From: a virus
Length of the DNA stretch: 64,000 bases
Strand: one strand, 5' to 3'
IMG/VR virus record: IMGVR_UViG_3300023184_000030
Location: 108,850-172,849 of that record
Both the position numbers and the translations under genes were made by a program. Positions 1 through 64,000 of this stretch are shown here, piece after piece. Position 1 is the first letter of the stretch, and each line of letters begins with the position of its first letter. The notes beneath the pieces were generated by a model. It made no database searches, was not told the DNA's origin, and worked only from the letters and a program-made list of their open reading frames with translations.

Positions 1-78
1 AAAGTCGGTTTGGACCAACTCGTCCAGCTTCATGTTGTTTAGTGCTGAACTGGATATAATTATAGAATCTCTTTCCAT
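1..78 (-). CDS. 5' end of a CDS running off the window (MERDSIIISSSALNNMKLDELVQTDF...), probably a baseplate-region protein
   Basis: ATG at 78, 6 nt after the stop of the 85..675 gene; frame open to the window edge. Confidence 0.55.
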   Translation of the reverse strand, partial: MERDSIIISSSALNNMKLDELVQTDF

Positions 79-84
79 TTATCT

Positions 85-675
85 TTAGTTTGTCTGCGGT
101 GTATTGAATCCACCTCCGCCAGCATTCGGAGCGAATACAAAGAATCCTTTTTCTTTGAGTATAGTTTTTTCCCCTGGTTGTAACACATTAGGTGGAAGGT
201 TAAGTTCTGGCTTATTTTTTATCTTATCCTGTAAAAATTTCTTCCTACCGTCGCTTACTTTAAATTTTTTCTGCTCTTGATTTTTCTTGAATACATTATT
301 AGGATTTGTATTTGTGTTGGATGGAACCTCCTGATTCAGAGCTTTCTTAACTCTAAAACTTTCTTTTACAGTACTAGCATCGGGAATTGCTAAAACCATG
401 CCTTCTTTTAAAGAAAATGGATTACCTATTGCATTAAACTTTAATAGCGACCCAACCATACCCGGATCTCCTAGCTTAATAGCTGCTATTAAATCAGGTC
501 TCATTTGGTAATACTCAGTAACGATAAAAAAAGAAGTTATCGATACTGGTAAGTTGTTATATGTTATTGATGCTTTAGTCAAATCCCATATACCATAGGT
601 CCCCGTAGCATTCAAATCGGTTTGAGGATTAAATACCGATTTATTCTGGGTAATAGTGTCTATTATTAATGCCAT
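85..675 (-). CDS. Baseplate wedge protein, T4 gp53-like (LysM-related)
   Basis: RPDLIA...LLKFNAIGNPFSLKEGMVLAIP resembles the gp53/LysM baseplate motif. Confidence 0.6.
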   Translation of the reverse strand: MALIIDTITQNKSVFNPQTDLNATGTYGIWDLTKASITYNNLPVSITSFFIVTEYYQMRPDLIAAIKLGDPGMVGSLLKFNAIGNPFSLKEGMVLAIPDASTVKESFRVKKALNQEVPSNTNTNPNNVFKKNQEQKKFKVSDGRKKFLQDKIKNKPELNLPPNVLQPGEKTILKEKGFFVFAPNAGGGGFNTPQTN

Positions 676-685
676 TTTATATTAA

Positions 686-2560
686 TTAATTTCCGCCTGG
701 ACCCAAAGTGTCAGGTAAAGTGTCAAGCTGACTATTCCATAATCCAGTCGATAATCCTTGATTCGGAGTGTCTTGGCTAAGTACGTTTCCTGCCACATCA
801 GCAACGGCTCCAAAGCTTTGTAAATTAGCAGATGTTTTTTGAGAACTATGATAAAGTCTTCCGTCTCCCCTATTAAATATACTTTCAATTTCTCCTCTTT
901 CTCTGCTTCTTGCGTGTTTTAATGTGAATGTTGCTTTCATAGTGGTTGGGAAATCATCAGGACCTAGGGTGTCACCGAATTCAATGCTAACCCCATCACA
1001 TAGCAGATTTCCAATCATTGCAATAGGATTACATGGATTACCTATAACTACGTGCCATTCTCCTATCGGTGCTCCTGTTAAAAAGCTTAAAGGTGCTTGG
1101 TACTTCTCTATAAATTCACCGGTCATAGCTGTTTTCAAGAATCTAGAAGCATCATCACCTAAAGCGCTCGTTATTTCTTTTAGTGTATCTGATATATTAT
1201 TTCCAGCATTTTTACCTAACCTTGTATAGATCTCTTTTATCTTAGCAATAGAGGATTCGTCATTTTCTCCTACCCCTCCGCTTCCTACTGTTTCAGGTGT
1301 CTCCGCTGAATCACCACCACTCGTGAGGTTAGATAATTTGGATCCGTACGTAATTAGCCATCCCATTGGATCCTTATAATATTCCTGAAGTCCTTCGTCT
1401 CCCCCAGGAAATCCCATTGCAGGAAAGTTGCTGTTATATCTAATATCAGGGGTTAAAAAATTCCCGTAATTTGTGCCAATAGATAAAAGATTACCCATTA
1501 AATCCAAAAAAGCAGCCTTACTGTTAACTTCACCTACTGAGCTCAATTCATATTCAAATATTAGAGTTAATCCGTCCCAGGTAAAACTAAGACCTGTACC
1601 TCTGGTAAACCCATCAGTAACGACATCAACGGGGGTCCAAATATATTCACCCATTATACCTGCTCTTTCCTTAGAAAGATCCCTTAGGCCCTTAGCTCTT
1701 ATACCCTTACTTATTGTTTCATCCTTGTCAGTTGCAATGATAGCTCCCTCAGCAAGAGCTGCACCTGCATCAAAAGCATTACCCATTCCCTCCGACATTT
1801 TCTGTAAAACACCACCAAAAAACTTAACCGGGCCATCCTGGAAAAATCCCTTAGAAAAGGCTTCCTGTACTAAAGTAGCTCCTTGAGAACTTGGGTTCCA
1901 TGTCATTCCAGTACTGAATGCTATAAGATCACTTAGAACATTTCCAGTGTTACCACCAAACCAGGTAACCGCCTGTGCAACAGGTCTACCTGCTCCGCCA
2001 GCGTGATAAGATTCGGTGCTTTTAATACTGTTCTTTTGCCCAGGAACAGAAAGATTATCCAAAACAGGGGTAGGAAATCTTCTCAATGTTATCATATAGT
2101 TATTAGGGATAGTACCGTAGTGTTTACAGTACAAAAAGTCTTTCCAATAATAAGGTGCAGAAAGTCCGCCTATGATAGATCCTTCTATGCCACCGAGGAG
2201 TCCGCCTAATATACCTACGTTTACGTCGGCTACTGCTTCAAATGTTGATGTTTCTCTAACAAGAAAACCAGCTGTTGGATTTTTAGACTGTATTGAGGAT
2301 ACCCTAGTGTTATAATCGGAAGATTCAGATCTATAATAGGCATCGATGAAATCGTTTCCCCCGCTTCCTAGAGAATAAAAAAGGTATTGCCCATATTTTC
2401 CTGGTGTCCTCTTAGCAGCCTCATAGAATAAACTCCTGGCAGTCGGACCCTTATATGGATTATTAGAACCTAGATTACTTGCTTCGGATATTATATCACC
2501 AGCAGTACCCTGAAGTGCTGCTTCATAGAGTAAACCAAACCTTTCCTTATCTCCTGGCAT
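686..2560 (-). CDS. Putative baseplate or tail-tube initiator protein (gp48/gp54-like tube fold)
   Basis: 624 aa; C-terminal GNP..PIAMIGNL.C..V.IEF...DDFPT.MKATFTL resembles tube-fold baseplate proteins; adjacent to the gp53-like gene. Confidence 0.4.
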   Translation of the reverse strand: MPGDKERFGLLYEAALQGTAGDIISEASNLGSNNPYKGPTARSLFYEAAKRTPGKYGQYLFYSLGSGGNDFIDAYYRSESSDYNTRVSSIQSKNPTAGFLVRETSTFEAVADVNVGILGGLLGGIEGSIIGGLSAPYYWKDFLYCKHYGTIPNNYMITLRRFPTPVLDNLSVPGQKNSIKSTESYHAGGAGRPVAQAVTWFGGNTGNVLSDLIAFSTGMTWNPSSQGATLVQEAFSKGFFQDGPVKFFGGVLQKMSEGMGNAFDAGAALAEGAIIATDKDETISKGIRAKGLRDLSKERAGIMGEYIWTPVDVVTDGFTRGTGLSFTWDGLTLIFEYELSSVGEVNSKAAFLDLMGNLLSIGTNYGNFLTPDIRYNSNFPAMGFPGGDEGLQEYYKDPMGWLITYGSKLSNLTSGGDSAETPETVGSGGVGENDESSIAKIKEIYTRLGKNAGNNISDTLKEITSALGDDASRFLKTAMTGEFIEKYQAPLSFLTGAPIGEWHVVIGNPCNPIAMIGNLLCDGVSIEFGDTLGPDDFPTTMKATFTLKHARSRERGEIESIFNRGDGRLYHSSQKTSANLQSFGAVADVAGNVLSQDTPNQGLSTGLWNSQLDTLPDTLGPGGN

Positions 2561-2580
2561 TTTTAACTATCACTATTTTT

Positions 2581-2910
2581 TTACAAATTGTGGATAGCAT
2601 AATCTATTGTTTCTGAGAATTCCTCAAGAAACTCCTCCAAATTTGATTTAAAGTCAGGAGGCATGTTTCTATAGCAAACAAGTATACTATCACACTTATT
2701 ACTATATATTCCTTGAGTTATTTTATTACGAATTGAATGATTTAGTATAAATTCGGATTCGGGATTTAGATTAATTGTCTCATATCCAAGATCTCTTATT
2801 ATTTTAGTTATGTCTATAACATAGAAATCACAAGAAAAATTTGATCTTTTTCTTGCCTCTTTTGGTGAGTGTTTGGAAATATAAAAATTCACATTGGTCC
2901 CTTTAGTCAT
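2581..2910 (-). CDS. Hypothetical protein
   Basis: 109-aa ORF tightly packed in the minus-strand operon. Confidence 0.7.
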   Translation of the reverse strand: MTKGTNVNFYISKHSPKEARKRSNFSCDFYVIDITKIIRDLGYETINLNPESEFILNHSIRNKITQGIYSNKCDSILVCYRNMPPDFKSNLEEFLEEFSETIDYAIHNL

Positions 2911-2912
2911 TA

Positions 2913-3200
2913 TTAGCTATTTTCTATTTTTTCCCAATCTTTGCTCAATAGCATCGACTGAAAACTACCGTACTCGTTAGATTCGTTTCGGTATGTAAAT
3001 ATTTCATTATCTTGAATGCTATCAGGTTTTTCAAATTTTCTTTTAGCTATCTCGTTATTCTTCATATCCTGAAGATTTTGTCTATGTAACTCCCTTCCGT
3101 TTTCTGCACTGGTCATCGACGAATTTTCAGAAAATGGTTTATATGACTTAAGTAAGCCAAATTGTCTAAGTAGTTTTCTTCTTTCTCTTCTATTTTGCAT
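2913..3200 (-). CDS. Hypothetical protein (basic NRRERR N-terminus)
   Basis: 95-aa ORF, operon packing. Confidence 0.7.
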   Translation of the reverse strand: MQNRRERRKLLRQFGLLKSYKPFSENSSMTSAENGRELHRQNLQDMKNNEIAKRKFEKPDSIQDNEIFTYRNESNEYGSFQSMLLSKDWEKIENS

Positions 3201-3211
3201 TTTTAATTTCT

Positions 3212-3799
3212 TTAGATGTCTACACTAAATCCTTTTGATTTACCAAAGGTTGAATCGTCTCTGTTATAAAGATCCATACCAACTACAAACTTAAAAAGTT
3301 TTAAAAATATTGCAGGAACGAATACGTCTTTTGCTTTAACAACATCGTTAGCTGGGATAAAGATGAACTCCGATAATCTCTCAGATTCTGATCCATCTGT
3401 CGTAGGTGTACCCCTTTCTATTCCAGTGACATCCACACCAAAGCAAGGATGCTCCGCATCCACCATTTTAGAGGCCGTTACAGTGCCTAAAAAGTGCCAC
3501 TTAGTGTTATCATCAATATCAAATCCTGACTCTTCTTTTAGCTCCCTTTTAGCTGTTTCCAGGAAGTCTGGATCTTCTTCCTCTGATGTTCCCGATATCA
3601 GACTAATAGAATATCCACCTTCCCTAAATGGGTTCTTTTCCTTAAGGACTCCTAGCATTAATGGTAATCCCTGATCGTCAGTAACAAAGGGTAATATCAC
3701 AACAGATTCTACAGTTGATCTTATACCTACTTTACCTTCTCTTTCGACTACATCAAATTTTGGTGTAGATGAAAGTATTTTTTCTGAATTATTCGTCAT
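3212..3799 (-). CDS. Nudix hydrolase
   Basis: Nudix box GTSEEEDPDFLETAKRELKEESGF. Confidence 0.88.
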   Translation of the reverse strand: MTNNSEKILSSTPKFDVVEREGKVGIRSTVESVVILPFVTDDQGLPLMLGVLKEKNPFREGGYSISLISGTSEEEDPDFLETAKRELKEESGFDIDDNTKWHFLGTVTASKMVDAEHPCFGVDVTGIERGTPTTDGSESERLSEFIFIPANDVVKAKDVFVPAIFLKLFKFVVGMDLYNRDDSTFGKSKGFSVDI

Positions 3800-4451
3800 C
3801 GCTTTCTTGTTTTACTGTTGTTGTTCTTTTTTCCCCTACTGATGAAGGTGCTTTAGCTTTTTCTACCTTTTCATAATAAGACTTTTTGATTGAATCTGCA
3901 AGGGATGCTTTAATATCCTCTATGTCTACTCCATCCAAAACAAAGTCTATTATTTCTCTTTCTGCATCTTCAAAAGAGCCCGATAAAACAGTGTAAAGAT
4001 CCTTTGGTGGAAGATTCAATTTTATCTTAATCGAAACATCAACCATGTTTTTTTTCTGCTTTTTCAGTAGCTTATATATCGGGGAATCGTTTTGAGGTAT
4101 TTTAGAATCATCATATATTATTGATGTAACTGATGTATGCTCATTAGATCTTGTCTGAACTGGTGGATTGTTAACTGGAATACTCTGTACAGGTTGTGCA
4201 GGCAGCATTATCACATACTCATTAAGAAGCTCTGAATTTATTCTTTTCCCGCTCTGGAACTCTATGAATGAAAGATCCCCATTTAATACAATGTCCTTGT
4301 ATTTTTCATCCATTCCAATATCATCACCTTTGATCCATTGGTAATCAAATGCACCATAATATGAGCGAGCATCATTTATTGTTTGTTCACTTATTTCCAT
4401 TTTTTTCTTTTTTTTATCCTTCTTATTAAATAATGAAGACAATATCCCCAT
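3789..4451 (-). CDS. Hypothetical protein
   Basis: 220-aa ORF overlapping the next start codon. Confidence 0.75.
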   Translation of the reverse strand: MGILSSLFNKKDKKKKKMEISEQTINDARSYYGAFDYQWIKGDDIGMDEKYKDIVLNGDLSFIEFQSGKRINSELLNEYVIMLPAQPVQSIPVNNPPVQTRSNEHTSVTSIIYDDSKIPQNDSPIYKLLKKQKKNMVDVSIKIKLNLPPKDLYTVLSGSFEDAEREIIDFVLDGVDIEDIKASLADSIKKSYYEKVEKAKAPSSVGEKRTTTVKQESDDE

Positions 4452-4455
4452 AGCT

Positions 4456-4725
4456 TTACTTTTTATCAGATTTTTTAGGAATTGTTTCTAAAGTTCTTTG
4501 ACTATACGATTCATCAAATGATCTTATATTGCTATAAAGATCCCCTGTAGTTATCCAGGAAGACTCACCTCTTTTACTTTTTCTCTTATCGTATTTCCAG
4601 ACCTCTATTATATTATCTAGATCCTTATCTGGGTGTCTGGAATACTCTACCACAGAATACCCAGAGACCTTACTTAAAGTAAGTCTTTCTCCGTAGGGTA
4701 AAACAAAATCCTCATCTATCTCCAT
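4456..4725 (-). CDS. Hypothetical protein
   Basis: 89-aa ORF directly downstream of a GAAAC-N18-TACAAT motif. Confidence 0.7.
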   Translation of the reverse strand: MEIDEDFVLPYGERLTLSKVSGYSVVEYSRHPDKDLDNIIEVWKYDKRKSKRGESSWITTGDLYSNIRSFDESYSQRTLETIPKKSDKK

Positions 4726-4730
4726 ATCTA

Positions 4731-4759
4731 ATTGTAGAAATTGGAGGAGTCTTTGTTTC
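4731..4759 (-). promoter_or_regulatory. Putative middle (ECF-type) promoter GAAAC-N18-TACAAT
   Basis: Same motif and spacing recurs upstream of 7 genes. Confidence 0.6.
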
Positions 4760-4770
4760 GACTTTAAAAT

Positions 4771-5700
4771 TTATTCTTCTGGTAGTTTTGCAGAGATCTC
4801 TTCTACTTCTCTCTTGTTCATGAATTCAGAAAGGAGTGAAGCTATATTCTTTAGCATTTCTCTGTCTTGTGATCCTGAATCTACTGAACTCCTATAGTGC
4901 TTTAGCAAAGACTCCTCGTCAGAGTTGTCTTGTATATCCATTGCTCTCTTAGTTAAATATTTAACATAAGGATCTGGATTTTTTACATCAGTAAATCCCC
5001 CCGGAACTGTAATTATGTCCATATCTGGGATTTTAAAAGATGTTTTTTTATTTAGAGAATCATTGTTTATATAAACACAAGGATGGTGATCGCTAGAATT
5101 TAGATATATTTTAAATTTAGATAAAAGATCATCCTTAGCTCTCTTTGATATCTCAATAAGCATTCCATTATCTAATTTAGCATCCCAAATGTAATCTCCG
5201 CATGATTCGAAGGATTCTATGGATCCAGGTATACCTAACAAATCCATAAACAATTCTACATCGTCTTGTGCATTCTGTGTTGTCCTGTCTTGTCCTGTGG
5301 TTTTTGAATATTCTAAATGATTTGCAAAATCTTCAATGAAATCATCTATCCTTGATCTGTTACTTTCTTTTGATATCCACTTCTTATAGGGATCTAAGTC
5401 TAATTCTATTATAGAACCATTATTATCTTTTTTAAATGAAATCGCATCATTGGGTATCCAAACATACTCCGACTCGTTGCCAGAGGAATCTACATAACAT
5501 ATAGCTATGGACGTTTCATTTTTCTTAGGAATTATTATTTTATCGGAAGGTATTTCTTTTTCCCCAGCTGTTAAATCTACGGGAGATATAATATAACCGC
5601 CATCCCATGAATCTTTAACCCCTGGTATGTGATAAGATTGTCCCTCGTTAATCTTATTTTTCTGAAAATCATTAAATCCTAATATCATCCTATTATACAT
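4771..5700 (-). CDS. Hypothetical protein, candidate internal head protein
   Basis: 309 aa; N-terminal ILGFNDFQKNKINE motif. Confidence 0.7.
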   Translation of the reverse strand: MYNRMILGFNDFQKNKINEGQSYHIPGVKDSWDGGYIISPVDLTAGEKEIPSDKIIIPKKNETSIAICYVDSSGNESEYVWIPNDAISFKKDNNGSIIELDLDPYKKWISKESNRSRIDDFIEDFANHLEYSKTTGQDRTTQNAQDDVELFMDLLGIPGSIESFESCGDYIWDAKLDNGMLIEISKRAKDDLLSKFKIYLNSSDHHPCVYINNDSLNKKTSFKIPDMDIITVPGGFTDVKNPDPYVKYLTKRAMDIQDNSDEESLLKHYRSSVDSGSQDREMLKNIASLLSEFMNKREVEEISAKLPEE

Positions 5701-6133
5701 TATCGTTTCCGAAAGAAACCGTAATTTTAAAATTCTTTGGATCTGTAGATTTATTCATATCGATTAATAGATTCTTTGGATAAGTAGGTATTACGCTAGC
5801 AAGCTTTTCCACATTAAGTTGGCTATAATCTATGGTTTTACCAGGTATCAAATCTATATCAAATTGTTTATGTTCGTTCGGATAATCATCCACGCTAAAC
5901 TCAAGCTCTATCAGATCAATATTAAATATGAAATCATCGATACCTGCTTTTTTAATTATCAGATCAATGCTATACTCAATAAAAGCTTTAGAATCATCAA
6001 TGTCGCTGTATTCATCAGGCCTATTAAAAAGATCAATCTCAATATATTTTAATTCCATCCCAAATGAGTAATCCCCTCTAGAAGCACCCTTCTTAGAAGA
6101 GCTAAATGCAGAATAGTCGTAAATTCTTCCCAC
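5693..6133 (-). CDS. Hypothetical protein
   Basis: 146 aa, GTG start about 20 nt downstream of a GATATATA motif. Confidence 0.7.
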   Translation of the reverse strand: MGRIYDYSAFSSSKKGASRGDYSFGMELKYIEIDLFNRPDEYSDIDDSKAFIEYSIDLIIKKAGIDDFIFNIDLIELEFSVDDYPNEHKQFDIDLIPGKTIDYSQLNVEKLASVIPTYPKNLLIDMNKSTDPKNFKITVSFGNDNV

Positions 6134-6152
6134 TTTTGTTAGATTTTTCTTC

Positions 6153-6192
6153 TATATATCCGATTTACTATTTTTAATAACGGGAATATATA
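6153..6192. promoter_or_regulatory. Divergent putative late promoters (GATATATA on minus at 6153-6160; AATATATA on plus at 6185-6192)
   Basis: Recurrent RATAWATA motif in the gap between divergent genes. Confidence 0.6.
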
Positions 6193-6221
6193 ATTAAGTA
6201 TACTAACTAAATAATAAGGGT

Positions 6222-6950
6222 ATGACAAAGAGCATAAGTCCTGTATGGTTCCTTAGAGAGCCTATAGATCCAGAGCACAAAGAGTATGTGCTATTAGATT
6301 ACTTAAAAGAAACGAGTAAGAGGTTAAACAAGGAAAATTGTTACCCTATAATGAAGGAAATCTCCAAGATAGTAAAAATACTAAACGAATTTAGGAAGGA
6401 TAAAACAATTAGTGAATCCGTCAAGAAGTCGCTGGGAAAGGTGGACAGAGACTATATCAATTCTTTCGTCTTTAAGGATCTTTTACCCGGTCAAAAGGAA
6501 ACCCTAGATCTTATAATAGAAGACTCTCTGGAGACATTGTATGACTATTCCGAGATATGTTTAGATATCTTAAAGGAGGAAGAATCTAAAATAAAAATAT
6601 TCCGGATTCAATCCAAATTTGATAATGAGGATAATCTTGTAAATTCAGGAATAGTTATCATCAGAAATATGGTAACTGATAAACTACTTAATTATTTCTT
6701 TAAATCAAATGTCAGAATGGAAACACCAGATGGAGACAAGGAGGTTTCAATTTTAAAGAAGATACATTTAAAAAATTCATTCTTCTCATTGAACTATGAG
6801 TATATCTACCATGAGATCCTAAATGAGATCAACACAGATAACAAATATTCGCCCAAATTCTATGTTGTTGAGATATATGAGAACTTCGAGGAAACATCTG
6901 AGATCTACAAGTTAGCCAAAGAAAAATTCATAGAACATATAGGAGTATAA
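6222..6950 (+). CDS. Hypothetical protein (the only credible plus-strand gene)
   Basis: 242-aa ORF filling a gap, with its own promoter motif and a downstream bidirectional terminator. Confidence 0.8.
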   Translation: MTKSISPVWFLREPIDPEHKEYVLLDYLKETSKRLNKENCYPIMKEISKIVKILNEFRKDKTISESVKKSLGKVDRDYINSFVFKDLLPGQKETLDLIIEDSLETLYDYSEICLDILKEEESKIKIFRIQSKFDNEDNLVNSGIVIIRNMVTDKLLNYFFKSNVRMETPDGDKEVSILKKIHLKNSFFSLNYEYIYHEILNEINTDNKYSPKFYVVEIYENFEETSEIYKLAKEKFIEHIGV

Positions 6951-6957
6951 GGATCAC

Positions 6958-6984
6958 AAAAAAAGAGCCAATAGGCTCTTTTTT
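6958..6984. terminator. Bidirectional rho-independent terminator
   Basis: AAAAGAGCC-AATA-GGCTCTTTT between convergent genes. Confidence 0.85.
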
Positions 6985-7002
6985 ATTATAGGGTTATTCC
7001 TT

Positions 7003-7350
7003 TTAGAAATCCTTTAGCCTAGTTATAGATGAATCAATATTTAATGATTCGCTGGCATCCATATTAAAAATGCCACCTACACCTGGCGCATCAACAATAC
7101 CTGTTTTATCACTTCCCATATTTATTCTATAACCCGGTGCATCTATTTTAGATTGCTTACCGAAAACAGAATCTGCGTATCCCGCATAATCGTATGCTGG
7201 TTCTCTTTTTATTTCTGATTGGCCTGATTTTGGTGACATCTCGCCTGACTGGTTTTCACCCGAGAGAGGCTTATATGTGTTATCATGCACTTTTGAAAGG
7301 AATTTCTTAAAATCTAAGATTTCTCTTTGCGATACGTTTTGTATATTCAT
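7003..7350 (-). CDS. Hypothetical protein, candidate internal head protein
   Basis: 115 aa; ILDFKKFL near the N-terminus. Confidence 0.7.
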   Translation of the reverse strand: MNIQNVSQREILDFKKFLSKVHDNTYKPLSGENQSGEMSPKSGQSEIKREPAYDYAGYADSVFGKQSKIDAPGYRINMGSDKTGIVDAPGVGGIFNMDASESLNIDSSITRLKDF

Positions 7351-7366
7351 GGTTTATTTTTTAATA

Positions 7367-8029
7367 TTAAGATTCTTTTTTTCCAGACAAAGAATTCCAG
7401 AAAGTTGAAAGGTAATCCATTGCTCCCGCGCTATTTCCTGATTTAGTTGAGTTACTAGGTTTACCATAGAATTGTGCGGCCTTATCTTTTGCAATACTTG
7501 AAAGCTGTGCTTTATCGCTAGGATTCAGGGATGCTAAAGCGTCTCTTCCAACAGATCCTTTTGCTCCAGGACCTCCGAATGCTTCTATTAGTGCATTTTC
7601 TATTATCATTCTTCCTTTATCCGATTGTAACCCCTCTCTTAATGTAGAGTAAAGCCATCCTGTAGGTTTTATACCCATTTGTGTAGCTAGAGTATCTAAA
7701 CCTTTTCTTTGTATAAATTCCTGTAAAGCTTTTGCCATCATTGGTGCAAGGTATTCAACGTTAGCTTTTTCCCCTGTTAATAATTTAGGGTAATCTTCAA
7801 TAGGAATCTGGTCTATAACTTCCTGTACGATAACAGACATATTAGAGTTTTCTTCAACCCCTATCTGCTCCATTAATTTAGCAGCAACCTTTTGTTTTAT
7901 AGTTTTTCTGAGGCCCTCACCAGCAAATCCGAGTAAGCCATTAAAAAATCCACCCAGATCGCTGAACTGGAATGATTCGTTTGTTTCTTCGTCAGAAAAT
8001 GCATCAAAATCTTTAATAATTCTAGACAT
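7367..8029 (-). CDS. Hypothetical protein, candidate internal head protein
   Basis: 220 aa; MSRIIKDFDAF...NE N-terminus; GATATATA at 8050-8057. Confidence 0.75.
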   Translation of the reverse strand: MSRIIKDFDAFSDEETNESFQFSDLGGFFNGLLGFAGEGLRKTIKQKVAAKLMEQIGVEENSNMSVIVQEVIDQIPIEDYPKLLTGEKANVEYLAPMMAKALQEFIQRKGLDTLATQMGIKPTGWLYSTLREGLQSDKGRMIIENALIEAFGGPGAKGSVGRDALASLNPSDKAQLSSIAKDKAAQFYGKPSNSTKSGNSAGAMDYLSTFWNSLSGKKES

Positions 8030-8087
8030 CTATGTTCTTTTATTTTAACTATATATCCACAGAAGAATTATTAATCCAAGGAGTATA

Positions 8088-9494
8088 TTATACGTTGTCC
8101 AGAAAAAGATCCACAGCTTTTTGTCTATATTTAAGCTTATCCTCCTTAATCTCTGGATTTTTTAATGCCTCTTTCTTTCTATTAACAACTGAGTCCGGAA
8201 GCATTGGACCAAATGTGTCCTTTAGTATCTTTTTATCAGTTCTCCATTCGAGGGGAAGATGTAGAGCAAATCTAACTATATCAAGATTTAAGAAAGGACT
8301 TCTTAGCTCCAGTGTATGAGCCATTGACATCTTATCTAATCGGGGTAAGTGATAATATGGTAACTCCTCAAATACATCAGACTGCTGTGAGTCATATTCA
8401 TGTATTCTTGAATATCCTCCAAATAGCTCATCCGATCCGTCGCCACTTAAAACTATCCTATAACCAGATTCTTTCTTAACTGCCTCGAATAAATGATACT
8501 GTGGGATCACTGAGCCTAAATCCACCGGTGTTTCATTCCATAGCGTGTATATAAGAGCATTCTTACTTGAATCCATACTATAGTCTAGAAAATTGACAGG
8601 AGTGCTTAAATGGGCGCTTAAATCATTTACAAACGGGGTTTCTCCATTCTCTATAGTAAACCAGGTAACCCTGGCATTCATTTCTTTTAATACCCCTGCT
8701 ATAATCGAAGAATCGAGACCTCCTGATACCAAAAGTGATATTGGATAGTTCTTAGAAACAAGTCTATTTTTTACACTCTCAAACATCTTATCCCATAGCC
8801 AACTCATATGGGTTTCATAATCCGCACCTTCTAGTTCGGATATCGGGGATTCCCAAGTTCTATAGTAAGGGCCATACGTTTGTTCAAATAGGGGTGATGC
8901 TATATTATAAAAATAAAAGGTGTTAGGAAGGATTCTTTTAATCGATTTAATCGGTGTTCTGTTGTCCTTATTGTAACCCCATTTTCTGATAGCACTTATA
9001 TAGGTTTCGTCTAACTCATCCAGTACCGTGGTAAGACCTTTAATCTCTGAACAGATCTCCCCCAGGTCGTTTTTATAAAGGCATTTTTTTCCCAAAGGAT
9101 CTGTGAATGCAATCACACTCCCTTTATTTGAGTCGTATATTACAACTGCCCAAAATCCATCCCAAGTTTGTATGTGTGGTGAATATGCAGCAGCAAAGAA
9201 TTCCAGATTACCCCCTTTATAGCCACTGAATAAACTACATAGATATTCGGTATCAGAGGAGAATGTAGTTCTGTCATAATTAAATATTTCCCCATTAAAC
9301 ATCAAATATACACCAGGTGAAACTTCCCTTGGCTGATTCCATTCATCTCCATCGGAGGTCTGAATTGGCAATCTATGATGGCATAAGGTAACCTTATCAA
9401 GTTCCTCCACAGATCTTTCTATCCCTCTGTGTTTTATTGTATCCAAAATTTCCGGATGCTTATCCGCTCTAGTTGTTAATAGTATTCCGCACAT
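8088..9494 (-). CDS. asnB: Asparagine synthetase B-like glutamine amidotransferase
   Basis: N-terminal MCGI Ntn nucleophile, HHRL and FNGEIFN; synthetase SGGLDSS, SGDGSDELFGGY, RLDKMSMAH.LE.RSPFL. Confidence 0.9.
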   Translation of the reverse strand: MCGILLTTRADKHPEILDTIKHRGIERSVEELDKVTLCHHRLPIQTSDGDEWNQPREVSPGVYLMFNGEIFNYDRTTFSSDTEYLCSLFSGYKGGNLEFFAAAYSPHIQTWDGFWAVVIYDSNKGSVIAFTDPLGKKCLYKNDLGEICSEIKGLTTVLDELDETYISAIRKWGYNKDNRTPIKSIKRILPNTFYFYNIASPLFEQTYGPYYRTWESPISELEGADYETHMSWLWDKMFESVKNRLVSKNYPISLLVSGGLDSSIIAGVLKEMNARVTWFTIENGETPFVNDLSAHLSTPVNFLDYSMDSSKNALIYTLWNETPVDLGSVIPQYHLFEAVKKESGYRIVLSGDGSDELFGGYSRIHEYDSQQSDVFEELPYYHLPRLDKMSMAHTLELRSPFLNLDIVRFALHLPLEWRTDKKILKDTFGPMLPDSVVNRKKEALKNPEIKEDKLKYRQKAVDLFLDNV

Positions 9495-9500
9495 GTTTTT

Positions 9501-10061
9501 TTAATTAAAAAGTATATCTTCAAACATTGAGTCTATATTGCTCACTGATTGGTCGTCGAATTTATTTGTAAATGCCCATATCTTATGTAGTCCAGCTTCT
9601 TGAAACATTGATATTACTTTCTCATAAGTAGCTCTTTCCCTCGTGTCGCCATCTATATGATCCCACTGATCTTTACTTCTATCTGACTTGTCTGGATTTT
9701 CCCCATTTATATAAATGATAGTGATCTCGTGAAGAAGCGAGTATTTCTTCAATATCTCTATTTGATTCTTAGCTTCTTCCTCAGTTATTCTACCCTCGAG
9801 CAATCCCCACACTAAGACAGTTAATATTCCTCTGTCGTGTATGAACGATCCCTGAGGTATGTCTTTTGCTAACTGCATAAGCATAAATTCTTTGCCCAAT
9901 GAAAATGCATGGGCTTCTTTGCTATCCTCGCTTTTTAGATTTAGATCGCTAAAGAAATTAGCAAACTTAAACTGAAATCTTGGAATATGAAAATATTCTG
10001 AGATATGCTCAGATAAAAATGTCTTGCCTGAATTTCTTGGACCTTCAAATACGTATACCAT
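9501..10061 (-). CDS. Thymidylate/dNMP kinase-like P-loop kinase
   Basis: FEGPRNSGKT Walker A and the IHDRG motif; start reassigned to ATG 10061 (MVYVFEG). Confidence 0.8.
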   Translation of the reverse strand: MVYVFEGPRNSGKTFLSEHISEYFHIPRFQFKFANFFSDLNLKSEDSKEAHAFSLGKEFMLMQLAKDIPQGSFIHDRGILTVLVWGLLEGRITEEEAKNQIEILKKYSLLHEITIIYINGENPDKSDRSKDQWDHIDGDTRERATYEKVISMFQEAGLHKIWAFTNKFDDQSVSNIDSMFEDILFN

Positions 10062-10103
10062 ATATTTCTTTCTATAGCGGAACACCACACATGTTCCACA
10101 TAG

Positions 10104-10125
10104 CAAATATAATAAATTAGTACGG
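10104..10125 (-). promoter_or_regulatory. Bacteroidota-type promoter CCG-N11-TATATTTG
   Basis: Matches the TAnnTTTG -7 consensus; recurs 4 times with the same upstream CG. Confidence 0.65.
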
Positions 10126-10135
10126 AAAAAGCACG

Positions 10136-10168
10136 AAAAACCCCGATCTTTATTAGAATCGGGGTTTT
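10136..10168 (-). terminator. Rho-independent terminator
   Basis: AAAACCCCGAT...ATCGGGGTTTT directly after the 825-aa gene. Confidence 0.85.
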
Positions 10169-10170
10169 AT

Positions 10171-12648
10171 TTATTTTGCTTCAATATTAACGCATTTGAA
10201 AGGTGATTGCTGCGGTATCTCATCGAATGAAGTTGAATTCATTCTTTTGACATGCGTTGCTATGCTAGGATAAATGTCAGCAGCTATATAATAGCAGTTA
10301 TTACCTAGAATATTTTTTATTCCGCTATCAGATCCTTTCATGTTACCTAATATGCCAATTCCATCAAGCGAAGATGACATCTGCCTTTTGGATGTAGTTT
10401 TCTTTTTCTTAATATCATCATATTCTCCTACGATGATTTTAGATCCCTCATAAGTTAATAGGGGTCCGCTGTCTGAGTCATCTTCAGTTAGACCGAATAT
10501 ACTATCTTTAGATATTCTTTTAGCTGTAGAAGCGCCTAAAACATTATCATTGATCCATTTTATACAGCTTACGAATTTGCTTCCGTCAAAGGTAACACAG
10601 TTAGCTATCATTACAAGGAAGTTGTTAATAGCAACAAATTCCTCTTTACCTAAATCTGGACTTCTATCACTTTTTTGTAAAGCGATGTTAAAAGCTCTAG
10701 ATATGTCGCCCTTAAGATTATCGTAATCTATAAAAGGAATTTCTTTATTCTTGATAGACGATTCCATCATTTCAAAAGGTCCAGAAAGATCTAGATCATC
10801 GTTATCTGAATTTTTACTAATTAATTGTTTTATACCATCATATCTAAACTGGGGTCTAATCATACCGAACGTTGTCCAACCTTTAAGATAATTTCTAAGA
10901 AATTCAGTTGCGTCTTCGTTGCCTAATGTTTTAATTTGTCTAGCCTCTGTCCATTTGTTCCAGTTGCATGGGGTTTTTAATGATGATGATCCTAGGTTGA
11001 TATTATAAACTGCACCTTTAGAAAAGAAATATGAGAATTCTTCCGCTGGTTTAGCTTTATCTAAAGCTAGATTCCAATCTTTTATAAATTCTGTGCTGTA
11101 GGATGATTTAAGAGATCCATCCTGCTTAATAAAATCATCAGACTCTACTTTTATATTATATTCAGATCTAAGTTTTTTAGCTAATCCACGTACTCCTGAA
11201 GCTGATTTTGCATCAGATGATCCTGATGATTTTTCTGGAGATGCTACTGCTCCTTGAGCTTTATATTGAACAGCTAACTCCTTTTCAAAATCAGAATTGT
11301 TGATAGTGATTTTACCCTCATTAACACTAGAGAATAATTCAGAAATACTTTTAACATAACCCGAATTAGATGTGCTTTCATGCATTTTTGTTCCTATCGT
11401 ATGCAAAGCTGTATTGATAGCTTTTCTATTCTTATCTGAAACCCAATCTGAAGCAATTATATCAGTTAATAATGCTTGGTCTATCTGACCGCTTGCATTT
11501 TTATTACCTGATAATTTTTGGATAGTTGAGATAACAGAAGTTGTAGCTGGACCATATTTTCCATTAGGACCTCCTTTAGATTTTATCAGCTTACCTGCAG
11601 AAGTTATACCGTCACAAAGTGCAGTTTGAATAGCAAAGATTAATCCGCTTCCTTTTATCTTCTTATCAGAATCTGCATCCCCTCTTTTTAAAGGAAAAAT
11701 TGCTTTAGCAGTTTCCACTTCTTTAACCTCATTTTCATCCTTGATAACCTTAACAGCTATCCCGTACTGTGTCTTTGCTCTAGTCATAAGATCTAGTGCT
11801 TGATTAACTAAATTAGTAACGTCGGAATACGTTGTATAAACTTCTTCGTCATCCTCTAACTTTTGTAGAGATCTATTTGCTGTTTGAATCATAGTGTTGT
11901 TAAATTCTTCCTGAAATTTATCAACTTGCTTTTCTAATTCTTCAAGCATTTTTCTATTCTTGTCTCCACCATCTGTATTATCTAAAGCCTTTCTTTTCTC
12001 GTCAAGATCTAGAAATGTTCTTTTCCAATCTCTTCCATATCCTGATTTTTGATCTTTACCCTCGGAAGAACTTATTAGATTGGTAAGTAATTTTTTTAGA
12101 TTATCAACTCTTCTTTTATAACCAGTGAAAATAGATTCATTTAACATATCATCAGAATCAAATCCTTCGCTGTCATTTAGCTTCTTAGCTTCTTCTTCTG
12201 CTTGTTTAGCTATGTTGTCTATCGAATTCTGAAGTTTAGTTGTAGCCATCTTAAACTGCTTAAATATAACCTCATCTTTAGATTTAGAAATTTCTGAAGT
12301 TCTATCAAGTGCTTCAGCAAATTTATGTAAGCTCTCAAGATACAGTCTTTTAGCTTCTGCATATTTAGAATTTGCTAAATCATTATCGTCTGCATAGTCG
12401 ATCAATTTAGCGGTTAAAGATTTTACCGTTTTAGAACTTGCAACATCGGAAAGCTTAAGCCTGATAACATCTGGATTTCTATCCCTTTTTGGAGCCAAAT
12501 CAAAGGTTAATATCTTGAAAGCATTTAAAGCATTATCACAAACCTTAACAAGCAAAGAATCTACTTGTTCATTTTCTAATAGCCTAGTATAATATCCTTC
12601 CAATAGCTGTTTAGCTACCTGATTGTGGATGTATGGATTATTGTTCAT
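10171..12648 (-). CDS. Large putative virion protein with a coiled coil and a peptidoglycan-binding-like domain
   Basis: 825 aa; LKRGD...IQTAL...NGKYGPATTSVISTIQK...SGQID resembles PG_binding_1; several [LIV]xE sites. Confidence 0.6.
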   Translation of the reverse strand: MNNNPYIHNQVAKQLLEGYYTRLLENEQVDSLLVKVCDNALNAFKILTFDLAPKRDRNPDVIRLKLSDVASSKTVKSLTAKLIDYADDNDLANSKYAEAKRLYLESLHKFAEALDRTSEISKSKDEVIFKQFKMATTKLQNSIDNIAKQAEEEAKKLNDSEGFDSDDMLNESIFTGYKRRVDNLKKLLTNLISSSEGKDQKSGYGRDWKRTFLDLDEKRKALDNTDGGDKNRKMLEELEKQVDKFQEEFNNTMIQTANRSLQKLEDDEEVYTTYSDVTNLVNQALDLMTRAKTQYGIAVKVIKDENEVKEVETAKAIFPLKRGDADSDKKIKGSGLIFAIQTALCDGITSAGKLIKSKGGPNGKYGPATTSVISTIQKLSGNKNASGQIDQALLTDIIASDWVSDKNRKAINTALHTIGTKMHESTSNSGYVKSISELFSSVNEGKITINNSDFEKELAVQYKAQGAVASPEKSSGSSDAKSASGVRGLAKKLRSEYNIKVESDDFIKQDGSLKSSYSTEFIKDWNLALDKAKPAEEFSYFFSKGAVYNINLGSSSLKTPCNWNKWTEARQIKTLGNEDATEFLRNYLKGWTTFGMIRPQFRYDGIKQLISKNSDNDDLDLSGPFEMMESSIKNKEIPFIDYDNLKGDISRAFNIALQKSDRSPDLGKEEFVAINNFLVMIANCVTFDGSKFVSCIKWINDNVLGASTAKRISKDSIFGLTEDDSDSGPLLTYEGSKIIVGEYDDIKKKKTTSKRQMSSSLDGIGILGNMKGSDSGIKNILGNNCYYIAADIYPSIATHVKRMNSTSFDEIPQQSPFKCVNIEAK

Positions 12649-12662
12649 AATTTATTAATCTT

Positions 12663-12947
12663 TTAGTATATATTTTCTTTAGGTCCAGCAGCATTCTTAC
12701 CAGTATTACTCTTTTGTATTTCAGCTGAAAGGCTTTTCATCAAAACGGATATTTCCTGATATATCCCTGCTTGTTGATTTATACTTGCTATCTCTGAAGC
12801 AGTATCTCCAGGTTTTTTAGAATCCTTAGCACTTTTAATTGCATCAAATTTTTGGGAAAGAGTTGTTTTTATTCCCTGTACTTTGGTTTCCCCACTGTCT
12901 TCCTCATTAACAAGGAATTCTCTAAATTTAAGCATATTTTCTAGCAA
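12663..12947 (-). CDS. Candidate internal head protein
   Basis: MLKFREFLVNE N-terminus. Confidence 0.7.
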   Translation of the reverse strand: MLENMLKFREFLVNEEDSGETKVQGIKTTLSQKFDAIKSAKDSKKPGDTASEIASINQQAGIYQEISVLMKSLSAEIQKSNTGKNAAGPKENIY

Positions 12948-13866
12948 TTGTTATTTTGGATCTTAGATCTCTTATTTCATCCATATATTTCTCTCTGATC
13001 TCCTTTATTCTTTTCGAAGCTAATTCTCTTGCTTCCTCCGGAGTAGTTGAGTTTTCAACTTCTTTATTTAGAATATCCCTTTCCATATCCATAGCAACAT
13101 ATCTGTCATTTCTCTCTTTTAAAAGGAAGGAAACAAGTTTCTTTGCTTGGGCAGGAATGTATCCCTTTATAGCATTTGTAAATTCGGTCAAAGGAAGTTT
13201 AGCAATAAATTCAAACGAAGCATCGCTTTCATTTCCTGATTTAGTGGAATTATCTGTTCCGGTGGTAGATCTAGTTGATCTTGATCTATCCTTAAATCTC
13301 TCGCCTGACTCAATGTCCTTAGTCATTAAGTTACCATACCTATTTCTGAAGTCAGTATCCTTTTGCTTAGCTTTTAGAACTGCTGCTTTGTACTTAGCAT
13401 ATAGTGATCCGGAAAGTGATGAATCGGCTAGATTTTTAGCTCTTTTGTACATCTCCTCAGCTATATCAGCATCAACGTTTGTTTTAAGTTTCTCCCAATA
13501 TATTCTAACTCTTTTATTCTCGCTTACCACATCTCTAACCTTAGTGAATATGCTTTCAGTCCTCTTCTCATGGGATCTAGACTGAGCATCCATTAACTCG
13601 TTATTTCTTTGAATCAAACGATCAATTCTTTTTATCTCTGCAGGATCGCTTTTAGTTTGAGATCTTTCCAGATCTAATTTATCGATCTCAACATTAATAT
13701 CTTCCCATTTTTCAACATATTCAATCTCTGCTGATCTATACTCATTAGCTAATTTATCTAATGAATCTATACTGCCACCAAAAGTGCCACTCAACCAGTT
13801 TTTTATCTTGTCAAATACACCAGCTTCGTTTAAGCTGTCCCATTCTTTAAATTTTAAAGTCATCAT
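12928..13866 (-). CDS. Coiled-coil candidate internal head protein (paralogue of 13866..15014)
   Basis: MTLKFKEWDSLNE N-terminus; highly charged helical sequence. Confidence 0.75.
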   Translation of the reverse strand: MMTLKFKEWDSLNEAGVFDKIKNWLSGTFGGSIDSLDKLANEYRSAEIEYVEKWEDINVEIDKLDLERSQTKSDPAEIKRIDRLIQRNNELMDAQSRSHEKRTESIFTKVRDVVSENKRVRIYWEKLKTNVDADIAEEMYKRAKNLADSSLSGSLYAKYKAAVLKAKQKDTDFRNRYGNLMTKDIESGERFKDRSRSTRSTTGTDNSTKSGNESDASFEFIAKLPLTEFTNAIKGYIPAQAKKLVSFLLKERNDRYVAMDMERDILNKEVENSTTPEEARELASKRIKEIREKYMDEIRDLRSKITIARKYA

Positions 13867-15014
13867 TAGTTATTTAGTTTATCTTTTGCTGATCTTAATT
13901 TACCAGCGTCAATTTTACCGGTGGGTGTAACAAATACATCAGAAATTATTTTCTTGGTTCCAGAGTTTGCATCTTCACCATCAACTATTCCTTGATTTAT
14001 CATATTGGTTAACTTGGTAAACTCCTGCTCCTTGCTTAATTTTTTATCTATATCTGATTCAGTTTTACCTAGGTCTCTGAATAATTTCAATAGATTTTTT
14101 TTAGAATCTAAGGCTGAGCTAAGTTCAAGCAATTCAATCTTAGACCTTTCTACGTAAGATTTACTAACTTTATCAGGGTTAGCTTTTATTCTTTTTTCTA
14201 AAGTTGTCAATTTCCTTTCGATGTCTGCTCTTAAATCAGCAATATCTTTTTCTAGTTCTTTTTTTCTATCAATGATATCCTTGCCTCTTCTTCCAGCAAC
14301 CTTTCTCTTTTCCTTCTCAGGATCTAACGAAAGATCATCAGAATTATCCGATTCTGGTCCTTCTTCCGATTTGGATTTTTTATCCATTTGGTCTTTTAGA
14401 TCTTGAGCTTTTTCTTCTGCCTCTTTCTTCTTCTCCTTAATCTTCTCTTCGAATTTTTTGATATCCGAATCATCAGCTCTATCCTTAGCTAATTTGTATT
14501 CAAGTTCAGCTAATGCAATTTCGTCATCTGCTCTTGCTGCTTCGAAATATTCTCTTCTTCTAGGATTATTTTCAATGACCTTGTTTATGTAATCCTTTGC
14601 TTTCTTTATCTTAAGAGCATGAGACTTTAGGAAGGATTCAAACTCTCTTATTTTACTGTCTCTATCTTTCTCAACAGCGTTTATTTTTTCTTTATCGTTT
14701 ATCGAACTTAAACCATCTATCTCAGAATCCAATTTCTCTACGCTTTCATCAAAAGCATCCCTCTTTTCTATAATATCAATTTCTAAGTCTACCAGAAGTT
14801 TTCTAGCCTTATCAATCATACCAACTCTAGATAAAGAGCCTAAGAAAAATTTAGAAAGAGAATTCTTAAGGTAGTCTCCGAAGATTCCTTCGTTTATTGT
14901 GTGGTTAGGTTCTGCTGCTTCTAAAGAAGCAAACTCCTCACTAAGTTCACGGTCTACAGTTTCTATTAGAGACTCGTATTTTTTAAAATCATTAAAAGAT
15001 GGTAAATTCTTCAT
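13866..15014 (-). CDS. Coiled-coil candidate internal head protein (paralogue of 12928..13866)
   Basis: MKNLPSFNDFKKYESLIE N-terminus; GATATATA at 15041-15048. Confidence 0.75.
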   Translation of the reverse strand: MKNLPSFNDFKKYESLIETVDRELSEEFASLEAAEPNHTINEGIFGDYLKNSLSKFFLGSLSRVGMIDKARKLLVDLEIDIIEKRDAFDESVEKLDSEIDGLSSINDKEKINAVEKDRDSKIREFESFLKSHALKIKKAKDYINKVIENNPRRREYFEAARADDEIALAELEYKLAKDRADDSDIKKFEEKIKEKKKEAEEKAQDLKDQMDKKSKSEEGPESDNSDDLSLDPEKEKRKVAGRRGKDIIDRKKELEKDIADLRADIERKLTTLEKRIKANPDKVSKSYVERSKIELLELSSALDSKKNLLKLFRDLGKTESDIDKKLSKEQEFTKLTNMINQGIVDGEDANSGTKKIISDVFVTPTGKIDAGKLRSAKDKLNN

Positions 15015-15081
15015 TACAATACAATACTTTTTTTACATTGTATATATCCAATTTATATTTTCATTCTTAACCAGCAAGCAC

Positions 15082-15112
15082 AAAAAAACCCTAGGATAAA
15101 TCCTAGGGTTTT
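15082..15112 (-). terminator. Rho-independent terminator after the major capsid gene
   Basis: AAAACCCTAGGA-TAAA-TCCTAGGGTTTT with a U-tract on the minus strand. Confidence 0.88.
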
Positions 15113-15130
15113 AATTATGCGTGAGTTAGA

Positions 15131-16852
15131 TTATGCTAAACCGCCAGCAGGTACGTTAACATAGAATGTTAAGTACATAGTTTCTGGTAAGAAACCAGCT
15201 TCTACTAGAGCGTATCTAGATTTAACTGCGATTTTAGGTGACATTGTACCTTCAGAGATAGTCTGAATAGATTCTGCCATCATGTAAGGCATAAATTTGA
15301 TACCTGGCTCATCGTCTCCACCTTTTCTACCGATACAAACTCTTGTATCACTGTAGCTCATGTTTTGATCAACATATACAGTCATACCAGCAAGCGAACC
15401 TACAGGGTATAAAGTACCGTTGTTTTGAGTTAAAGTGTTAGAGAATGGAGCGAAAGTGAATTGAGAGATGTCTTGAAGTGCACTTGCAACTGCAGCGTTT
15501 GTAACGATGAAGTTAGCAGGACCTCTTCTACCTCTGTTAGCTACCACGTTAGCAGCTGCAAGGATTCTAGAGAATAATCTTCTTTGTAAAGTTGATAAGT
15601 TCTCATATCCTCCTGATGCAGGACCTGCAGGGATTACCATAGTTCCAGTAGTATCGTCTTTTCTAACATAAGCAGCTGTAGTTCCAGCACCACCACCAAT
15701 AACTAAGTTTAAGTTAAGGTTTTGGTTTTCTACACTGTTGAATTGAGTGTGGTTAGACCATCCTAAAGCAAATGCTCTTGAAAGGATGTGCTTGTTAATT
15801 GCTTGAGAAACCTCGTTAACTAATGCGTTCTCGATCATTGAAATAACATCGATACCGAATTGTTTGTTAAGGTCTTGGATTTGCTCAGTTGTAACTGATG
15901 CAGCAACTTGGAAAGTTTCAGCTTCTACGAATTTAGTGAAAGTTGAAAGACCCATTGAGTTGTAGTAAGTAGACTCAGCAACACCTCTTAACATTGGGTT
16001 GTAAGTTTTAGTACCATCAACGTAAGGACCTTGCCAAGCTTGGTCGTTGTTGAAACCAGCTCCAGAGTAACCTTGGATGTGATCTTCTAAAGCTTTAACT
16101 AATTGTGCAGTACCTGAGGTATTTGCAGTGTAGAATCCTGATCCACCAGCTCCAGTAACTACTTGTGCAGGAGTACCGTTGAAGTAAGAAGCAACGTTAG
16201 AACCTGATGCGATACCAGTGATTTGGAAAATAGCAAATCCATCAATTCTTGATAGACCTACGAAAGTTAGGTTTAAAGTGTTGCTTACAGAAGCAGTAGC
16301 ACCTGCGGTGAAAGTACCAGCAGTAGCACCAGTAGTACCAGCAGCTCCAGAAGCAGTTTGGTAAACTGGGAATTTAATCATTGAAGGAGCAGTAGCTAAC
16401 TGATCAGTTGCATTACCTGCAGCTGCAGCAGCAACTTTACCACCTGCGTATACGTAGTCTAAGTAAGACAAGATACCAGTTGGACCTGACATAGGGATAA
16501 CAGGAACGATATCAAAACCTACAGTCTTCGCAGCTACTTGAATAGCTAATGGAAGTAATGAAGGGAATTTATCGCCTGAACCTTGCCAAGTGTTGTTATA
16601 AAAACCAGCGTTAGCGCCAGTTGATAATGCAGATCCACCACCGAATGATGCACCTGGGAATGCTGGAGGAGCAACAGTACCCATACCGTTTACTACGCCT
16701 AGTGAGTTGTATGCACCAGCAGATTCGTTTAATGAATGGTAATGACAATATTTAGTCAACCATCCTTTTTTGTTCTCATCTGTGATACCAGCCTTGCTCT
16801 CAATAAGAGGTGACCATGTTTCATAGATTTCTTGTTCGTTAATCAATTTCAT
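15131..16852 (-). CDS. gp23: Major capsid protein (T4 gp23-like)
   Basis: VIPMSGPTG, EQIQDL, RGRRGPANFIV, FMPY, PKIAVKSRYAL motifs; strong codon bias. Confidence 0.95.
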   Translation of the reverse strand: MKLINEQEIYETWSPLIESKAGITDENKKGWLTKYCHYHSLNESAGAYNSLGVVNGMGTVAPPAFPGASFGGGSALSTGANAGFYNNTWQGSGDKFPSLLPLAIQVAAKTVGFDIVPVIPMSGPTGILSYLDYVYAGGKVAAAAAGNATDQLATAPSMIKFPVYQTASGAAGTTGATAGTFTAGATASVSNTLNLTFVGLSRIDGFAIFQITGIASGSNVASYFNGTPAQVVTGAGGSGFYTANTSGTAQLVKALEDHIQGYSGAGFNNDQAWQGPYVDGTKTYNPMLRGVAESTYYNSMGLSTFTKFVEAETFQVAASVTTEQIQDLNKQFGIDVISMIENALVNEVSQAINKHILSRAFALGWSNHTQFNSVENQNLNLNLVIGGGAGTTAAYVRKDDTTGTMVIPAGPASGGYENLSTLQRRLFSRILAAANVVANRGRRGPANFIVTNAAVASALQDISQFTFAPFSNTLTQNNGTLYPVGSLAGMTVYVDQNMSYSDTRVCIGRKGGDDEPGIKFMPYMMAESIQTISEGTMSPKIAVKSRYALVEAGFLPETMYLTFYVNVPAGGLA

Positions 16853-16878
16853 GATTTTAGTTGTTTTTTTTAGTTTAT

Positions 16879-18843
16879 TTATCTTTTTGGAAATTTTTGC
16901 TCAAGTGCAGAAGCAATATAATTCATATAATCTGAAGAATACGCTTGTGGTTTTGCAGTCTCGGCTACATTTTCACTCTCGTCAAGTTTTTGTACTCCAA
17001 CCAATTTAGCTCCAAGCTGACGTGTTGACCAGAAATTTTTGATCTGGTAAGGTGTATCTAAATTATAGAAGTTTGACTGAGCAACAATTGATTGCTGATG
17101 TCCTTCTGATAAAGATTCCCATACCGGAGCATATTCTGCTGGCATTTCGTCAATAAACTTAAGACCTGTTTTAGTGGTGTCGTCTGACTCGTTAAGAGCT
17201 GTTTCGTTAGCCTTTTGTGTTTCGGCTGGTGTTGTTACTGCTTTAGCAGCTTCGTTGATATTTGAAGCGGTTTTTTGTGTTTTAACCGATTCTATTAATG
17301 AATCAATCTGTGAAGTTAAGTTCTCGTAGTTTCCAGCAAAGCCAGATTCATTAAGACCTGCTTCTGCAGATAGATTTACATTTTCTACTAATGATGTGGT
17401 ATTATCAGAAGGCAATTTATTAGCAATTGATTCTGCGATATACTCACTGTAAGCAATACCTTTGTTTAATTTCTCTGCAAGGTATTCTGAATAGTCTAAT
17501 CCTTTATTAACATTCTCTGCTAAGTAATCAGAATATTCGATATTTTTGTTTAGGTTTTCTGCAATGTACTCAGTGTATTCGATTCCGTTGTTTAATTTTT
17601 CTGCAACGTACTCCGTATAAGCAATACCTTTATCTAAGTTTTCACCTAAGTATTCTGAATAAGCAATACCTTTATCTACGTTTTCTGCTAAGTACTCAGA
17701 GTATTGAATATTTTGATCCAATTTTTCTGCTAGGTATTTAGAATATTCGATATTCTTATCTACGCTCTCAGCTACATACTCAGAATAAGAAATAGATTTA
17801 TCAACATTCTCAGCTAGATATTTAGCATAAGAAATATTTTTATCTAGATTTTCAGCCAAATATTTACTGTAGTTGATAGTGCTGTCTAAGTTTTCTGCAA
17901 GGTATTCACCATACTTAATAGAATTCTCTAAGTTTTCTGCTAAATACTCTGCATATTTTTCAAGCTTAGCAACTCTTTCCTCAAGAGCTTCATTGGCCTT
18001 ACTTAAATCTTCAGATTCAGTTAGCGATGTTTTTTGGGTTTTAGCCTCTGCGATAGCGGCTCTCATCGAATCCATTTCCTTTTTCAAGAAGACTGAATAC
18101 TGATTAAGCTCCTCCGCAGTAACAAATTCATTGTTCTCCATAAGGACTGATTTATTTTTATTGTCTGATTTATTCACGATTTTATTGAATTCTTCGTTAT
18201 TTTCAACTTTATATATCTTCAATGAAGATTCTTTTTCGATACCTAAAGATTCATTTAAGCATTCTAATGTATTTAATATGCTATTATTCTTTATATCCTG
18301 AAATTGCTGTGATGAAAAGCCTTCACTTTCGTAAACTCTTTCAAGCTGAGCATCTTTAAATCCAGGATCTGCTACTAGATCATAGGTAAAGATTTTTTTA
18401 ATTGCCACTTTTTTATCGTTACCAACAGATCCAGCTGCTCTTGAAGAAATAGAAAGGGGAACACCAGCATCTACCAGGTTCTTAGCTATTCTACCCGCTG
18501 GGGTATCAAGAAGCTTCACTTTTATTTTAAGATCTCTCTTACCTTTATCATAATTAAGATCCGTGATCATATGAGAGATGTTCTTAAGCGATACGTCAAA
18601 TTTCTCGGGGTGATCTAATTCACCAACTAATCTATTCTGAGCTATCTTATCTTTTAGATAATCTAGATGAGGTAAATATTCACTCTCTTCATAAATTCTA
18701 TTGTTGTTGTTTTCTTTACCGAAAACAGCAGCAATACCTTCTAGGATATAATCATCTGTATCAGACTTTTTAGCTTCTAGAACGGAATTCTGTCTTTCAA
18801 GGATGAATACCATGTTTTCATTTATTGATTGTAGTTGTGGCAT
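16879..18843 (-). CDS. gp21: Prohead protease (T4 gp21-like) fused to a long repeat/scaffold domain
   Basis: NNNNRIY, GELDHP (His), DTPAG, ISSRAAG (Ser), YDLVADPG; C-terminal coiled-coil repeats; directly upstream of the capsid gene. Confidence 0.9.
   Translation of the reverse strand: MPQLQSINENMVFILERQNSVLEAKKSDTDDYILEGIAAVFGKENNNNRIYEESEYLPHLDYLKDKIAQNRLVGELDHPEKFDVSLKNISHMITDLNYDKGKRDLKIKVKLLDTPAGRIAKNLVDAGVPLSISSRAAGSVGNDKKVAIKKIFTYDLVADPGFKDAQLERVYESEGFSSQQFQDIKNNSILNTLECLNESLGIEKESSLKIYKVENNEEFNKIVNKSDNKNKSVLMENNEFVTAEELNQYSVFLKKEMDSMRAAIAEAKTQKTSLTESEDLSKANEALEERVAKLEKYAEYLAENLENSIKYGEYLAENLDSTINYSKYLAENLDKNISYAKYLAENVDKSISYSEYVAESVDKNIEYSKYLAEKLDQNIQYSEYLAENVDKGIAYSEYLGENLDKGIAYTEYVAEKLNNGIEYTEYIAENLNKNIEYSDYLAENVNKGLDYSEYLAEKLNKGIAYSEYIAESIANKLPSDNTTSLVENVNLSAEAGLNESGFAGNYENLTSQIDSLIESVKTQKTASNINEAAKAVTTPAETQKANETALNESDDTTKTGLKFIDEMPAEYAPVWESLSEGHQQSIVAQSNFYNLDTPYQIKNFWSTRQLGAKLVGVQKLDESENVAETAKPQAYSSDYMNYIASALEQKFPKR
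17425..17959 (-). repeat. 13 tandem 42-bp (14-aa) coding repeats, consensus xYSEYLAENLDKxI
   Basis: Read directly from the translation. Confidence 0.9.
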
Positions 18844-18871
18844 GTTTTTTATACTACTTTTTTATGTTTAT

Positions 18872-18879
18872 TATATATC
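18872..18879 (-). promoter_or_regulatory. Putative late promoter GATATATA for the protease-capsid operon
   Basis: Recurrent motif about 30 nt upstream of the ATG. Confidence 0.7.
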
Positions 18880-18903
18880 GACGGAAAAAATTATTTTTTT
18901 CGC

Positions 18904-21537
18904 TTATTCGTATTTTATCCTGTCCTTTGTCTGTTCAACGAATCTTTTGGCAAGTTCAAAGGCTTCACCATCGGTCGCACTATATTTTCTTGATTTATCA
19001 CCGAAAGGAGCATATTTGTTTTTAAACTTAACCTGTGTAGCATCTCCTCTACTATCAAAAACCTCTTTTGCAAAAGTTATAGTTTTCCAGTTTTCTATCT
19101 TAAGTGCCTCTTTATCCCTTGGGGTTAATATGGTATCAAATAGATTTACACCTCCTGACAATTGCGTGTCTCTCACAACTGTAGAATTTTTTCTATTCTT
19201 AATGTCAATGTCATCGGCATTAGTTTTTATATAATAATCATCCTTCTTGGTCTCTGGCTCTTTTTCCTTATCCTCGTCTTTTACCTTAGTGTCATCCGCG
19301 TCTTGAACTTCATCTTTTATAACAGGTTTAACCTCTTCCTTCTTTTCTACGTAAGTATAAAGTCCTCTTTTAGATTCTTCCAGTATCTCATCAGTATTAG
19401 GATCAATCTCAATCGAAGCTCCATTCTTAGCCTTCCAGTCGGTGGGATCGAGTAAGAAGTTAGTAAAGTCACCTGTCTCATATTTTCCTCTAAGACTAGG
19501 GTCCGCATAATCTCTCTCAGTAACAATATAGACTGCTATTTCTGCAGGTCCACTTTTTTGTTTAGATGTTAGATCTATCATCTGAGATCCTTTAGAATCA
19601 ATATCCTCTGATCCTTCTACTGAATTCCCGCTTACTGTTTTAGTCTGAGCGTCTTCTAATACAGAGTATCCTTGCTTCTTAAAGTCAGAGAATTTAGTTA
19701 TTACTTGGGATTCCAATAAATCTGAAAAATGAGATGTATTTAAGCTATCATTAACTTCGGTCTTTTCAGCTTCCACTTTATCCTCAACTGATTTTTGTTC
19801 TCCTGTTTTTATTTTACTCTCGGTCTCTTTTGACATAGTAACGCCAAAGATTCTATTGAGATCATCGGAAGAATATTTAGATAGTTCCTCTGTGGTTACC
19901 TTTTTACCAACAACATTTATTATATTATCCTCAGAGTCGCTGAAATGAAATTCATACTCTTCCGGAGCATTCGGATCAGATACTAATAATGTACCTGACG
20001 AACTGTCGAACTCAGACTCGAATAATTCCCAGTCGCATGATCCCTGATAATTAAACAGAGCATTAAGATCTTTCTCAACAGATAGCATTTGGAAATCTAG
20101 ATCTTCGTTATCGAAGAAACCCCTTTCTATCACATCGCTATTATCAAAAGAAACAAGGGTTAAATCATACTTTGCTATTTGCTTTTGTACCTCTTTCGAG
20201 TTAATCTGACTTAATATGAATATAGATTTTCCTTCTGCCTCTGCAACCTTTACTAGCTCCATTGTTGTTCTAGTTTCATTGCTGAATAAGAAAGAAACTG
20301 CCATACCCCATCCTCCGGCAGGTTGTGACCAGCATATAGTAATAGGCACACCAATCTTTATTTCCTTAGGATCGAATGATCCTTTAGCAAAATCTTCAAC
20401 GTTTCCAAATCTAGGAGCTTGATTTCCACTGAACCAATTCCAGGTCGATCCGACAGCATCAATAGCTAAAAGCGCCCATCCTACCGGATTGGTCCATTCA
20501 GCTGCTTTAGCAAGTCCACCTACGGCTTTAGCACCAGTAATGAATCCTTTTATCATTCCAAAAGATTTTGCTACTATACCTGCCTTCTCCATGTTACCCA
20601 AAGCTTTCTGAAGTCTGGCACCTTCTATCCCTGCCTTACCCATCTTACCCCAGAATGAAACTGCTTTCATTGGATTTATTGCTCCCCAAATTCCCTTTAT
20701 GCCTTTACCAGCTTTAGTAAGCAGACTAGCAGATTTTACTGCATCCTTTCCTGTTCTTAAAAACTTTATTGCTTTCCATCCTCTTCTCAGAGCAAATGCA
20801 CCGCCTAAGTATTTAGCACCGGCAAATATTGCGGTCCCAGCTACAGCATAAGTAGCTATTTTAATTCCGTTATTGAGTGCATCCTGAGCTAAACCCGGTC
20901 CAGTAGAATCATCGCCTACTTTTCCCATTAATTTTCTGTCACTGATGTCAAATAATCTAAACTTAGAGTTTTTATTCTCTATCTCTAGAGGCATCATTTT
21001 ATATGCATCCAGTGTTTCGATCAGATTAGCTCCAGACTCCTGATCTTCAAGGCAAAGAAAAACAGCTTTTGGTTTTCCTGGTGTTTGATTTTTAACGAGA
21101 AATTCATTATCCAATTTTCCCTCAGCATCTAATTTATTATAGGCAAAGTGAAATTTTACTGTCTTCTCCTCTTCTGCCTTATCATTGGTATTTTCTTCGA
21201 ATACCGCATCTGAAATAAAATCACCAAATTTAGATACTCTTCCCTCCACTGGATATTCATTAGCTTCTCTTAATGCTTTTTGCATGGAATAACCGCTGCC
21301 TCCTAGGGATTCCCTAATTATCTCAGAGATATCGCCATACTTTGGCATCTCCTCTGAATCAGCAACCCATTCGCTAGGATTTTTATCTAACCATTTTTTA
21401 AAGTCTGATGAGTATGCCCACCACTGAAAGTCTTCAAGAGATTGGCTTGTTGCTCCCTCCATTTTAAGAGGTATAGTAAACATAGGGAAATCGTTTCCCC
21501 TAGCATATTTACCGTCCGTTGCTAATAATATTATCAT
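18904..21537 (-). CDS. Large putative virion or ejection protein with a Gly/Ala-rich hydrophobic segment
   Basis: 877 aa; IATYAVAGTAIFAGAKYLGG...NPVGWALLAIDAVG; beside head genes; GATATATA at 21602-21609. Confidence 0.55.
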   Translation of the reverse strand: MIILLATDGKYARGNDFPMFTIPLKMEGATSQSLEDFQWWAYSSDFKKWLDKNPSEWVADSEEMPKYGDISEIIRESLGGSGYSMQKALREANEYPVEGRVSKFGDFISDAVFEENTNDKAEEEKTVKFHFAYNKLDAEGKLDNEFLVKNQTPGKPKAVFLCLEDQESGANLIETLDAYKMMPLEIENKNSKFRLFDISDRKLMGKVGDDSTGPGLAQDALNNGIKIATYAVAGTAIFAGAKYLGGAFALRRGWKAIKFLRTGKDAVKSASLLTKAGKGIKGIWGAINPMKAVSFWGKMGKAGIEGARLQKALGNMEKAGIVAKSFGMIKGFITGAKAVGGLAKAAEWTNPVGWALLAIDAVGSTWNWFSGNQAPRFGNVEDFAKGSFDPKEIKIGVPITICWSQPAGGWGMAVSFLFSNETRTTMELVKVAEAEGKSIFILSQINSKEVQKQIAKYDLTLVSFDNSDVIERGFFDNEDLDFQMLSVEKDLNALFNYQGSCDWELFESEFDSSSGTLLVSDPNAPEEYEFHFSDSEDNIINVVGKKVTTEELSKYSSDDLNRIFGVTMSKETESKIKTGEQKSVEDKVEAEKTEVNDSLNTSHFSDLLESQVITKFSDFKKQGYSVLEDAQTKTVSGNSVEGSEDIDSKGSQMIDLTSKQKSGPAEIAVYIVTERDYADPSLRGKYETGDFTNFLLDPTDWKAKNGASIEIDPNTDEILEESKRGLYTYVEKKEEVKPVIKDEVQDADDTKVKDEDKEKEPETKKDDYYIKTNADDIDIKNRKNSTVVRDTQLSGGVNLFDTILTPRDKEALKIENWKTITFAKEVFDSRGDATQVKFKNKYAPFGDKSRKYSATDGEAFELAKRFVEQTKDRIKYE

Positions 21538-21544
21538 CGTATTT

Positions 21545-22354
21545 TTATTTTTCTGTGTATATTTTATCGTAAGACTCGGAATTTACATCTATTAACTTTT
21601 CTATATATCCCTCGTTTCTAAGCTTCTTAAATGTTAAATTGCCAATAGAGAATTCGCCATCTTTACTTAATCCCTCTTTTCTCATCTTCATAATTTTCTC
21701 TTTCAGCTTAGTACTTCTTTTATAAAGTTCTTTAGCATTGTGCGGGAGCACTGATGAAGATACTAGTCTAGTGTGAAGTTGCTCTATCTCGTATGCCATA
21801 GACTCGAATTTTTTATTCACATCATTTTCATCTATTTCTGGCGGATCGAATACTGGGTTCTTTATCCATTCGTTATTTAAAAGAGAAAATAGGCCAGATG
21901 CAATGTGGGGTTCTTTTGCGTCCTGAACATATAGTTCAACATCATACCCTCTTATCGATATGTTATGTCTTAGATTCCATACGAATCTAATTCCATCCAA
22001 GGCTGATTTAAGTATTTGTGGATTGTCATCATCGACGCCTTCGAGATTAACTATGACATGAACGTCAAGGTCTGATAATTTTGTGTAATTAAAATTAGCT
22101 AGGGATCCGGTTAATTGGATATCAACTATATCCTTTTCCTTAAGTATATCATCAAACTTCTCAAAAAATTCTCCTGCTATTCTAAGAAGCTTTTTTCTAA
22201 CCCTCTGATCCAATGTCCATTCAATATCATCACCCTTGGTTTTCTTAGTCCAGAAAATAGGGCTTAGCTCATCGTGATAGAATGGATTTATCTGTCTCTC
22301 TAGTATATGAGAAGATAAGTTAGTGTAATTTTTATAAGATAATACTGAACCCAC
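21545..22354 (-). CDS. Pol-beta superfamily nucleotidyltransferase
   Basis: LTGSLANFNYTKLSDLDVHV (GS...DxD) and DVELYVQD; start reassigned to GTG 22354. Confidence 0.8.
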   Translation of the reverse strand: MGSVLSYKNYTNLSSHILERQINPFYHDELSPIFWTKKTKGDDIEWTLDQRVRKKLLRIAGEFFEKFDDILKEKDIVDIQLTGSLANFNYTKLSDLDVHVIVNLEGVDDDNPQILKSALDGIRFVWNLRHNISIRGYDVELYVQDAKEPHIASGLFSLLNNEWIKNPVFDPPEIDENDVNKKFESMAYEIEQLHTRLVSSSVLPHNAKELYKRSTKLKEKIMKMRKEGLSKDGEFSIGNLTFKKLRNEGYIEKLIDVNSESYDKIYTEK

Positions 22355-22392
22355 AAAAAAAGCTTTTCTTGTATATATCAAAGAAAAGCTTT
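22355..22392 (-). terminator. Terminator hairpin with the late promoter motif GATATATA (22372-22379) in its loop
   Basis: AAAGCTTTTCTT-loop-AAGAAAAGCTTT followed by a U-tract on the minus strand. Confidence 0.7.
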
Positions 22393-22415
22393 AGATGTTA
22401 CTGTAAACTGAATAT

Positions 22416-23123
22416 TTAGCTAGGGAAGCATACCTTTAGCATAACTTCCATTACTGTACTGACATCAAGTTCACAATAAGTTTTGATGTTTTCATAGTCC
22501 TTATCTATCCAGAACGAATCATTTACTTTAGATCCATCCATTATTCCCTTAGGAGATTCTATACCAAGGGAACAAGAAAGAAGGTCTAAACTTAAGTACT
22601 TCTGATGTGTCCAGCTACCAAAAGCAAATACGTCCGAAGTATCAACATAAGGAATCTCCCATGGCTTTTTGTCCCAGATTCTAATATTTGCTGGCGGATT
22701 AATACCATTATAAATCATTCTTTTACCTAGGCACGGAACGTCAAAACCTTTTATATTATGTCCACACAGCTTCCAATTCTTTGAAGCTGCATTATTAAGT
22801 ACCTTAGCTGTTTTAGTTAGAATGTCATGTTCATCGTCACCATAAAAAGAAGCGAATCTTACCTCCCCAGTATCAGTAAATGATCCAAAAGAAACACACA
22901 CAACTCGGGAAAACTCCGGCTCTAATCCAGCCTTTTGTTTATAGATAGCTTCTGGGTCCTCAGCAGATAATGCTGGATATGCTCCAAGATAATATGCTTC
23001 CCTCTTTTTCCATAGCTGCCACAAACGGGGATTAGCATCATGTAATGTTTCAAGATCCTTATAAAGAGCTGCTGTTTCAACATCAAAATAAAGATATTTA
23101 TAAATGTCTTCTTTTTTAAACAT
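22416..23123 (-). CDS. DEDDy 3'-5' exonuclease (stand-alone PolB-exonuclease-like)
   Basis: ExoI FDVET, ExoII HNIKGFD, ExoIII YCELD. Confidence 0.88.
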   Translation of the reverse strand: MFKKEDIYKYLYFDVETAALYKDLETLHDANPRLWQLWKKREAYYLGAYPALSAEDPEAIYKQKAGLEPEFSRVVCVSFGSFTDTGEVRFASFYGDDEHDILTKTAKVLNNAASKNWKLCGHNIKGFDVPCLGKRMIYNGINPPANIRIWDKKPWEIPYVDTSDVFAFGSWTHQKYLSLDLLSCSLGIESPKGIMDGSKVNDSFWIDKDYENIKTYCELDVSTVMEVMLKVCFPS

Positions 23124-23137
23124 AATTTGGTTTTTTA

Positions 23138-23159
23138 CAAAGATAATAGAATATTGCGG
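23138..23159 (-). promoter_or_regulatory. Bacteroidota-type promoter CCG-N11-TATCTTTG
   Basis: TAnnTTTG 14 nt upstream of the ATG. Confidence 0.7.
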
Positions 23160-23168
23160 AAATAAAAA

Positions 23169-24068
23169 TTATTTCTTAGAATTTTTATTTATTACTATAG
23201 GAGGAAGAGACTTATGATCCATCCTATATTTTAAACATGCATCTTCCCTTGCTGGGGATTCTATGATTACATCTATATCCAATCCGAATGTAGGTATCCT
23301 TCTTTTAAGGTATTCCGATTGTTTTGGCATAGAGGGTATTCCATAGTCATCACATTCTTGTGATTCAGAGTGTATAAATACAGGTTTCTGTCCGGCCTTC
23401 CAAGTTGAGCATGAAAGAAAAAGAGCCTCTCTTATACTAAGACCCCCATCATTAAACTGATGTGGGAGTAGTCTAAAACATATTGGGATATTAGATCTGT
23501 AGTAAATGCCAGATAGAAGATCTGTAACTGAAAAAAGACTGGGTTTGTCGTCATTAACAACACAAAGTTTAGAAACGACGCTATTATCCATTTCCAACAA
23601 TCTCTCACAAAAGAGATCCATGGTATTTCTTCTGTTTCCATAAGCCGATCCAACTCTAACCATTATAGATGGGTAATTAACACCTATTAAATCCAGAATG
23701 CTAGATAACCTGGATAGTAACGATATTGTAGAGCTCTTAATATTATCTAATTGAGTACCTAAAAAATACTCCCTATTTATGTATAGAAATATTCGTAAAT
23801 CATTTTTAGTGATTGCAGAATTTATTTCGTCTATTATATGGGATACACCGGATTCCTCCTCTATTACTTCCTTGAAGAAATTTGGGGAAAATTTAAAATC
23901 ACACACGTCTATGCAGGTGATTTTTATATCGATCTCAAGATTTAATTTTATGTTGTCCCTGATCACACAAAGAAATTCCTCGTATGAATTTATCTGTGGG
24001 CTTAGATCCACTGATTCAGAATGAGGACCTATATAAGATAGTTTTGGTGGATTTTGTCCTAATATCAT
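23169..24068 (-). CDS. uvsE: UV-damage endonuclease UvsE-like protein with degenerate metal ligands
   Basis: VGSAYG, NDDKPSLFSV.DL, IPICF, GGLS..EAL...TW, KP..HSES, DVIIE align to UvsE. Confidence 0.75.
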   Translation of the reverse strand: MILGQNPPKLSYIGPHSESVDLSPQINSYEEFLCVIRDNIKLNLEIDIKITCIDVCDFKFSPNFFKEVIEEESGVSHIIDEINSAITKNDLRIFLYINREYFLGTQLDNIKSSTISLLSRLSSILDLIGVNYPSIMVRVGSAYGNRRNTMDLFCERLLEMDNSVVSKLCVVNDDKPSLFSVTDLLSGIYYRSNIPICFRLLPHQFNDGGLSIREALFLSCSTWKAGQKPVFIHSESQECDDYGIPSMPKQSEYLKRRIPTFGLDIDVIIESPAREDACLKYRMDHKSLPPIVINKNSKK

Positions 24069-24082
24069 TTGATCTTTTTAAG

Positions 24083-24111
24083 ATTGTACTGATAAAAGGA
24101 TTTTTAGTTTC
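24083..24111 (-). promoter_or_regulatory. Putative middle promoter GAAAC-N18-TACAAT
   Basis: Recurrent motif. Confidence 0.6.
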
Positions 24112-24118
24112 CGGTAAA

Positions 24119-24607
24119 TTATCCCCCTGTTGTTTCCAGCCCTAATTCGGACGAATTATAAACAGTTTTAGAATTATATCCCTTATCAACGATTTCGCTG
24201 TTTTTGTATTTGGTTTTAGTGGAAATGTTACCATGTTCACCCCCCTGTGCAAATTTAACGGAATTGCCCTTAATCTCTATAACTCTTTCGGTCTTTTTAC
24301 CCTTATTATAAACTTGAATGAAATATCTATATCCTATATTATTAGGATTTCTGAATGCTCTAACTATAACCCCAGTTACTTTATCCTTTGAATCTAAAGG
24401 TTCAGCTATTACTACATCACCTATTTTAAATTCATCGCCTTTTACATTGGTTGGCATATTGGGATCAGTACCAACAGAAACCGATAAATCGTTAAATGGT
24501 TTATAGTTTATTTTTAGGACGCCATTAGCTCCTCCATAACCATAGGTATCACCAAAAGCTCCGCTTTCTCCTCCAAAGTCCTCGTTTATCGATTTAATAT
24601 ACTTCAT
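24119..24607 (-). CDS. Hypothetical protein with an SH3/KOW-like segment, candidate virion protein
   Basis: Probable start MKYIKSINE at 24607, just after GATAAATA (24613-24620); FKIGDVVIA motif. Confidence 0.65.
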   Translation of the reverse strand: MKYIKSINEDFGGESGAFGDTYGYGGANGVLKINYKPFNDLSVSVGTDPNMPTNVKGDEFKIGDVVIAEPLDSKDKVTGVIVRAFRNPNNIGYRYFIQVYNKGKKTERVIEIKGNSVKFAQGGEHGNISTKTKYKNSEIVDKGYNSKTVYNSSELGLETTGG

Positions 24608-24611
24608 TATG

Positions 24612-25166
24612 CTATTTATCTTCGGAGGCCTCACCATTCTGAAGCGCTAGAAGATCTTTTATTTTTGTAGCCAATTCAAAATTCTCAGTGTCGATTGCTT
24701 TCTTAAGCATCGATTCCAGTCTATTAATATCTGATTCATCCTTTTCCGAATCTTTTTTCTCAGTATTACCTATCACATGAATTCTCTGTGGTGAATAGAT
24801 AACCTCCAAGCTAGAGTCGAATCTTATATTTAATCCAGCTTTTATGTCACCCCCAATAGGTTCATCATCCTCATCATAGTCATCATCTCTTAATTCTACC
24901 CATTCCCCATTAACCCAGAATATCATCCATGGACCATAAAAAAGCTCAGCTACATCATTATCAATAGCATAGTTAAGTAATATCTTAAGCTCAGATTTAA
25001 TGTCATTTTTATTTAGGGTATCAGAAAATACCTTTCTTTTAATACCGGGAATTACTGATGTTCCCTCCCCTACTCCTATCTTAAAGCATTTATTAACTTC
25101 AATAATAGAGTCCCAATCCAAGCTGGAAATAACCTTGTCGATTAGTTTGTTATTCGGTTTCTTCAT
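24612..25166 (-). CDS. Hypothetical protein with a C-terminal UVR (UvrB/C) helix pair
   Basis: LESMLKKAIDTENFELATKIKDLL. Confidence 0.7.
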   Translation of the reverse strand: MKKPNNKLIDKVISSLDWDSIIEVNKCFKIGVGEGTSVIPGIKRKVFSDTLNKNDIKSELKILLNYAIDNDVAELFYGPWMIFWVNGEWVELRDDDYDEDDEPIGGDIKAGLNIRFDSSLEVIYSPQRIHVIGNTEKKDSEKDESDINRLESMLKKAIDTENFELATKIKDLLALQNGEASEDK

Positions 25167-25179
25167 TTCTTATATATTT

Positions 25180-25599
25180 CTATTTTTGAAACCCTGCCTG
25201 GTCCGATATGTCAGATACCCAAGAAGCGTATTTAGCTGGATAAAAATTCTTAATAGTTTCTATGTCTCTTTTGGATACCCTATATTTATCCCTTATGAAA
25301 GATTCTATTAATTCCGATGCTTTAACCTCCTCTATCTTAATTCCTTCCGATTTCTTAGTCTTTGTATATAACCAAACTGGTGGTTTAGAAAACCTTGCTG
25401 AGAGGGTTCCGTGCCACCAATCTACCACAGGAGCAGGTACAACCTTCAGCTTATTGAACTGATTTGCTTGAACTGGAAATTGTATAGCCATTATTCGGTT
25501 GATCATAAAAAAGTTTCTAGACTTGTCTATTTTACCGACCGCTTTCCACTCATTAGCTTTGTTATTAAAAATGAGTTTTATTATATCAAATAATTGCAT
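25180..25599 (-). CDS. Possible clamp loader small subunit (T4 gp62-like)
   Basis: FFMINR...W.YTK...KYRVSKR pattern; same operon as the gp44-like gene. Confidence 0.45.
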   Translation of the reverse strand: MQLFDIIKLIFNNKANEWKAVGKIDKSRNFFMINRIMAIQFPVQANQFNKLKVVPAPVVDWWHGTLSARFSKPPVWLYTKTKKSEGIKIEEVKASELIESFIRDKYRVSKRDIETIKNFYPAKYASWVSDISDQAGFQK

Positions 25600-25605
25600 A
25601 TTGTA

Positions 25606-26754
25606 TTATTTTAAGAAATTTTCAAAAGGATCAAATCCCTTAGGTTGAACTGGAGTAACTATCCATTCGGTTCCATCTAGTATTTTTATTCTGTCCAGTG
25701 TTACTGATTTCTTTTCTAGCTTGATTCCTCTTGTAGTTTCCATTTTACATAGGAAAGAAACATTCTCAGGTATTACCGTGTTATCTAACCACATAAGTTT
25801 GATATTTCTTAAGAAATTATTCTTTACCTTTATCCTATTTTCTGTGCTATCAACTCCTTTGCATATCTTTAGAATTAAAGGGGATATCCAATTTAAAAAA
25901 TCATCGTCAGCGACTAATGATTTTATTGATAAATTTTTCCATTTAGATTCGATCAGAAGGTCGTAAATTTTCTCCGCACTCTTTGGGGTAAATCTAGTGA
26001 TCTTTCCAGCATTTTCGAATTCCCATACGCTAGGTACAGAATCACCCTTGTCACCTATTAATATCTTATTAAATATGAAGGGAAAGCTGTCTATCTCTTC
26101 TATATCAACTTTCTTTAAGAAATCTTTAAGCCTTTCTTTCTCCGGTGAAATAGTAGATCCCATATTGAATATGCTAACCTCACTTTTTGTTTCATTTAGC
26201 CAATTTTCCTTCCATCCTTTAGGTACTGAAAGAACATTCTTTTTAGAATTACTGTTCCAAGTTGCTGTCCAGACATCGGGGCTCTTCATTCTAGCAAGCT
26301 GGTGTAAATCTTTATCCCCGCTTATTATGATACAACTTTCTCCTATATCGTTGAATTTTTCAGACCAATATAAAAGGAGATCGTCTCCTTCTGCTCCCTC
26401 AACCTTAGAAAAAATAAATCCCATTTTTTCCATGTGAGTTCCGAATGACTGCATAAGATCAAAGAAAATAGACCAGTCTACATTTTCGTCCTTTACCCTC
26501 CCTGATTTGTATCCGCCATCTTCAATTTCTACGTCCTTTCTCCAACTTCTACTATCTGATGCAAAAACTAATCTTCCGCCTACTGGTAGCATTTTAAGAC
26601 ATGAACATAAATCAGTAGCAATCTTTCTGATAAACATAGATTGATCAGATTTGCTTTTCAGAACTTTTCCTGGATCTACATTAGATCCATATCCTGCAAA
26701 TACTCCAAATGTTTTATGGAATATGTAGTTACCGTCTATAAGTATATTAATCAT
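25606..26754 (-). CDS. rnh: RNase H / 5'-3' flap exonuclease (T4 rnh-like)
   Basis: LIDGN, SWRK, YKSGR, EGDD, SGDKDLHQL, GDKGDSVP. Confidence 0.9.
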   Translation of the reverse strand: MINILIDGNYIFHKTFGVFAGYGSNVDPGKVLKSKSDQSMFIRKIATDLCSCLKMLPVGGRLVFASDSRSWRKDVEIEDGGYKSGRVKDENVDWSIFFDLMQSFGTHMEKMGFIFSKVEGAEGDDLLLYWSEKFNDIGESCIIISGDKDLHQLARMKSPDVWTATWNSNSKKNVLSVPKGWKENWLNETKSEVSIFNMGSTISPEKERLKDFLKKVDIEEIDSFPFIFNKILIGDKGDSVPSVWEFENAGKITRFTPKSAEKIYDLLIESKWKNLSIKSLVADDDFLNWISPLILKICKGVDSTENRIKVKNNFLRNIKLMWLDNTVIPENVSFLCKMETTRGIKLEKKSVTLDRIKILDGTEWIVTPVQPKGFDPFENFLK

Positions 26755-27274
26755 TTCCTCTTCTTATTTTTTCTAATACCTCATCTATCGTGAAGTTTGG
26801 GTTTTTTATTATACAGTCAAAATCAAAAAAGTTTTTAAAATCTTCCCTGTCTGCATTAATTCTTCTCTCTGCTTTATCTGCGTCGTTCCTTCCTGCTAGC
26901 CTTTCTCTTAATATATGTTCATCAATATCGATGAACATTATAAGTGAATCTTTTCTATCTTCAGGTTTAAGTTTTTCTATTCCCGAAGGGGTCATGATAA
27001 AAAGATTAGCTCTATAGAATTCGTCAAGGGACGTTCCGTAGAACCAACTATTAAATTCTACCCATTCATAGAATTCACCTTCCCGTGTCATTCTCATAGC
27101 CTCGTCATAAGTAACGAAGTAATAATCTACCCCGTTAAACTCCCCTTCTCTAGGAGGTCTAGATGTATGTGAGACTGAATAGGTTAAATCTTTTTCTTTA
27201 AGTAACTTAACTAAATGATCCTTTCCTGATCCGCCCTTTCCTGCAATTATTATTCTTCTCCAGTTATCTTTCAT
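26747..27274 (-). CDS. gmk: Guanylate kinase
   Basis: GKGGSGKD P-loop, SHTSRPPREGE..GVDYYF, YGT. Confidence 0.9.
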   Translation of the reverse strand: MKDNWRRIIIAGKGGSGKDHLVKLLKEKDLTYSVSHTSRPPREGEFNGVDYYFVTYDEAMRMTREGEFYEWVEFNSWFYGTSLDEFYRANLFIMTPSGIEKLKPEDRKDSLIMFIDIDEHILRERLAGRNDADKAERRINADREDFKNFFDFDCIIKNPNFTIDEVLEKIRRGND

Positions 27275-27275
27275 A

Positions 27276-28220
27276 TCAATCTGTTAGTTTCTGTATTTGA
27301 AACACGAGTGATAATAAAGAAACCATAGGATCTATAACTTGAGTTCTTTGTGACTGATGATCTGCAACCAATACGATGACAGCAGGAATTATCTTCTTTA
27401 ATTCAGGCTTATTGTTAATTATCCAATTTATAAACTCCTCACCAAGTGCGGACATTACCTCATCAACCTTTCCCTGATATTCACCTACTATATTCTGATA
27501 ATTCTTAACAGGATCTTTTGATGTTGTTATGAGAGTATATAAATCCTCATATGACCAGCCAAGCTCATTTATCTTTGCAGAATCTACTTTCTTTATACCT
27601 TCGATCATCCACGTTTGAACCTTATTAAGAGCTGATCTAAAATCAGGGTAATAATTCTTCTGAAACTCCACAAGAGATTCCGAATCTATTTCAATTCCGA
27701 TTTTTCCAAGGATCAATCCTATTCTCTTATTCCATTCTACTTTTAATTCCTCTTCCTCGTTACTGTTTACCGGGTTAAAATCAACAACTTCGAAACGGCT
27801 TTGAATTGCATCAGGAACCTTATTGATATAGTTACACGTAGCAATGAATCTAGCATTGCCAGCGAACTTTTCGACCGTTCCCCTTAGTGCTTTATAGAAT
27901 TGATCGGAAGCTCCGTCAAACTCATCTAAAATAACTATTTTCTTAGACGATTTTCCGTCCATCACTGAAATGGTGGAACAGAAGTCATTTATTTTTACTC
28001 TAATAGTTTCCACCGAGCTCTCGTCGGAGACGTTTATAAACATACTAGGATAGCCGTTAGCTAAGATTTTGGCAAGAGTTGTTTTGCCACATCCTGGAGG
28101 TCCGCTTAAAAGTACATTATGACCTAGACCGTTCGTAAAAAGATTTGATATCCTATGAGGAAGTATCATATGTTTAAGCTCCTTTGGTCTAAGCTTTTCT
28201 GTTAAAAGTTCTTGTATCAT
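27276..28220 (-). CDS. gp44: Sliding-clamp loader ATPase subunit (T4 gp44 / RFC-like)
   Basis: EKLRP, GPPGCGKTT, ILDEFD, ATCNY, SRF, PDFR. Confidence 0.92.
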   Translation of the reverse strand: MIQELLTEKLRPKELKHMILPHRISNLFTNGLGHNVLLSGPPGCGKTTLAKILANGYPSMFINVSDESSVETIRVKINDFCSTISVMDGKSSKKIVILDEFDGASDQFYKALRGTVEKFAGNARFIATCNYINKVPDAIQSRFEVVDFNPVNSNEEEELKVEWNKRIGLILGKIGIEIDSESLVEFQKNYYPDFRSALNKVQTWMIEGIKKVDSAKINELGWSYEDLYTLITTSKDPVKNYQNIVGEYQGKVDEVMSALGEEFINWIINNKPELKKIIPAVIVLVADHQSQRTQVIDPMVSLLSLVFQIQKLTD

Positions 28221-28224
28221 ATTG

Positions 28225-28253
28225 TTTCTATAGCTAAAAAATGAAGTTGTTTC
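28225..28253 (-). promoter_or_regulatory. Putative middle promoter GAAAC-N18-TAGAAA
   Basis: Recurrent motif upstream of the replication operon. Confidence 0.55.
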
Positions 28254-29600
28254 TTAAAATTTTGAAGAAAGGTCGTCTGCAGAATCTTTATCATGTCTAA
28301 TGTCTACAAAACGAGGTAAGAAAAGAGATCTATTCTCGTGCTTATCTGTAATAGTGACGTTATATAAAACTGCTGCGATTTTTCCAATGTGTGAATCCGG
28401 ATCTTTACTTAAAGATTGTAAATCAAGATCAGTGAATCCTGATCCAACTTTAACATTAAGTGTCTTTGAAGCATCAGTCATAATAAACCCACCGATATAG
28501 CCTTCTCTTTTACCTTCACCTGGATACCATCCAGTAATTTCAAGGTCACATTCATTAACCTCTTTGAACTTGACCCAAGATTTAGATCTTTTGCATTCAT
28601 AAGCACCGTTGTCTTTACAGATTACGCCCTCCCCGCCAATATCTACGATTTTTTTATAAATTGCAGGGACTTCACCAGGATCAGAAAGCTCCCACATCTG
28701 AGCCAGCTTAACTGGAGATTCATCAGATAATCCGCTGGTAATTTTTTCTAAAGTGTGTCTACGATCAATATACTCTAAAACACCAGCTCCTTTATCTAGT
28801 GTTACAAGTTCATCAAAATCGAAAACATTGAATAAGAATCCACTCTCTATATCAATACTTGCTGTTCCTTTTAGTATTTGTGTCACCTTACCGCTAACCG
28901 ACTTTCTATTTAAGTCCGTTAATTCACCATCAAAAAACCAATTACCAGATAAACCTGAGTTTATCATGCAAAGTTTTAGATCGAAAGTTATCTTGGGGAA
29001 GCAAGAAGCATTGAGCTCATTAAATGCCCTCGTAAAATATGTTATCTCACCGTTTTTATATACGGCAATTACACGGACACCGTCATATTTTTCCTCACAA
29101 TAAATTTTGTCCCATTTATCTATTGTTGAATGATCGTCTGTAGCTAACATTAATGAAGGGTCTGGTATTAATTCTCTAGAAACCGCCTTGTTAATTAATT
29201 TTGCACCAATCCCTATGTTCATTCTCTTGGTTAATATCTTCATAAGAGTCTTGCGGAGTTCTTCGTCTTCGCTTTCAACTTCTGATAATTTAGAAGATAA
29301 TAATGTTTCCGCTCTAGATCTTAGCGAATCGTTTGCAGCAGGTGCTTTCTTTAAATCTTCAACCAAATCATTAAACTCCTCCCATAAATTGGGATTATGC
29401 TCTTTAGACTGGGCTGGAAAATTTAACTTATGAAGCTTAGTAGTAACAAAAGGATTGAAGCATGTATCCAGGATATATTCCATCTGTGGATTTATTGACT
29501 CCTTAATTAATACCTGTTTTGCTTTTTGCGAACCATCGCCTGTTAGAGATTCTACCACCTTTAGAATCTTAATACTGTTTACCATCTCATCAAATTTCAT
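28254..29600 (-). CDS. lig: ATP-dependent DNA ligase
   Basis: EEKYDGVR adenylation motif, FDGEL, EGVICK, KRSKSWVKFK, VGSGF, LFLPRF. Confidence 0.95.
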   Translation of the reverse strand: MKFDEMVNSIKILKVVESLTGDGSQKAKQVLIKESINPQMEYILDTCFNPFVTTKLHKLNFPAQSKEHNPNLWEEFNDLVEDLKKAPAANDSLRSRAETLLSSKLSEVESEDEELRKTLMKILTKRMNIGIGAKLINKAVSRELIPDPSLMLATDDHSTIDKWDKIYCEEKYDGVRVIAVYKNGEITYFTRAFNELNASCFPKITFDLKLCMINSGLSGNWFFDGELTDLNRKSVSGKVTQILKGTASIDIESGFLFNVFDFDELVTLDKGAGVLEYIDRRHTLEKITSGLSDESPVKLAQMWELSDPGEVPAIYKKIVDIGGEGVICKDNGAYECKRSKSWVKFKEVNECDLEITGWYPGEGKREGYIGGFIMTDASKTLNVKVGSGFTDLDLQSLSKDPDSHIGKIAAVLYNVTITDKHENRSLFLPRFVDIRHDKDSADDLSSKF

Positions 29601-29617
29601 ATATTGTATATTTTTTA

Positions 29618-29639
29618 CAAATATATGAAATGATAACGG
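29618..29639 (-). promoter_or_regulatory. Bacteroidota-type promoter CCG-N11-TATATTTG
   Basis: TAnnTTTG 17 nt upstream of the ligase ATG. Confidence 0.7.
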
Positions 29640-29821
29640 TTAAAAAAAATTATTCAGCATAATTTTGGGAAAGAAATTATTGTAATGACAGTGGCTATCT
29701 AATATCTTCTATTTCACATTTTAACCATACTATATTGAGCCATATAGTATATCGAAGATGTTATGTTGATATGAGGGGTAGAGTCGCTTATAACTGACTA
29801 TAAGCTGTATTAAGAAAATAC

Positions 29822-31435
29822 TTATAAAGTTACTTCTGGTGCTTTCTCTTCGTCACCTTCAGCTGGAGCAGCTTCACCTTCAGCACCTTCGGCTTTAGGA
29901 GCTTCTTTTGCCTCTTTTTTCTTGTAATTTTCGTTAGCTGCTAATTGATCTGGAGTTAATCCGAGATATCTTTGGATAAGGTAATCATTATCAAAATATG
30001 CTTTTTCTTCCTCGCCAGCTTTAACCTTAAGCTCTCCTAGACCTTTGATGAATTCACTTCTTTTAGAAAAATTGGTTAATTGAACCATCTCTTCGAATTC
30101 GCTCTCCCTATGGAAATCTAATCCAAGATTTGTTTTAAAGCTTCTATCTCTAGATAGCTCAGGAAAATCTAAACACATCTGAATGTATAAAGGCTTTACC
30201 AATATCTCCTGAAATATTGATCTTAATCTTCTTAGAAATTTCTCGAATCTTATCTCATCTCTTTCCAATTGATCTATTCCTGTCTGATAATTAACTGGGC
30301 CAGAAGCTCTAGATGCAAACCTAGCATAAGGTATCTTCGAATCCATTTTAAGCTTATTATAGAAATAAAGAACATTATCCATAACGTTGAAATCAGGTCC
30401 GCTTGGATTAAGAGACTCGATTTGAGGTGATTGACCATTCTGTTCTGGAAATAGGTAGTTTTTATAAAACTGAACCTTAGGTCTTCCATTAACTGTTAAT
30501 TCTCCTGATGCGTCATTAATTGCGATATCTTCCTTATAGTTTGACATTAGCTGTCCTAAAGTTTGCATCGCTTTTTGTGGAGATTGGCTTCCTGTTGGTA
30601 TAATGAACTTAAGCCTATAAGAAGCATTCATAACATTCCAGATTATTCTGGAGTTTTCCATAATTCTAAGAATGTTATACGATCTAACTAATCTCTCAAT
30701 ATAGCTAACTCTAGATACGCTGTTTCCTTTAGCATATGAGATATAGACAATCTGCTCATTGGTGAGCTTTCTGGTCATTTGAGGATTCTTTGGGTATTGG
30801 ATCCAAAATTGCTGATATTCGTTTTCACCTATTTTTTCAACCGCTGGCTGAAGTGAAGAAGCATCTAATTCTTTGAATCCTATTATCTCCTTACCCTTAT
30901 TGTCATAGATAATCTCAAAAGCAAGAAATCCATCTATTAGGAACTGTTTAAAATATTGCCATCCTAGTATAGAATTCTGAAATCCAAAAACATTATAAAT
31001 CCTGTTATAATGATCGGCTATCTTATCCTTTACCTTTTCCTTAATATCTAGATTAATGAAAGAAGGATTAGCAAAATAATTTCTATCGTCGTATGTGATA
31101 GATTCGTCTGTAATAGTATCAAGTATAAATTCAATTTCTCCATTTAGTGAAAATTTTCTTAAGAAGTTTCTTTTTTCTATATAATCCTTATCAAAATAAG
31201 CAATATATTTTCTTACCTTAGTATCCTGATAGGAAGCTGTCCAATAGAAAGCATCATCCTGAGTAAACCCAGTTCCTTGCTGAGAGAAAGCTCCTTCAGT
31301 TTTACCTATAGCCTGAGAGTTTCTAACGACCATATCGTCATACTGCATACCAAACTTGGAAACCTTCCCGAGGTTCCTTATTATGTTGCCTAGAGCTGAC
31401 TCGTTAGGTCTTAAAAAATCTAAAAATCCTGCCAT
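29822..31435 (-). CDS. gp20: Portal protein, paralogue B (T4 gp20-like)
   Basis: FLIDG.LAFEI, SYIERLVRSYNILRIMENSRIIW, YFYNKL..SKIPYARF, RDEIRFEKFL.RLRS.F. Confidence 0.9.
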   Translation of the reverse strand: MAGFLDFLRPNESALGNIIRNLGKVSKFGMQYDDMVVRNSQAIGKTEGAFSQQGTGFTQDDAFYWTASYQDTKVRKYIAYFDKDYIEKRNFLRKFSLNGEIEFILDTITDESITYDDRNYFANPSFINLDIKEKVKDKIADHYNRIYNVFGFQNSILGWQYFKQFLIDGFLAFEIIYDNKGKEIIGFKELDASSLQPAVEKIGENEYQQFWIQYPKNPQMTRKLTNEQIVYISYAKGNSVSRVSYIERLVRSYNILRIMENSRIIWNVMNASYRLKFIIPTGSQSPQKAMQTLGQLMSNYKEDIAINDASGELTVNGRPKVQFYKNYLFPEQNGQSPQIESLNPSGPDFNVMDNVLYFYNKLKMDSKIPYARFASRASGPVNYQTGIDQLERDEIRFEKFLRRLRSIFQEILVKPLYIQMCLDFPELSRDRSFKTNLGLDFHRESEFEEMVQLTNFSKRSEFIKGLGELKVKAGEEEKAYFDNDYLIQRYLGLTPDQLAANENYKKKEAKEAPKAEGAEGEAAPAEGDEEKAPEVTL

Positions 31436-31444
31436 TTCTTATTT

Positions 31445-33055
31445 TTATAATGTTACCTCTGGTGCTTTTTCTTCCCCTTCTTCACCCTTCTCTCCGCCTT
31501 CTTTCTTCTCCGCCTTCTTCTTTTCCTTCTCTTTTCTCTCCATGGCTTCCTTGTTTGCAATGATATCTTGTCTAGACATACCAAGGAATGTTTCAATAAG
31601 AAATGCAGTAGAGAAATAGGGTTTTTCTTCGTCTCCAACTAATCCTGCCATAGCAGTAACAGATTCTTTTCTTTTGTTTATCACGTCCATTTCTTGATTG
31701 ATCTTAAATGGATTATCAGAAAAATAATCAAGTCCTAATTGACTTTTAAACATGAAGTCTTTTTCCAAATGAGTATATTTCTTAGCCATCTGAATCCAGA
31801 GTGGCTTAGTTAATATCTCTTGAAATACAGATCTTAATCTTTCGATAAATTTGGCAAATCTTACTTCCTCCTTGTCCAATCCTTCTGCACCGTTAGAATA
31901 AGGGGAGGTATTACCGCCATCAGGGGTATGAAATCTAGAAGGCGGAACTTTTGATTCCTGAACAAACTTATCAAAGAAATATGATAAAGGTGCTGGATCA
32001 TTCAAGTTAGGTCCTTCAGTATTAACAGGCTCGATAGTAGGTGTACCATTAACACCAGAAGGCATCAGATAGTTCTTATAGAACTGTATTTTAGGTTTAC
32101 CGTCTACTAGTAATTCTCCGCTATCGTCATTTAGCTGAATATCTTCCTTATAGATACTCATAAGTTCGCCTAGTGTCTGCATCCCCTTTTGTGGTGATTT
32201 AGTACCAATAGGAACTGTCATCTTTAATCTGAACGAAGAATTCATTACTGACCATATAATTCTGGTATATTCTATAATCCTCAGAATATTATAAGGTCTA
32301 ATCAATCTCTCAATATAACTTACTCTAGAGATCGAGTTTCCTTTAGCATATGATATGTAAATTATCTGGGGATCGTAAAGTACTCTTCTTCTTTTTGGAT
32401 CCTGAGGGAATTGTGTCCATGTATTGATAAACGTACCATCTATTTGTTTCTCAACCGATGGCACAATAGTAACCGGATCTAATTCTTTGAATCCTACGAT
32501 ATACTTACCGTCATTATCATAGATTATCTCAAAGCATAAAAATCCATCAACTAAAAACTGTCTGAAATATTGCCAGCCAGTTATATCGTCACTGAATCCC
32601 CATATATCATAAAGCTTTTTGTAATTCTCATATAACTCATCTTTAAGCTTCTCGTTGATGTTTGTTATATCAATAAAGTCTGGATATGCAAAAAAGTTAG
32701 CAGGATCATAAGATATAGCTTCATCACATATCGTATCAAGTACCCATTCTATTTCTGGATTAAGCGAAAACTTTCTCAAATAATCTCTTTTTCCCTTATA
32801 GTCCTTGTCAAAGTAAGAAATGAATTGTCTTGTAGTGATATCCTGCTTTGCTAACGTCCAAAGCATGCTTTCGTCTTCTACATTAGCCTTATTCTTATTT
32901 AAGAACGCAGCTTCTGTTACACCAACTGCTTGTGAATTTCTGATGACCATGTCATCATACTTCATACCAAAAGTACTCAGCTTTCTCACCGATTCTCTAA
33001 TCCTCTGTATAACAGGGGATTGGGATGGATCATTATTATCTACAAAACCGGCCAT
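31445..33055 (-). CDS. gp20: Portal protein, paralogue A (T4 gp20-like)
   Basis: Same motifs as 29822..31435 over the full length; GATATATA at 33114-33121. Confidence 0.9.
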   Translation of the reverse strand: MAGFVDNNDPSQSPVIQRIRESVRKLSTFGMKYDDMVIRNSQAVGVTEAAFLNKNKANVEDESMLWTLAKQDITTRQFISYFDKDYKGKRDYLRKFSLNPEIEWVLDTICDEAISYDPANFFAYPDFIDITNINEKLKDELYENYKKLYDIWGFSDDITGWQYFRQFLVDGFLCFEIIYDNDGKYIVGFKELDPVTIVPSVEKQIDGTFINTWTQFPQDPKRRRVLYDPQIIYISYAKGNSISRVSYIERLIRPYNILRIIEYTRIIWSVMNSSFRLKMTVPIGTKSPQKGMQTLGELMSIYKEDIQLNDDSGELLVDGKPKIQFYKNYLMPSGVNGTPTIEPVNTEGPNLNDPAPLSYFFDKFVQESKVPPSRFHTPDGGNTSPYSNGAEGLDKEEVRFAKFIERLRSVFQEILTKPLWIQMAKKYTHLEKDFMFKSQLGLDYFSDNPFKINQEMDVINKRKESVTAMAGLVGDEEKPYFSTAFLIETFLGMSRQDIIANKEAMERKEKEKKKAEKKEGGEKGEEGEEKAPEVTL

Positions 33056-33087
33056 TTAGTATATTTTAGTTATTCTAGTTACGAAAC

Positions 33088-33693
33088 TCAAATTAATTTC
33101 GATTGATATTCCTTATATATCCCTGCTATATCTAAGCCCTCTACTTGGGATTTTCTAAGATATGGTAATTTATACCAATCACCAAGATCTAAAATGCTGA
33201 TCTCTCTTATGAATGATGTCTTAAATCCAAAAACTGCAGACTCATAACCTGTACCTAAAAGAATTTTTTTAAGATTCCGATTTGTTAAAGGCAAGGGAGT
33301 TATTGCTCCCCCTTTTGTGTAATGATTCTGATTCTTCTCTATGAGACTACCAAAGCTATCGTATATTTTACCTAATATTTTCAGCCTATATTCGGGAGGG
33401 GTTACTATTAGGTCTATACCAGAGAGTATAACACCATTCTCCTTTGTCTGGTAGGAATCAGTACATAGTACTATTGGGTTTCTGTCTATAAACTTTCTTT
33501 TCTCAGTGATCTCACTGTCTGTGGGATAAGGGAAAGAGTATATCTCGCCTGGTATAAACGGAGGAGAGAACTTTTTTTCTGATTTTCCCCCTTGGAAATA
33601 CTTTTTTGAAAATATATCATCAGTATTCTTTACAAGATCTGCAATACTGGGGAATTCTTTTTTATATTCTAATACTAATTCTGAATATGTCAT
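33088..33693 (-). CDS. DNA end-protector protein (T4 gp2-like)
   Basis: PGEIYSF.Y...FIDRNPIVL...GIDL..PP.YR resembles gp2; adjacent to the gp4-like gene. Confidence 0.6.
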   Translation of the reverse strand: MTYSELVLEYKKEFPSIADLVKNTDDIFSKKYFQGGKSEKKFSPPFIPGEIYSFPYPTDSEITEKRKFIDRNPIVLCTDSYQTKENGVILSGIDLIVTPPEYRLKILGKIYDSFGSLIEKNQNHYTKGGAITPLPLTNRNLKKILLGTGYESAVFGFKTSFIREISILDLGDWYKLPYLRKSQVEGLDIAGIYKEYQSKLI

Positions 33694-34175
33694 CTACTTT
33701 TAAATAGGAATTTTTCATCGACCACGCCGAATCTAAACCCTCTTTTTTCTGCCCATTCCTTTGCTGCTTTGAATTTTGCCTGATTGGTTATCCATACCTG
33801 CATACTATGATTATATGACTTTAACTTAGCAAGTGTCATAGCTCCTTCGTAGATAGGCTTTTGAGTTTGTCTTTCTGGTTTTATTTCGATAATCCACTCT
33901 TGCTCTTCCTCTGATTCTTTAAGTACCTTTATATAGAAATCTACATTATAATCATGCTCTTTCTTATCGAGCGGATTAAAATACTTAATTGCTATAGGCT
34001 CCGAACTCCATTTTAATATAGAATCATTGGTATCACAATAAACGCAAAATCGATATTCCCATGAAGATCTGTATATTATATTATGAATGTCGCCAATATA
34101 CTTTTCCGGCTTAGAGGGTTCAAATTTTCCGGATTTATAATCACCATTAGGCTTTACCTTCTTTATATCGGTCAT
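33690..34175 (-). CDS. gp4: Head completion nuclease (T4 gp4-like, TnsA-like fold)
   Basis: G.F.P..PEKYIGD...IYRSSWE, WSSE, VDF, IEIKP, NQAKF.AA..WA. Confidence 0.9.
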   Translation of the reverse strand: MTDIKKVKPNGDYKSGKFEPSKPEKYIGDIHNIIYRSSWEYRFCVYCDTNDSILKWSSEPIAIKYFNPLDKKEHDYNVDFYIKVLKESEEEQEWIIEIKPERQTQKPIYEGAMTLAKLKSYNHSMQVWITNQAKFKAAKEWAEKRGFRFGVVDEKFLFKSR

Positions 34176-34186
34176 GGAGATTCTAA

Positions 34187-34546
34187 TTAAACGTTATAAG
34201 AGTTATCGTCACCAGTTATATAACTAAATGGTATCATCTTAGGACTTTTTGGTGGATGTAGTTTCTTCCACCCCTTTGCAAATCCGTTCTTAGCTATTTG
34301 TGTAAAATAAGCAAATGGATTATTAGACTTTTCTGGGTTGAATCTGTCCCAATATTTACAAAGATCTTCCATAGCAAATGCCATGCAGTCTTCTTTGTCT
34401 TCGGGATCTTTATAAGCCATTTTTTTAGATATACCCTGTATCATCAGGTTAAACATCCTTATGGTCTCAGGGGTTAGCTTACCCAATTTTTTCGATTCTA
34501 TAACAGCGACAATAAGTTCACTATTTCTAACATATTCTTTTGCCAT
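34187..34546 (-). CDS. gp55: Late-transcription sigma factor (T4 gp55-like, minimal)
   Basis: YVRNSEL...FNPEKSNNPFAYFTQIAKNGF. Confidence 0.85.
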   Translation of the reverse strand: MAKEYVRNSELIVAVIESKKLGKLTPETIRMFNLMIQGISKKMAYKDPEDKEDCMAFAMEDLCKYWDRFNPEKSNNPFAYFTQIAKNGFAKGWKKLHPPKSPKMIPFSYITGDDNSYNV

Positions 34547-34579
34547 TAGTTCTTTTATTTTTTAAGGTTGGTGTTACTC

Positions 34580-34608
34580 TTTCTAGTAGAAAAAGTGTAA
34601 ATTATTTC
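34580..34608 (-). promoter_or_regulatory. Putative middle promoter GAAAT-N18-TAGAAA for the gp55-like gene
   Basis: Variant of the recurrent motif with the same spacing. Confidence 0.5.
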
Positions 34609-34645
34609 AAAAAAAAGAGAACGTAGGCTATTGTCTACGTTCTCT
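34609..34645 (-). terminator. Rho-independent terminator
   Basis: AGAGAACGTAG/CTACGTTCTCT stem followed by T8 on the minus strand. Confidence 0.88.
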
Positions 34646-34657
34646 CTTGATTTAATG

Positions 34658-34813
34658 TTATTTAGAATCTTCTTTAGTTTCTTCCTCTTCTTGTTCTTCT
34701 TGCTCTTTACCAGTTGGTGCTTTACTTAATTTTCCTACCGAAGAATCTACAAACTCTTTTCCTGGTGAATTTTGATTGTCTGCCTTAGGAGCGAAATAGA
34801 AGTTACGACTTAG
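34658..34813 (-). CDS. -1 frame extension (51 aa) of the 839-aa protein, with no start codon of its own
   Basis: Open -1 frame LSRNFYFAPKADNQNSPGKEFVDSSVGKLSKAPTGKEQEEQEEEETKEDSK* after T TTA AAA AAA AAC TAA, ending just before the terminator. Confidence 0.65.
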   Translation of the reverse strand, partial: LSRNFYFAPKADNQNSPGKEFVDSSVGKLSKAPTGKEQEEQEEEETKEDSK

Positions 34814-37329
34814 TTTTTTTTTAAATCGTCTGCTTCGTCTAGGTTGTATCCCATTTCGTCATTTACTTCGAAATCAATATCACCTTCTGCTCCAGGAGCT
34901 TCAGCTAGATTCATAAATTTATCCAATGAAGTTACATGCTTTGTTTCTTTAGCATTTTTACCTTTTTCCGGTGCATCAGCTAAATTAGCATCTACACCTT
35001 CTCTGATATTATATCCTATTTCTTTGTTCTTTCCGTCTGCGTCTTCGCCTTCAAAGTCAGTTTTATCTTTAGTCTCTGGTGCTTTATCATCTAAAAGATC
35101 TTCACCTTCAACTTTAGCTTTTTCTTTCTTGTTGTTACCTGGTGCCTTAGCCATTGCATCTGCTTTAGCTTTAGCCTCATTTACAGTTATATTGTAACCG
35201 TGCATGTGATCTAATTCCATTTCGATCTCTCCACCTTCACCTTTAGGTGCTTTGGTAAATCCGTGTCCGTCTGCAAATGTTTTCAATAAAGCTTTTTGCT
35301 CTTCTTCGCTTAGTGCAGATTTATTTAGGTTTCTTGAAATCTCATCAGATTCTTTAACGTCACCGCCTTCTTCTTCGCCTTTAGCATCGTTATCAGAATT
35401 TTTTTCTGCCGCTTGACTTAGTGCTTCTTCTAGATCAGAGATTTCATTAACTAAGAAATCTGATGTTTTACCTGTGTCTAAAAGAATAGTGAATCTACCT
35501 GAAGATCCATCTACAGATATGATCTTTCCAGTTTCACCTGATTCTTTAACTTTAATATAATCACCAATGTTAAATTTCTCATCCTCAGATAGTGTTTCTA
35601 CATCGGGAGTGCTTTCAACTTTACCTAGTTCTATATTGATCTGATTCCATTTTTCTCTCAATACTGAAAGTTCATTATTAAGTAGGGAATGTGCAGATTT
35701 CATTTCTTTTGAAGCAGCATATAATGGATTGTTTTCCATTAAGCTCTCAACTTTATTGATTTGTTCTTCTACTCTAGAAATATTTTCTAATACTTTAGTT
35801 CTGTCATTAATCATGATAGACTTAAGTTTTTGCTCTCCGTCCAAAAATTCGGTTAATCCTTCAGAAATATCATATCTTAAGTAGTCCTTAACCATTTTAA
35901 CAGCTTGAGATCCATTTACTTTATAAATTGAATTCTCTCTCATTCCCTCATTAATCCTTTGAAGGTAGATTTCATTGTTCCATTTGATAAGGTTGATAGA
36001 TACACCTTCGTAAATATTAGAAGTTATATTCTTAGCAAAATCTAATTCAACGACATTAGAGAAGTTTACATAAAGATTAAGGATATCATTAACTACTTGA
36101 GATTCGTTAACAGCAAAATGAGATGCTGATTCTAATCCTAATACCTTACCTAATTCACCAACGCTTCTGAAGTTTAATTTTGATTTACCAAGATAAACAG
36201 ATACGCTTTCATTTTCTTCTACTAAACTAACGTATTTCTTACCTAATTGAATTAGAATACCATTTTCGTTAATTCTAACATAAGATCTAACTGATGCGTT
36301 TACCAATCCGATATAATCAGATGGAACTGAGCCAATTTCTTTAGTACTTAATTTCCTGAAAGATTCACCCTGTGCTTCAAATAGGCTGTTACCTATTGCA
36401 AAGATAGTCTTATCACCTTCGATTAATATTGGTGAGTAAATTCTACCTACTTTTGATTCTCCCTGAGCATTAACAGGAATTTCTAATTTTCTAGAATCAG
36501 CTGCTTCGTTAACATTAAGATAATTGATTAAATTTCTAACAACTGGATTGAAAGACCATTTAGTAATTTCTTTAGATAATAGACCAGAAGATTTACCTTC
36601 AGAAATTAACCAGTTGTTTAATGACTCGCTAAGCTCAGAATAGAAGCTATAGTTTCCACTTTGCTTGATAGATTCTAAAACTTTAGATACTTCGATTTCT
36701 CTAGAGAATTTAGTAGATTTCTCTTTTAATCCCTCGATCAAAGGTAAAACAGTAACGTCCCATTTGAATGATTCTAATTCAGCAATAAAGTTATTAATTA
36801 CTGCGAATTCAGGTACGTCTTTATTTGCGATGATATTTGCATATTGCTCGCAAACAATTTTAACCTTAGGGTATTCGTATATGGAAAGGCTTCTTAACTT
36901 GTTGATCGATTCTAAAACTCCTAGATTTTTTAATCCCTGAGCATCAACAAAAGATTTAGCACTATCGTCATGCGAAGCTAAATTGTTTAGGCTTTCCAAT
37001 AATGAATTGCTAGTATCTTCTTTCTTTTCTTCCTTATCTAAATAGGAACCAGAATTATTTAAAGATGCGTTAGCTTTTAGTCCTTTCCAGGATTCCATTA
37101 AAGATGATGCTGCTTTTTTAGAAGCCTCCATCTGTTCGCTCTTTATTGATTCCCAATGATTTTTTAATTCTGGGGTTGCTTCTACATTTGAAGCTTGCTC
37201 GTTAAGAGCGGCAAGAACTTGGCTTTCGCTCATTTCCGATGATCCGTTAAGATAGCTTTCGCATATCTGTCTAACATCTGGAGATTTTGTTAGTTCTTTC
37301 AATTTTTTAACTTGGTTTATAAAATCCAT
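34810..37329 (-). CDS. Large acidic putative prohead core/scaffold protein with a KOW-like motif
   Basis: 839 aa; many [LIV]xE sites; FNIGDYIKVKESGETGKIISVD; acidic AP-repeat tail; GATATATA at 37354-37361; strong codon bias. Confidence 0.6.
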   Translation of the reverse strand: MDFINQVKKLKELTKSPDVRQICESYLNGSSEMSESQVLAALNEQASNVEATPELKNHWESIKSEQMEASKKAASSLMESWKGLKANASLNNSGSYLDKEEKKEDTSNSLLESLNNLASHDDSAKSFVDAQGLKNLGVLESINKLRSLSIYEYPKVKIVCEQYANIIANKDVPEFAVINNFIAELESFKWDVTVLPLIEGLKEKSTKFSREIEVSKVLESIKQSGNYSFYSELSESLNNWLISEGKSSGLLSKEITKWSFNPVVRNLINYLNVNEAADSRKLEIPVNAQGESKVGRIYSPILIEGDKTIFAIGNSLFEAQGESFRKLSTKEIGSVPSDYIGLVNASVRSYVRINENGILIQLGKKYVSLVEENESVSVYLGKSKLNFRSVGELGKVLGLESASHFAVNESQVVNDILNLYVNFSNVVELDFAKNITSNIYEGVSINLIKWNNEIYLQRINEGMRENSIYKVNGSQAVKMVKDYLRYDISEGLTEFLDGEQKLKSIMINDRTKVLENISRVEEQINKVESLMENNPLYAASKEMKSAHSLLNNELSVLREKWNQINIELGKVESTPDVETLSEDEKFNIGDYIKVKESGETGKIISVDGSSGRFTILLDTGKTSDFLVNEISDLEEALSQAAEKNSDNDAKGEEEGGDVKESDEISRNLNKSALSEEEQKALLKTFADGHGFTKAPKGEGGEIEMELDHMHGYNITVNEAKAKADAMAKAPGNNKKEKAKVEGEDLLDDKAPETKDKTDFEGEDADGKNKEIGYNIREGVDANLADAPEKGKNAKETKHVTSLDKFMNLAEAPGAEGDIDFEVNDEMGYNLDEADDLKKN

Positions 37330-37413
37330 GGTCTTTTGTTTTTTTAATCTTTTTATATATCCATGTTATGGATAGAAACTTTTTACTATATATTTAAACT
37401 ATGTAGCATTTTA

Positions 37414-37899
37414 TCACTTACAGACTAAGATTTCTAATTTAATATCTATGTCAGCATGTGTATTACAGAAAACTATGCCTCCCAGATCCGAATATACCCC
37501 AGGCTTAGATAAAAGCCATCCTTCGTAAATTGAATCAGTAGCTGATATTCTTTTTCCAGAAAGCACCATTAATTCACCCATATAGTAGGTGTTTCCTAAA
37601 TAAGTCCATTCTAGGTATTTTCTTGATTCTACTGTAGTTGAAGGAAATACAGCTTTTACCCCTATGAATGAAACATATCCGAGATCATCACCAATATCGG
37701 TTTGTTCCAGTAAAAAGCACTTTCCTGCTTTTAAAGTAACCCTACTTTTACTAAAAGATACTGTTTCTTCTAAAAGATCCTTCATATCCAAGTAAATGGG
37801 TAGCTTCATGCTATTACCCTCATCTAACACAAGGCTTCCTCGATAAAATCTGAATCCCGTTCCTTCATCATACGGGCATGTTATTGGTTTAGTTGCCAT
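37414..37899 (-). CDS. Putative structural protein (paralogue of 37904..38578)
   Basis: Shares RF..SLV, W.Y.GNT..MG..MVL.G, GW.L, GG..F.N with its neighbour. Confidence 0.7.
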   Translation of the reverse strand: MATKPITCPYDEGTGFRFYRGSLVLDEGNSMKLPIYLDMKDLLEETVSFSKSRVTLKAGKCFLLEQTDIGDDLGYVSFIGVKAVFPSTTVESRKYLEWTYLGNTYYMGELMVLSGKRISATDSIYEGWLLSKPGVYSDLGGIVFCNTHADIDIKLEILVCK

Positions 37900-37903
37900 T
37901 TTA

Positions 37904-38578
37904 TTAGTTAGCTGTTATTATAGTCAATTTAACCGTCTTTGACGTTGGGTTAGTGAAGGAAAGCCCTCCGTTTCCTGTATTGGCTGGTCCGGTGTGACCA
38001 TAGGTAGAGAATGGATCAAGATCCCAGCCTTTCCAGTGAAGATCTTTTTTTATAGCTCCCGTTAGAACCATAAACTTGCCCATTATATTTCTTGTGTTTC
38101 CCTTATAATCCCAAAATAGAATTTTCTCGTCGGCTTTAGATTCTGGCAGATAGTATGCTCTAGCTACTATCATTGATGCTTCGCCTAAAGTTCCTTCAAA
38201 AGAACCTGGGTCTATATTAACAGAGTTTAAAGGTCCTATTGTAAACGTTTGTTTTTGGAAATCTGAAAAATCTTGAAGTGGATGAAAAAAAGATGCAATG
38301 TCAAGATAATCTAGGGTAGCAGCTTTTTGGGTAACCACTAAGGATTCTTTTATAAACCTAAGCTCTGGCTTTTCGTTGAATTCTCTAAATGTAGCTTCTA
38401 TCCTGGGTAAAGAATCCCTATTAATTGCTATATTAGTATAGACAGTATCAAATCCCCCGGTTGTTCCCGACATCGGATTAAGTGGATATCCTGCAGATCC
38501 TCCAGCTATTTGATCTCCGCCATCGGTAAGAGCCGATCCTCCGTCAAAGTTATATGTTGATATGTCCTGATCTGCCAC
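37904..38578 (-). CDS. Putative structural protein (paralogue of 37414..37899)
   Basis: Same shared motifs; beta-rich with a Gly-rich N-terminal extension. Confidence 0.7.
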   Translation of the reverse strand: MADQDISTYNFDGGSALTDGGDQIAGGSAGYPLNPMSGTTGGFDTVYTNIAINRDSLPRIEATFREFNEKPELRFIKESLVVTQKAATLDYLDIASFFHPLQDFSDFQKQTFTIGPLNSVNIDPGSFEGTLGEASMIVARAYYLPESKADEKILFWDYKGNTRNIMGKFMVLTGAIKKDLHWKGWDLDPFSTYGHTGPANTGNGGLSFTNPTSKTVKLTIITAN

Positions 38579-38584
38579 CTTTAA

Positions 38585-39334
38585 TTAATTTATTTTTGTT
38601 GGGTCAATCTCAACCGATGTGTTATATCTTCCAATATTTAATGATTCTACACTTTCACCAACTGGTTCGGCTAATGTTATAGGATCAACCTCAGTAACAG
38701 ACTCAGATCCAACAATAGAATCTGATGCAATCTCGGAAGTATTATCATATGAATCTAATCCGCTAATGAACTCTATTTCTTGAGAATCCCCACCATCAAC
38801 TACATCCTCTACCTTTTCATCTAGAGATTCAATTGAATCCTCGATCATCTCTATTTTTTCTTCTAAGGCCTCTATGGTTTTTTCGGGTGCTATTGAATCA
38901 TCAGATGGTTTAATGTAGTCAACTAAAGATTTTATGAATCCTAATGCAACAACAGGAAGTATTGCTCCACTAACAAGGGAAAGAACTCTTTTCTGATATA
39001 TGAGATCCTCCTCAGTAAGCCCAAATAATTCGATCCAACCCTGGAAATTATTCAAATGAGTGTATGCGTAATACGTGTTACCCATAGCTTGCATAAGGGT
39101 TAATATTAAAAAAAGACCCCAAACTATACCCTTGTTCATTTTATCTAAAGTAATAATAGAAGCAAGAGAAGCTGCAGCACCAACTTCGAAAGCCAATGCA
39201 AGACTTATAGCTAACCAATTAGGATTGGATAGCTTAAAGAAGTCTATTACGTGTATTGTCGAGATTACAGAAACAAGTAGGTACAGCGTAACAAATGTAC
39301 CTATTATGAAATAGCTCGTTGTTTTCTTTCCCAT
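38585..39334 (-). CDS. Multi-pass membrane protein (about 4 TM) with an acidic tail
   Basis: Four hydrophobic stretches in the first 140 aa. Confidence 0.75.
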   Translation of the reverse strand: MGKKTTSYFIIGTFVTLYLLVSVISTIHVIDFFKLSNPNWLAISLALAFEVGAAASLASIITLDKMNKGIVWGLFLILTLMQAMGNTYYAYTHLNNFQGWIELFGLTEEDLIYQKRVLSLVSGAILPVVALGFIKSLVDYIKPSDDSIAPEKTIEALEEKIEMIEDSIESLDEKVEDVVDGGDSQEIEFISGLDSYDNTSEIASDSIVGSESVTEVDPITLAEPVGESVESLNIGRYNTSVEIDPTKIN

Positions 39335-39633
39335 TATTTAAAACTTTCAAGTTTTTTAATTTCAAGATCAATTTCAGATTGGCGATTAACGTCCATGATT
39401 TTTCTGTCCGTAGATTGAATCATTCTTTTTTCTACCTTTAATCCCTCGATCTCAATAATCTTATTAAGCTCGTTTTTAGTACAAAGCGAATCCATATAAG
39501 AGCTTTGTATCTTAGCATTTTTCTGTAGCTTATCTACGTCTCGATTAACTCCACATTGTCTCAATAGGATAATAAGGGTTAAGAATAGGGTGATAGCCCA
39601 AGAATAACTTTTAATTTTTTCTATCGTTTTCAT
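39334..39633 (-). CDS. Membrane-anchored or lipoprotein-like coiled-coil protein
   Basis: Probable start MKTIEK at 39633; WAITLFLTLIILLRQC then coiled coil; GATATATA at 39656-39663. Confidence 0.65.
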   Translation of the reverse strand: MKTIEKIKSYSWAITLFLTLIILLRQCGVNRDVDKLQKNAKIQSSYMDSLCTKNELNKIIEIEGLKVEKRMIQSTDRKIMDVNRQSEIDLEIKKLESFK

Positions 39634-39679
39634 ATAGCTGTTTTTTATTTCTTTATATATATCTATACCGAAACACAAC

Positions 39680-39714
39680 AAAAAACCGATCCTTAAAAAA
39701 AGACCGGTTTTTTT
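39680..39714 (-). terminator. Rho-independent terminator
   Basis: AAAAACCG...CGGTTTTT inverted repeat after the 39735 gene. Confidence 0.7.
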
Positions 39715-39734
39715 ATATAACGTGGTTTATTCTA

Positions 39735-40259
39735 TTATCCCAAAGAAACCCCTTGCATAGCAGCTCCTAATTGCTTTTCTAGATCTTTAATCTCAGCAAC
39801 ATCTTTCTTAGCATCGCTTAATGCCTGATCAAAAGGCTTATATAATTCGATAAAGGTTTCAGCGCTTTTAAGTCCTTTACCTCTGCCTTTAGAGATAAAA
39901 TAATGACTTGCTTCCAGCGGTAAAGCAGACATATAAATAACCTGATTCTTTACTCCCTCTTTTTTAATCTTTTGAATTTGCTTACTTACTTCTTTAACAC
40001 CCAAAGCTTCAGTAGAATTCCACTCAGCCTCATTTGCCATGAAATCTTCATATTTAGCTAAAAGCTCTTGGCTAAATGTTATTGCATAAACTTTAGTTTT
40101 GATCTCTTCCTTTCTAGATTGGATTTGGGATTCTAAAGACTCAACAAGATCCTTATCTATAGAAAGACCGCTCTCTTGGTTTAAAGTATCGAAATCGATA
40201 GATGAAGATGCTCCAGGCCCTTCCTGAACTCCTAATGTAGTTTCTTTTTGCTTTGCCAT
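39735..40259 (-). CDS. Hypothetical protein
   Basis: 174 aa; GAAAC-N17-TAAAAT at 40279-40306 upstream. Confidence 0.8.
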   Translation of the reverse strand: MAKQKETTLGVQEGPGASSSIDFDTLNQESGLSIDKDLVESLESQIQSRKEEIKTKVYAITFSQELLAKYEDFMANEAEWNSTEALGVKEVSKQIQKIKKEGVKNQVIYMSALPLEASHYFISKGRGKGLKSAETFIELYKPFDQALSDAKKDVAEIKDLEKQLGAAMQGVSLG

Positions 40260-40306
40260 ATTGTTTTTGTATTTATTTATTTTAGTTGTTTTTATGTAAT
40301 TGTTTC

Positions 40307-41113
40307 TTAATCGATAGAAAAAATATCAAAATCTACTCTATTATCATTAAGGTATGCTCTAAGAGGCTCTCTCAAATCCTTTGTCCGATATACTTTCGCA
40401 GGTCCTTCCGGACCAATATGACAAAGGAATCCATCTTGAGTCTCTATGTTTGCTTCCTCCTCTAATATCAGTCTATATAGACTAATCTGGATGGAATATT
40501 CATTATGATTGTTTTCATAGAGGTGTGAGAAAGGTCTAAGTAATTTTTTATATCTACCCTTGGGATGCTCGTCATGCTTAAAATCCCCATTTGTCTTCCA
40601 ATCCCCAATTAGTAAAAATGGCTTATCGTGTTCTTCTGACCAAAAAAGAAATGGCTGATCTATAGTTCCAGCTAATCTCCATCTTCTAGAAAATATTTTT
40701 AGCTCCGACTTAAGTGGTAATAAAACACTTAGTCTTTTATCGTGGATCTCCATGAACTTTTCAATTCTTTCCCTTAATATCTCATCATCGGGAATAATCG
40801 GGGCTTTACCACTCCAAAAGTCTTCTATCCATTTATGAACTCTAGTACCCAAGCTATTAGCTACATCAGCCTTACCCTGCCATTCATTAAGAACTACCGA
40901 AACATCAACACCTCTCTCGTCTGCCTTTCTTTTAGACCAATATTCTCTGTCAAAGGGAACTTTAAATGTTTTGAGAAATGTTGTTACCGAATCAAACTTT
41001 GAAGAGTTATATCGATATACGTGTGAAGGTTCATCAAATGTAAAACCCCTGTCATCGAATATTTCCAGCTTTCTTTCTATCTCTTTTTTAGCACCTATCA
41101 GTCTAGAATCCAT
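40307..41113 (-). CDS. PD-(D/E)XK exonuclease (RecB/Cas4-like phage nuclease)
   Basis: SVTT, GTRVH, LAGTID, IGDWKT, YSIQISLY. Confidence 0.85.
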   Translation of the reverse strand: MDSRLIGAKKEIERKLEIFDDRGFTFDEPSHVYRYNSSKFDSVTTFLKTFKVPFDREYWSKRKADERGVDVSVVLNEWQGKADVANSLGTRVHKWIEDFWSGKAPIIPDDEILRERIEKFMEIHDKRLSVLLPLKSELKIFSRRWRLAGTIDQPFLFWSEEHDKPFLLIGDWKTNGDFKHDEHPKGRYKKLLRPFSHLYENNHNEYSIQISLYRLILEEEANIETQDGFLCHIGPEGPAKVYRTKDLREPLRAYLNDNRVDFDIFSID

Positions 41114-41558
41114 AAAACAAATTAATTATGTAACTTCTGTTTGATATAGCAAATGCTATTAAACAAATCTCTAGGATAAATCTAAATATCCATATCCAGC
41201 TCAATTCTCTAAAAACGTATTGGTAAACTACCAGATAAGACTCCTCGTTAGTTCCTTTAACAGGCTCTATCCATAGAGTTATTAATTCCTCTACGTTAAT
41301 AGTCTTGAAGTATTCGTTTATAGGCTTTATCTCATTCATAACAAAAGAAGGTCTTGCTTCTTTTGGTAGATCTGCAGAAAATAAAACCTCGGGAGGTAGA
41401 TTTACTACAGTATAGATTCTGCCGAACCAATCTATTCTCATTCCTTTTCTAGTCCAGATAGGTGAATCATTCAACTCTTTTTTTATGATCTTAAGATAAT
41501 CCCGATATACTTTGATATCGTTATAAACTTTAAAAAATTTTAATATAGCTAGCCACAT
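41103..41558 (-). CDS. Hypothetical protein with a C-terminal TM helix
   Basis: 151 aa; GAAAC-N18-TATAAA at 41574-41602 upstream. Confidence 0.7.
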   Translation of the reverse strand: MWLAILKFFKVYNDIKVYRDYLKIIKKELNDSPIWTRKGMRIDWFGRIYTVVNLPPEVLFSADLPKEARPSFVMNEIKPINEYFKTINVEELITLWIEPVKGTNEESYLVVYQYVFRELSWIWIFRFILEICLIAFAISNRSYIINLFYGF

Positions 41559-41592
41559 ATTTTTGCTTTATATTTTATATGGAGATTATGGA

Positions 41593-42225
41593 TTAATGTT
41601 TCCCGTCCATCTTTTTTTTGATCCTTCCCCTTGCTCTTCTTATCCGTGTAGCAATGGACCTTTTCTTAATCCCATACTTTTCTGCGATGTCCTTGTATTT
41701 CATACCGTTAATCTCCCTATCAATCATGATATCCCTATAGGTATCAGGTAGCGATCTGATTTCGTCCAAAACAGATTCATATACAGAGTCAATGGTATTT
41801 TCCTCGCTAAAGAAACCATATGCAGGATCATCCTCAATAGTATAAAATCCCCCTATATCACCTATTGTGTTTTTAGAAGAGAGATACTCCAAATCTCCAT
41901 CCTCATGAGCTATTAATCTCTTTCTGGATTTTAGTAGTAATAGGGATTCGTTTCTTGCTATGTTATAACACCAAGTGGAAAAATTACCCCTCTCCATATC
42001 ATATTGGTCTATCTTTAGCCATATCTTGGACATGGTATTAAGAAAAGCATCCTCTGCTAATTCCATGTCCTTTAGAATTAAAAAGCAATGGTTGGATACC
42101 CCAGGTTTAAGTCTGTTGAATAAATCACTAAATGACTTGTCTGTTTTCTTTAGAATGAAATCTTCTGCTAGCGTTTGAATGTTTGTCTCTTTAATCTCCT
42201 TTGTTTCTCTGGGTTCTTTTTGCAT
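41593..42225 (-). CDS. ECF-type sigma-70 factor
   Basis: Region 2 AEDAF...KIW..IDQYD....FSTWCYNIARN; region 4 LP..YR....REINGMKYKDIAE.......TRIRRAR. Confidence 0.9.
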   Translation of the reverse strand: MQKEPRETKEIKETNIQTLAEDFILKKTDKSFSDLFNRLKPGVSNHCFLILKDMELAEDAFLNTMSKIWLKIDQYDMERGNFSTWCYNIARNESLLLLKSRKRLIAHEDGDLEYLSSKNTIGDIGGFYTIEDDPAYGFFSEENTIDSVYESVLDEIRSLPDTYRDIMIDREINGMKYKDIAEKYGIKKRSIATRIRRARGRIKKKMDGKH

Positions 42226-42227
42226 CT

Positions 42228-42830
42228 TTAAATTTGGTCAAATTGGTTAATTTTATATAATTCTATCCCAGCCTCTATTAGAAATGGAAGTGAATCGGGT
42301 TTTCTATAAACTTCTGAAAAAACTACTCTTCTTATTCCTGATTGTATTATCAATTTAGAACATTCAAAACAGGGAGAAAGAGTTACATATATCGTAGATC
42401 CATCGGAACTTTGCGTACTCTTTGCAAGTTTTGTTATCGCATTTGCTTCCGCATGAAGAACATATGGTAATGTGACCATATCCTCGCTCTCACAAATATT
42501 AGGAAATCCTGTGGGTGATCCGTTGTATCCATCGGAGATTATTGACTTATCCTTTACCATTAAACATCCGACCTGCATTCTTTTACAGTGAGAATTTTTT
42601 CCCCATGTTTTAGCCATCTGTAAATAGATAAGATCGTTTTTCATTGCCTTTGTATTTTCACCATACAATGGGCTTTTTTGAATGGCATCGGAATGATCCC
42701 ACGAGATGTCAAAGGTTTTTCCTATTTTTTTAACACTCCAATTATTTATGTTAAGAAAATTTGGATTGGAGAAATCAAAATCTCCCGAAACTATTTCTCT
42801 TCCTGAATGTGATAGGGTAGATAACTCCAT
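42228..42830 (-). CDS. dCMP deaminase with an N-terminal extension
   Basis: GYNG, HAEANAI, SPCFEC zinc motifs. Confidence 0.92.
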   Translation of the reverse strand: MELSTLSHSGREIVSGDFDFSNPNFLNINNWSVKKIGKTFDISWDHSDAIQKSPLYGENTKAMKNDLIYLQMAKTWGKNSHCKRMQVGCLMVKDKSIISDGYNGSPTGFPNICESEDMVTLPYVLHAEANAITKLAKSTQSSDGSTIYVTLSPCFECSKLIIQSGIRRVVFSEVYRKPDSLPFLIEAGIELYKINQFDQI

Positions 42831-42846
42831 TAGTTTATAATTTCTA

Positions 42847-42868
42847 CAAACATAAGAAATAAGTACGA
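42847..42868 (-). promoter_or_regulatory. Bacteroidota-type promoter TCG-N11-TATGTTTG for the dCMP deaminase and ECF sigma genes
   Basis: TAnnTTTG 16 nt upstream of the ATG. Confidence 0.65.
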
Positions 42869-42894
42869 GGAAAAAAAATATTTTATGATATTTT

Positions 42895-44631
42895 TTAGAT
42901 TCTTCTAGAATCTGGTCTAAATGGTTTATCTATTGCCGAAACTGTTAGCGGACCTTCTAAAAGTCCTGCTATCCTAGTGAGTGCATTTTTTATATCCTGT
43001 ATATCTTTATCGCTGCCCAATCCAGGTGTACCTGATCCTGTGGATTCATTTTGTGCATCACCAGATTTTTTACTATCAGTAGGCTGCGATTTACTGGTTA
43101 ATTTATCATCCGAAGCATTAGTTTTTGGTGTACTTTTAATTTCAGCCGGAGCTTCTTTCTCTTTTGCAGGTTCCTTTTTAGATACGGGGGTGAGCTTTTT
43201 TACCTCGCTTACGAGAGCTGGTTTTTTATTTTGGGGAACAGGTTCATTAAGATCCTTGTCTTTTTTATTATCTAATTTTTTAAGTGATCCTAATCCAGCT
43301 TTCACTAAAGCTCCGCCAGGTCCAAAATTTCCTGCAGCATTTCCTGCAACTCCAAGTGCGCCCTTTCCTATTTTAGATAGTAGTCCTGGTTTTTTTTCCT
43401 CAGTTTTTCCTTTTTCATCAGGTGATTTTTTTTCATCCGGTGCTTCGTCTTTATCTTTAGACTTATCCTTTTTAAATAATTTTGAGAAGAATCCTTTTTT
43501 AGATGCTTTTTCCTCTTTATCTTCAGGCTTATCCTTTTTAGGTTCTTCATCAGATTTAGTATTAAATCCTTCCTTTTCTAATTTAGATAATTTATCCTCT
43601 CTAGAAGCATCTTTAGCTTCTCCTTCTTCTTTTTCTTCTTGAGCTAATTTTGAATAGAATTCTGCTTTAGGATCTTTTTCCTCTTTATCTTTAGATTTAT
43701 TTTTTTTACCTAATTTTGAAAAGAATCCTTTTTTAGATTCTTTTTCCTCTTTATCTTCAGACTTATCTTTTTTATCTAATTTCGTTTTATCAGATTTGCC
43801 TTTAATAAAATCTGAAAACTCCTTGTCTTCTGCTTCCTCGCCTTTTTCTCTATCATAATTAAATACATAATCTTGTAGTTCTGATTCTATATCATCTTTA
43901 GAATTTTCTTTATCGTTAGATAGCCTGTATCTAATAATTCTTATTTCATTATCGCTCGGATATCTCTGGCCAACTTTTGGTTTATCAGGTTTTACTATTT
44001 CTAGAAATTCATTATATCCCTTTTTATCCAACCCTTTTTCATATCTATATTCTGAATCTTTTTTATCTTTATCCTCTTTAGAAACGTTTAATTTATTTGA
44101 ATCTATAAAAGATGCACTTTCATCAGCAGGTAAAACCTTTGTTCCCTTGGATAAATTAACTATCTCTGGTCCCCTTTCACCAACTATTGCAGGTCCAGTT
44201 TTAGTAACATCCCCACCCTTTTCGAATTTAGGTATTTTTATATTTTTTATTAATGAACCTATATCAAATCCGGGTTTATCTTGGGATTTCTTACTTTCAT
44301 TCGGCACTGATTTTTTAGGTGCCGGTTCATCTATTTTTACTTTATTTTCTTTTTTATCAGGAATAGTATTTTTTGGACCTTGGTTACCTACAATAGATTC
44401 AAGCATTTTGCTAATATCTCTTAAATGGTTATCGATATTATCAATCCCCTTACTATTATCTATATTAGGTTTAGCATCATTTGGTGCAGGCTTTTTCTCA
44501 ATCTTCCCTGCTGCAGGATTAGAAGCCTCAGTAACGGAAGTATTTTTCTTTAAAGCATCTGTTAGGGAATTCATATTCCTACCAAGATCTGCAATCTGAG
44601 AAAATAATTTTTGATTTGGGTCTGCTGCCAT
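42895..44631 (-). CDS. Tail protein in the tape-measure position, K/E/D-rich
   Basis: FEKGGDV..TGPAIVGERGPEIV motif seen in tape-measure/tail proteins; follows tube and chaperone genes. Confidence 0.55.
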   Translation of the reverse strand: MAADPNQKLFSQIADLGRNMNSLTDALKKNTSVTEASNPAAGKIEKKPAPNDAKPNIDNSKGIDNIDNHLRDISKMLESIVGNQGPKNTIPDKKENKVKIDEPAPKKSVPNESKKSQDKPGFDIGSLIKNIKIPKFEKGGDVTKTGPAIVGERGPEIVNLSKGTKVLPADESASFIDSNKLNVSKEDKDKKDSEYRYEKGLDKKGYNEFLEIVKPDKPKVGQRYPSDNEIRIIRYRLSNDKENSKDDIESELQDYVFNYDREKGEEAEDKEFSDFIKGKSDKTKLDKKDKSEDKEEKESKKGFFSKLGKKNKSKDKEEKDPKAEFYSKLAQEEKEEGEAKDASREDKLSKLEKEGFNTKSDEEPKKDKPEDKEEKASKKGFFSKLFKKDKSKDKDEAPDEKKSPDEKGKTEEKKPGLLSKIGKGALGVAGNAAGNFGPGGALVKAGLGSLKKLDNKKDKDLNEPVPQNKKPALVSEVKKLTPVSKKEPAKEKEAPAEIKSTPKTNASDDKLTSKSQPTDSKKSGDAQNESTGSGTPGLGSDKDIQDIKNALTRIAGLLEGPLTVSAIDKPFRPDSRRI

Positions 44632-44684
44632 TTAGTTAGTATATTATATCTATATATTCATTTACTAGGTATGCTTAAATATAA

Positions 44685-44918
44685 TTACCTACCGAAACTA
44701 AATACCTCTTTAATCCCGCTCTTAGCTTTATTTTCTGCATTATCCAATTCTATGGCATCGTTAAGTTTATCTATCCATATCTGGTATTCGTAAAAGGGAA
44801 TACTTTCAACCCACTCCGGGTCTAGACCATGTTCTCTCCATAATCTAAATTTAATATCAAAGTAGTTCTCTAAAGATATTTGAAATAACGAAAAGAGATC
44901 TGATCCCGTCGGGAAAGG
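44685..44918 (-). CDS. T4 gp51-like tail/baseplate assembly ORF in the +1 frame of the upstream gene, lacking ATG/GTG/TTG
   Basis: SLENYFDIKFRLWREHGLDPEWVESIPFYEYQIWIDKL resembles gp51; missed by the ORF track. Confidence 0.7.
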   Translation of the reverse strand, partial: PFPTGSDLFSLFQISLENYFDIKFRLWREHGLDPEWVESIPFYEYQIWIDKLNDAIELDNAENKAKSGIKEVFSFGR

Positions 44919-45930
44919 TTATTCTAGCGGTGACCTCCATATCACCGCATACTGGGCACTTTTGATTTACTTCTAGTTTTGTACCTACTTTAATTCTTTC
45001 AGAAAGTTCAAAATATAAGCTAAATTCTTCTTTTGTCCAATAGTCGCTTTCTCTCATTCTTGAAAGTATTCCTTGGAAATTTAGATCCCTCCATTCATTA
45101 AATAGGAAGGGAGCTATATTAAGAAATCCCTCATCAACCTCAATATCTCTTTTATCACATTCTTTTACGAAAGATACTATTTCTTGTGTTACTCCTATAC
45201 TAGGTATGTATAGATTTATTGTTTTATCAATTTTTTTGATATTAAAAACAAATCCCCTTGTTTCTTCATTATAATATCGGGATACGTTTTCGTCTAAAAC
45301 ATAGGAACTTAATACCCCAGTTCTTAATTCTATTCCATCATTGAATGGACAATCCACTGTTTGGTTGCAATTTTTCTTAGGTTTAAGTATTATCGAATTC
45401 TCGCCCTTTATAAAAGTAAGATCCCTAATAGCCATTATTATAAAAAATCTATCCTCCTGTTTAAGATCCTTATAAGAAACTACACCTTCATTGGGAAATT
45501 CCATTCTAGAGCACCTATCTATAATATGTGTTAACTTTTCCTCGATATCCAATTTATCATCATCGTCAATAGTTGAAAAATGCCTTATCTCCCTAACCTC
45601 TGCTGCTCTAATAGCAATCTTTGTTCCATCGGGATAGTATTTACCGCCTGAAGGTAGAATGATGACTGGTATGTTTTTCCATCCCGTTTCAAACGAAACC
45701 GGCTTATTTAAAATTTGGGATTTACCCAATGATGACACCGATTCGACATTTTGAATTGGTTGAATCGGTTGTTGTTCTGGCCGATGAATTGCCTCAGTGT
45801 TATTTAAGGATTCAGTGACTTTAGATGTGTTATCTGCTACTACTGAAACGGGATTAGGGTCATCATATTCTATACCCCCTGCAATTTCCTTTCTTCTAAG
45901 TACTTCTTCTGGTGAAATGTTGTTATCCAT
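44857..45930 (-). CDS. Baseplate hub / tail assembly chaperone (T4 gp26-like)
   Basis: LPSGG.YY, DRFFIIMAIRDLT, C-terminal CPVCG; follows the tail tube genes. Confidence 0.7.
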   Translation of the reverse strand: MDNNISPEEVLRRKEIAGGIEYDDPNPVSVVADNTSKVTESLNNTEAIHRPEQQPIQPIQNVESVSSLGKSQILNKPVSFETGWKNIPVIILPSGGKYYPDGTKIAIRAAEVREIRHFSTIDDDDKLDIEEKLTHIIDRCSRMEFPNEGVVSYKDLKQEDRFFIIMAIRDLTFIKGENSIILKPKKNCNQTVDCPFNDGIELRTGVLSSYVLDENVSRYYNEETRGFVFNIKKIDKTINLYIPSIGVTQEIVSFVKECDKRDIEVDEGFLNIAPFLFNEWRDLNFQGILSRMRESDYWTKEEFSLYFELSERIKVGTKLEVNQKCPVCGDMEVTARITFPDGIRSLFVISNIFRELL

Positions 45931-45967
45931 GTATTTACTTTTGTTTTCTTATTATATAACAAAAAAC

Positions 45968-45998
45968 AAAAAAGGAGACAAATTAATGGTCTCCTTTT
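45968..45998 (-). terminator. Rho-independent terminator after the tail tube genes
   Basis: AAAAGGAGAC/GTCTCCTTTT stem plus U-tract. Confidence 0.85.
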
Positions 45999-46020
45999 GC
46001 ATTTAATTGAAAATATATCG

Positions 46021-46596
46021 TTACATAAACAAATCTTCCCAGTAATCACATATCCATGATGCAGATACCGTGTAGATAGCTGGATTTTCGTAATCTAACT
46101 GCATATCATTAATAGCAGTACTGATAAAGCAAGAAGGTATTCTAATTCTTCTAAATACATCTCCTCTTTTATTAAATATTGAGATAACCATAGAACCAAC
46201 ATAATCGCTCTTAATACCCATCGCACCGGTTAGCGGGTTATAGATCAAATCGCTCCATTGTCTAAGTATCTTATAAACACTCATTGAATTTACGTCATTT
46301 AAGTTGACCTCAAATTCCATTGTTAATGTCATATCACTGGTAGTAGGCTCACCTGCAGCATATCTTCTTTGAGCAAACTTGTAGGTTTGTTCAACGTTTC
46401 CGTTTGCTAAAATATCTACAGCCAAACCAGTTATAGATTTAACCTGTTGTGCTAAAATTGATTCTCCCTTGAAAGTCGTGTTAGCATCTACTATTCCCGA
46501 AGGAGGCGTGATCAAAACCTCAAATTGGTTAAGATATACCGGTTCATAGTTGTTTATCGCGGCTTTAGAATTTGTATAATGTGGTAAACCTGCCAT
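46021..46596 (-). CDS. gp19: Tail tube protein, paralogue B (gp19-like)
   Basis: EPVYLNQFEV...RQWSDLIYNPLTG.MG.K.DY...DYWED. Confidence 0.85.
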   Translation of the reverse strand: MAGLPHYTNSKAAINNYEPVYLNQFEVLITPPSGIVDANTTFKGESILAQQVKSITGLAVDILANGNVEQTYKFAQRRYAAGEPTTSDMTLTMEFEVNLNDVNSMSVYKILRQWSDLIYNPLTGAMGIKSDYVGSMVISIFNKRGDVFRRIRIPSCFISTAINDMQLDYENPAIYTVSASWICDYWEDLFM

Positions 46597-46613
46597 TTAT
46601 TTTTTTTATTTTT

Positions 46614-47168
46614 TTATAAGAATAAATCATCCCAATAATCAACTGCCCAAGTCATATCATCTATTTTGAATATATCGGTCGAGGTGTAATTAAGATTCAT
46701 TTCACTTATTGCTTTAGTAGGATAGCAGTCTCTGCATGTTATTCTTCTGAAAACGTCCCCTTGTTTATTAAAGATAGAAACTACAATAGTACCCGTATAG
46801 TCATTCTTGAGGCCCATTGCTCCTGTTAATGGATTATAAATTAAATCACTCCATTGTCTCAATGTTTTAAAAACATACATTGAGTTGTCATCATTTAAGT
46901 TGACGGTAAAGCTTAAACTTAAATCCAGATAGGTATTATCGGGTTTAGCACCAGCATAATTTCTTTTAGCAAACTTATACTTTTGCGTAACCAGTCCTGG
47001 GTTTTTATCTAAGGTAAGACCTCCAACCTTTGTTACTTGCTGAAGGAGTATTTCTCCACCGATAACAGCAGAGGGTGGTATAACCGTAACCTCAAACTGA
47101 TTCAGGTAAACAGGTTCATACTTGTTTATTGCTGATAGTGAATTTTGATAATGTGATAGTCCTGCCAT
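46614..47168 (-). CDS. gp19: Tail tube protein, paralogue A (gp19-like)
   Basis: Same motifs; directly after the sheath gene; GATAAATA at 47179-47186. Confidence 0.85.
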   Translation of the reverse strand: MAGLSHYQNSLSAINKYEPVYLNQFEVTVIPPSAVIGGEILLQQVTKVGGLTLDKNPGLVTQKYKFAKRNYAGAKPDNTYLDLSLSFTVNLNDDNSMYVFKTLRQWSDLIYNPLTGAMGLKNDYTGTIVVSIFNKQGDVFRRITCRDCYPTKAISEMNLNYTSTDIFKIDDMTWAVDYWDDLFL

Positions 47169-47214
47169 ATTCAGTTTATATTTATCTTAGTTGCCCAAAA
47201 GGCTCCAATTCGCA

Positions 47215-50200
47215 TTATACGAATTGGGTAAAGCCTCCTGCTGCTATACCACCTGTTCTTGTAACAGTAATTCTATTAATGAATTTCTGTATACCTCTAG
47301 CAGGTTCGATGATAACGTCTATGATTCCCATATTCATATCGATGATTGCTGGAGTGTTATTAGAAGCATCCATAACAGTTTGGTAGTTGTAGATTCCGCC
47401 TCCGGCTCTTACACCGTCTAAGTAGTTATCTACTAATGTTTTAATTTCAAGTCTAATTGAATCGTCATTGAAATCAAATAAGTAGTTAGAAAGAATTGAC
47501 TGAACGTCAGTTTCAATACTTATTAAAAGATCTCTTACGTGAACTAAGTTGAACGCAGAGTTAACTTGCTGATAAGCAGTTTGGTTACCGAAGATAACTA
47601 CTCCGATTCCTCTTCTCTTGATGATTGGGTTAATACCGAACGGTTCAAGATTTCCTCTGTCCTCATCAGTAAAGTCATATTCAACTCCTACGATATTACC
47701 GCCTCCGCTTAGAATACCTCTTTTTTGACCTGCGATAATTGCATAAGGTTCACCGGTAGCAAATTTTCTAACAAAGTTATTAGATACCATAGCAGCTGGT
47801 GGTACGTTTAGATTTCTATTAGATTCTCTGATAGTAATATAAGGAGCGTAGAATGCAGCAAATTTAGATCCTTCTGCTTCACTAGGTAAGCTGAAAGTAT
47901 AAGAAGGATTTAGTGATAGGTTACCCCCATCAGCTATATAAGCAGTATTTAAACTTGGATAAGGATTAACAGCTGTAGGTGCGTTAGTAAATCTAGGATC
48001 TGTACTCTTTTGAAACTGTTCCATAGAAGGAGCATTAATAAGAGCAAGCGATTGTTGTCTAATCATTGCTAATCTACTTAACTGGTATTTAGAGTTAGGT
48101 AAGATTTGGCCAGAGAATGTATCTACCACATATCTGAATGATATAACGTCCTTAGAAGCTAATGTCTTAGCGATGTTAGTATCGTACATAACATCAAGTA
48201 TTTCAGAAACCCTAGCATCACTACCATTAGGCCTGTGTGATTCTTTCATAGTGAATCCAGAAAGATAAGCGAAATCAAAAGATCTTGTAAATTGAGATAT
48301 CGATTGGAATTTCTGAACTCTAGACGTATTACCGTCTCCTGAATAATAAAGGATTGGTCTAGCACATACTACTCTGTAAGTTCCTGATGTAGTTGTCGAA
48401 GCAACAGTGGTAATCTTAGCTAATCTGCTTTGTTGATTACCTGTTGCAGGCACGCAGATGTCAAGATCAGTACATACTACCAAATCTCCAACCGAAAAAG
48501 GTACGTTTCCATTAGAGTCTTCAGTTACATAGAATGATGTTGTGTCTATTCTAGTACAGTCTACGAATTCGTTAATCGATCCCTCTTGAGAGATAATATC
48601 AAATTGCTGATCATCTACCGAAGTACCTATATTATCAGAAGCGTAAGTAGCAGAAAATAAAGCTATATTATTTATAGTGTTACCAGCTAAAGAAACGTTT
48701 GTATGAGATCTTGTGTTAACGTAATTAAACTGATCTCTATCTATTGTGTTTTCAAAAGTAAGATAATTTACAGAAGATCCTGCTGAATTTAACCAAACGA
48801 TGTCACCGTCTGCAAGTTCAGCATATTTAACATTTTGGAATAATGGAGATGCGTTATAAGCTTGCAGAACAATTGATGTTCCGTTAGCAGCATTAGGACC
48901 AGTTACACCGTTAGGCGTAGGCACGTTAGCAACTCTATCTAAGTAGTCGGAGTTACCGAATTGGTAAGCACTAGAGTAAAAAGGTTTATTACTTCCAGAG
49001 GCTCCGGTGTTGTAAGAGGTTAAGCTATAAACAGGAGATACTGTTATACCTTGAGATCTATAGTAAGCTGTATCTAACGGGTGAGAGAAGAATACTCTAA
49101 GCTCCCCGCTAACATCTTTAGTTCCGGTAACTTTAAGTTTAACCAAATCATGTAAAGAGAATTGGTTTATTAATGCTCCTGTTGCTCCGGAGATACCTTC
49201 AACTATACCAATTATGTATTTCTGATCGTTAGAAGAGTTAACTGTTAAGAAAGTTTTTAGTTCATTCTTTTCAGTAGCACCGCTTAAGTATCCAGCAGCT
49301 CCACTAGTTCCTGCTGTTTGTAAGTAATGTAATCCACCGTCATAAGCATTAGCATCATAAGCGGCAAAAGCTTGATAAGCAATACCTGCTGTTGATCCTG
49401 CGTTGATAGTGAATAAAGTACCTGTGTTCATACCAGATGTGTATCCTGTAGCTCCGGTAGGACCAACAAATCCTCCAGCTCCAGTAACCCCTATTACATT
49501 CTGCGTGTAGAGGTAATCGGCAACTAATGCCTGATCGTAACTTAAGAAGTTAATTGCAGGGTTAGCTAAATCTCTATTTCCCGATAATTCATCGATAAGG
49601 TGATTACCTACTAGATCAATCTGATATGGATTAGAGCAAATGTTATCGAATGCTTGTTCATCAATAGCACAGAATAAACCTGTTGCTGGCGAGTTAGCAT
49701 TTACTAATGTTTGAATATACTGGTTAACCCCATTAAGATCCACAAAGTCAGGAATTATACATCCGGTTACTGAAGTAACTATATTAACATCCTGTTGATT
49801 AAGGAAAGAGTCTATTTGGCTTTTTATAAATCCATTATTAGTAAAGTAATTAGACCATTTAGGATCTAAAGCTAAAGCTGCATAATTTGTCCAATCTCCG
49901 GATACTGCTATTACATCAATGAAATAATCTGACATATAGTCATAAGGGTGCATAAAGGTAGGAACGTTATTAGCTCCATACCAATCTAATGCAAAGATAT
50001 CATAACCTTTTAAAGGTTTAGTCGAGTCAGTAGACTTTCTAGTAATAATACTAATAGGGGTTTTACCTAAATTGGTTAAAGCAAATAGCCTTCCTGTATC
50101 AGGTGTACTTAACGTTGCTAAGAAATATTTTGTATCTGCATACCAGAATCTCTCTTTATTGTAGTAAGATGAATATAACTCAGATGTTACCACCCCGTTA

Positions 50201-50565
50201 TATTGCTCAGTATCAAGAGAGTATGCTATGTATGTAACCTCATCGGCATTTCCTGTGTCAGTATCATCATTTAACTTTAATAGATTTAATCCAAATACTG
50301 GACCTGTATTTAAACAAGTTAGTATAGATCTATGGAAGAAAGATCCCTTATTTTCTAAAGATCTATCAATGTCTCCAAACACAGAGATCATAGTAGTAGG
50401 ATCTGGAATGTACACAGGAGTATTGAAAGGTCCTTTGTTTGAGAAACCCACAACCAATCTAATCGTTTGAGATGTTAGGATGACGCTTTGTGACGCGTCA
50501 AATTCAAGAGTATAAACTCCTGAGGCTTTAAACTGGGAATAGTCTATTTTAACCTTATTTGCCAT
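47215..50565 (-). CDS. gp18: Contractile tail sheath protein (gp18-like) with large insertions
   Basis: SGVYTLE, VGFSNKGPFNTP, VPPAA, GINPI, IFGNQT, VHVRDLLI, MDASNNTP.IID; GATATATA at 50596-50603. Confidence 0.93.
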   Translation of the reverse strand: MANKVKIDYSQFKASGVYTLEFDASQSVILTSQTIRLVVGFSNKGPFNTPVYIPDPTTMISVFGDIDRSLENKGSFFHRSILTCLNTGPVFGLNLLKLNDDTDTGNADEVTYIAYSLDTEQYNGVVTSELYSSYYNKERFWYADTKYFLATLSTPDTGRLFALTNLGKTPISIITRKSTDSTKPLKGYDIFALDWYGANNVPTFMHPYDYMSDYFIDVIAVSGDWTNYAALALDPKWSNYFTNNGFIKSQIDSFLNQQDVNIVTSVTGCIIPDFVDLNGVNQYIQTLVNANSPATGLFCAIDEQAFDNICSNPYQIDLVGNHLIDELSGNRDLANPAINFLSYDQALVADYLYTQNVIGVTGAGGFVGPTGATGYTSGMNTGTLFTINAGSTAGIAYQAFAAYDANAYDGGLHYLQTAGTSGAAGYLSGATEKNELKTFLTVNSSNDQKYIIGIVEGISGATGALINQFSLHDLVKLKVTGTKDVSGELRVFFSHPLDTAYYRSQGITVSPVYSLTSYNTGASGSNKPFYSSAYQFGNSDYLDRVANVPTPNGVTGPNAANGTSIVLQAYNASPLFQNVKYAELADGDIVWLNSAGSSVNYLTFENTIDRDQFNYVNTRSHTNVSLAGNTINNIALFSATYASDNIGTSVDDQQFDIISQEGSINEFVDCTRIDTTSFYVTEDSNGNVPFSVGDLVVCTDLDICVPATGNQQSRLAKITTVASTTTSGTYRVVCARPILYYSGDGNTSRVQKFQSISQFTRSFDFAYLSGFTMKESHRPNGSDARVSEILDVMYDTNIAKTLASKDVISFRYVVDTFSGQILPNSKYQLSRLAMIRQQSLALINAPSMEQFQKSTDPRFTNAPTAVNPYPSLNTAYIADGGNLSLNPSYTFSLPSEAEGSKFAAFYAPYITIRESNRNLNVPPAAMVSNNFVRKFATGEPYAIIAGQKRGILSGGGNIVGVEYDFTDEDRGNLEPFGINPIIKRRGIGVVIFGNQTAYQQVNSAFNLVHVRDLLISIETDVQSILSNYLFDFNDDSIRLEIKTLVDNYLDGVRAGGGIYNYQTVMDASNNTPAIIDMNMGIIDVIIEPARGIQKFINRITVTRTGGIAAGGFTQFV

Positions 50566-50638
50566 TATTTTTTAAGATATTTTTTGCTTCTTTACTATAT
50601 ATCGAAATAGAAAGTAGAATATTAGATCCGTTGCATGT

Positions 50639-52480
50639 TTAGAGCAATTTATTGAAATCTCCATAGCTTCTTCCATCTTTAGTGGAAGGACCTCTATTTC
50701 CGTATCCGTATTCATCGTTTTCCGTTGATATACCAGCTTCAAGCTTTAGTGTTATTAATTGTTTATATTCATTGTCGAGTTCATCAAACACATCGCCAAC
50801 CATCTGATTAAAATCGTACCCATCAAAAAGACCCGGCAAATTCACCAAAGTCATTGCTACGTCATCGTGTCCAGTTTGGCTAGAATATGTTCCTCTGTTA
50901 TTAAGTCCGAATGTAAATAGTTCAGGGATTGTCCATTTCTTATCATTTACTAAGATTTTTCCCTCCCTTATTAAGCTTCTTAGAAGTTCGCAGTACTTCA
51001 TCTTATTCTTTTCGTTGTACTTAATACCTGGTTTTAAAATCCTTGCAGATTCAGAATGCTTTGTGAATAAGAACATCTCATCGTAATAATCATCATCAGT
51101 CATTAATTTTTCATAAAGTAATTCACCTTTGAAGTTCATTTCAATAGCTAGCTTAACTCTATCCACGCTAACAACCTTTATCAATCCTCTTAATAACTTA
51201 ACAAGTTCTTCAAGCTTTATCTCATTATCTCTAAAAACCCCAACCTGTACAAGACCAAAGAAATCTGATTCATCCTCAAATTCCACAATTGATTCTATAA
51301 CCTTTTTAGGTAAGGGGGTAACCTTAAATATATTAACGACAGTAAAGTCACCTTTTATTCCTGCGCTTATATCAACGGAAAAAACGAACTTCTTCCCTGG
51401 GGAATTCGCGTTATCTAAGTTAAATTTAGGATGCCACAGAAGTTTTTCGTAATTAAGACTTTCCTCATAATGTAAGCAATCTATCTCCCTCCATTCATAT
51501 TCAACCTCATTAGACTTAATCTTTTTAAGCTCATTTGAGCCTAAAAGTAGGGATGATGAGCTTAGAAATTGGTTACCGTATTCCTGGTTAAATAGCTCCT
51601 CGCTTCCAAGGTTACCTATTTCTTTTTGTTTCCAAGCTTCATCTCTTCCGGGAACTTGCCACCAATCAACCCTTATTGGATTGAAACTATTTTCTCCAGT
51701 GAGAGCGCCCTGGTAAATCTCATAGAATTTATTCATTCCATTCGGAGTGGATGTTATGATTATTCTAGACACCTTTGATGACGATACCGTTGGATATGTC
51801 GATCTAAAGAATGCTTCAATAAAGTTAGCATTAATGTGAGCAAACTCATCCATATAAAGAAAGTGAATTGTAAAACCAATACCTGATGTTTTAGTTGTAG
51901 TCTTAGCTAGAATTCTACATCCATTATCAAATCTCATTGACATCACGTTATTAACTATCATTCCTGGCTTAAGAAAGAAAGGAAGACCTTTTATGATTGC
52001 TTTAATCTTGTCCATTAGCTCTTCCGCGGTATCTCCAACGTTGGCTAGAATCATAGCATTTTTATCGTGATTGAATAGAAGATACCAAACAAGAATTACT
52101 GAAGATGTTATAGATTTACCAACCTGTCTCGGTGCTAGAAATATATTAAATCTATTTGCCTGGTATTCTCTAAGTACAGAACTTTGATAATCTCTAAGCT
52201 TGATATAATTTAATCCCTCATCTGTCATTACTTGGCAGTATTTAGAGAAATATGTAACATCCTCTGCACATTTTCTCATCTCGAGGATCTCTTCGTTAGT
52301 ATACTCCCAAAGTAGATTTGGTTTTTTCAGATCAGGATTTCCGTCATGAAATGGGTTATCCACTTCTTTGTAATCTAATCCCTCTTCATCGATTTTTCTA
52401 AGAAGTTCGTTTACCCTTTCTGTGCTCCAATAGCTACTTTCTGATTGGACTTCCTCTTTTTGTACTGCTTCTGAAAACAT
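50639..52480 (-). CDS. gp17: Terminase large subunit (gp17-like)
   Basis: LRDYQ, APRQVGKS, YMDEFAH, STPNG, FNQEY, SVDISAG, HDDVAM. Confidence 0.96.
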   Translation of the reverse strand: MFSEAVQKEEVQSESSYWSTERVNELLRKIDEEGLDYKEVDNPFHDGNPDLKKPNLLWEYTNEEILEMRKCAEDVTYFSKYCQVMTDEGLNYIKLRDYQSSVLREYQANRFNIFLAPRQVGKSITSSVILVWYLLFNHDKNAMILANVGDTAEELMDKIKAIIKGLPFFLKPGMIVNNVMSMRFDNGCRILAKTTTKTSGIGFTIHFLYMDEFAHINANFIEAFFRSTYPTVSSSKVSRIIITSTPNGMNKFYEIYQGALTGENSFNPIRVDWWQVPGRDEAWKQKEIGNLGSEELFNQEYGNQFLSSSSLLLGSNELKKIKSNEVEYEWREIDCLHYEESLNYEKLLWHPKFNLDNANSPGKKFVFSVDISAGIKGDFTVVNIFKVTPLPKKVIESIVEFEDESDFFGLVQVGVFRDNEIKLEELVKLLRGLIKVVSVDRVKLAIEMNFKGELLYEKLMTDDDYYDEMFLFTKHSESARILKPGIKYNEKNKMKYCELLRSLIREGKILVNDKKWTIPELFTFGLNNRGTYSSQTGHDDVAMTLVNLPGLFDGYDFNQMVGDVFDELDNEYKQLITLKLEAGISTENDEYGYGNRGPSTKDGRSYGDFNKLL

Positions 52481-52481
52481 A

Positions 52482-53261
52482 TTATTCTATTATATCGTCC
52501 TCGATAATGAAGTCGCTTTGATCTTCCTCATCGTCTTGTGGACGGAATTTATCATCAATCAATTTTTTCTCTCTCGCATTAACAACAGAGTTGGGATCAA
52601 GTTCTATAGGTTTAACATCAATAACCTCGTTTCCTAATATATCTCTAAGACCCTCCATTATACCTCTTGTTCCTCTAGATCTTATACCAGCTCCATCTGT
52701 ATTAGAGGGATAGAAAGTATTGGTCTCACCAGTCTCGCTCTGATCCATAACTACCCCACCTGAATGTTTCTTCACTTCAAGTTCAGTATTTACCCTTTTA
52801 TAGCTCTGCTCCATTTTTTCAAGATAAGCCTGATAATCCTTGGGCATTTGCATTATTTGAGATTGAAGCTGAGCAAGCACCTCAAAAATTCTAGGATGCA
52901 TGTTTCCTAAATCTATCTCTTCAAGAAGTTTAGTGATTGCATGTTGAGCAGATTTCATCTGAAACATCATTGATGAAACATTCATCGCGTCAACCTTTTT
53001 CTTAAGATCAAGGAATTCCACGTGCCCGTGAGCTCCCGGGTCGACATAGAATTTTGCTACAGAATCCATTAATGATCTAGCCTCAGTCAAAGCACTGAGC
53101 TTCTCATCAGCAAAATTCATCAGTTCTGATGTTTTAAGTCTAGGAAGGTCGTCTGAATCTAAAGAAATAGAATCTAAGGCTTCTTCCATTATTATGGCAT
53201 CAAGATTCTCTTTTATTTTTTCCTGTATTACCTTCTCTGGTTTAGGTTTTCTTCTTGGCAT
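52482..53261 (-). CDS. Probable terminase small subunit
   Basis: Directly upstream of the large subunit; helical, HPRIFEVLAQL recalls the gp16 PR.FEV motif. Confidence 0.55.
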   Translation of the reverse strand: MPRRKPKPEKVIQEKIKENLDAIIMEEALDSISLDSDDLPRLKTSELMNFADEKLSALTEARSLMDSVAKFYVDPGAHGHVEFLDLKKKVDAMNVSSMMFQMKSAQHAITKLLEEIDLGNMHPRIFEVLAQLQSQIMQMPKDYQAYLEKMEQSYKRVNTELEVKKHSGGVVMDQSETGETNTFYPSNTDGAGIRSRGTRGIMEGLRDILGNEVIDVKPIELDPNSVVNAREKKLIDDKFRPQDDEEDQSDFIIEDDIIE

Positions 53262-53264
53262 ATT

Positions 53265-55754
53265 TTATCTGTTTCTAGCGAACTTAGGTATGTTCAGCAC
53301 TGGTTTAGCGTTATCAATTATGTGTGCTAGCTGCGAATCCCTTACTATGTTTTGATTTAAAACAGTGGATTGGGTATCAACATCTATCATATTTTTAAAT
53401 AGTCTTATATTACTTAGATATATCGGACCTGTGAATATTTTATAAGCATTCGTCTCTGTTCCATAAAATGGGCTTGCTTTATCTGTGATAATATTGGACG
53501 GAGCAGCAAATAGTATAGGTTCAGTAAACATTCTAACTTCCTCGTGTAGCTTTTGTAATTTACTAGATTGCTCGTTCGGATTGACAGGGTCATACGTCAT
53601 TCCCCATATATTAGCAGCTATCTGTTTATAGGTATTTGAAATATTAACAACTACGCCATACCATTCACCATATTCTGGTGTAAATTGTAAAGGCGAATTT
53701 ATAATCGTACTATTGAGTCTGATGACCAAACTTCCCTGTCCTAAGAAAGGATTAGTATTTTCGTCCATTACACCGGAGTGTATTAGGTCTACTCTCATAC
53801 CTTTCATATCAGAATTCTCGTCTAAATAAAGACCACTTATTAAGTTTCTACTTTGTGCTTTTTGTACTTTCCAAATTATAGTTCCTTGAGAGAAAGTGGT
53901 TGAGTTGTTTTTTACCGTGAATCTATATTCATCAATAACAGATAAAACTTCATATCCTCCCGAGTGTAATTTATCAGCCTTTATTGCAACATAACCTTCC
54001 GGATTTGAAGCATACGATTCCCATTTTTCTAATCTATGCCTATTTGGATAAGTGCTTAAATATAAATAATCTGAATCTGAGTTCTCAAGGGTTGCATTTA
54101 ATATGGGATAACCTCTTTTAGTCATCTTGGTATTATCGTAGAAATCTCTTAAAGTAAACCAGCATGTGTATGCTAATTCCTCGTTATCTCTTAATACAGG
54201 TAATGCTTTATATCTAACAGCATTCTTATATCTGGTAGGGTCAAATACGAATTCTGAGGTATCAGCAAAAGCTTCGCTTAGATCATAATAGTTATTTAAT
54301 ACTATTGTCCAGTTATTATTAAGATCATATTCAATTATCGGAAGTTCTTTATAGACATAAGATCTAATAGGATCTTGAGACATCTGGGTTATTGTCGTAG
54401 CGTACTGTTGTGGCTTAGAAGACTTTAATTCCTCCGCCTTAACTTCCTCACCAAATAACTCCTGAGTAGTAACCGCTATTCCTTCTAATTCCTCTTTGTA
54501 AGCAGGATCTTGAAAATATGTATTACTTCTAGGACTATATTTCTGTAGTTCTATTTTAAAATAAACTGGGGCATTCATGAAATCTCTAAATAAATAAGTT
54601 GAGTTTATTTCATAAATACGATTTGTAATAGGGAAGTAAAGTATATCTCTTTTCCTAGGTTGAGAACCTTTACCAAATATGCTTTCAAAATATTTTCTAT
54701 CTATTTGGATCTCAAAAGGATTTTCGAACTGAAGTCCAAAAGGATCGTAATTTATTTTATTATCAGGGAATTGATTTTGAGGAACTAGTATCTTAACACA
54801 TTTCTCATCAACGACATTAAAAAGAGTGTATTCTCTAAGTATAACATCCTTACCTCTACCCTGTGGCTGAACAGAATAGTAATTTGCTTCCAATCCAAAA
54901 ACTTTATTAACCATTTGGCTTAAATCCTGATAGAGATTTAAAGCTTTATTTACTGCATAAGGATTAAATGTGAAATTACAATCACTGAATATAACAGGCC
55001 TAGTGGAAACCTCATTAGAACATATTAGTGCAGGTTTTGATATAACTTTCTCTGGTGTAGGAGCATAGTCCAGATCAAGTTCAAATTGAACTATCACTAT
55101 ACTAGGATCTATTGGTTCATCAGTGTTATAGATTATTGTACCATCATCATTAATAAGGACGGAGGTGAATCTGAATTCAGGGTAGAATTTATTATTAGGG
55201 TCTAATATTATTTCAGAAAGATCCGAGAATTCGTTTGTTAATCCTCCTAATGCTGTTCCAACATTTGTCCAAAGTGACCAAGTTTTACCGTCTATACTGT
55301 ATCTGAAGTCAATAGCAATATCATCAGCATCTACTCTAGATCCTGTATTATTACTGTTTCCAGCATCAATTATCCAACCCTTAAATTTAGTAACATATGT
55401 AAATGGGTTATCCCACGATAGAATCCTGTAATTACCTATATACGTGAAGTTTAAGGCACTATCTAGCTGTTCTATTCTGGTATTATAATAATCAATGCTA
55501 GCGCAAGGCTTGTAGTAAGTTTTGCCATCTATTACAACTGTGTGATATCCATCACATCCTATTTGTAATGCTCTAGCTTTTGCAGATTCTATGGTAGCAA
55601 AAAGATTATCTACCGAGGATTTTTTAATCTTATCGGTGTTCTGCAATCCATCATGATATTTGTATCTTATATCGGTAAGGTCATACTGCTCCCCGCTTCC
55701 GTTATAAACCGGTGTTCCTTTCTTAGGAAACTTGTCCTCTGGGTTAAAACTCAT
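53265..55754 (-). CDS. Neck protein (gp14-like) with extra N- and C-terminal domains
   Basis: FGL.F...EI.IDRKYFE..FG....PR.RDILYFPITNRIYEI; C-terminal LamG-like beta domain; GATATATA at 55777-55784. Confidence 0.65.
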   Translation of the reverse strand: MSFNPEDKFPKKGTPVYNGSGEQYDLTDIRYKYHDGLQNTDKIKKSSVDNLFATIESAKARALQIGCDGYHTVVIDGKTYYKPCASIDYYNTRIEQLDSALNFTYIGNYRILSWDNPFTYVTKFKGWIIDAGNSNNTGSRVDADDIAIDFRYSIDGKTWSLWTNVGTALGGLTNEFSDLSEIILDPNNKFYPEFRFTSVLINDDGTIIYNTDEPIDPSIVIVQFELDLDYAPTPEKVISKPALICSNEVSTRPVIFSDCNFTFNPYAVNKALNLYQDLSQMVNKVFGLEANYYSVQPQGRGKDVILREYTLFNVVDEKCVKILVPQNQFPDNKINYDPFGLQFENPFEIQIDRKYFESIFGKGSQPRKRDILYFPITNRIYEINSTYLFRDFMNAPVYFKIELQKYSPRSNTYFQDPAYKEELEGIAVTTQELFGEEVKAEELKSSKPQQYATTITQMSQDPIRSYVYKELPIIEYDLNNNWTIVLNNYYDLSEAFADTSEFVFDPTRYKNAVRYKALPVLRDNEELAYTCWFTLRDFYDNTKMTKRGYPILNATLENSDSDYLYLSTYPNRHRLEKWESYASNPEGYVAIKADKLHSGGYEVLSVIDEYRFTVKNNSTTFSQGTIIWKVQKAQSRNLISGLYLDENSDMKGMRVDLIHSGVMDENTNPFLGQGSLVIRLNSTIINSPLQFTPEYGEWYGVVVNISNTYKQIAANIWGMTYDPVNPNEQSSKLQKLHEEVRMFTEPILFAAPSNIITDKASPFYGTETNAYKIFTGPIYLSNIRLFKNMIDVDTQSTVLNQNIVRDSQLAHIIDNAKPVLNIPKFARNR

Positions 55755-55806
55755 TATTTAGTAGATATCTTTTCTTTATATATCCACTTAAATAAATAAG
55801 AGAAGC

Positions 55807-56988
55807 TTAGACTTCTTTAGAAGCCCATTCGATAACTGATTGAAATACACGTTCTGGCGTTATTGATTTGGTACATTCAAAATGTCTATCTGTATCCTTG
55901 TGCTCCGGACACCACCACCAATCGCCTTTATCGAACTTATGCTCAACTTTATTGAAGCAGCCATGACAAACATCTTTGTTTATTATACGAAGAGTTTTAT
56001 CAGAAAATTCGCAAAATGGCTGGCTAAAACCTGATATCATAACAACAGGAACGTCCAGTCCCCAAGATAGCCAAGAAAGGCCAGAGCTAACTCCGACAAA
56101 GAATTCGCAATTAATTATATCGCTCATTGTGTCTTCTATCGGTCTATCTCCAGTTCTATCAATCACATTTGAAAAATGATTTCCCTGCTTATGAATTATA
56201 ACAACTTCATATCCTATATTTTTAAATAGATCGATAAGCTGTTGCCACCCACCAGGATAGTTCCAATGCTTTGCAGCAGCAGTAGATTCTGTTCCTATAC
56301 AGATGTATTTTTTATCGGATGGTTTTTCCTTTATTGTTTTCTTTAATCTCGGTCTGATCTCACCTACGTACTCAAGGCCTAACATATCCGATGCAACTTT
56401 CTGAAGTGGACATAATCTAGGATCAACTTTATGGTAATTGATATCCGTTTCCTGATACCAGCCAATACCTAATAAGACGTCAATATTATCTTCTCTGTAT
56501 CCTGGATGTTTGAATTTGAGAACATCGTACTGTCCTTCGAATAAATGATTCCAAAAAGTGGTAATGGTTATATCTGAACAGTTATGAACTTCAGCAAATC
56601 TATTAACATAAGGTACCCAAGCTAAGGTGTCTCCGAGAGAACTGCTTTCTAAAGCAATTATTACTTTACCTGATCTTATCTTTTTAAGCAGATTAAATTC
56701 ATGAACCTGATCACCGTTCTTGTCATAAACGAATATAGTTATATCATCGATCCATCTTCGGTATGCGTAGCAGAAATGCCCAGTGATTATCTGACTAGAA
56801 AATATAACAGAACCTGTTGCATCTTTTATATGTACTGTATATGGTTCAAGATTAAAATCACCAAAGTCTATCGTTACTTTAGGTGATTGATCAAACTGTG
56901 TCCTTATCTTTACCTTATGCTTGAATATAGGGTAATCTGACTTTTTTATGTCATCATAGATAGCTATTGATTCCTTGTGTATCTGCAT
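55807..56988 (-). CDS. TibC/AAH-like (autotransporter heptosyltransferase family) GT-B glycosyltransferase
   Basis: SLGDTLAW.PY, K.WNYP.GWQ, FVGVSSGLSWLSW, VMISGFS, four-Cys motif CHGC...WCP.H....FECTK. Confidence 0.85.
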   Translation of the reverse strand: MQIHKESIAIYDDIKKSDYPIFKHKVKIRTQFDQSPKVTIDFGDFNLEPYTVHIKDATGSVIFSSQIITGHFCYAYRRWIDDITIFVYDKNGDQVHEFNLLKKIRSGKVIIALESSSLGDTLAWVPYVNRFAEVHNCSDITITTFWNHLFEGQYDVLKFKHPGYREDNIDVLLGIGWYQETDINYHKVDPRLCPLQKVASDMLGLEYVGEIRPRLKKTIKEKPSDKKYICIGTESTAAAKHWNYPGGWQQLIDLFKNIGYEVVIIHKQGNHFSNVIDRTGDRPIEDTMSDIINCEFFVGVSSGLSWLSWGLDVPVVMISGFSQPFCEFSDKTLRIINKDVCHGCFNKVEHKFDKGDWWWCPEHKDTDRHFECTKSITPERVFQSVIEWASKEV

Positions 56989-56991
56989 TAA

Positions 56992-57954
56992 TTATTTATT
57001 TTTTTTAATAAACCCGAGGATTTCTAAAATCTTATAAACATTCTTCGAATCATCATCGGTCATATAATGAGCATTCTCATTGTTATTATATGAATCCGAA
57101 TATGTTGGTAAATTTCTAAATAGTACTGGGGTCTTCCAGGAAAGGGATTCCTTTATACATAGTGGATTCAATTCTACAATTGAATTAAATACAAATAGAT
57201 CTGCAGCCTGATAGAATGTATCAACATCATTTCTTTCGCCCCAAATAGTACAATTTCCAGGTAATTCATCCATTAAGGGTTTCCAGTAGTCTTCAAAATT
57301 AGAAGCTTGATTCCCGATGAAGTGAAATTGGATAGGGAAATACTCAAGAAGTTTAGCGTACTTAATAAGTTCTCCCTGATTTTTACCAGAAGTAAATAAA
57401 CCAACATTTATAACATGCTTCTTTGAAGGATTAAGCCCAAGATAGACAAGAGAATTATTCTTGTCTGGTTTTTTATTTTCAATCGGATATTCTAGAAGTT
57501 CGCTGGGAATTCCTAGAATTTTAAATTTTTCGTCTATCCATTTAGAAACCATAACAAACTTATCTGGTTTATAAATTTTAATACTAGGATCAAATTGTGA
57601 ACTATGACAGCTTTCGCATATAACATAATCCCTTTCAGTTCGGTAAACGTTTCTTAGGACTTCCGTATCGACAAATGTTTCAGGGAGCTCCTCAAAGTGT
57701 ATCACATCGGGTTTTACGTTTTCTATTATTTCGATCAGCCTTTTCTTATTGTCACCAAGGGGTATAAATCTATCTCCAAGAATCGATATTACTTTATTTC
57801 TTTGGACAACATAGGCATCTCCATAGAAATTATACTCCACACAGTATATCTCAGCTGAATCATTTAATGACTCTATCTTCTTTAGCAGATACTGTGGGAG
57901 TCCTCCGGTGGAAAAATGGGGCGAAACATAAAGTATCTTCCTTCTATTTTCCAT
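56992..57954 (-). CDS. GT4-like (GT-B) glycosyltransferase
   Basis: PHFSTGGLPQY, KPDVIHF, VGLF..GKNQ, FYQAADLFVFNS.VELNPLCIKESL. Confidence 0.88.
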   Translation of the reverse strand: MENRRKILYVSPHFSTGGLPQYLLKKIESLNDSAEIYCVEYNFYGDAYVVQRNKVISILGDRFIPLGDNKKRLIEIIENVKPDVIHFEELPETFVDTEVLRNVYRTERDYVICESCHSSQFDPSIKIYKPDKFVMVSKWIDEKFKILGIPSELLEYPIENKKPDKNNSLVYLGLNPSKKHVINVGLFTSGKNQGELIKYAKLLEYFPIQFHFIGNQASNFEDYWKPLMDELPGNCTIWGERNDVDTFYQAADLFVFNSIVELNPLCIKESLSWKTPVLFRNLPTYSDSYNNNENAHYMTDDDSKNVYKILEILGFIKKNK

Positions 57955-57962
57955 ATTAAGTA

Positions 57963-58238
57963 CTATGCTTCTTTTGTGAATATTCCGCTTTCGAAATCAA
58001 GTTTTCCGTGACCGAATTGATCAGTTACTTTTTTCTGTAAATCTGATTCTCTTAAAGAGATATCTTCTGCATAATCATAAAGAGATTTAATCTCAGATTC
58101 GATAATTTCTAAATCCTTTCTGTGAAATGCTGCTTCGATGTTAAGCCTTCCTACTCTAACAACGTTTGCTGTTAATTCATCTCTTAATTTTTGGATCTCC
58201 ATTAGGAGTTCTTCTGGTAATTTAATTTGTTCTGACAT
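57963..58238 (-). CDS. Small coiled-coil hypothetical protein
   Basis: 91 aa inside the GT operon; ends FG.GKLD.ESG.F. Confidence 0.75.
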   Translation of the reverse strand: MSEQIKLPEELLMEIQKLRDELTANVVRVGRLNIEAAFHRKDLEIIESEIKSLYDYAEDISLRESDLQKKVTDQFGHGKLDFESGIFTKEA

Positions 58239-58252
58239 ATTCTTTTTTTATT

Positions 58253-59458
58253 TTATAATGATGGTCCCTTGACCGATGTTAATATTTTAGTCTCAATAGG
58301 GGCATTTTGTTCTATATTTTCCTCTATTATTTTTGTTTTTATTAGGGCTTTCCCATGAAGTTGTCTTACGTAATCACCGGTGTCATAATATGCTGAATTA
58401 TATAAAAGAAAGCTTCTAAACGGAAATGGATTTTTTCTCTTTGGATTTAAGAGTCTTTCTGTACACTCCAGCATAGAATCATAATCCTCCACGCATTCAA
58501 ATGTTTCTGCCATCCACATGATGTGTTCATTTCTCTCATAGCAAAACTGCTCTGCATGGCGATAGTGATGTATTGACGATTCATAATCTCCAATAAATCT
58601 GTAAGCATATCCCATTAAGCAAAGTGCAAGATAGGACATCTCATTGGGGAGATGTCCGATTTTTTTATTTGCCCATCCGTTGTTTACATTCAAATATTGC
58701 TCAAAATAAAATATACATCTTCTCGCGTACTCGTCCGCGTGATCCTTCTTGAAAGGAAATTCTGAATAATTTCCATAGCAATCGGAATAGCTCTTGCCCA
58801 AATACCAAAGGTGATACATGTCATTAAGTATCTTACCGTTTGCAACCTGATCTATTTCAAGTTCCAAAGCATCCCTAAGAAATTTTGTAGGGGAGTTCCA
58901 CGTTTGCCCGTCATTAGTTATGATGTGTCTAAATGATCTAGGTAAATTTACTCTCTGAAACCCCTCGTTATCATTACCGTATCCTTGAAGCAATATAACT
59001 TCATGTCTTTTATCATGTTTGAAGCTCCATGGTAATTTAGAATTCCATAGCCATGTTCTAAAATATATGCTACCCCCAGAATCCGCAGTTATATTAAAAC
59101 TTTGGATATTTGTATTTTCTAATAATCTCCAATCGAAATCACTGTCAACTGCCAGCTGCTCATCAGCATCCATTCTAAGAATCCAGTCGCATCCGTGATC
59201 TGAACTCAAACATGTTTGAAGTGCATGATCTCTATTGAACCCCGGATATTCCCATTTGGTCTCATATAAGAATCCCGGGATTCCTTTTTCACCCATGAAT
59301 CCTCTTATCAGATCCTGTGTCCCGTCAGTTGATCCATTATCCTGTATAACCCAATAATCAACATACATGTAGCAAGATTCGAGCATTCTTAAAATGATCT
59401 TTGCCTCATTAGCAACCATAGCATTTAAGCATATCTTACTTCTCCCTTTCATATACAT
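58253..59458 (-). CDS. GT2 glycosyltransferase with a TPR-like C-terminus
   Basis: CLNAMVANE, IQDNGSTDGT, MDADE (DxD); helical WYLGKSY and LMGYAY repeats. Confidence 0.88.
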   Translation of the reverse strand: MYMKGRSKICLNAMVANEAKIILRMLESCYMYVDYWVIQDNGSTDGTQDLIRGFMGEKGIPGFLYETKWEYPGFNRDHALQTCLSSDHGCDWILRMDADEQLAVDSDFDWRLLENTNIQSFNITADSGGSIYFRTWLWNSKLPWSFKHDKRHEVILLQGYGNDNEGFQRVNLPRSFRHIITNDGQTWNSPTKFLRDALELEIDQVANGKILNDMYHLWYLGKSYSDCYGNYSEFPFKKDHADEYARRCIFYFEQYLNVNNGWANKKIGHLPNEMSYLALCLMGYAYRFIGDYESSIHHYRHAEQFCYERNEHIMWMAETFECVEDYDSMLECTERLLNPKRKNPFPFRSFLLYNSAYYDTGDYVRQLHGKALIKTKIIEENIEQNAPIETKILTSVKGPSL

Positions 59459-60698
59459 AGTTTAAGTAACATTCATCCACGCCAAATTTAAGTCTATCAA
59501 ATCCAGAATTCTGTAATCTCGGACTAGTTTTAGTCTCATTATCCCAATCCCAATCAATTCCTCCGATATCTAATATTCTTTGGTGTATTCTTTCGTTATA
59601 GTGATCCCTGATTAGTCTAGCTCTTCTATTTATATCAATAGAATTATTGCTTGTAGTGGTGTTTTTATCGCTGTACTGGAGATATAACATCTCTTTTATA
59701 TGTAACATTCGGGTATTGAGAAAAGTCCTTATAATGAGCTCAAAATCATCCGCTACAGGAAATCTAATATTATGTCCACCTATCTTCAGATAAACGTCTC
59801 TGCGCCAAATTCTAGCGTGATTTGGCATTCCTATATTAAATCTTATTGTTCTCGGATTTATATCCGCTGTATGGTGAGCTAAATATTCTTTACCGTCGGC
59901 AACTACCATGCTGTGACCAGCATATCCCCAACAATAAGTGTTATCGTGTCGTCCGTACCAATCACCAGATCTATCATTATCATAGCTTTTAAATTCTCCA
60001 TCATCATAAAGCTCACAGCAATCTGTGTATATGAATCCAGCATCTTTATAAATACTAGAAGCATTATAACAGATTTCTAGACAGTTACTAATTAAAGCAT
60101 CATCATGATCTAACTCAAGAAGCCATTCACCTTCACATAGCATAGCTGCTCTATGTTTAACCAGCCCTATATTCCCATTACTGATGGGGAGTATCCGGTG
60201 AATTCTAATTCTGAAATCTTTCTTCGCTAGCTCATTTAGATATCTCCACGTTACATCCCAACTAGAATCATCTACTATAACCCATTCCCAATCCTGCATT
60301 GTTTGCGATTTTAGGCTATCGTACATGCGATCTATCTTGGTACTACTGGTATTATATGTTGGTGTAAATATAGAGAATTTAGGCTTGGATAACAAGCAAT
60401 TTCTAAAGGTTGATTGCACAACTATATCATTTGCTAAAACGTTACCTGGCATCTGTGAATTATACACAAAGCTTATTTCACGAAGCCTAGCATCGTTAAC
60501 GTTTATCTGTTCTTCAATAGATATTATAAGATCAGGCTTATATAATGAATAATCCGCTATAACAGTGTCATTATAAACTAGAGAATATATAACGACCTCA
60601 TCAAATAGACCTTCCTCATAATAGATATCCGATTGAAGATTTATGGTTCCCTTTGTAGGCCAGCCATAAACAATTGCACTGGGTTTTCTTGTTTGCAT
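59436..60698 (-). CDS. GT2 glycosyltransferase
   Basis: SIFTPTYN, WEWVIVDD, ELDHDD, IGGH, ADDFEL. Confidence 0.9.
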   Translation of the reverse strand: MQTRKPSAIVYGWPTKGTINLQSDIYYEEGLFDEVVIYSLVYNDTVIADYSLYKPDLIISIEEQINVNDARLREISFVYNSQMPGNVLANDIVVQSTFRNCLLSKPKFSIFTPTYNTSSTKIDRMYDSLKSQTMQDWEWVIVDDSSWDVTWRYLNELAKKDFRIRIHRILPISNGNIGLVKHRAAMLCEGEWLLELDHDDALISNCLEICYNASSIYKDAGFIYTDCCELYDDGEFKSYDNDRSGDWYGRHDNTYCWGYAGHSMVVADGKEYLAHHTADINPRTIRFNIGMPNHARIWRRDVYLKIGGHNIRFPVADDFELIIRTFLNTRMLHIKEMLYLQYSDKNTTTSNNSIDINRRARLIRDHYNERIHQRILDIGGIDWDWDNETKTSPRLQNSGFDRLKFGVDECYLNYVYEREK

Positions 60699-61276
60699 TA
60701 TCTCTCTGTATTAAAAAAGAATAATTGGAATAGTCTTCCGTTTTCTTTACAGTCGCCAAAGTAGTCTAGGGAGACGTGGAATAGATCACCCCGATAAAGG
60801 GCAAGTCTATTATAAACGTTTCCTATCTTATCTACCATCTCCCATTTGGTGTAGTCTTGAGAATATTTATTGTGAATGGCATTTGCATTCTCCTCCTCCG
60901 TGTGCTCGTCATTTTTCCAATTACGAAGACCATTTTCTTTAAGCTTAAATAATCCTGTTCCCGATGAAAGTGGTGCATCTGGGGTTAGATAAATAATACC
61001 AGCCCAATTTGTAGTGTAATCTGAATGTATCCACGATCTATCAGATGCTAACGTGTATTGAAAAGCACCAGTTGAATCATCTCCCCACCATGTAACGCTT
61101 CCTGCAAAAGGCCTGATTATATCCTCGATCAACACCTTAGCGCTATCGGTGATAAAGGATGCTGTTCTTTGCCCAGGATAGTTTCCCCTTGAGCTAAATT
61201 CTTGACTAAGAGCAAAAGCTCTAACGTCGTCAACATTATTATAAAAATCATCAACTATTAAACTCTGTACTCTCAT
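60698..61276 (-). CDS. 2OG-Fe(II) oxygenase-like protein
   Basis: IVDDFY, YPG.R, WIHSD (HxD), YL.P, GT, YNRL.LY....FH, RL.Q.FF. Confidence 0.8.
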   Translation of the reverse strand: MRVQSLIVDDFYNNVDDVRAFALSQEFSSRGNYPGQRTASFITDSAKVLIEDIIRPFAGSVTWWGDDSTGAFQYTLASDRSWIHSDYTTNWAGIIYLTPDAPLSSGTGLFKLKENGLRNWKNDEHTEEENANAIHNKYSQDYTKWEMVDKIGNVYNRLALYRGDLFHVSLDYFGDCKENGRLFQLFFFNTER

Positions 61277-61290
61277 AATCTAATTTATAG

Positions 61291-61319
61291 ATTATATTAA
61301 AATGTTTGGTTTAAGTTCC
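61291..61319 (-). promoter_or_regulatory. Putative middle promoter GGAAC-N18-TATAAT for the oxygenase-GT operon
   Basis: Recurrent motif with the same spacing. Confidence 0.6.
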
Positions 61320-61356
61320 AGAAAGATTACTACGGGATAGCAGTCTGGGGTCATTT

Positions 61357-61392
61357 AAAAAATTAAATCCCTATTGAAAGGGATTTAATTTT
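61357..61392 (-). terminator. Rho-independent terminator
   Basis: AAAATTAAATCCCT/AGGGATTTAATTTT inverted repeat. Confidence 0.8.
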
Positions 61393-61412
61393 ATTTTGAA
61401 AGGTATTTAATT

Positions 61413-62606
61413 TTAGTAAATAGATTGTGTTTTAGTGTAAATATCCCTAGTCTGAGCTTCAGTTAGAAGGCCTGTGTATATATGAAGAGCACCGATCCTT
61501 CCGTCTACGAAAGTACCAGCTACTGGTCCTAAACCAAATAAGCTACATCCAATATAAGAGGTAGTAACGCCACCAGTATTAAAGTTACCCGTTGCGTAGA
61601 ATGGGTAATCACCAGTTTGTATAGCGGCACCATCCAGAGAGGATTTAATGTTTCCTGTTGGGCTCAGTCCATCTATTGTTAATACCAGATTATGCCAAGC
61701 TCCAAATGAAACTCCAGTATATAATCTTGTACTAGTTATGTTGTTTCCAGCTCCTTGTTGTTGTGGATCACCATCATAAAACATTTCTCCAGAACTGTTA
61801 ATGTATATTCTGCTCCAAATATCAGTAGCTGGTCCAGTTATACTATTACCAGATGCTGAACTAGTTAATTGAAAAAGAGTTGCTATTTGGCCCCCCGCTG
61901 GAGCTGTTACTTTAAACCAGATACTAATAGTCATTCCTTCAGCATTGTTTAAGGCATTGACTGGGTCAAATGAAATATAATCGTTACTAGATGAGGTAAA
62001 AACCATGGCATTCTTATTAGTAGAATCCCAATATGTTGAACTCTGTAAAGAACCAGTAGTTCCTGTATACCCACTTAAATCATAAATTGCAGTTCCAGTG
62101 AAAGGATAAGATGCCATAAAAGAAGGATCATATGCTGCTACTAATGGGGTAGCTGTGTTGTATGATATTCCCGGATAATCCCTGTTTACAGGAAGATATT
62201 TATTCTGACCTATTAACCATGTTATAGCTTGATCGTATGTTGTGTGTTTGGTTACCGGGGACATACCAGGAAGTCTGTTTATCGTGTTGAGTATGTCTGT
62301 TGTAGTACTGCCGGTAATACCCCAGCCTACCGCAACGTTTGTTGAAGGACTGTAGCCTTGGCTAGTCTCATCGGAATAGATTGCATAAACAACATTTGTG
62401 TTGTTTGATCCGTTTGCAGTTGCTCCGATGTCGATACCATTTCTCCATTCAGTACCTCCGTATCCTCCACTGAAGTTTGGAAAATCGCTAGCTACTGATC
62501 CAGGATAAGCTAAACCTAAAGCTACTGAAGAATAACTTGGGATTAGTGCTCCTGCTAACTGTGAAGCGTTTTTAGGTGCTACTGAGCTTATGTTATTTAT
62601 TGCCAT
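61413..62606 (-). CDS. LamG/concanavalin-A-like domain virion protein (fibre or receptor-binding associated)
   Basis: SYP.TGT.IYDLSG, TISIWFK, WHNLVLT, YIG, G.IG.L.IY...LT; AATATATA at 62631-62638. Confidence 0.8.
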   Translation of the reverse strand: MAINNISSVAPKNASQLAGALIPSYSSVALGLAYPGSVASDFPNFSGGYGGTEWRNGIDIGATANGSNNTNVVYAIYSDETSQGYSPSTNVAVGWGITGSTTTDILNTINRLPGMSPVTKHTTYDQAITWLIGQNKYLPVNRDYPGISYNTATPLVAAYDPSFMASYPFTGTAIYDLSGYTGTTGSLQSSTYWDSTNKNAMVFTSSSNDYISFDPVNALNNAEGMTISIWFKVTAPAGGQIATLFQLTSSASGNSITGPATDIWSRIYINSSGEMFYDGDPQQQGAGNNITSTRLYTGVSFGAWHNLVLTIDGLSPTGNIKSSLDGAAIQTGDYPFYATGNFNTGGVTTSYIGCSLFGLGPVAGTFVDGRIGALHIYTGLLTEAQTRDIYTKTQSIY

Positions 62607-62637
62607 TTGTTTTTATGATTATTTTTATACTATATAT

Positions 62638-63999
62638 TTACTTTTTCTTAAGTTCTTTGAGCTCTGCAGAAAGTTCTTTGATAGCTTCTATTAATAACGG
62701 AACGATCTTCTCGTACTTAACCCCTTTGAAGCCACTATCTCTTGTAGTAACAACCTCAGGTAGAACTGATTCTATTTCCTGTGCTATAACTCCAACGTCA
62801 TGACCTTCAAATCCGTGATGATGCTTATGCTCTAGTTTCCAATCGAACTCATATCCTGAGATAGACTCGACTTTACTTAATGCGTCCGAAATTTTAACGA
62901 AGTTTTCTTTTAAATTTCTATCGGAAGTTGAGAATGCAACCACGTCATTCTGAGCATCGATTCTACCGGAAACGCCGGCGTGAGTAGTGATAGTACCAAC
63001 TTCTAAAGCTGTTGCTACGATTATACCCCCGTTTGCTAGAGTATCTTGTTTAATATCAGAATTTCCTAAAGTAGATGCGCCGGTCCAATAAGCAATCTTA
63101 GGTGTACTACCTCCTGATAAACCACCACCTGCTGCTCCTTGTGCTCCTTGTACCCCCGAGGTTCCTGAAGAACCGGATCTACCTGATGATCCTGCTGATC
63201 CCGCAGATCCTGAAGTTCCACTTGTTCCTGCTGAACCCGATGCACCTTGCGCTCCTTGAAGACCCGATGTTCCAGATGCTCCGTTAACACCAGGTAATCC
63301 TTGTGCCCCTTGTGCTCCAGAAGAACCAGATGATCCAGAAGAACCATTACCTCCTGGAGCTCCTTGAGATCCAGTTAATCCTGATGTTCCTGAAGATCCA
63401 TTTTTACCGGAGGTTCCTGCTGATCCTGCTGATCCTGAAGTACCTGATGTACCGCTGGTTCCTGAAGTTCCGCTGGTTCCTGAGGTTCCGCTGGTTCCTG
63501 AGGTTCCGCTAGTTCCTGCTGATCCTGATGTACCTGATGTACCGCTAGTTCCTGAAGTTCCGCTAGTTCCTGCTGATCCGGAGGTACCCGAAGTACCTGA
63601 CGTACCACTAGTTCCCGAAGTACCTGATGATCCTGAAGTACCACTAGTTCCTGAAGTTCCACTAGTTCCTGCTGATCCTGAAGTTCCTGAGGTACCACTA
63701 GTTCCTGAAGTTCCACTAGTTCCTGCTGATCCTGAAGTTCCAGAAGTTCCTGATGTACCACTAGTTCCTGAAGTTCCACTAGTTCCTGCTGATCCTGAAG
63801 TTCCTGAGGTACCACTAGTTCCAGAAGTACCTGCTGATCCTGAAGTTCCAGAAGTTCCTGATGTACCACTAGTTCCTGAAGTTCCACTAGTTCCTGCTGA
63901 TCCTGAAGTTCCACTAGTTCCTGCTGATCCTGAAGTTCCAGAAGTACCTGAGGTACCACTAGTTCCAGAAGTACCTGCTGATCCTGAAGTTCCAGAAGT
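62638..63999 (-). CDS. Collagen-like tail fibre (partial; starts beyond the window) with a C-terminal peptidase S74 intramolecular chaperone
   Basis: Continuous frame 63999 to 62638; (G-T-S/G-S-A)n; SDRNLKEN...GYEFDW...GVIAQE...LPEVV...V.YEKIVPLLIEAIKEL. Confidence 0.9.
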   Translation of the reverse strand, partial: TSGTSGSAGTSGTSGTSGTSGTSGSAGTSGTSGSAGTSGTSGTSGTSGTSGTSGSAGTSGTSGTSGTSGSAGTSGTSGTSGTSGTSGTSGSAGTSGTSGTSGTSGTSGSAGTSGTSGTSGTSGSSGTSGTSGTSGTSGTSGSAGTSGTSGTSGTSGTSGSAGTSGTSGTSGTSGTSGTSGTSGTSGTSGSAGSAGTSGKNGSSGTSGLTGSQGAPGGNGSSGSSGSSGAQGAQGLPGVNGASGTSGLQGAQGASGSAGTSGTSGSAGSAGSSGRSGSSGTSGVQGAQGAAGGGLSGGSTPKIAYWTGASTLGNSDIKQDTLANGGIIVATALEVGTITTHAGVSGRIDAQNDVVAFSTSDRNLKENFVKISDALSKVESISGYEFDWKLEHKHHHGFEGHDVGVIAQEIESVLPEVVTTRDSGFKGVKYEKIVPLLIEAIKELSAELKELKKK

Positions 64000-64000
64000 A
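63125..64000 (-). repeat. Gly-X-Y triplet repeat (about 95 triplets, mostly GTS/GSA/GSS) with higher-order DNA duplications
   Basis: 9-bp periodicity; identical blocks offset by 108 bp (63728 vs 63836). Confidence 0.92.

Follow-up and report, generated by a model that had tools for sequence, protein, structure and literature searches.

What two adjacent portal genes do in one phage genome is the question raised by this locus. To our knowledge, all portals studied in tailed phages and herpesviruses are dodecameric rings of a single protein, and models of head nucleation, of DNA gating and of the symmetry mismatches (12:5 and 12:6) assume identical portal subunits. The stretch of DNA analyzed here (64,000 nt; hereafter, the window) is part of a 173-kb viral record from IMG/VR and carries, on its minus strand, the following features.

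31445–33055, minus strand: upstream portal paralogue (copy A), T4 gp20 family, 536 aa (ORF and translation, PF07230, AF2 model, tree clade)
29822–31435, minus strand: downstream portal paralogue (copy B), T4 gp20 family, 537 aa (ORF and translation, PF07230, phmmer, AF2 model, tree clade)
31436–31444, minus strand: spacer of 9 nt from the stop codon of A to the ATG of B (sequence)

A preliminary description of this DNA had reported two adjacent, intact gp20-like ORFs of these lengths, diverged but alignable and 9 nt apart, and each of these points was borne out. BLASTP aligned A and B over their full length with 275 of 540 positions identical (51%) and 7 gaps, and both proteins matched PF07230 Portal_T4 (A: E 7.5e-58, 196.7 bits; B: E 5e-68, 230.2 bits; cut-off 22.9 bits) as well as the portal family PHROG 213. 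A phmmer search with B matched the T4 gp20 chains 3JA7 and 6UZC (~2e-24), and T4 gp20 chains were also the top PDB matches in Foldseek when the AF2 model of A was the query (E 3.6e-19, probability 1.0, TM 0.53–0.60). The helix and strand order of the B model is the same as in the A model; both models are monomers, with clip and stem at low confidence (pLDDT 40–70). On sequence and predicted structure, A and B are thus bona fide portal-family proteins with a portal fold of wing, stem, clip and crown, the family and fold of T4 gp20 (PF07230; PDB 3JA7, 6UZC, 9MKB, 9LU6/9LU7). No other paralogue pair in the record comes close to them in length (all-against-all BLAST). A megablast search of GenBank phages with the portal pair as query returned no match, and the nearest named relatives, at 27–43% identity, are LR756500, LR756501, LR756504, the Lak phages and Tenacibaculum phage PTm1. 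The three LR entries reportedly stem from the 2020 study of Al-Shayeb et al.

The surroundings of the pair are those of a T4-like late gene region. Two features directly upstream of A bear on its expression and synteny.

33114–33121, minus strand: GATATATA, candidate late-promoter element, 59 nt ahead of the start codon of A (motif distribution in the window)
33088–33693, minus strand: gene for a gp2-like DNA end protector, immediately upstream and a conserved neighbor (PHROG 429, E 3e-4)

The window has 13 copies of GATATATA, all on the coding strand and mostly just upstream of structural genes, a distribution that makes the motif a candidate late promoter. No copy was found between A and B, nor was there a terminator-like site on the minus strand in that interval, and the spacer measures 1–23 nt in all relatives. 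Because the spacer contains neither a promoter-like nor a terminator-like site, A and B are probably co-transcribed in a single late transcript. Orthologues of the gp2-like neighbor in relatives are recorded with PF26869 (Phage_T4_gp2), and the same gp2-portal arrangement occurs in lineages P0004, P0005, P0007 and P0008 and in the annotation of PTm1. The late genes of the window are T4-like, with gp2-like, gp4-like and gp55-like genes upstream of the portal pair, and genes for a gp23-like capsid protein, a gp21-like protease-scaffold, the terminase large subunit, sheath and tube. The tail-tube gene is also duplicated in the clade that carries the portal pair.

We compared related IMG/VR loci for the presence of the two genes. 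The up-down pair was found in the same order in all 235 informative loci, the only exceptions being truncations at contig ends. It was present at 146 of 155 loci in the subclade of the window (the remaining nine are contig-end truncations) and at 81 of 81 in a second subclade (L172, L174–L253). A gp20-type portal is normally encoded by one gene per genome; the window's own record has two, and the three complete relatives (G001–G003, 348–434 kb) have exactly two each. In each of the 114 unique full pairs both copies were intact, and the sole broken copy seen lies on one 5-kb contig. We know of no cultured member of this clade.

In an IQ-TREE analysis (LG+C20), upstream copies formed one clade (SH-aLRT 99) and downstream copies another (90), and the two clades together excluded the outgroup portals (SH-aLRT 95), 11 representatives labelled 'single', with copy number checked for four of these lineages. 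One portal each was found in P0004, P0007 and P0008, all of which keep the gp2-portal synteny, and in LR756500 (=P0006) and PTm1; portals of related huge phages, encoded by one gene, branch outside the duplicated clade. LR756501 was considered as a two-portal genome and rejected, since its second match is a fragment of just 101 aa that lies at a great distance from the first. With an upstream clade, a downstream clade and single-copy relatives outside both, the tree shows that a T4 gp20-type portal gene was tandemly duplicated once, long ago, in the ancestor of the clade.

Branch lengths of the A and B clades after the duplication are about equal. NG86 estimates of omega are 0.015–0.046 for the upstream copy and 0.018–0.045 for the downstream copy, and dN of the two copies is tightly correlated (r=0.95, slope 0.91). 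Purifying selection is equally strong on both copies, and relaxed selection on one of them, which the preliminary description had named as evidence against its reading, was not seen.

The two proteins end in similar tails.

31448–31501, minus strand: tail of A, residues 519–536, Lys/Glu-rich linker followed by EEKAPEVTL (pLDDT <50, no secondary structure; tails of relatives)
29825–29896, minus strand: tail of B, residues 514–537, Ala/Glu/Gly/Pro-rich linker followed by EEKAPEVTL (pLDDT <50, no secondary structure; tails of relatives)

Each tail is predicted to be disordered and consists of an acidic linker that closes with a hydrophobic Φ-x-Φ tip. Of 114 unique genomes, 111 carry a strict Φ-[TKSNE]-Φ end (VTL, ITL, FTL, FKL, ATL or VTI) on one or both copies, and the remaining three have a hydrophobic last residue on both copies. 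At least one copy therefore has a hydrophobic end in 114 of 114 genomes, and none has lost both, even though lineages have shed the upstream tip on at least 4 occasions and altered the downstream one on at least 10. The variants PEVTL, PAVTL, PQVTL, PAVTI, TATL and EAVTL match between the copies of one genome, a match that is not significant in phylogenetically independent contrasts (at most 6 per trait; every sign test p ≥0.25). No other ORF in the 173-kb record (~63% complete) ends in an acidic linker plus Φ-T-L. T4 gp20 (...QDPDQEQEDF) and many single-copy relatives likewise end in an acidic tail whose last residue is hydrophobic, so that, judged by these sequences, the tail is no peculiarity of genomes with two copies. 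The tails of the clade are much longer than that of T4, with a low-complexity linker of ~20–60 residues and a Φ-x-Φ end compared to a single Phe in T4; among the single portals of related huge phages, many have a low-complexity tail with a hydrophobic end.

The common EEKAPEVTL after unlike charged linkers had been noted before, together with its different synonymous codons, and this observation holds: 3 of 9 codons differ between A and B, all synonymously (GAA/GAG, GAG/GAA, ACA/ACT). The conclusion drawn from it, selection on the peptide in place of recent copying, survives in part. In its favor, 40% of identical tail residues differ in codon, and several genomes encode an identical peptide with 4–5 of 9 codons differing (e.g., L090, L115). 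However, identical codons at identical tail residues number 182, compared to 134 expected from the gene body (60% vs 44%), and in some genomes 8–9 of 9 codons are identical (e.g., L121, L095). Because codon identity in the tails exceeds the gene-body expectation, some short-tract gene conversion probably contributes to the match. That repeated conversion of the adjacent 3' ends accounts for the shared nonapeptide in place of a common binding partner is a somewhat unlikely explanation: besides the residues that differ in codon, it leaves unexplained both the constant hydrophobic tip on at least one copy and the like tails of T4 and single-copy relatives.

A free C-terminal Φ-x-Φ after a flexible linker, as the tails have, is the mark of class II PDZ ligands. 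A search of the three complete relatives with PF13180 and PF17820 found no phage-encoded PDZ receptor that could read the tip; the control genomes all matched. Complex predictions of B residues 490–537 with the protease-scaffold fusion and with the gp2-like protein scored 0.00, which speaks neither way.

The maintenance of two portal copies suggests that the DNA gateway of the capsid is built from two different subunits. We put at about 0.5 the probability that A and B work in the same assembly, for which a mixed portal ring is the likeliest form. The tandem duplication of a T4 gp20-type gene took place once, in the ancestor of a large uncultured huge-phage clade with T4-like late genes. In this scenario, each product would be a complete and functional portal subunit, and both would probably be translated from a single late transcript. 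The two would together build one mixed ring at the unique vertex, and this ring would have six-fold symmetry if the subunits alternate (6+6). Each subunit would project its disordered acidic tail, with a Φ-x-Φ-COOH tip, into the capsid interior, because the C-terminus comes after the crown, the innermost part of the portal in T4, where the last 8 residues of gp20 are disordered (PMC4493910). The tip may dock onto a putative head-interior partner, and either subunit type could supply the tips. That the tip has been lost from either copy, and never from both, argues for such a heteromeric ring. The stricter version, an obligate A/B hetero-dodecamer (e.g., A6B6, six-fold) with tails supplied redundantly by either subunit and tethering an interior head component, we propose only tentatively, at slightly less than even odds.

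The distribution of conserved sites bears on whether the two proteins share a ring. Near-invariant columns common to A and B number 129 and cover all domains, including the stem/clip region. Only 7 fixed differences separate the copies, situated within or close to the stem, clip and tunnel-loop regions; in the alignment with T4, three fall on L336, G341 and A343, residues flanking R338 and K342, which contact DNA in the inner clip loop. These two basic residues of T4 are not conserved in B, whose aligned residues are E331 and Q335. Copy-specific conserved sites are more numerous in the upstream copy (19) than in the downstream copy (6). From an obligate alternating ring, more complementary interface changes than the 7 fixed differences might be expected.

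The same pattern could be read as two separate homo-dodecamers with different jobs, either a packaging/ejection portal plus a second ring that stacks on it or serves elsewhere in assembly, or alternative portals used per particle or condition. Each copy keeps every portal domain and the conserved core and could in principle self-assemble, the differences beside R338 and K342 could give the two channels different properties, and the excess of copy-specific sites in the upstream copy fits a division of this kind. Nevertheless, it is established that tailed-phage capsids have one portal vertex, the two genes are tightly coupled and evolve at equal rates under equal selection, and the loss of the tip from either copy but never both is easier to explain within one complex. 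We therefore regard separate rings as unlikely.

Avs4-type defense systems sense phage portal proteins, and one copy might accordingly be a spare or a decoy against such host sensors, and not an essential structural subunit. Faster evolution or loss would be expected of such a copy, whereas omega is 0.02–0.05 for both, the near-invariant sites extend through stem and clip in both, and no unique full pair has a broken member, all of which makes this role very improbable. An assembly artefact or very recent duplication, for which we found no support, is effectively ruled out by the 51% identity of the copies, by their occurrence on >200 independent contigs from many samples, by the presence of both genes in all in-clade relatives and by single-duplication trees in which the duplication predates orthologue divergence to ~52–57% identity.

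Compared to T4, in which one gene encodes a homo-dodecamer, this clade, known here from sequence, keeps two genes clade-wide. The mixed ring would have analogues elsewhere. T4 gp23 and gp24 are the products of a duplicated structural gene of which both copies are kept in one assembly, and the rings of the proteasome, CCT and the V-ATPase c-ring likewise became hetero-oligomeric after duplication with both copies retained. The parallel with T4 is incomplete in that gp24 occupies a distinct position (pentamers), whereas no such distinct position is known within the portal ring. We know of no portal example of a duplication leading to a hetero-oligomer. A literature search for portal paralogues or heteromeric portals yielded nothing relevant and no published description. 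A paper on 'moraphages', a lineage that may correspond to this clade, lists 25 genes in its portal orthologue group and does not mention duplication.

In this clade, two portal subunits have been kept under equal constraint until orthologues diverged as far as the paralogues. The tail pattern, present in T4 as well, points to a conserved but uncharacterized role of the disordered C-terminus of gp20-type portals. If the obligate hetero-dodecamer is correct, it would be the first hetero-oligomeric portal of any tailed virus, and the duplication of the tail-tube gene would then hint at a broader move towards rings of two subunits along the path of the DNA. A mixed ring would provide a clean case of a homomeric ring turned heteromeric after duplication, and the clade would serve as a natural experiment on which functions of a portal depend on twelve identical copies.

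Two complete portal genes lie in tandem on the minus strand of the window, which covers the final 64 kb of its 172,849-bp IMG/VR source record:

31445–33055, minus strand: upstream portal gene (A), 536 aa, PF07230 (E 7.5e-58)
29822–31435, minus strand: downstream portal gene (B), 537 aa, PF07230 (E 5e-68)

The A stop codon is separated by 9 nt from the B ATG, and the two proteins share 51% identity end to end with only 7 gap positions. ORF calls, alignment, and PF07230 matches agree in every detail with the preliminary description, which reported adjacent, fully alignable gp20-like ORFs. Both proteins match PHROG 213 (‘portal protein’), and their AlphaFold2 models show the same order of elements with a confident wing (pLDDT about 90); the best PDB matches of the A model are T4 gp20 chains (E 3.6e-19, TM 0.53–0.60). 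A common C-terminus, EEKAPEVTL, follows differing charged linkers in A and B, also as first described, and is encoded with synonymous differences at 3/9 codons.

To assess conservation, IMG/VR was searched with each portal protein, and both queries gave the same contigs. In the window’s group, 146 of 155 loci have an A-type ORF and then, 1–23 nt further on, a B-type ORF; each of the remaining nine is truncated by the end of its contig, with the start or end of the absent copy still visible in five. Behind the nearest more distant portal, P0003 (50% identical to A), a second portal gene begins after 9 nt, and all 80 IMG/VR relatives of P0003 carry tandem portals. Exactly two portal genes are present in each of three complete-rated genomes (348 kb; 430 and 434 kb, the latter two with terminal repeats). 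Relatives with a single portal, named in advance as a sign of recent duplication or an assembly artefact, were absent from the clade, in which all loci show the pair apart from contig-end truncations. A broken copy was found in one contig among about 235: in this 5-kb contig (L216:1542–3164), the upstream portal is interrupted, leaving two ORFs (327 and 178 aa; 102-nt gap), which could reflect a sequencing error or a real pseudogene.

An IQ-TREE analysis (LG+C20+F+G4) combined 31 upstream and 30 downstream copies with 11 representative outgroup portals, labelled ‘single’. Upstream and downstream copies each form one clade (SH-aLRT 99 and 90, respectively), which together exclude the 11 outgroup portals (SH-aLRT 95), and FastTree analysis of larger sets agreed. 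Each paralogue clade contains the same two subclades, the window’s group and P0003 with its relatives, between which orthologues are 52–57% identical, nearly as distant as the paralogues. The portal pair is thus, as judged from these trees, the product of one old duplication, and recent copying is not supported. Among the nearest lineages outside the clade, the three whose portal copy number was checked, P0004, P0007, and P0008, each carry one portal in the same gp2-portal synteny; LR756500, LR756501, PTm1, and T4 also have one. The 735-kb phage LR756501 additionally encodes, far from its one full portal gene, a 101-aa ORF (LR756501.1, 15166–15351; L162) whose match to the portal profile is confined to the profile’s last 58 positions.

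In GenBank, the closest phages are the huge metagenomic phages LR756500-504 (33–43% identity), Lak phages, and Tenacibaculum phage PTm1. Genes for gp55-like late sigma, gp4-like head-completion, and gp2-like DNA-end-protector proteins lie upstream of the portal pair, and DNA ligase and clamp loader genes lie downstream; the window also encodes a gp23-like capsid protein, terminase large subunit, tail sheath, tail-tube proteins, and a gp21-like protease fused to a repeat-rich scaffold region. Relevant features are:

33088–33693, minus strand: gp2-like DNA-end-protector gene, directly upstream of A
16879–18843, minus strand: prohead protease fusion (protease domain at residues about 19–290, plus 14-residue repeats)
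46021–46596 and 46614–47168, minus strand: tail-tube-like tandem paralogues (191 and 184 aa, 55% identical)
33114–33121, 18872–18879, 37354–37361, 50596–50603, and 55777–55784, minus strand: example sites of the octamer GATATATA

The octamer occurs 13 times in the window, compared to about 7 times expected by chance, always on the coding strand (13/13) and mostly shortly upstream of structural genes, making it a candidate late-promoter element. One copy lies 59 nt ahead of A. Because the motif search of the window found no copy between A and B, and no terminator-like site was found there on the minus strand, the pair looks like one late transcription unit. Portal genes of this clade, of single-portal relatives, and of PTm1 have a gp2-like gene directly upstream (including the window and loci L170, L172, L173, and L337); in a few clade members (L115, L120, L133), a gp4-like gene takes its place. 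The long repeat region of the protease fusion (consensus YSEYLAENLDKxIx), conserved across relatives, probably serves as a scaffold encoded in one ORF with the protease. The tail-tube-like paralogues, which lie a short way downstream of the sheath gene, recur as a pair in the three complete relatives and as one copy each in LR756500 and LR756501, the same phyletic pattern as the portal pair.

The last 18–24 residues of A and B lack structure in the models (pLDDT below 50). In the T4 portal, no part lies further inside than the crown, and the final 8 residues are disordered (PMC4493910); by analogy, the tails should point into the head. The C-terminus of T4 gp20 is likewise acidic and closes with Phe (...QDPDQEQEDF; L256:14600–14782, 3’ end of gene 20), and in many single-copy relatives a final F, L, Y, or W comes after an acidic or Gly-rich linker; by this comparison, the tail predates the duplicated clade and is not its invention. 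The tip within the clade consists of two hydrophobic residues around a variable one (VTL, ITL, FTL, FKL, ATL, VTI), and its fine variants (PEVTL, PAVTL, PQVTL, PAVTI, TATL, EAVTL) are usually identical on both copies of a genome. The initial reading of selection on the peptide rather than recent copying holds in part: 40% of identical tail residues use different codons in A and B, but codon identity at these residues (60%) exceeds that expected from the gene body (44%), and short gene conversions probably help to keep the tips alike. A phylogeny-respecting contrast test of tip co-variation was not significant, with too few independent changes, and this co-variation is suggestive only. Complementary tip retention is the stronger pattern. 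The upstream copy lacks the tip (ending PPQE, PPAT, or PAEA) in two subclades of the window’s group where the downstream copy keeps FTL/VTL, and the downstream copy lacks it in L080, L113, and most of the P0003 group; by parsimony, the tip changed at least 4 times in upstream copies and at least 10 times in downstream copies. At least one copy has a strict tip in 111/114 unique genomes, the other three have a hydrophobic last residue on both copies, and in no genome (0/114) do both lack it. Among ORFs of the source record (172,849 bp; 63% complete by CheckV), none other than A and B carries the tail, and profile searches (PF13180, PF17820) found no PDZ domain encoded in the three complete relatives.

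Relaxed selection, a possibility raised for one copy, was found in neither: Nei-Gojobori dN/dS between orthologues is 0.015–0.046 for A and 0.018–0.045 for B across dS bins, dN values of A and B are correlated over all genome pairs (r=0.95, slope 0.91), and post-duplication branch lengths are similar. In the 114 unique pairs, A and B share one residue at ≥90% conservation in 129 alignment columns, which are distributed across the N-terminus, wing, stem/clip, and crown. Only 7 columns are fixed differently. Three of these align with T4 L336, G341, and A343 in the inner clip loop (HMMER alignment), and another two sit where the tunnel-loop region ends.

Given that the genes always occur together, are equally constrained and probably co-transcribed, each encode a complete portal subunit, and have an interchangeable C-terminal feature, the best explanation for A and B is that both are subunits of a single assembly. 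A mixed portal ring would be its simplest form, and an alternating 6+6 ring would have six-fold symmetry, which it would share with the neck and tail parts docking on the T4 portal (PMC12929587; entry titles). Two separate homomeric rings with common partners are a plausible, less likely alternative; so few fixed differences give no indication that the interfaces are strongly specialised. That one copy is a spare or decoy is unlikely, because constraint on both is equal and strong.

Phrase searches of a paper library turned up no description of paralogous or heteromeric portals, and a broad jumbo-phage survey treated the portal as a single gp20 orthologue (PMC7824862). In the clade described here, the gp20 portal occurs as a conserved two-gene system, to which our analysis adds complementary loss of the tail tip, the ancestral character of a tail that T4 also has, a test of conversion versus selection, and the location of the fixed A/B differences.
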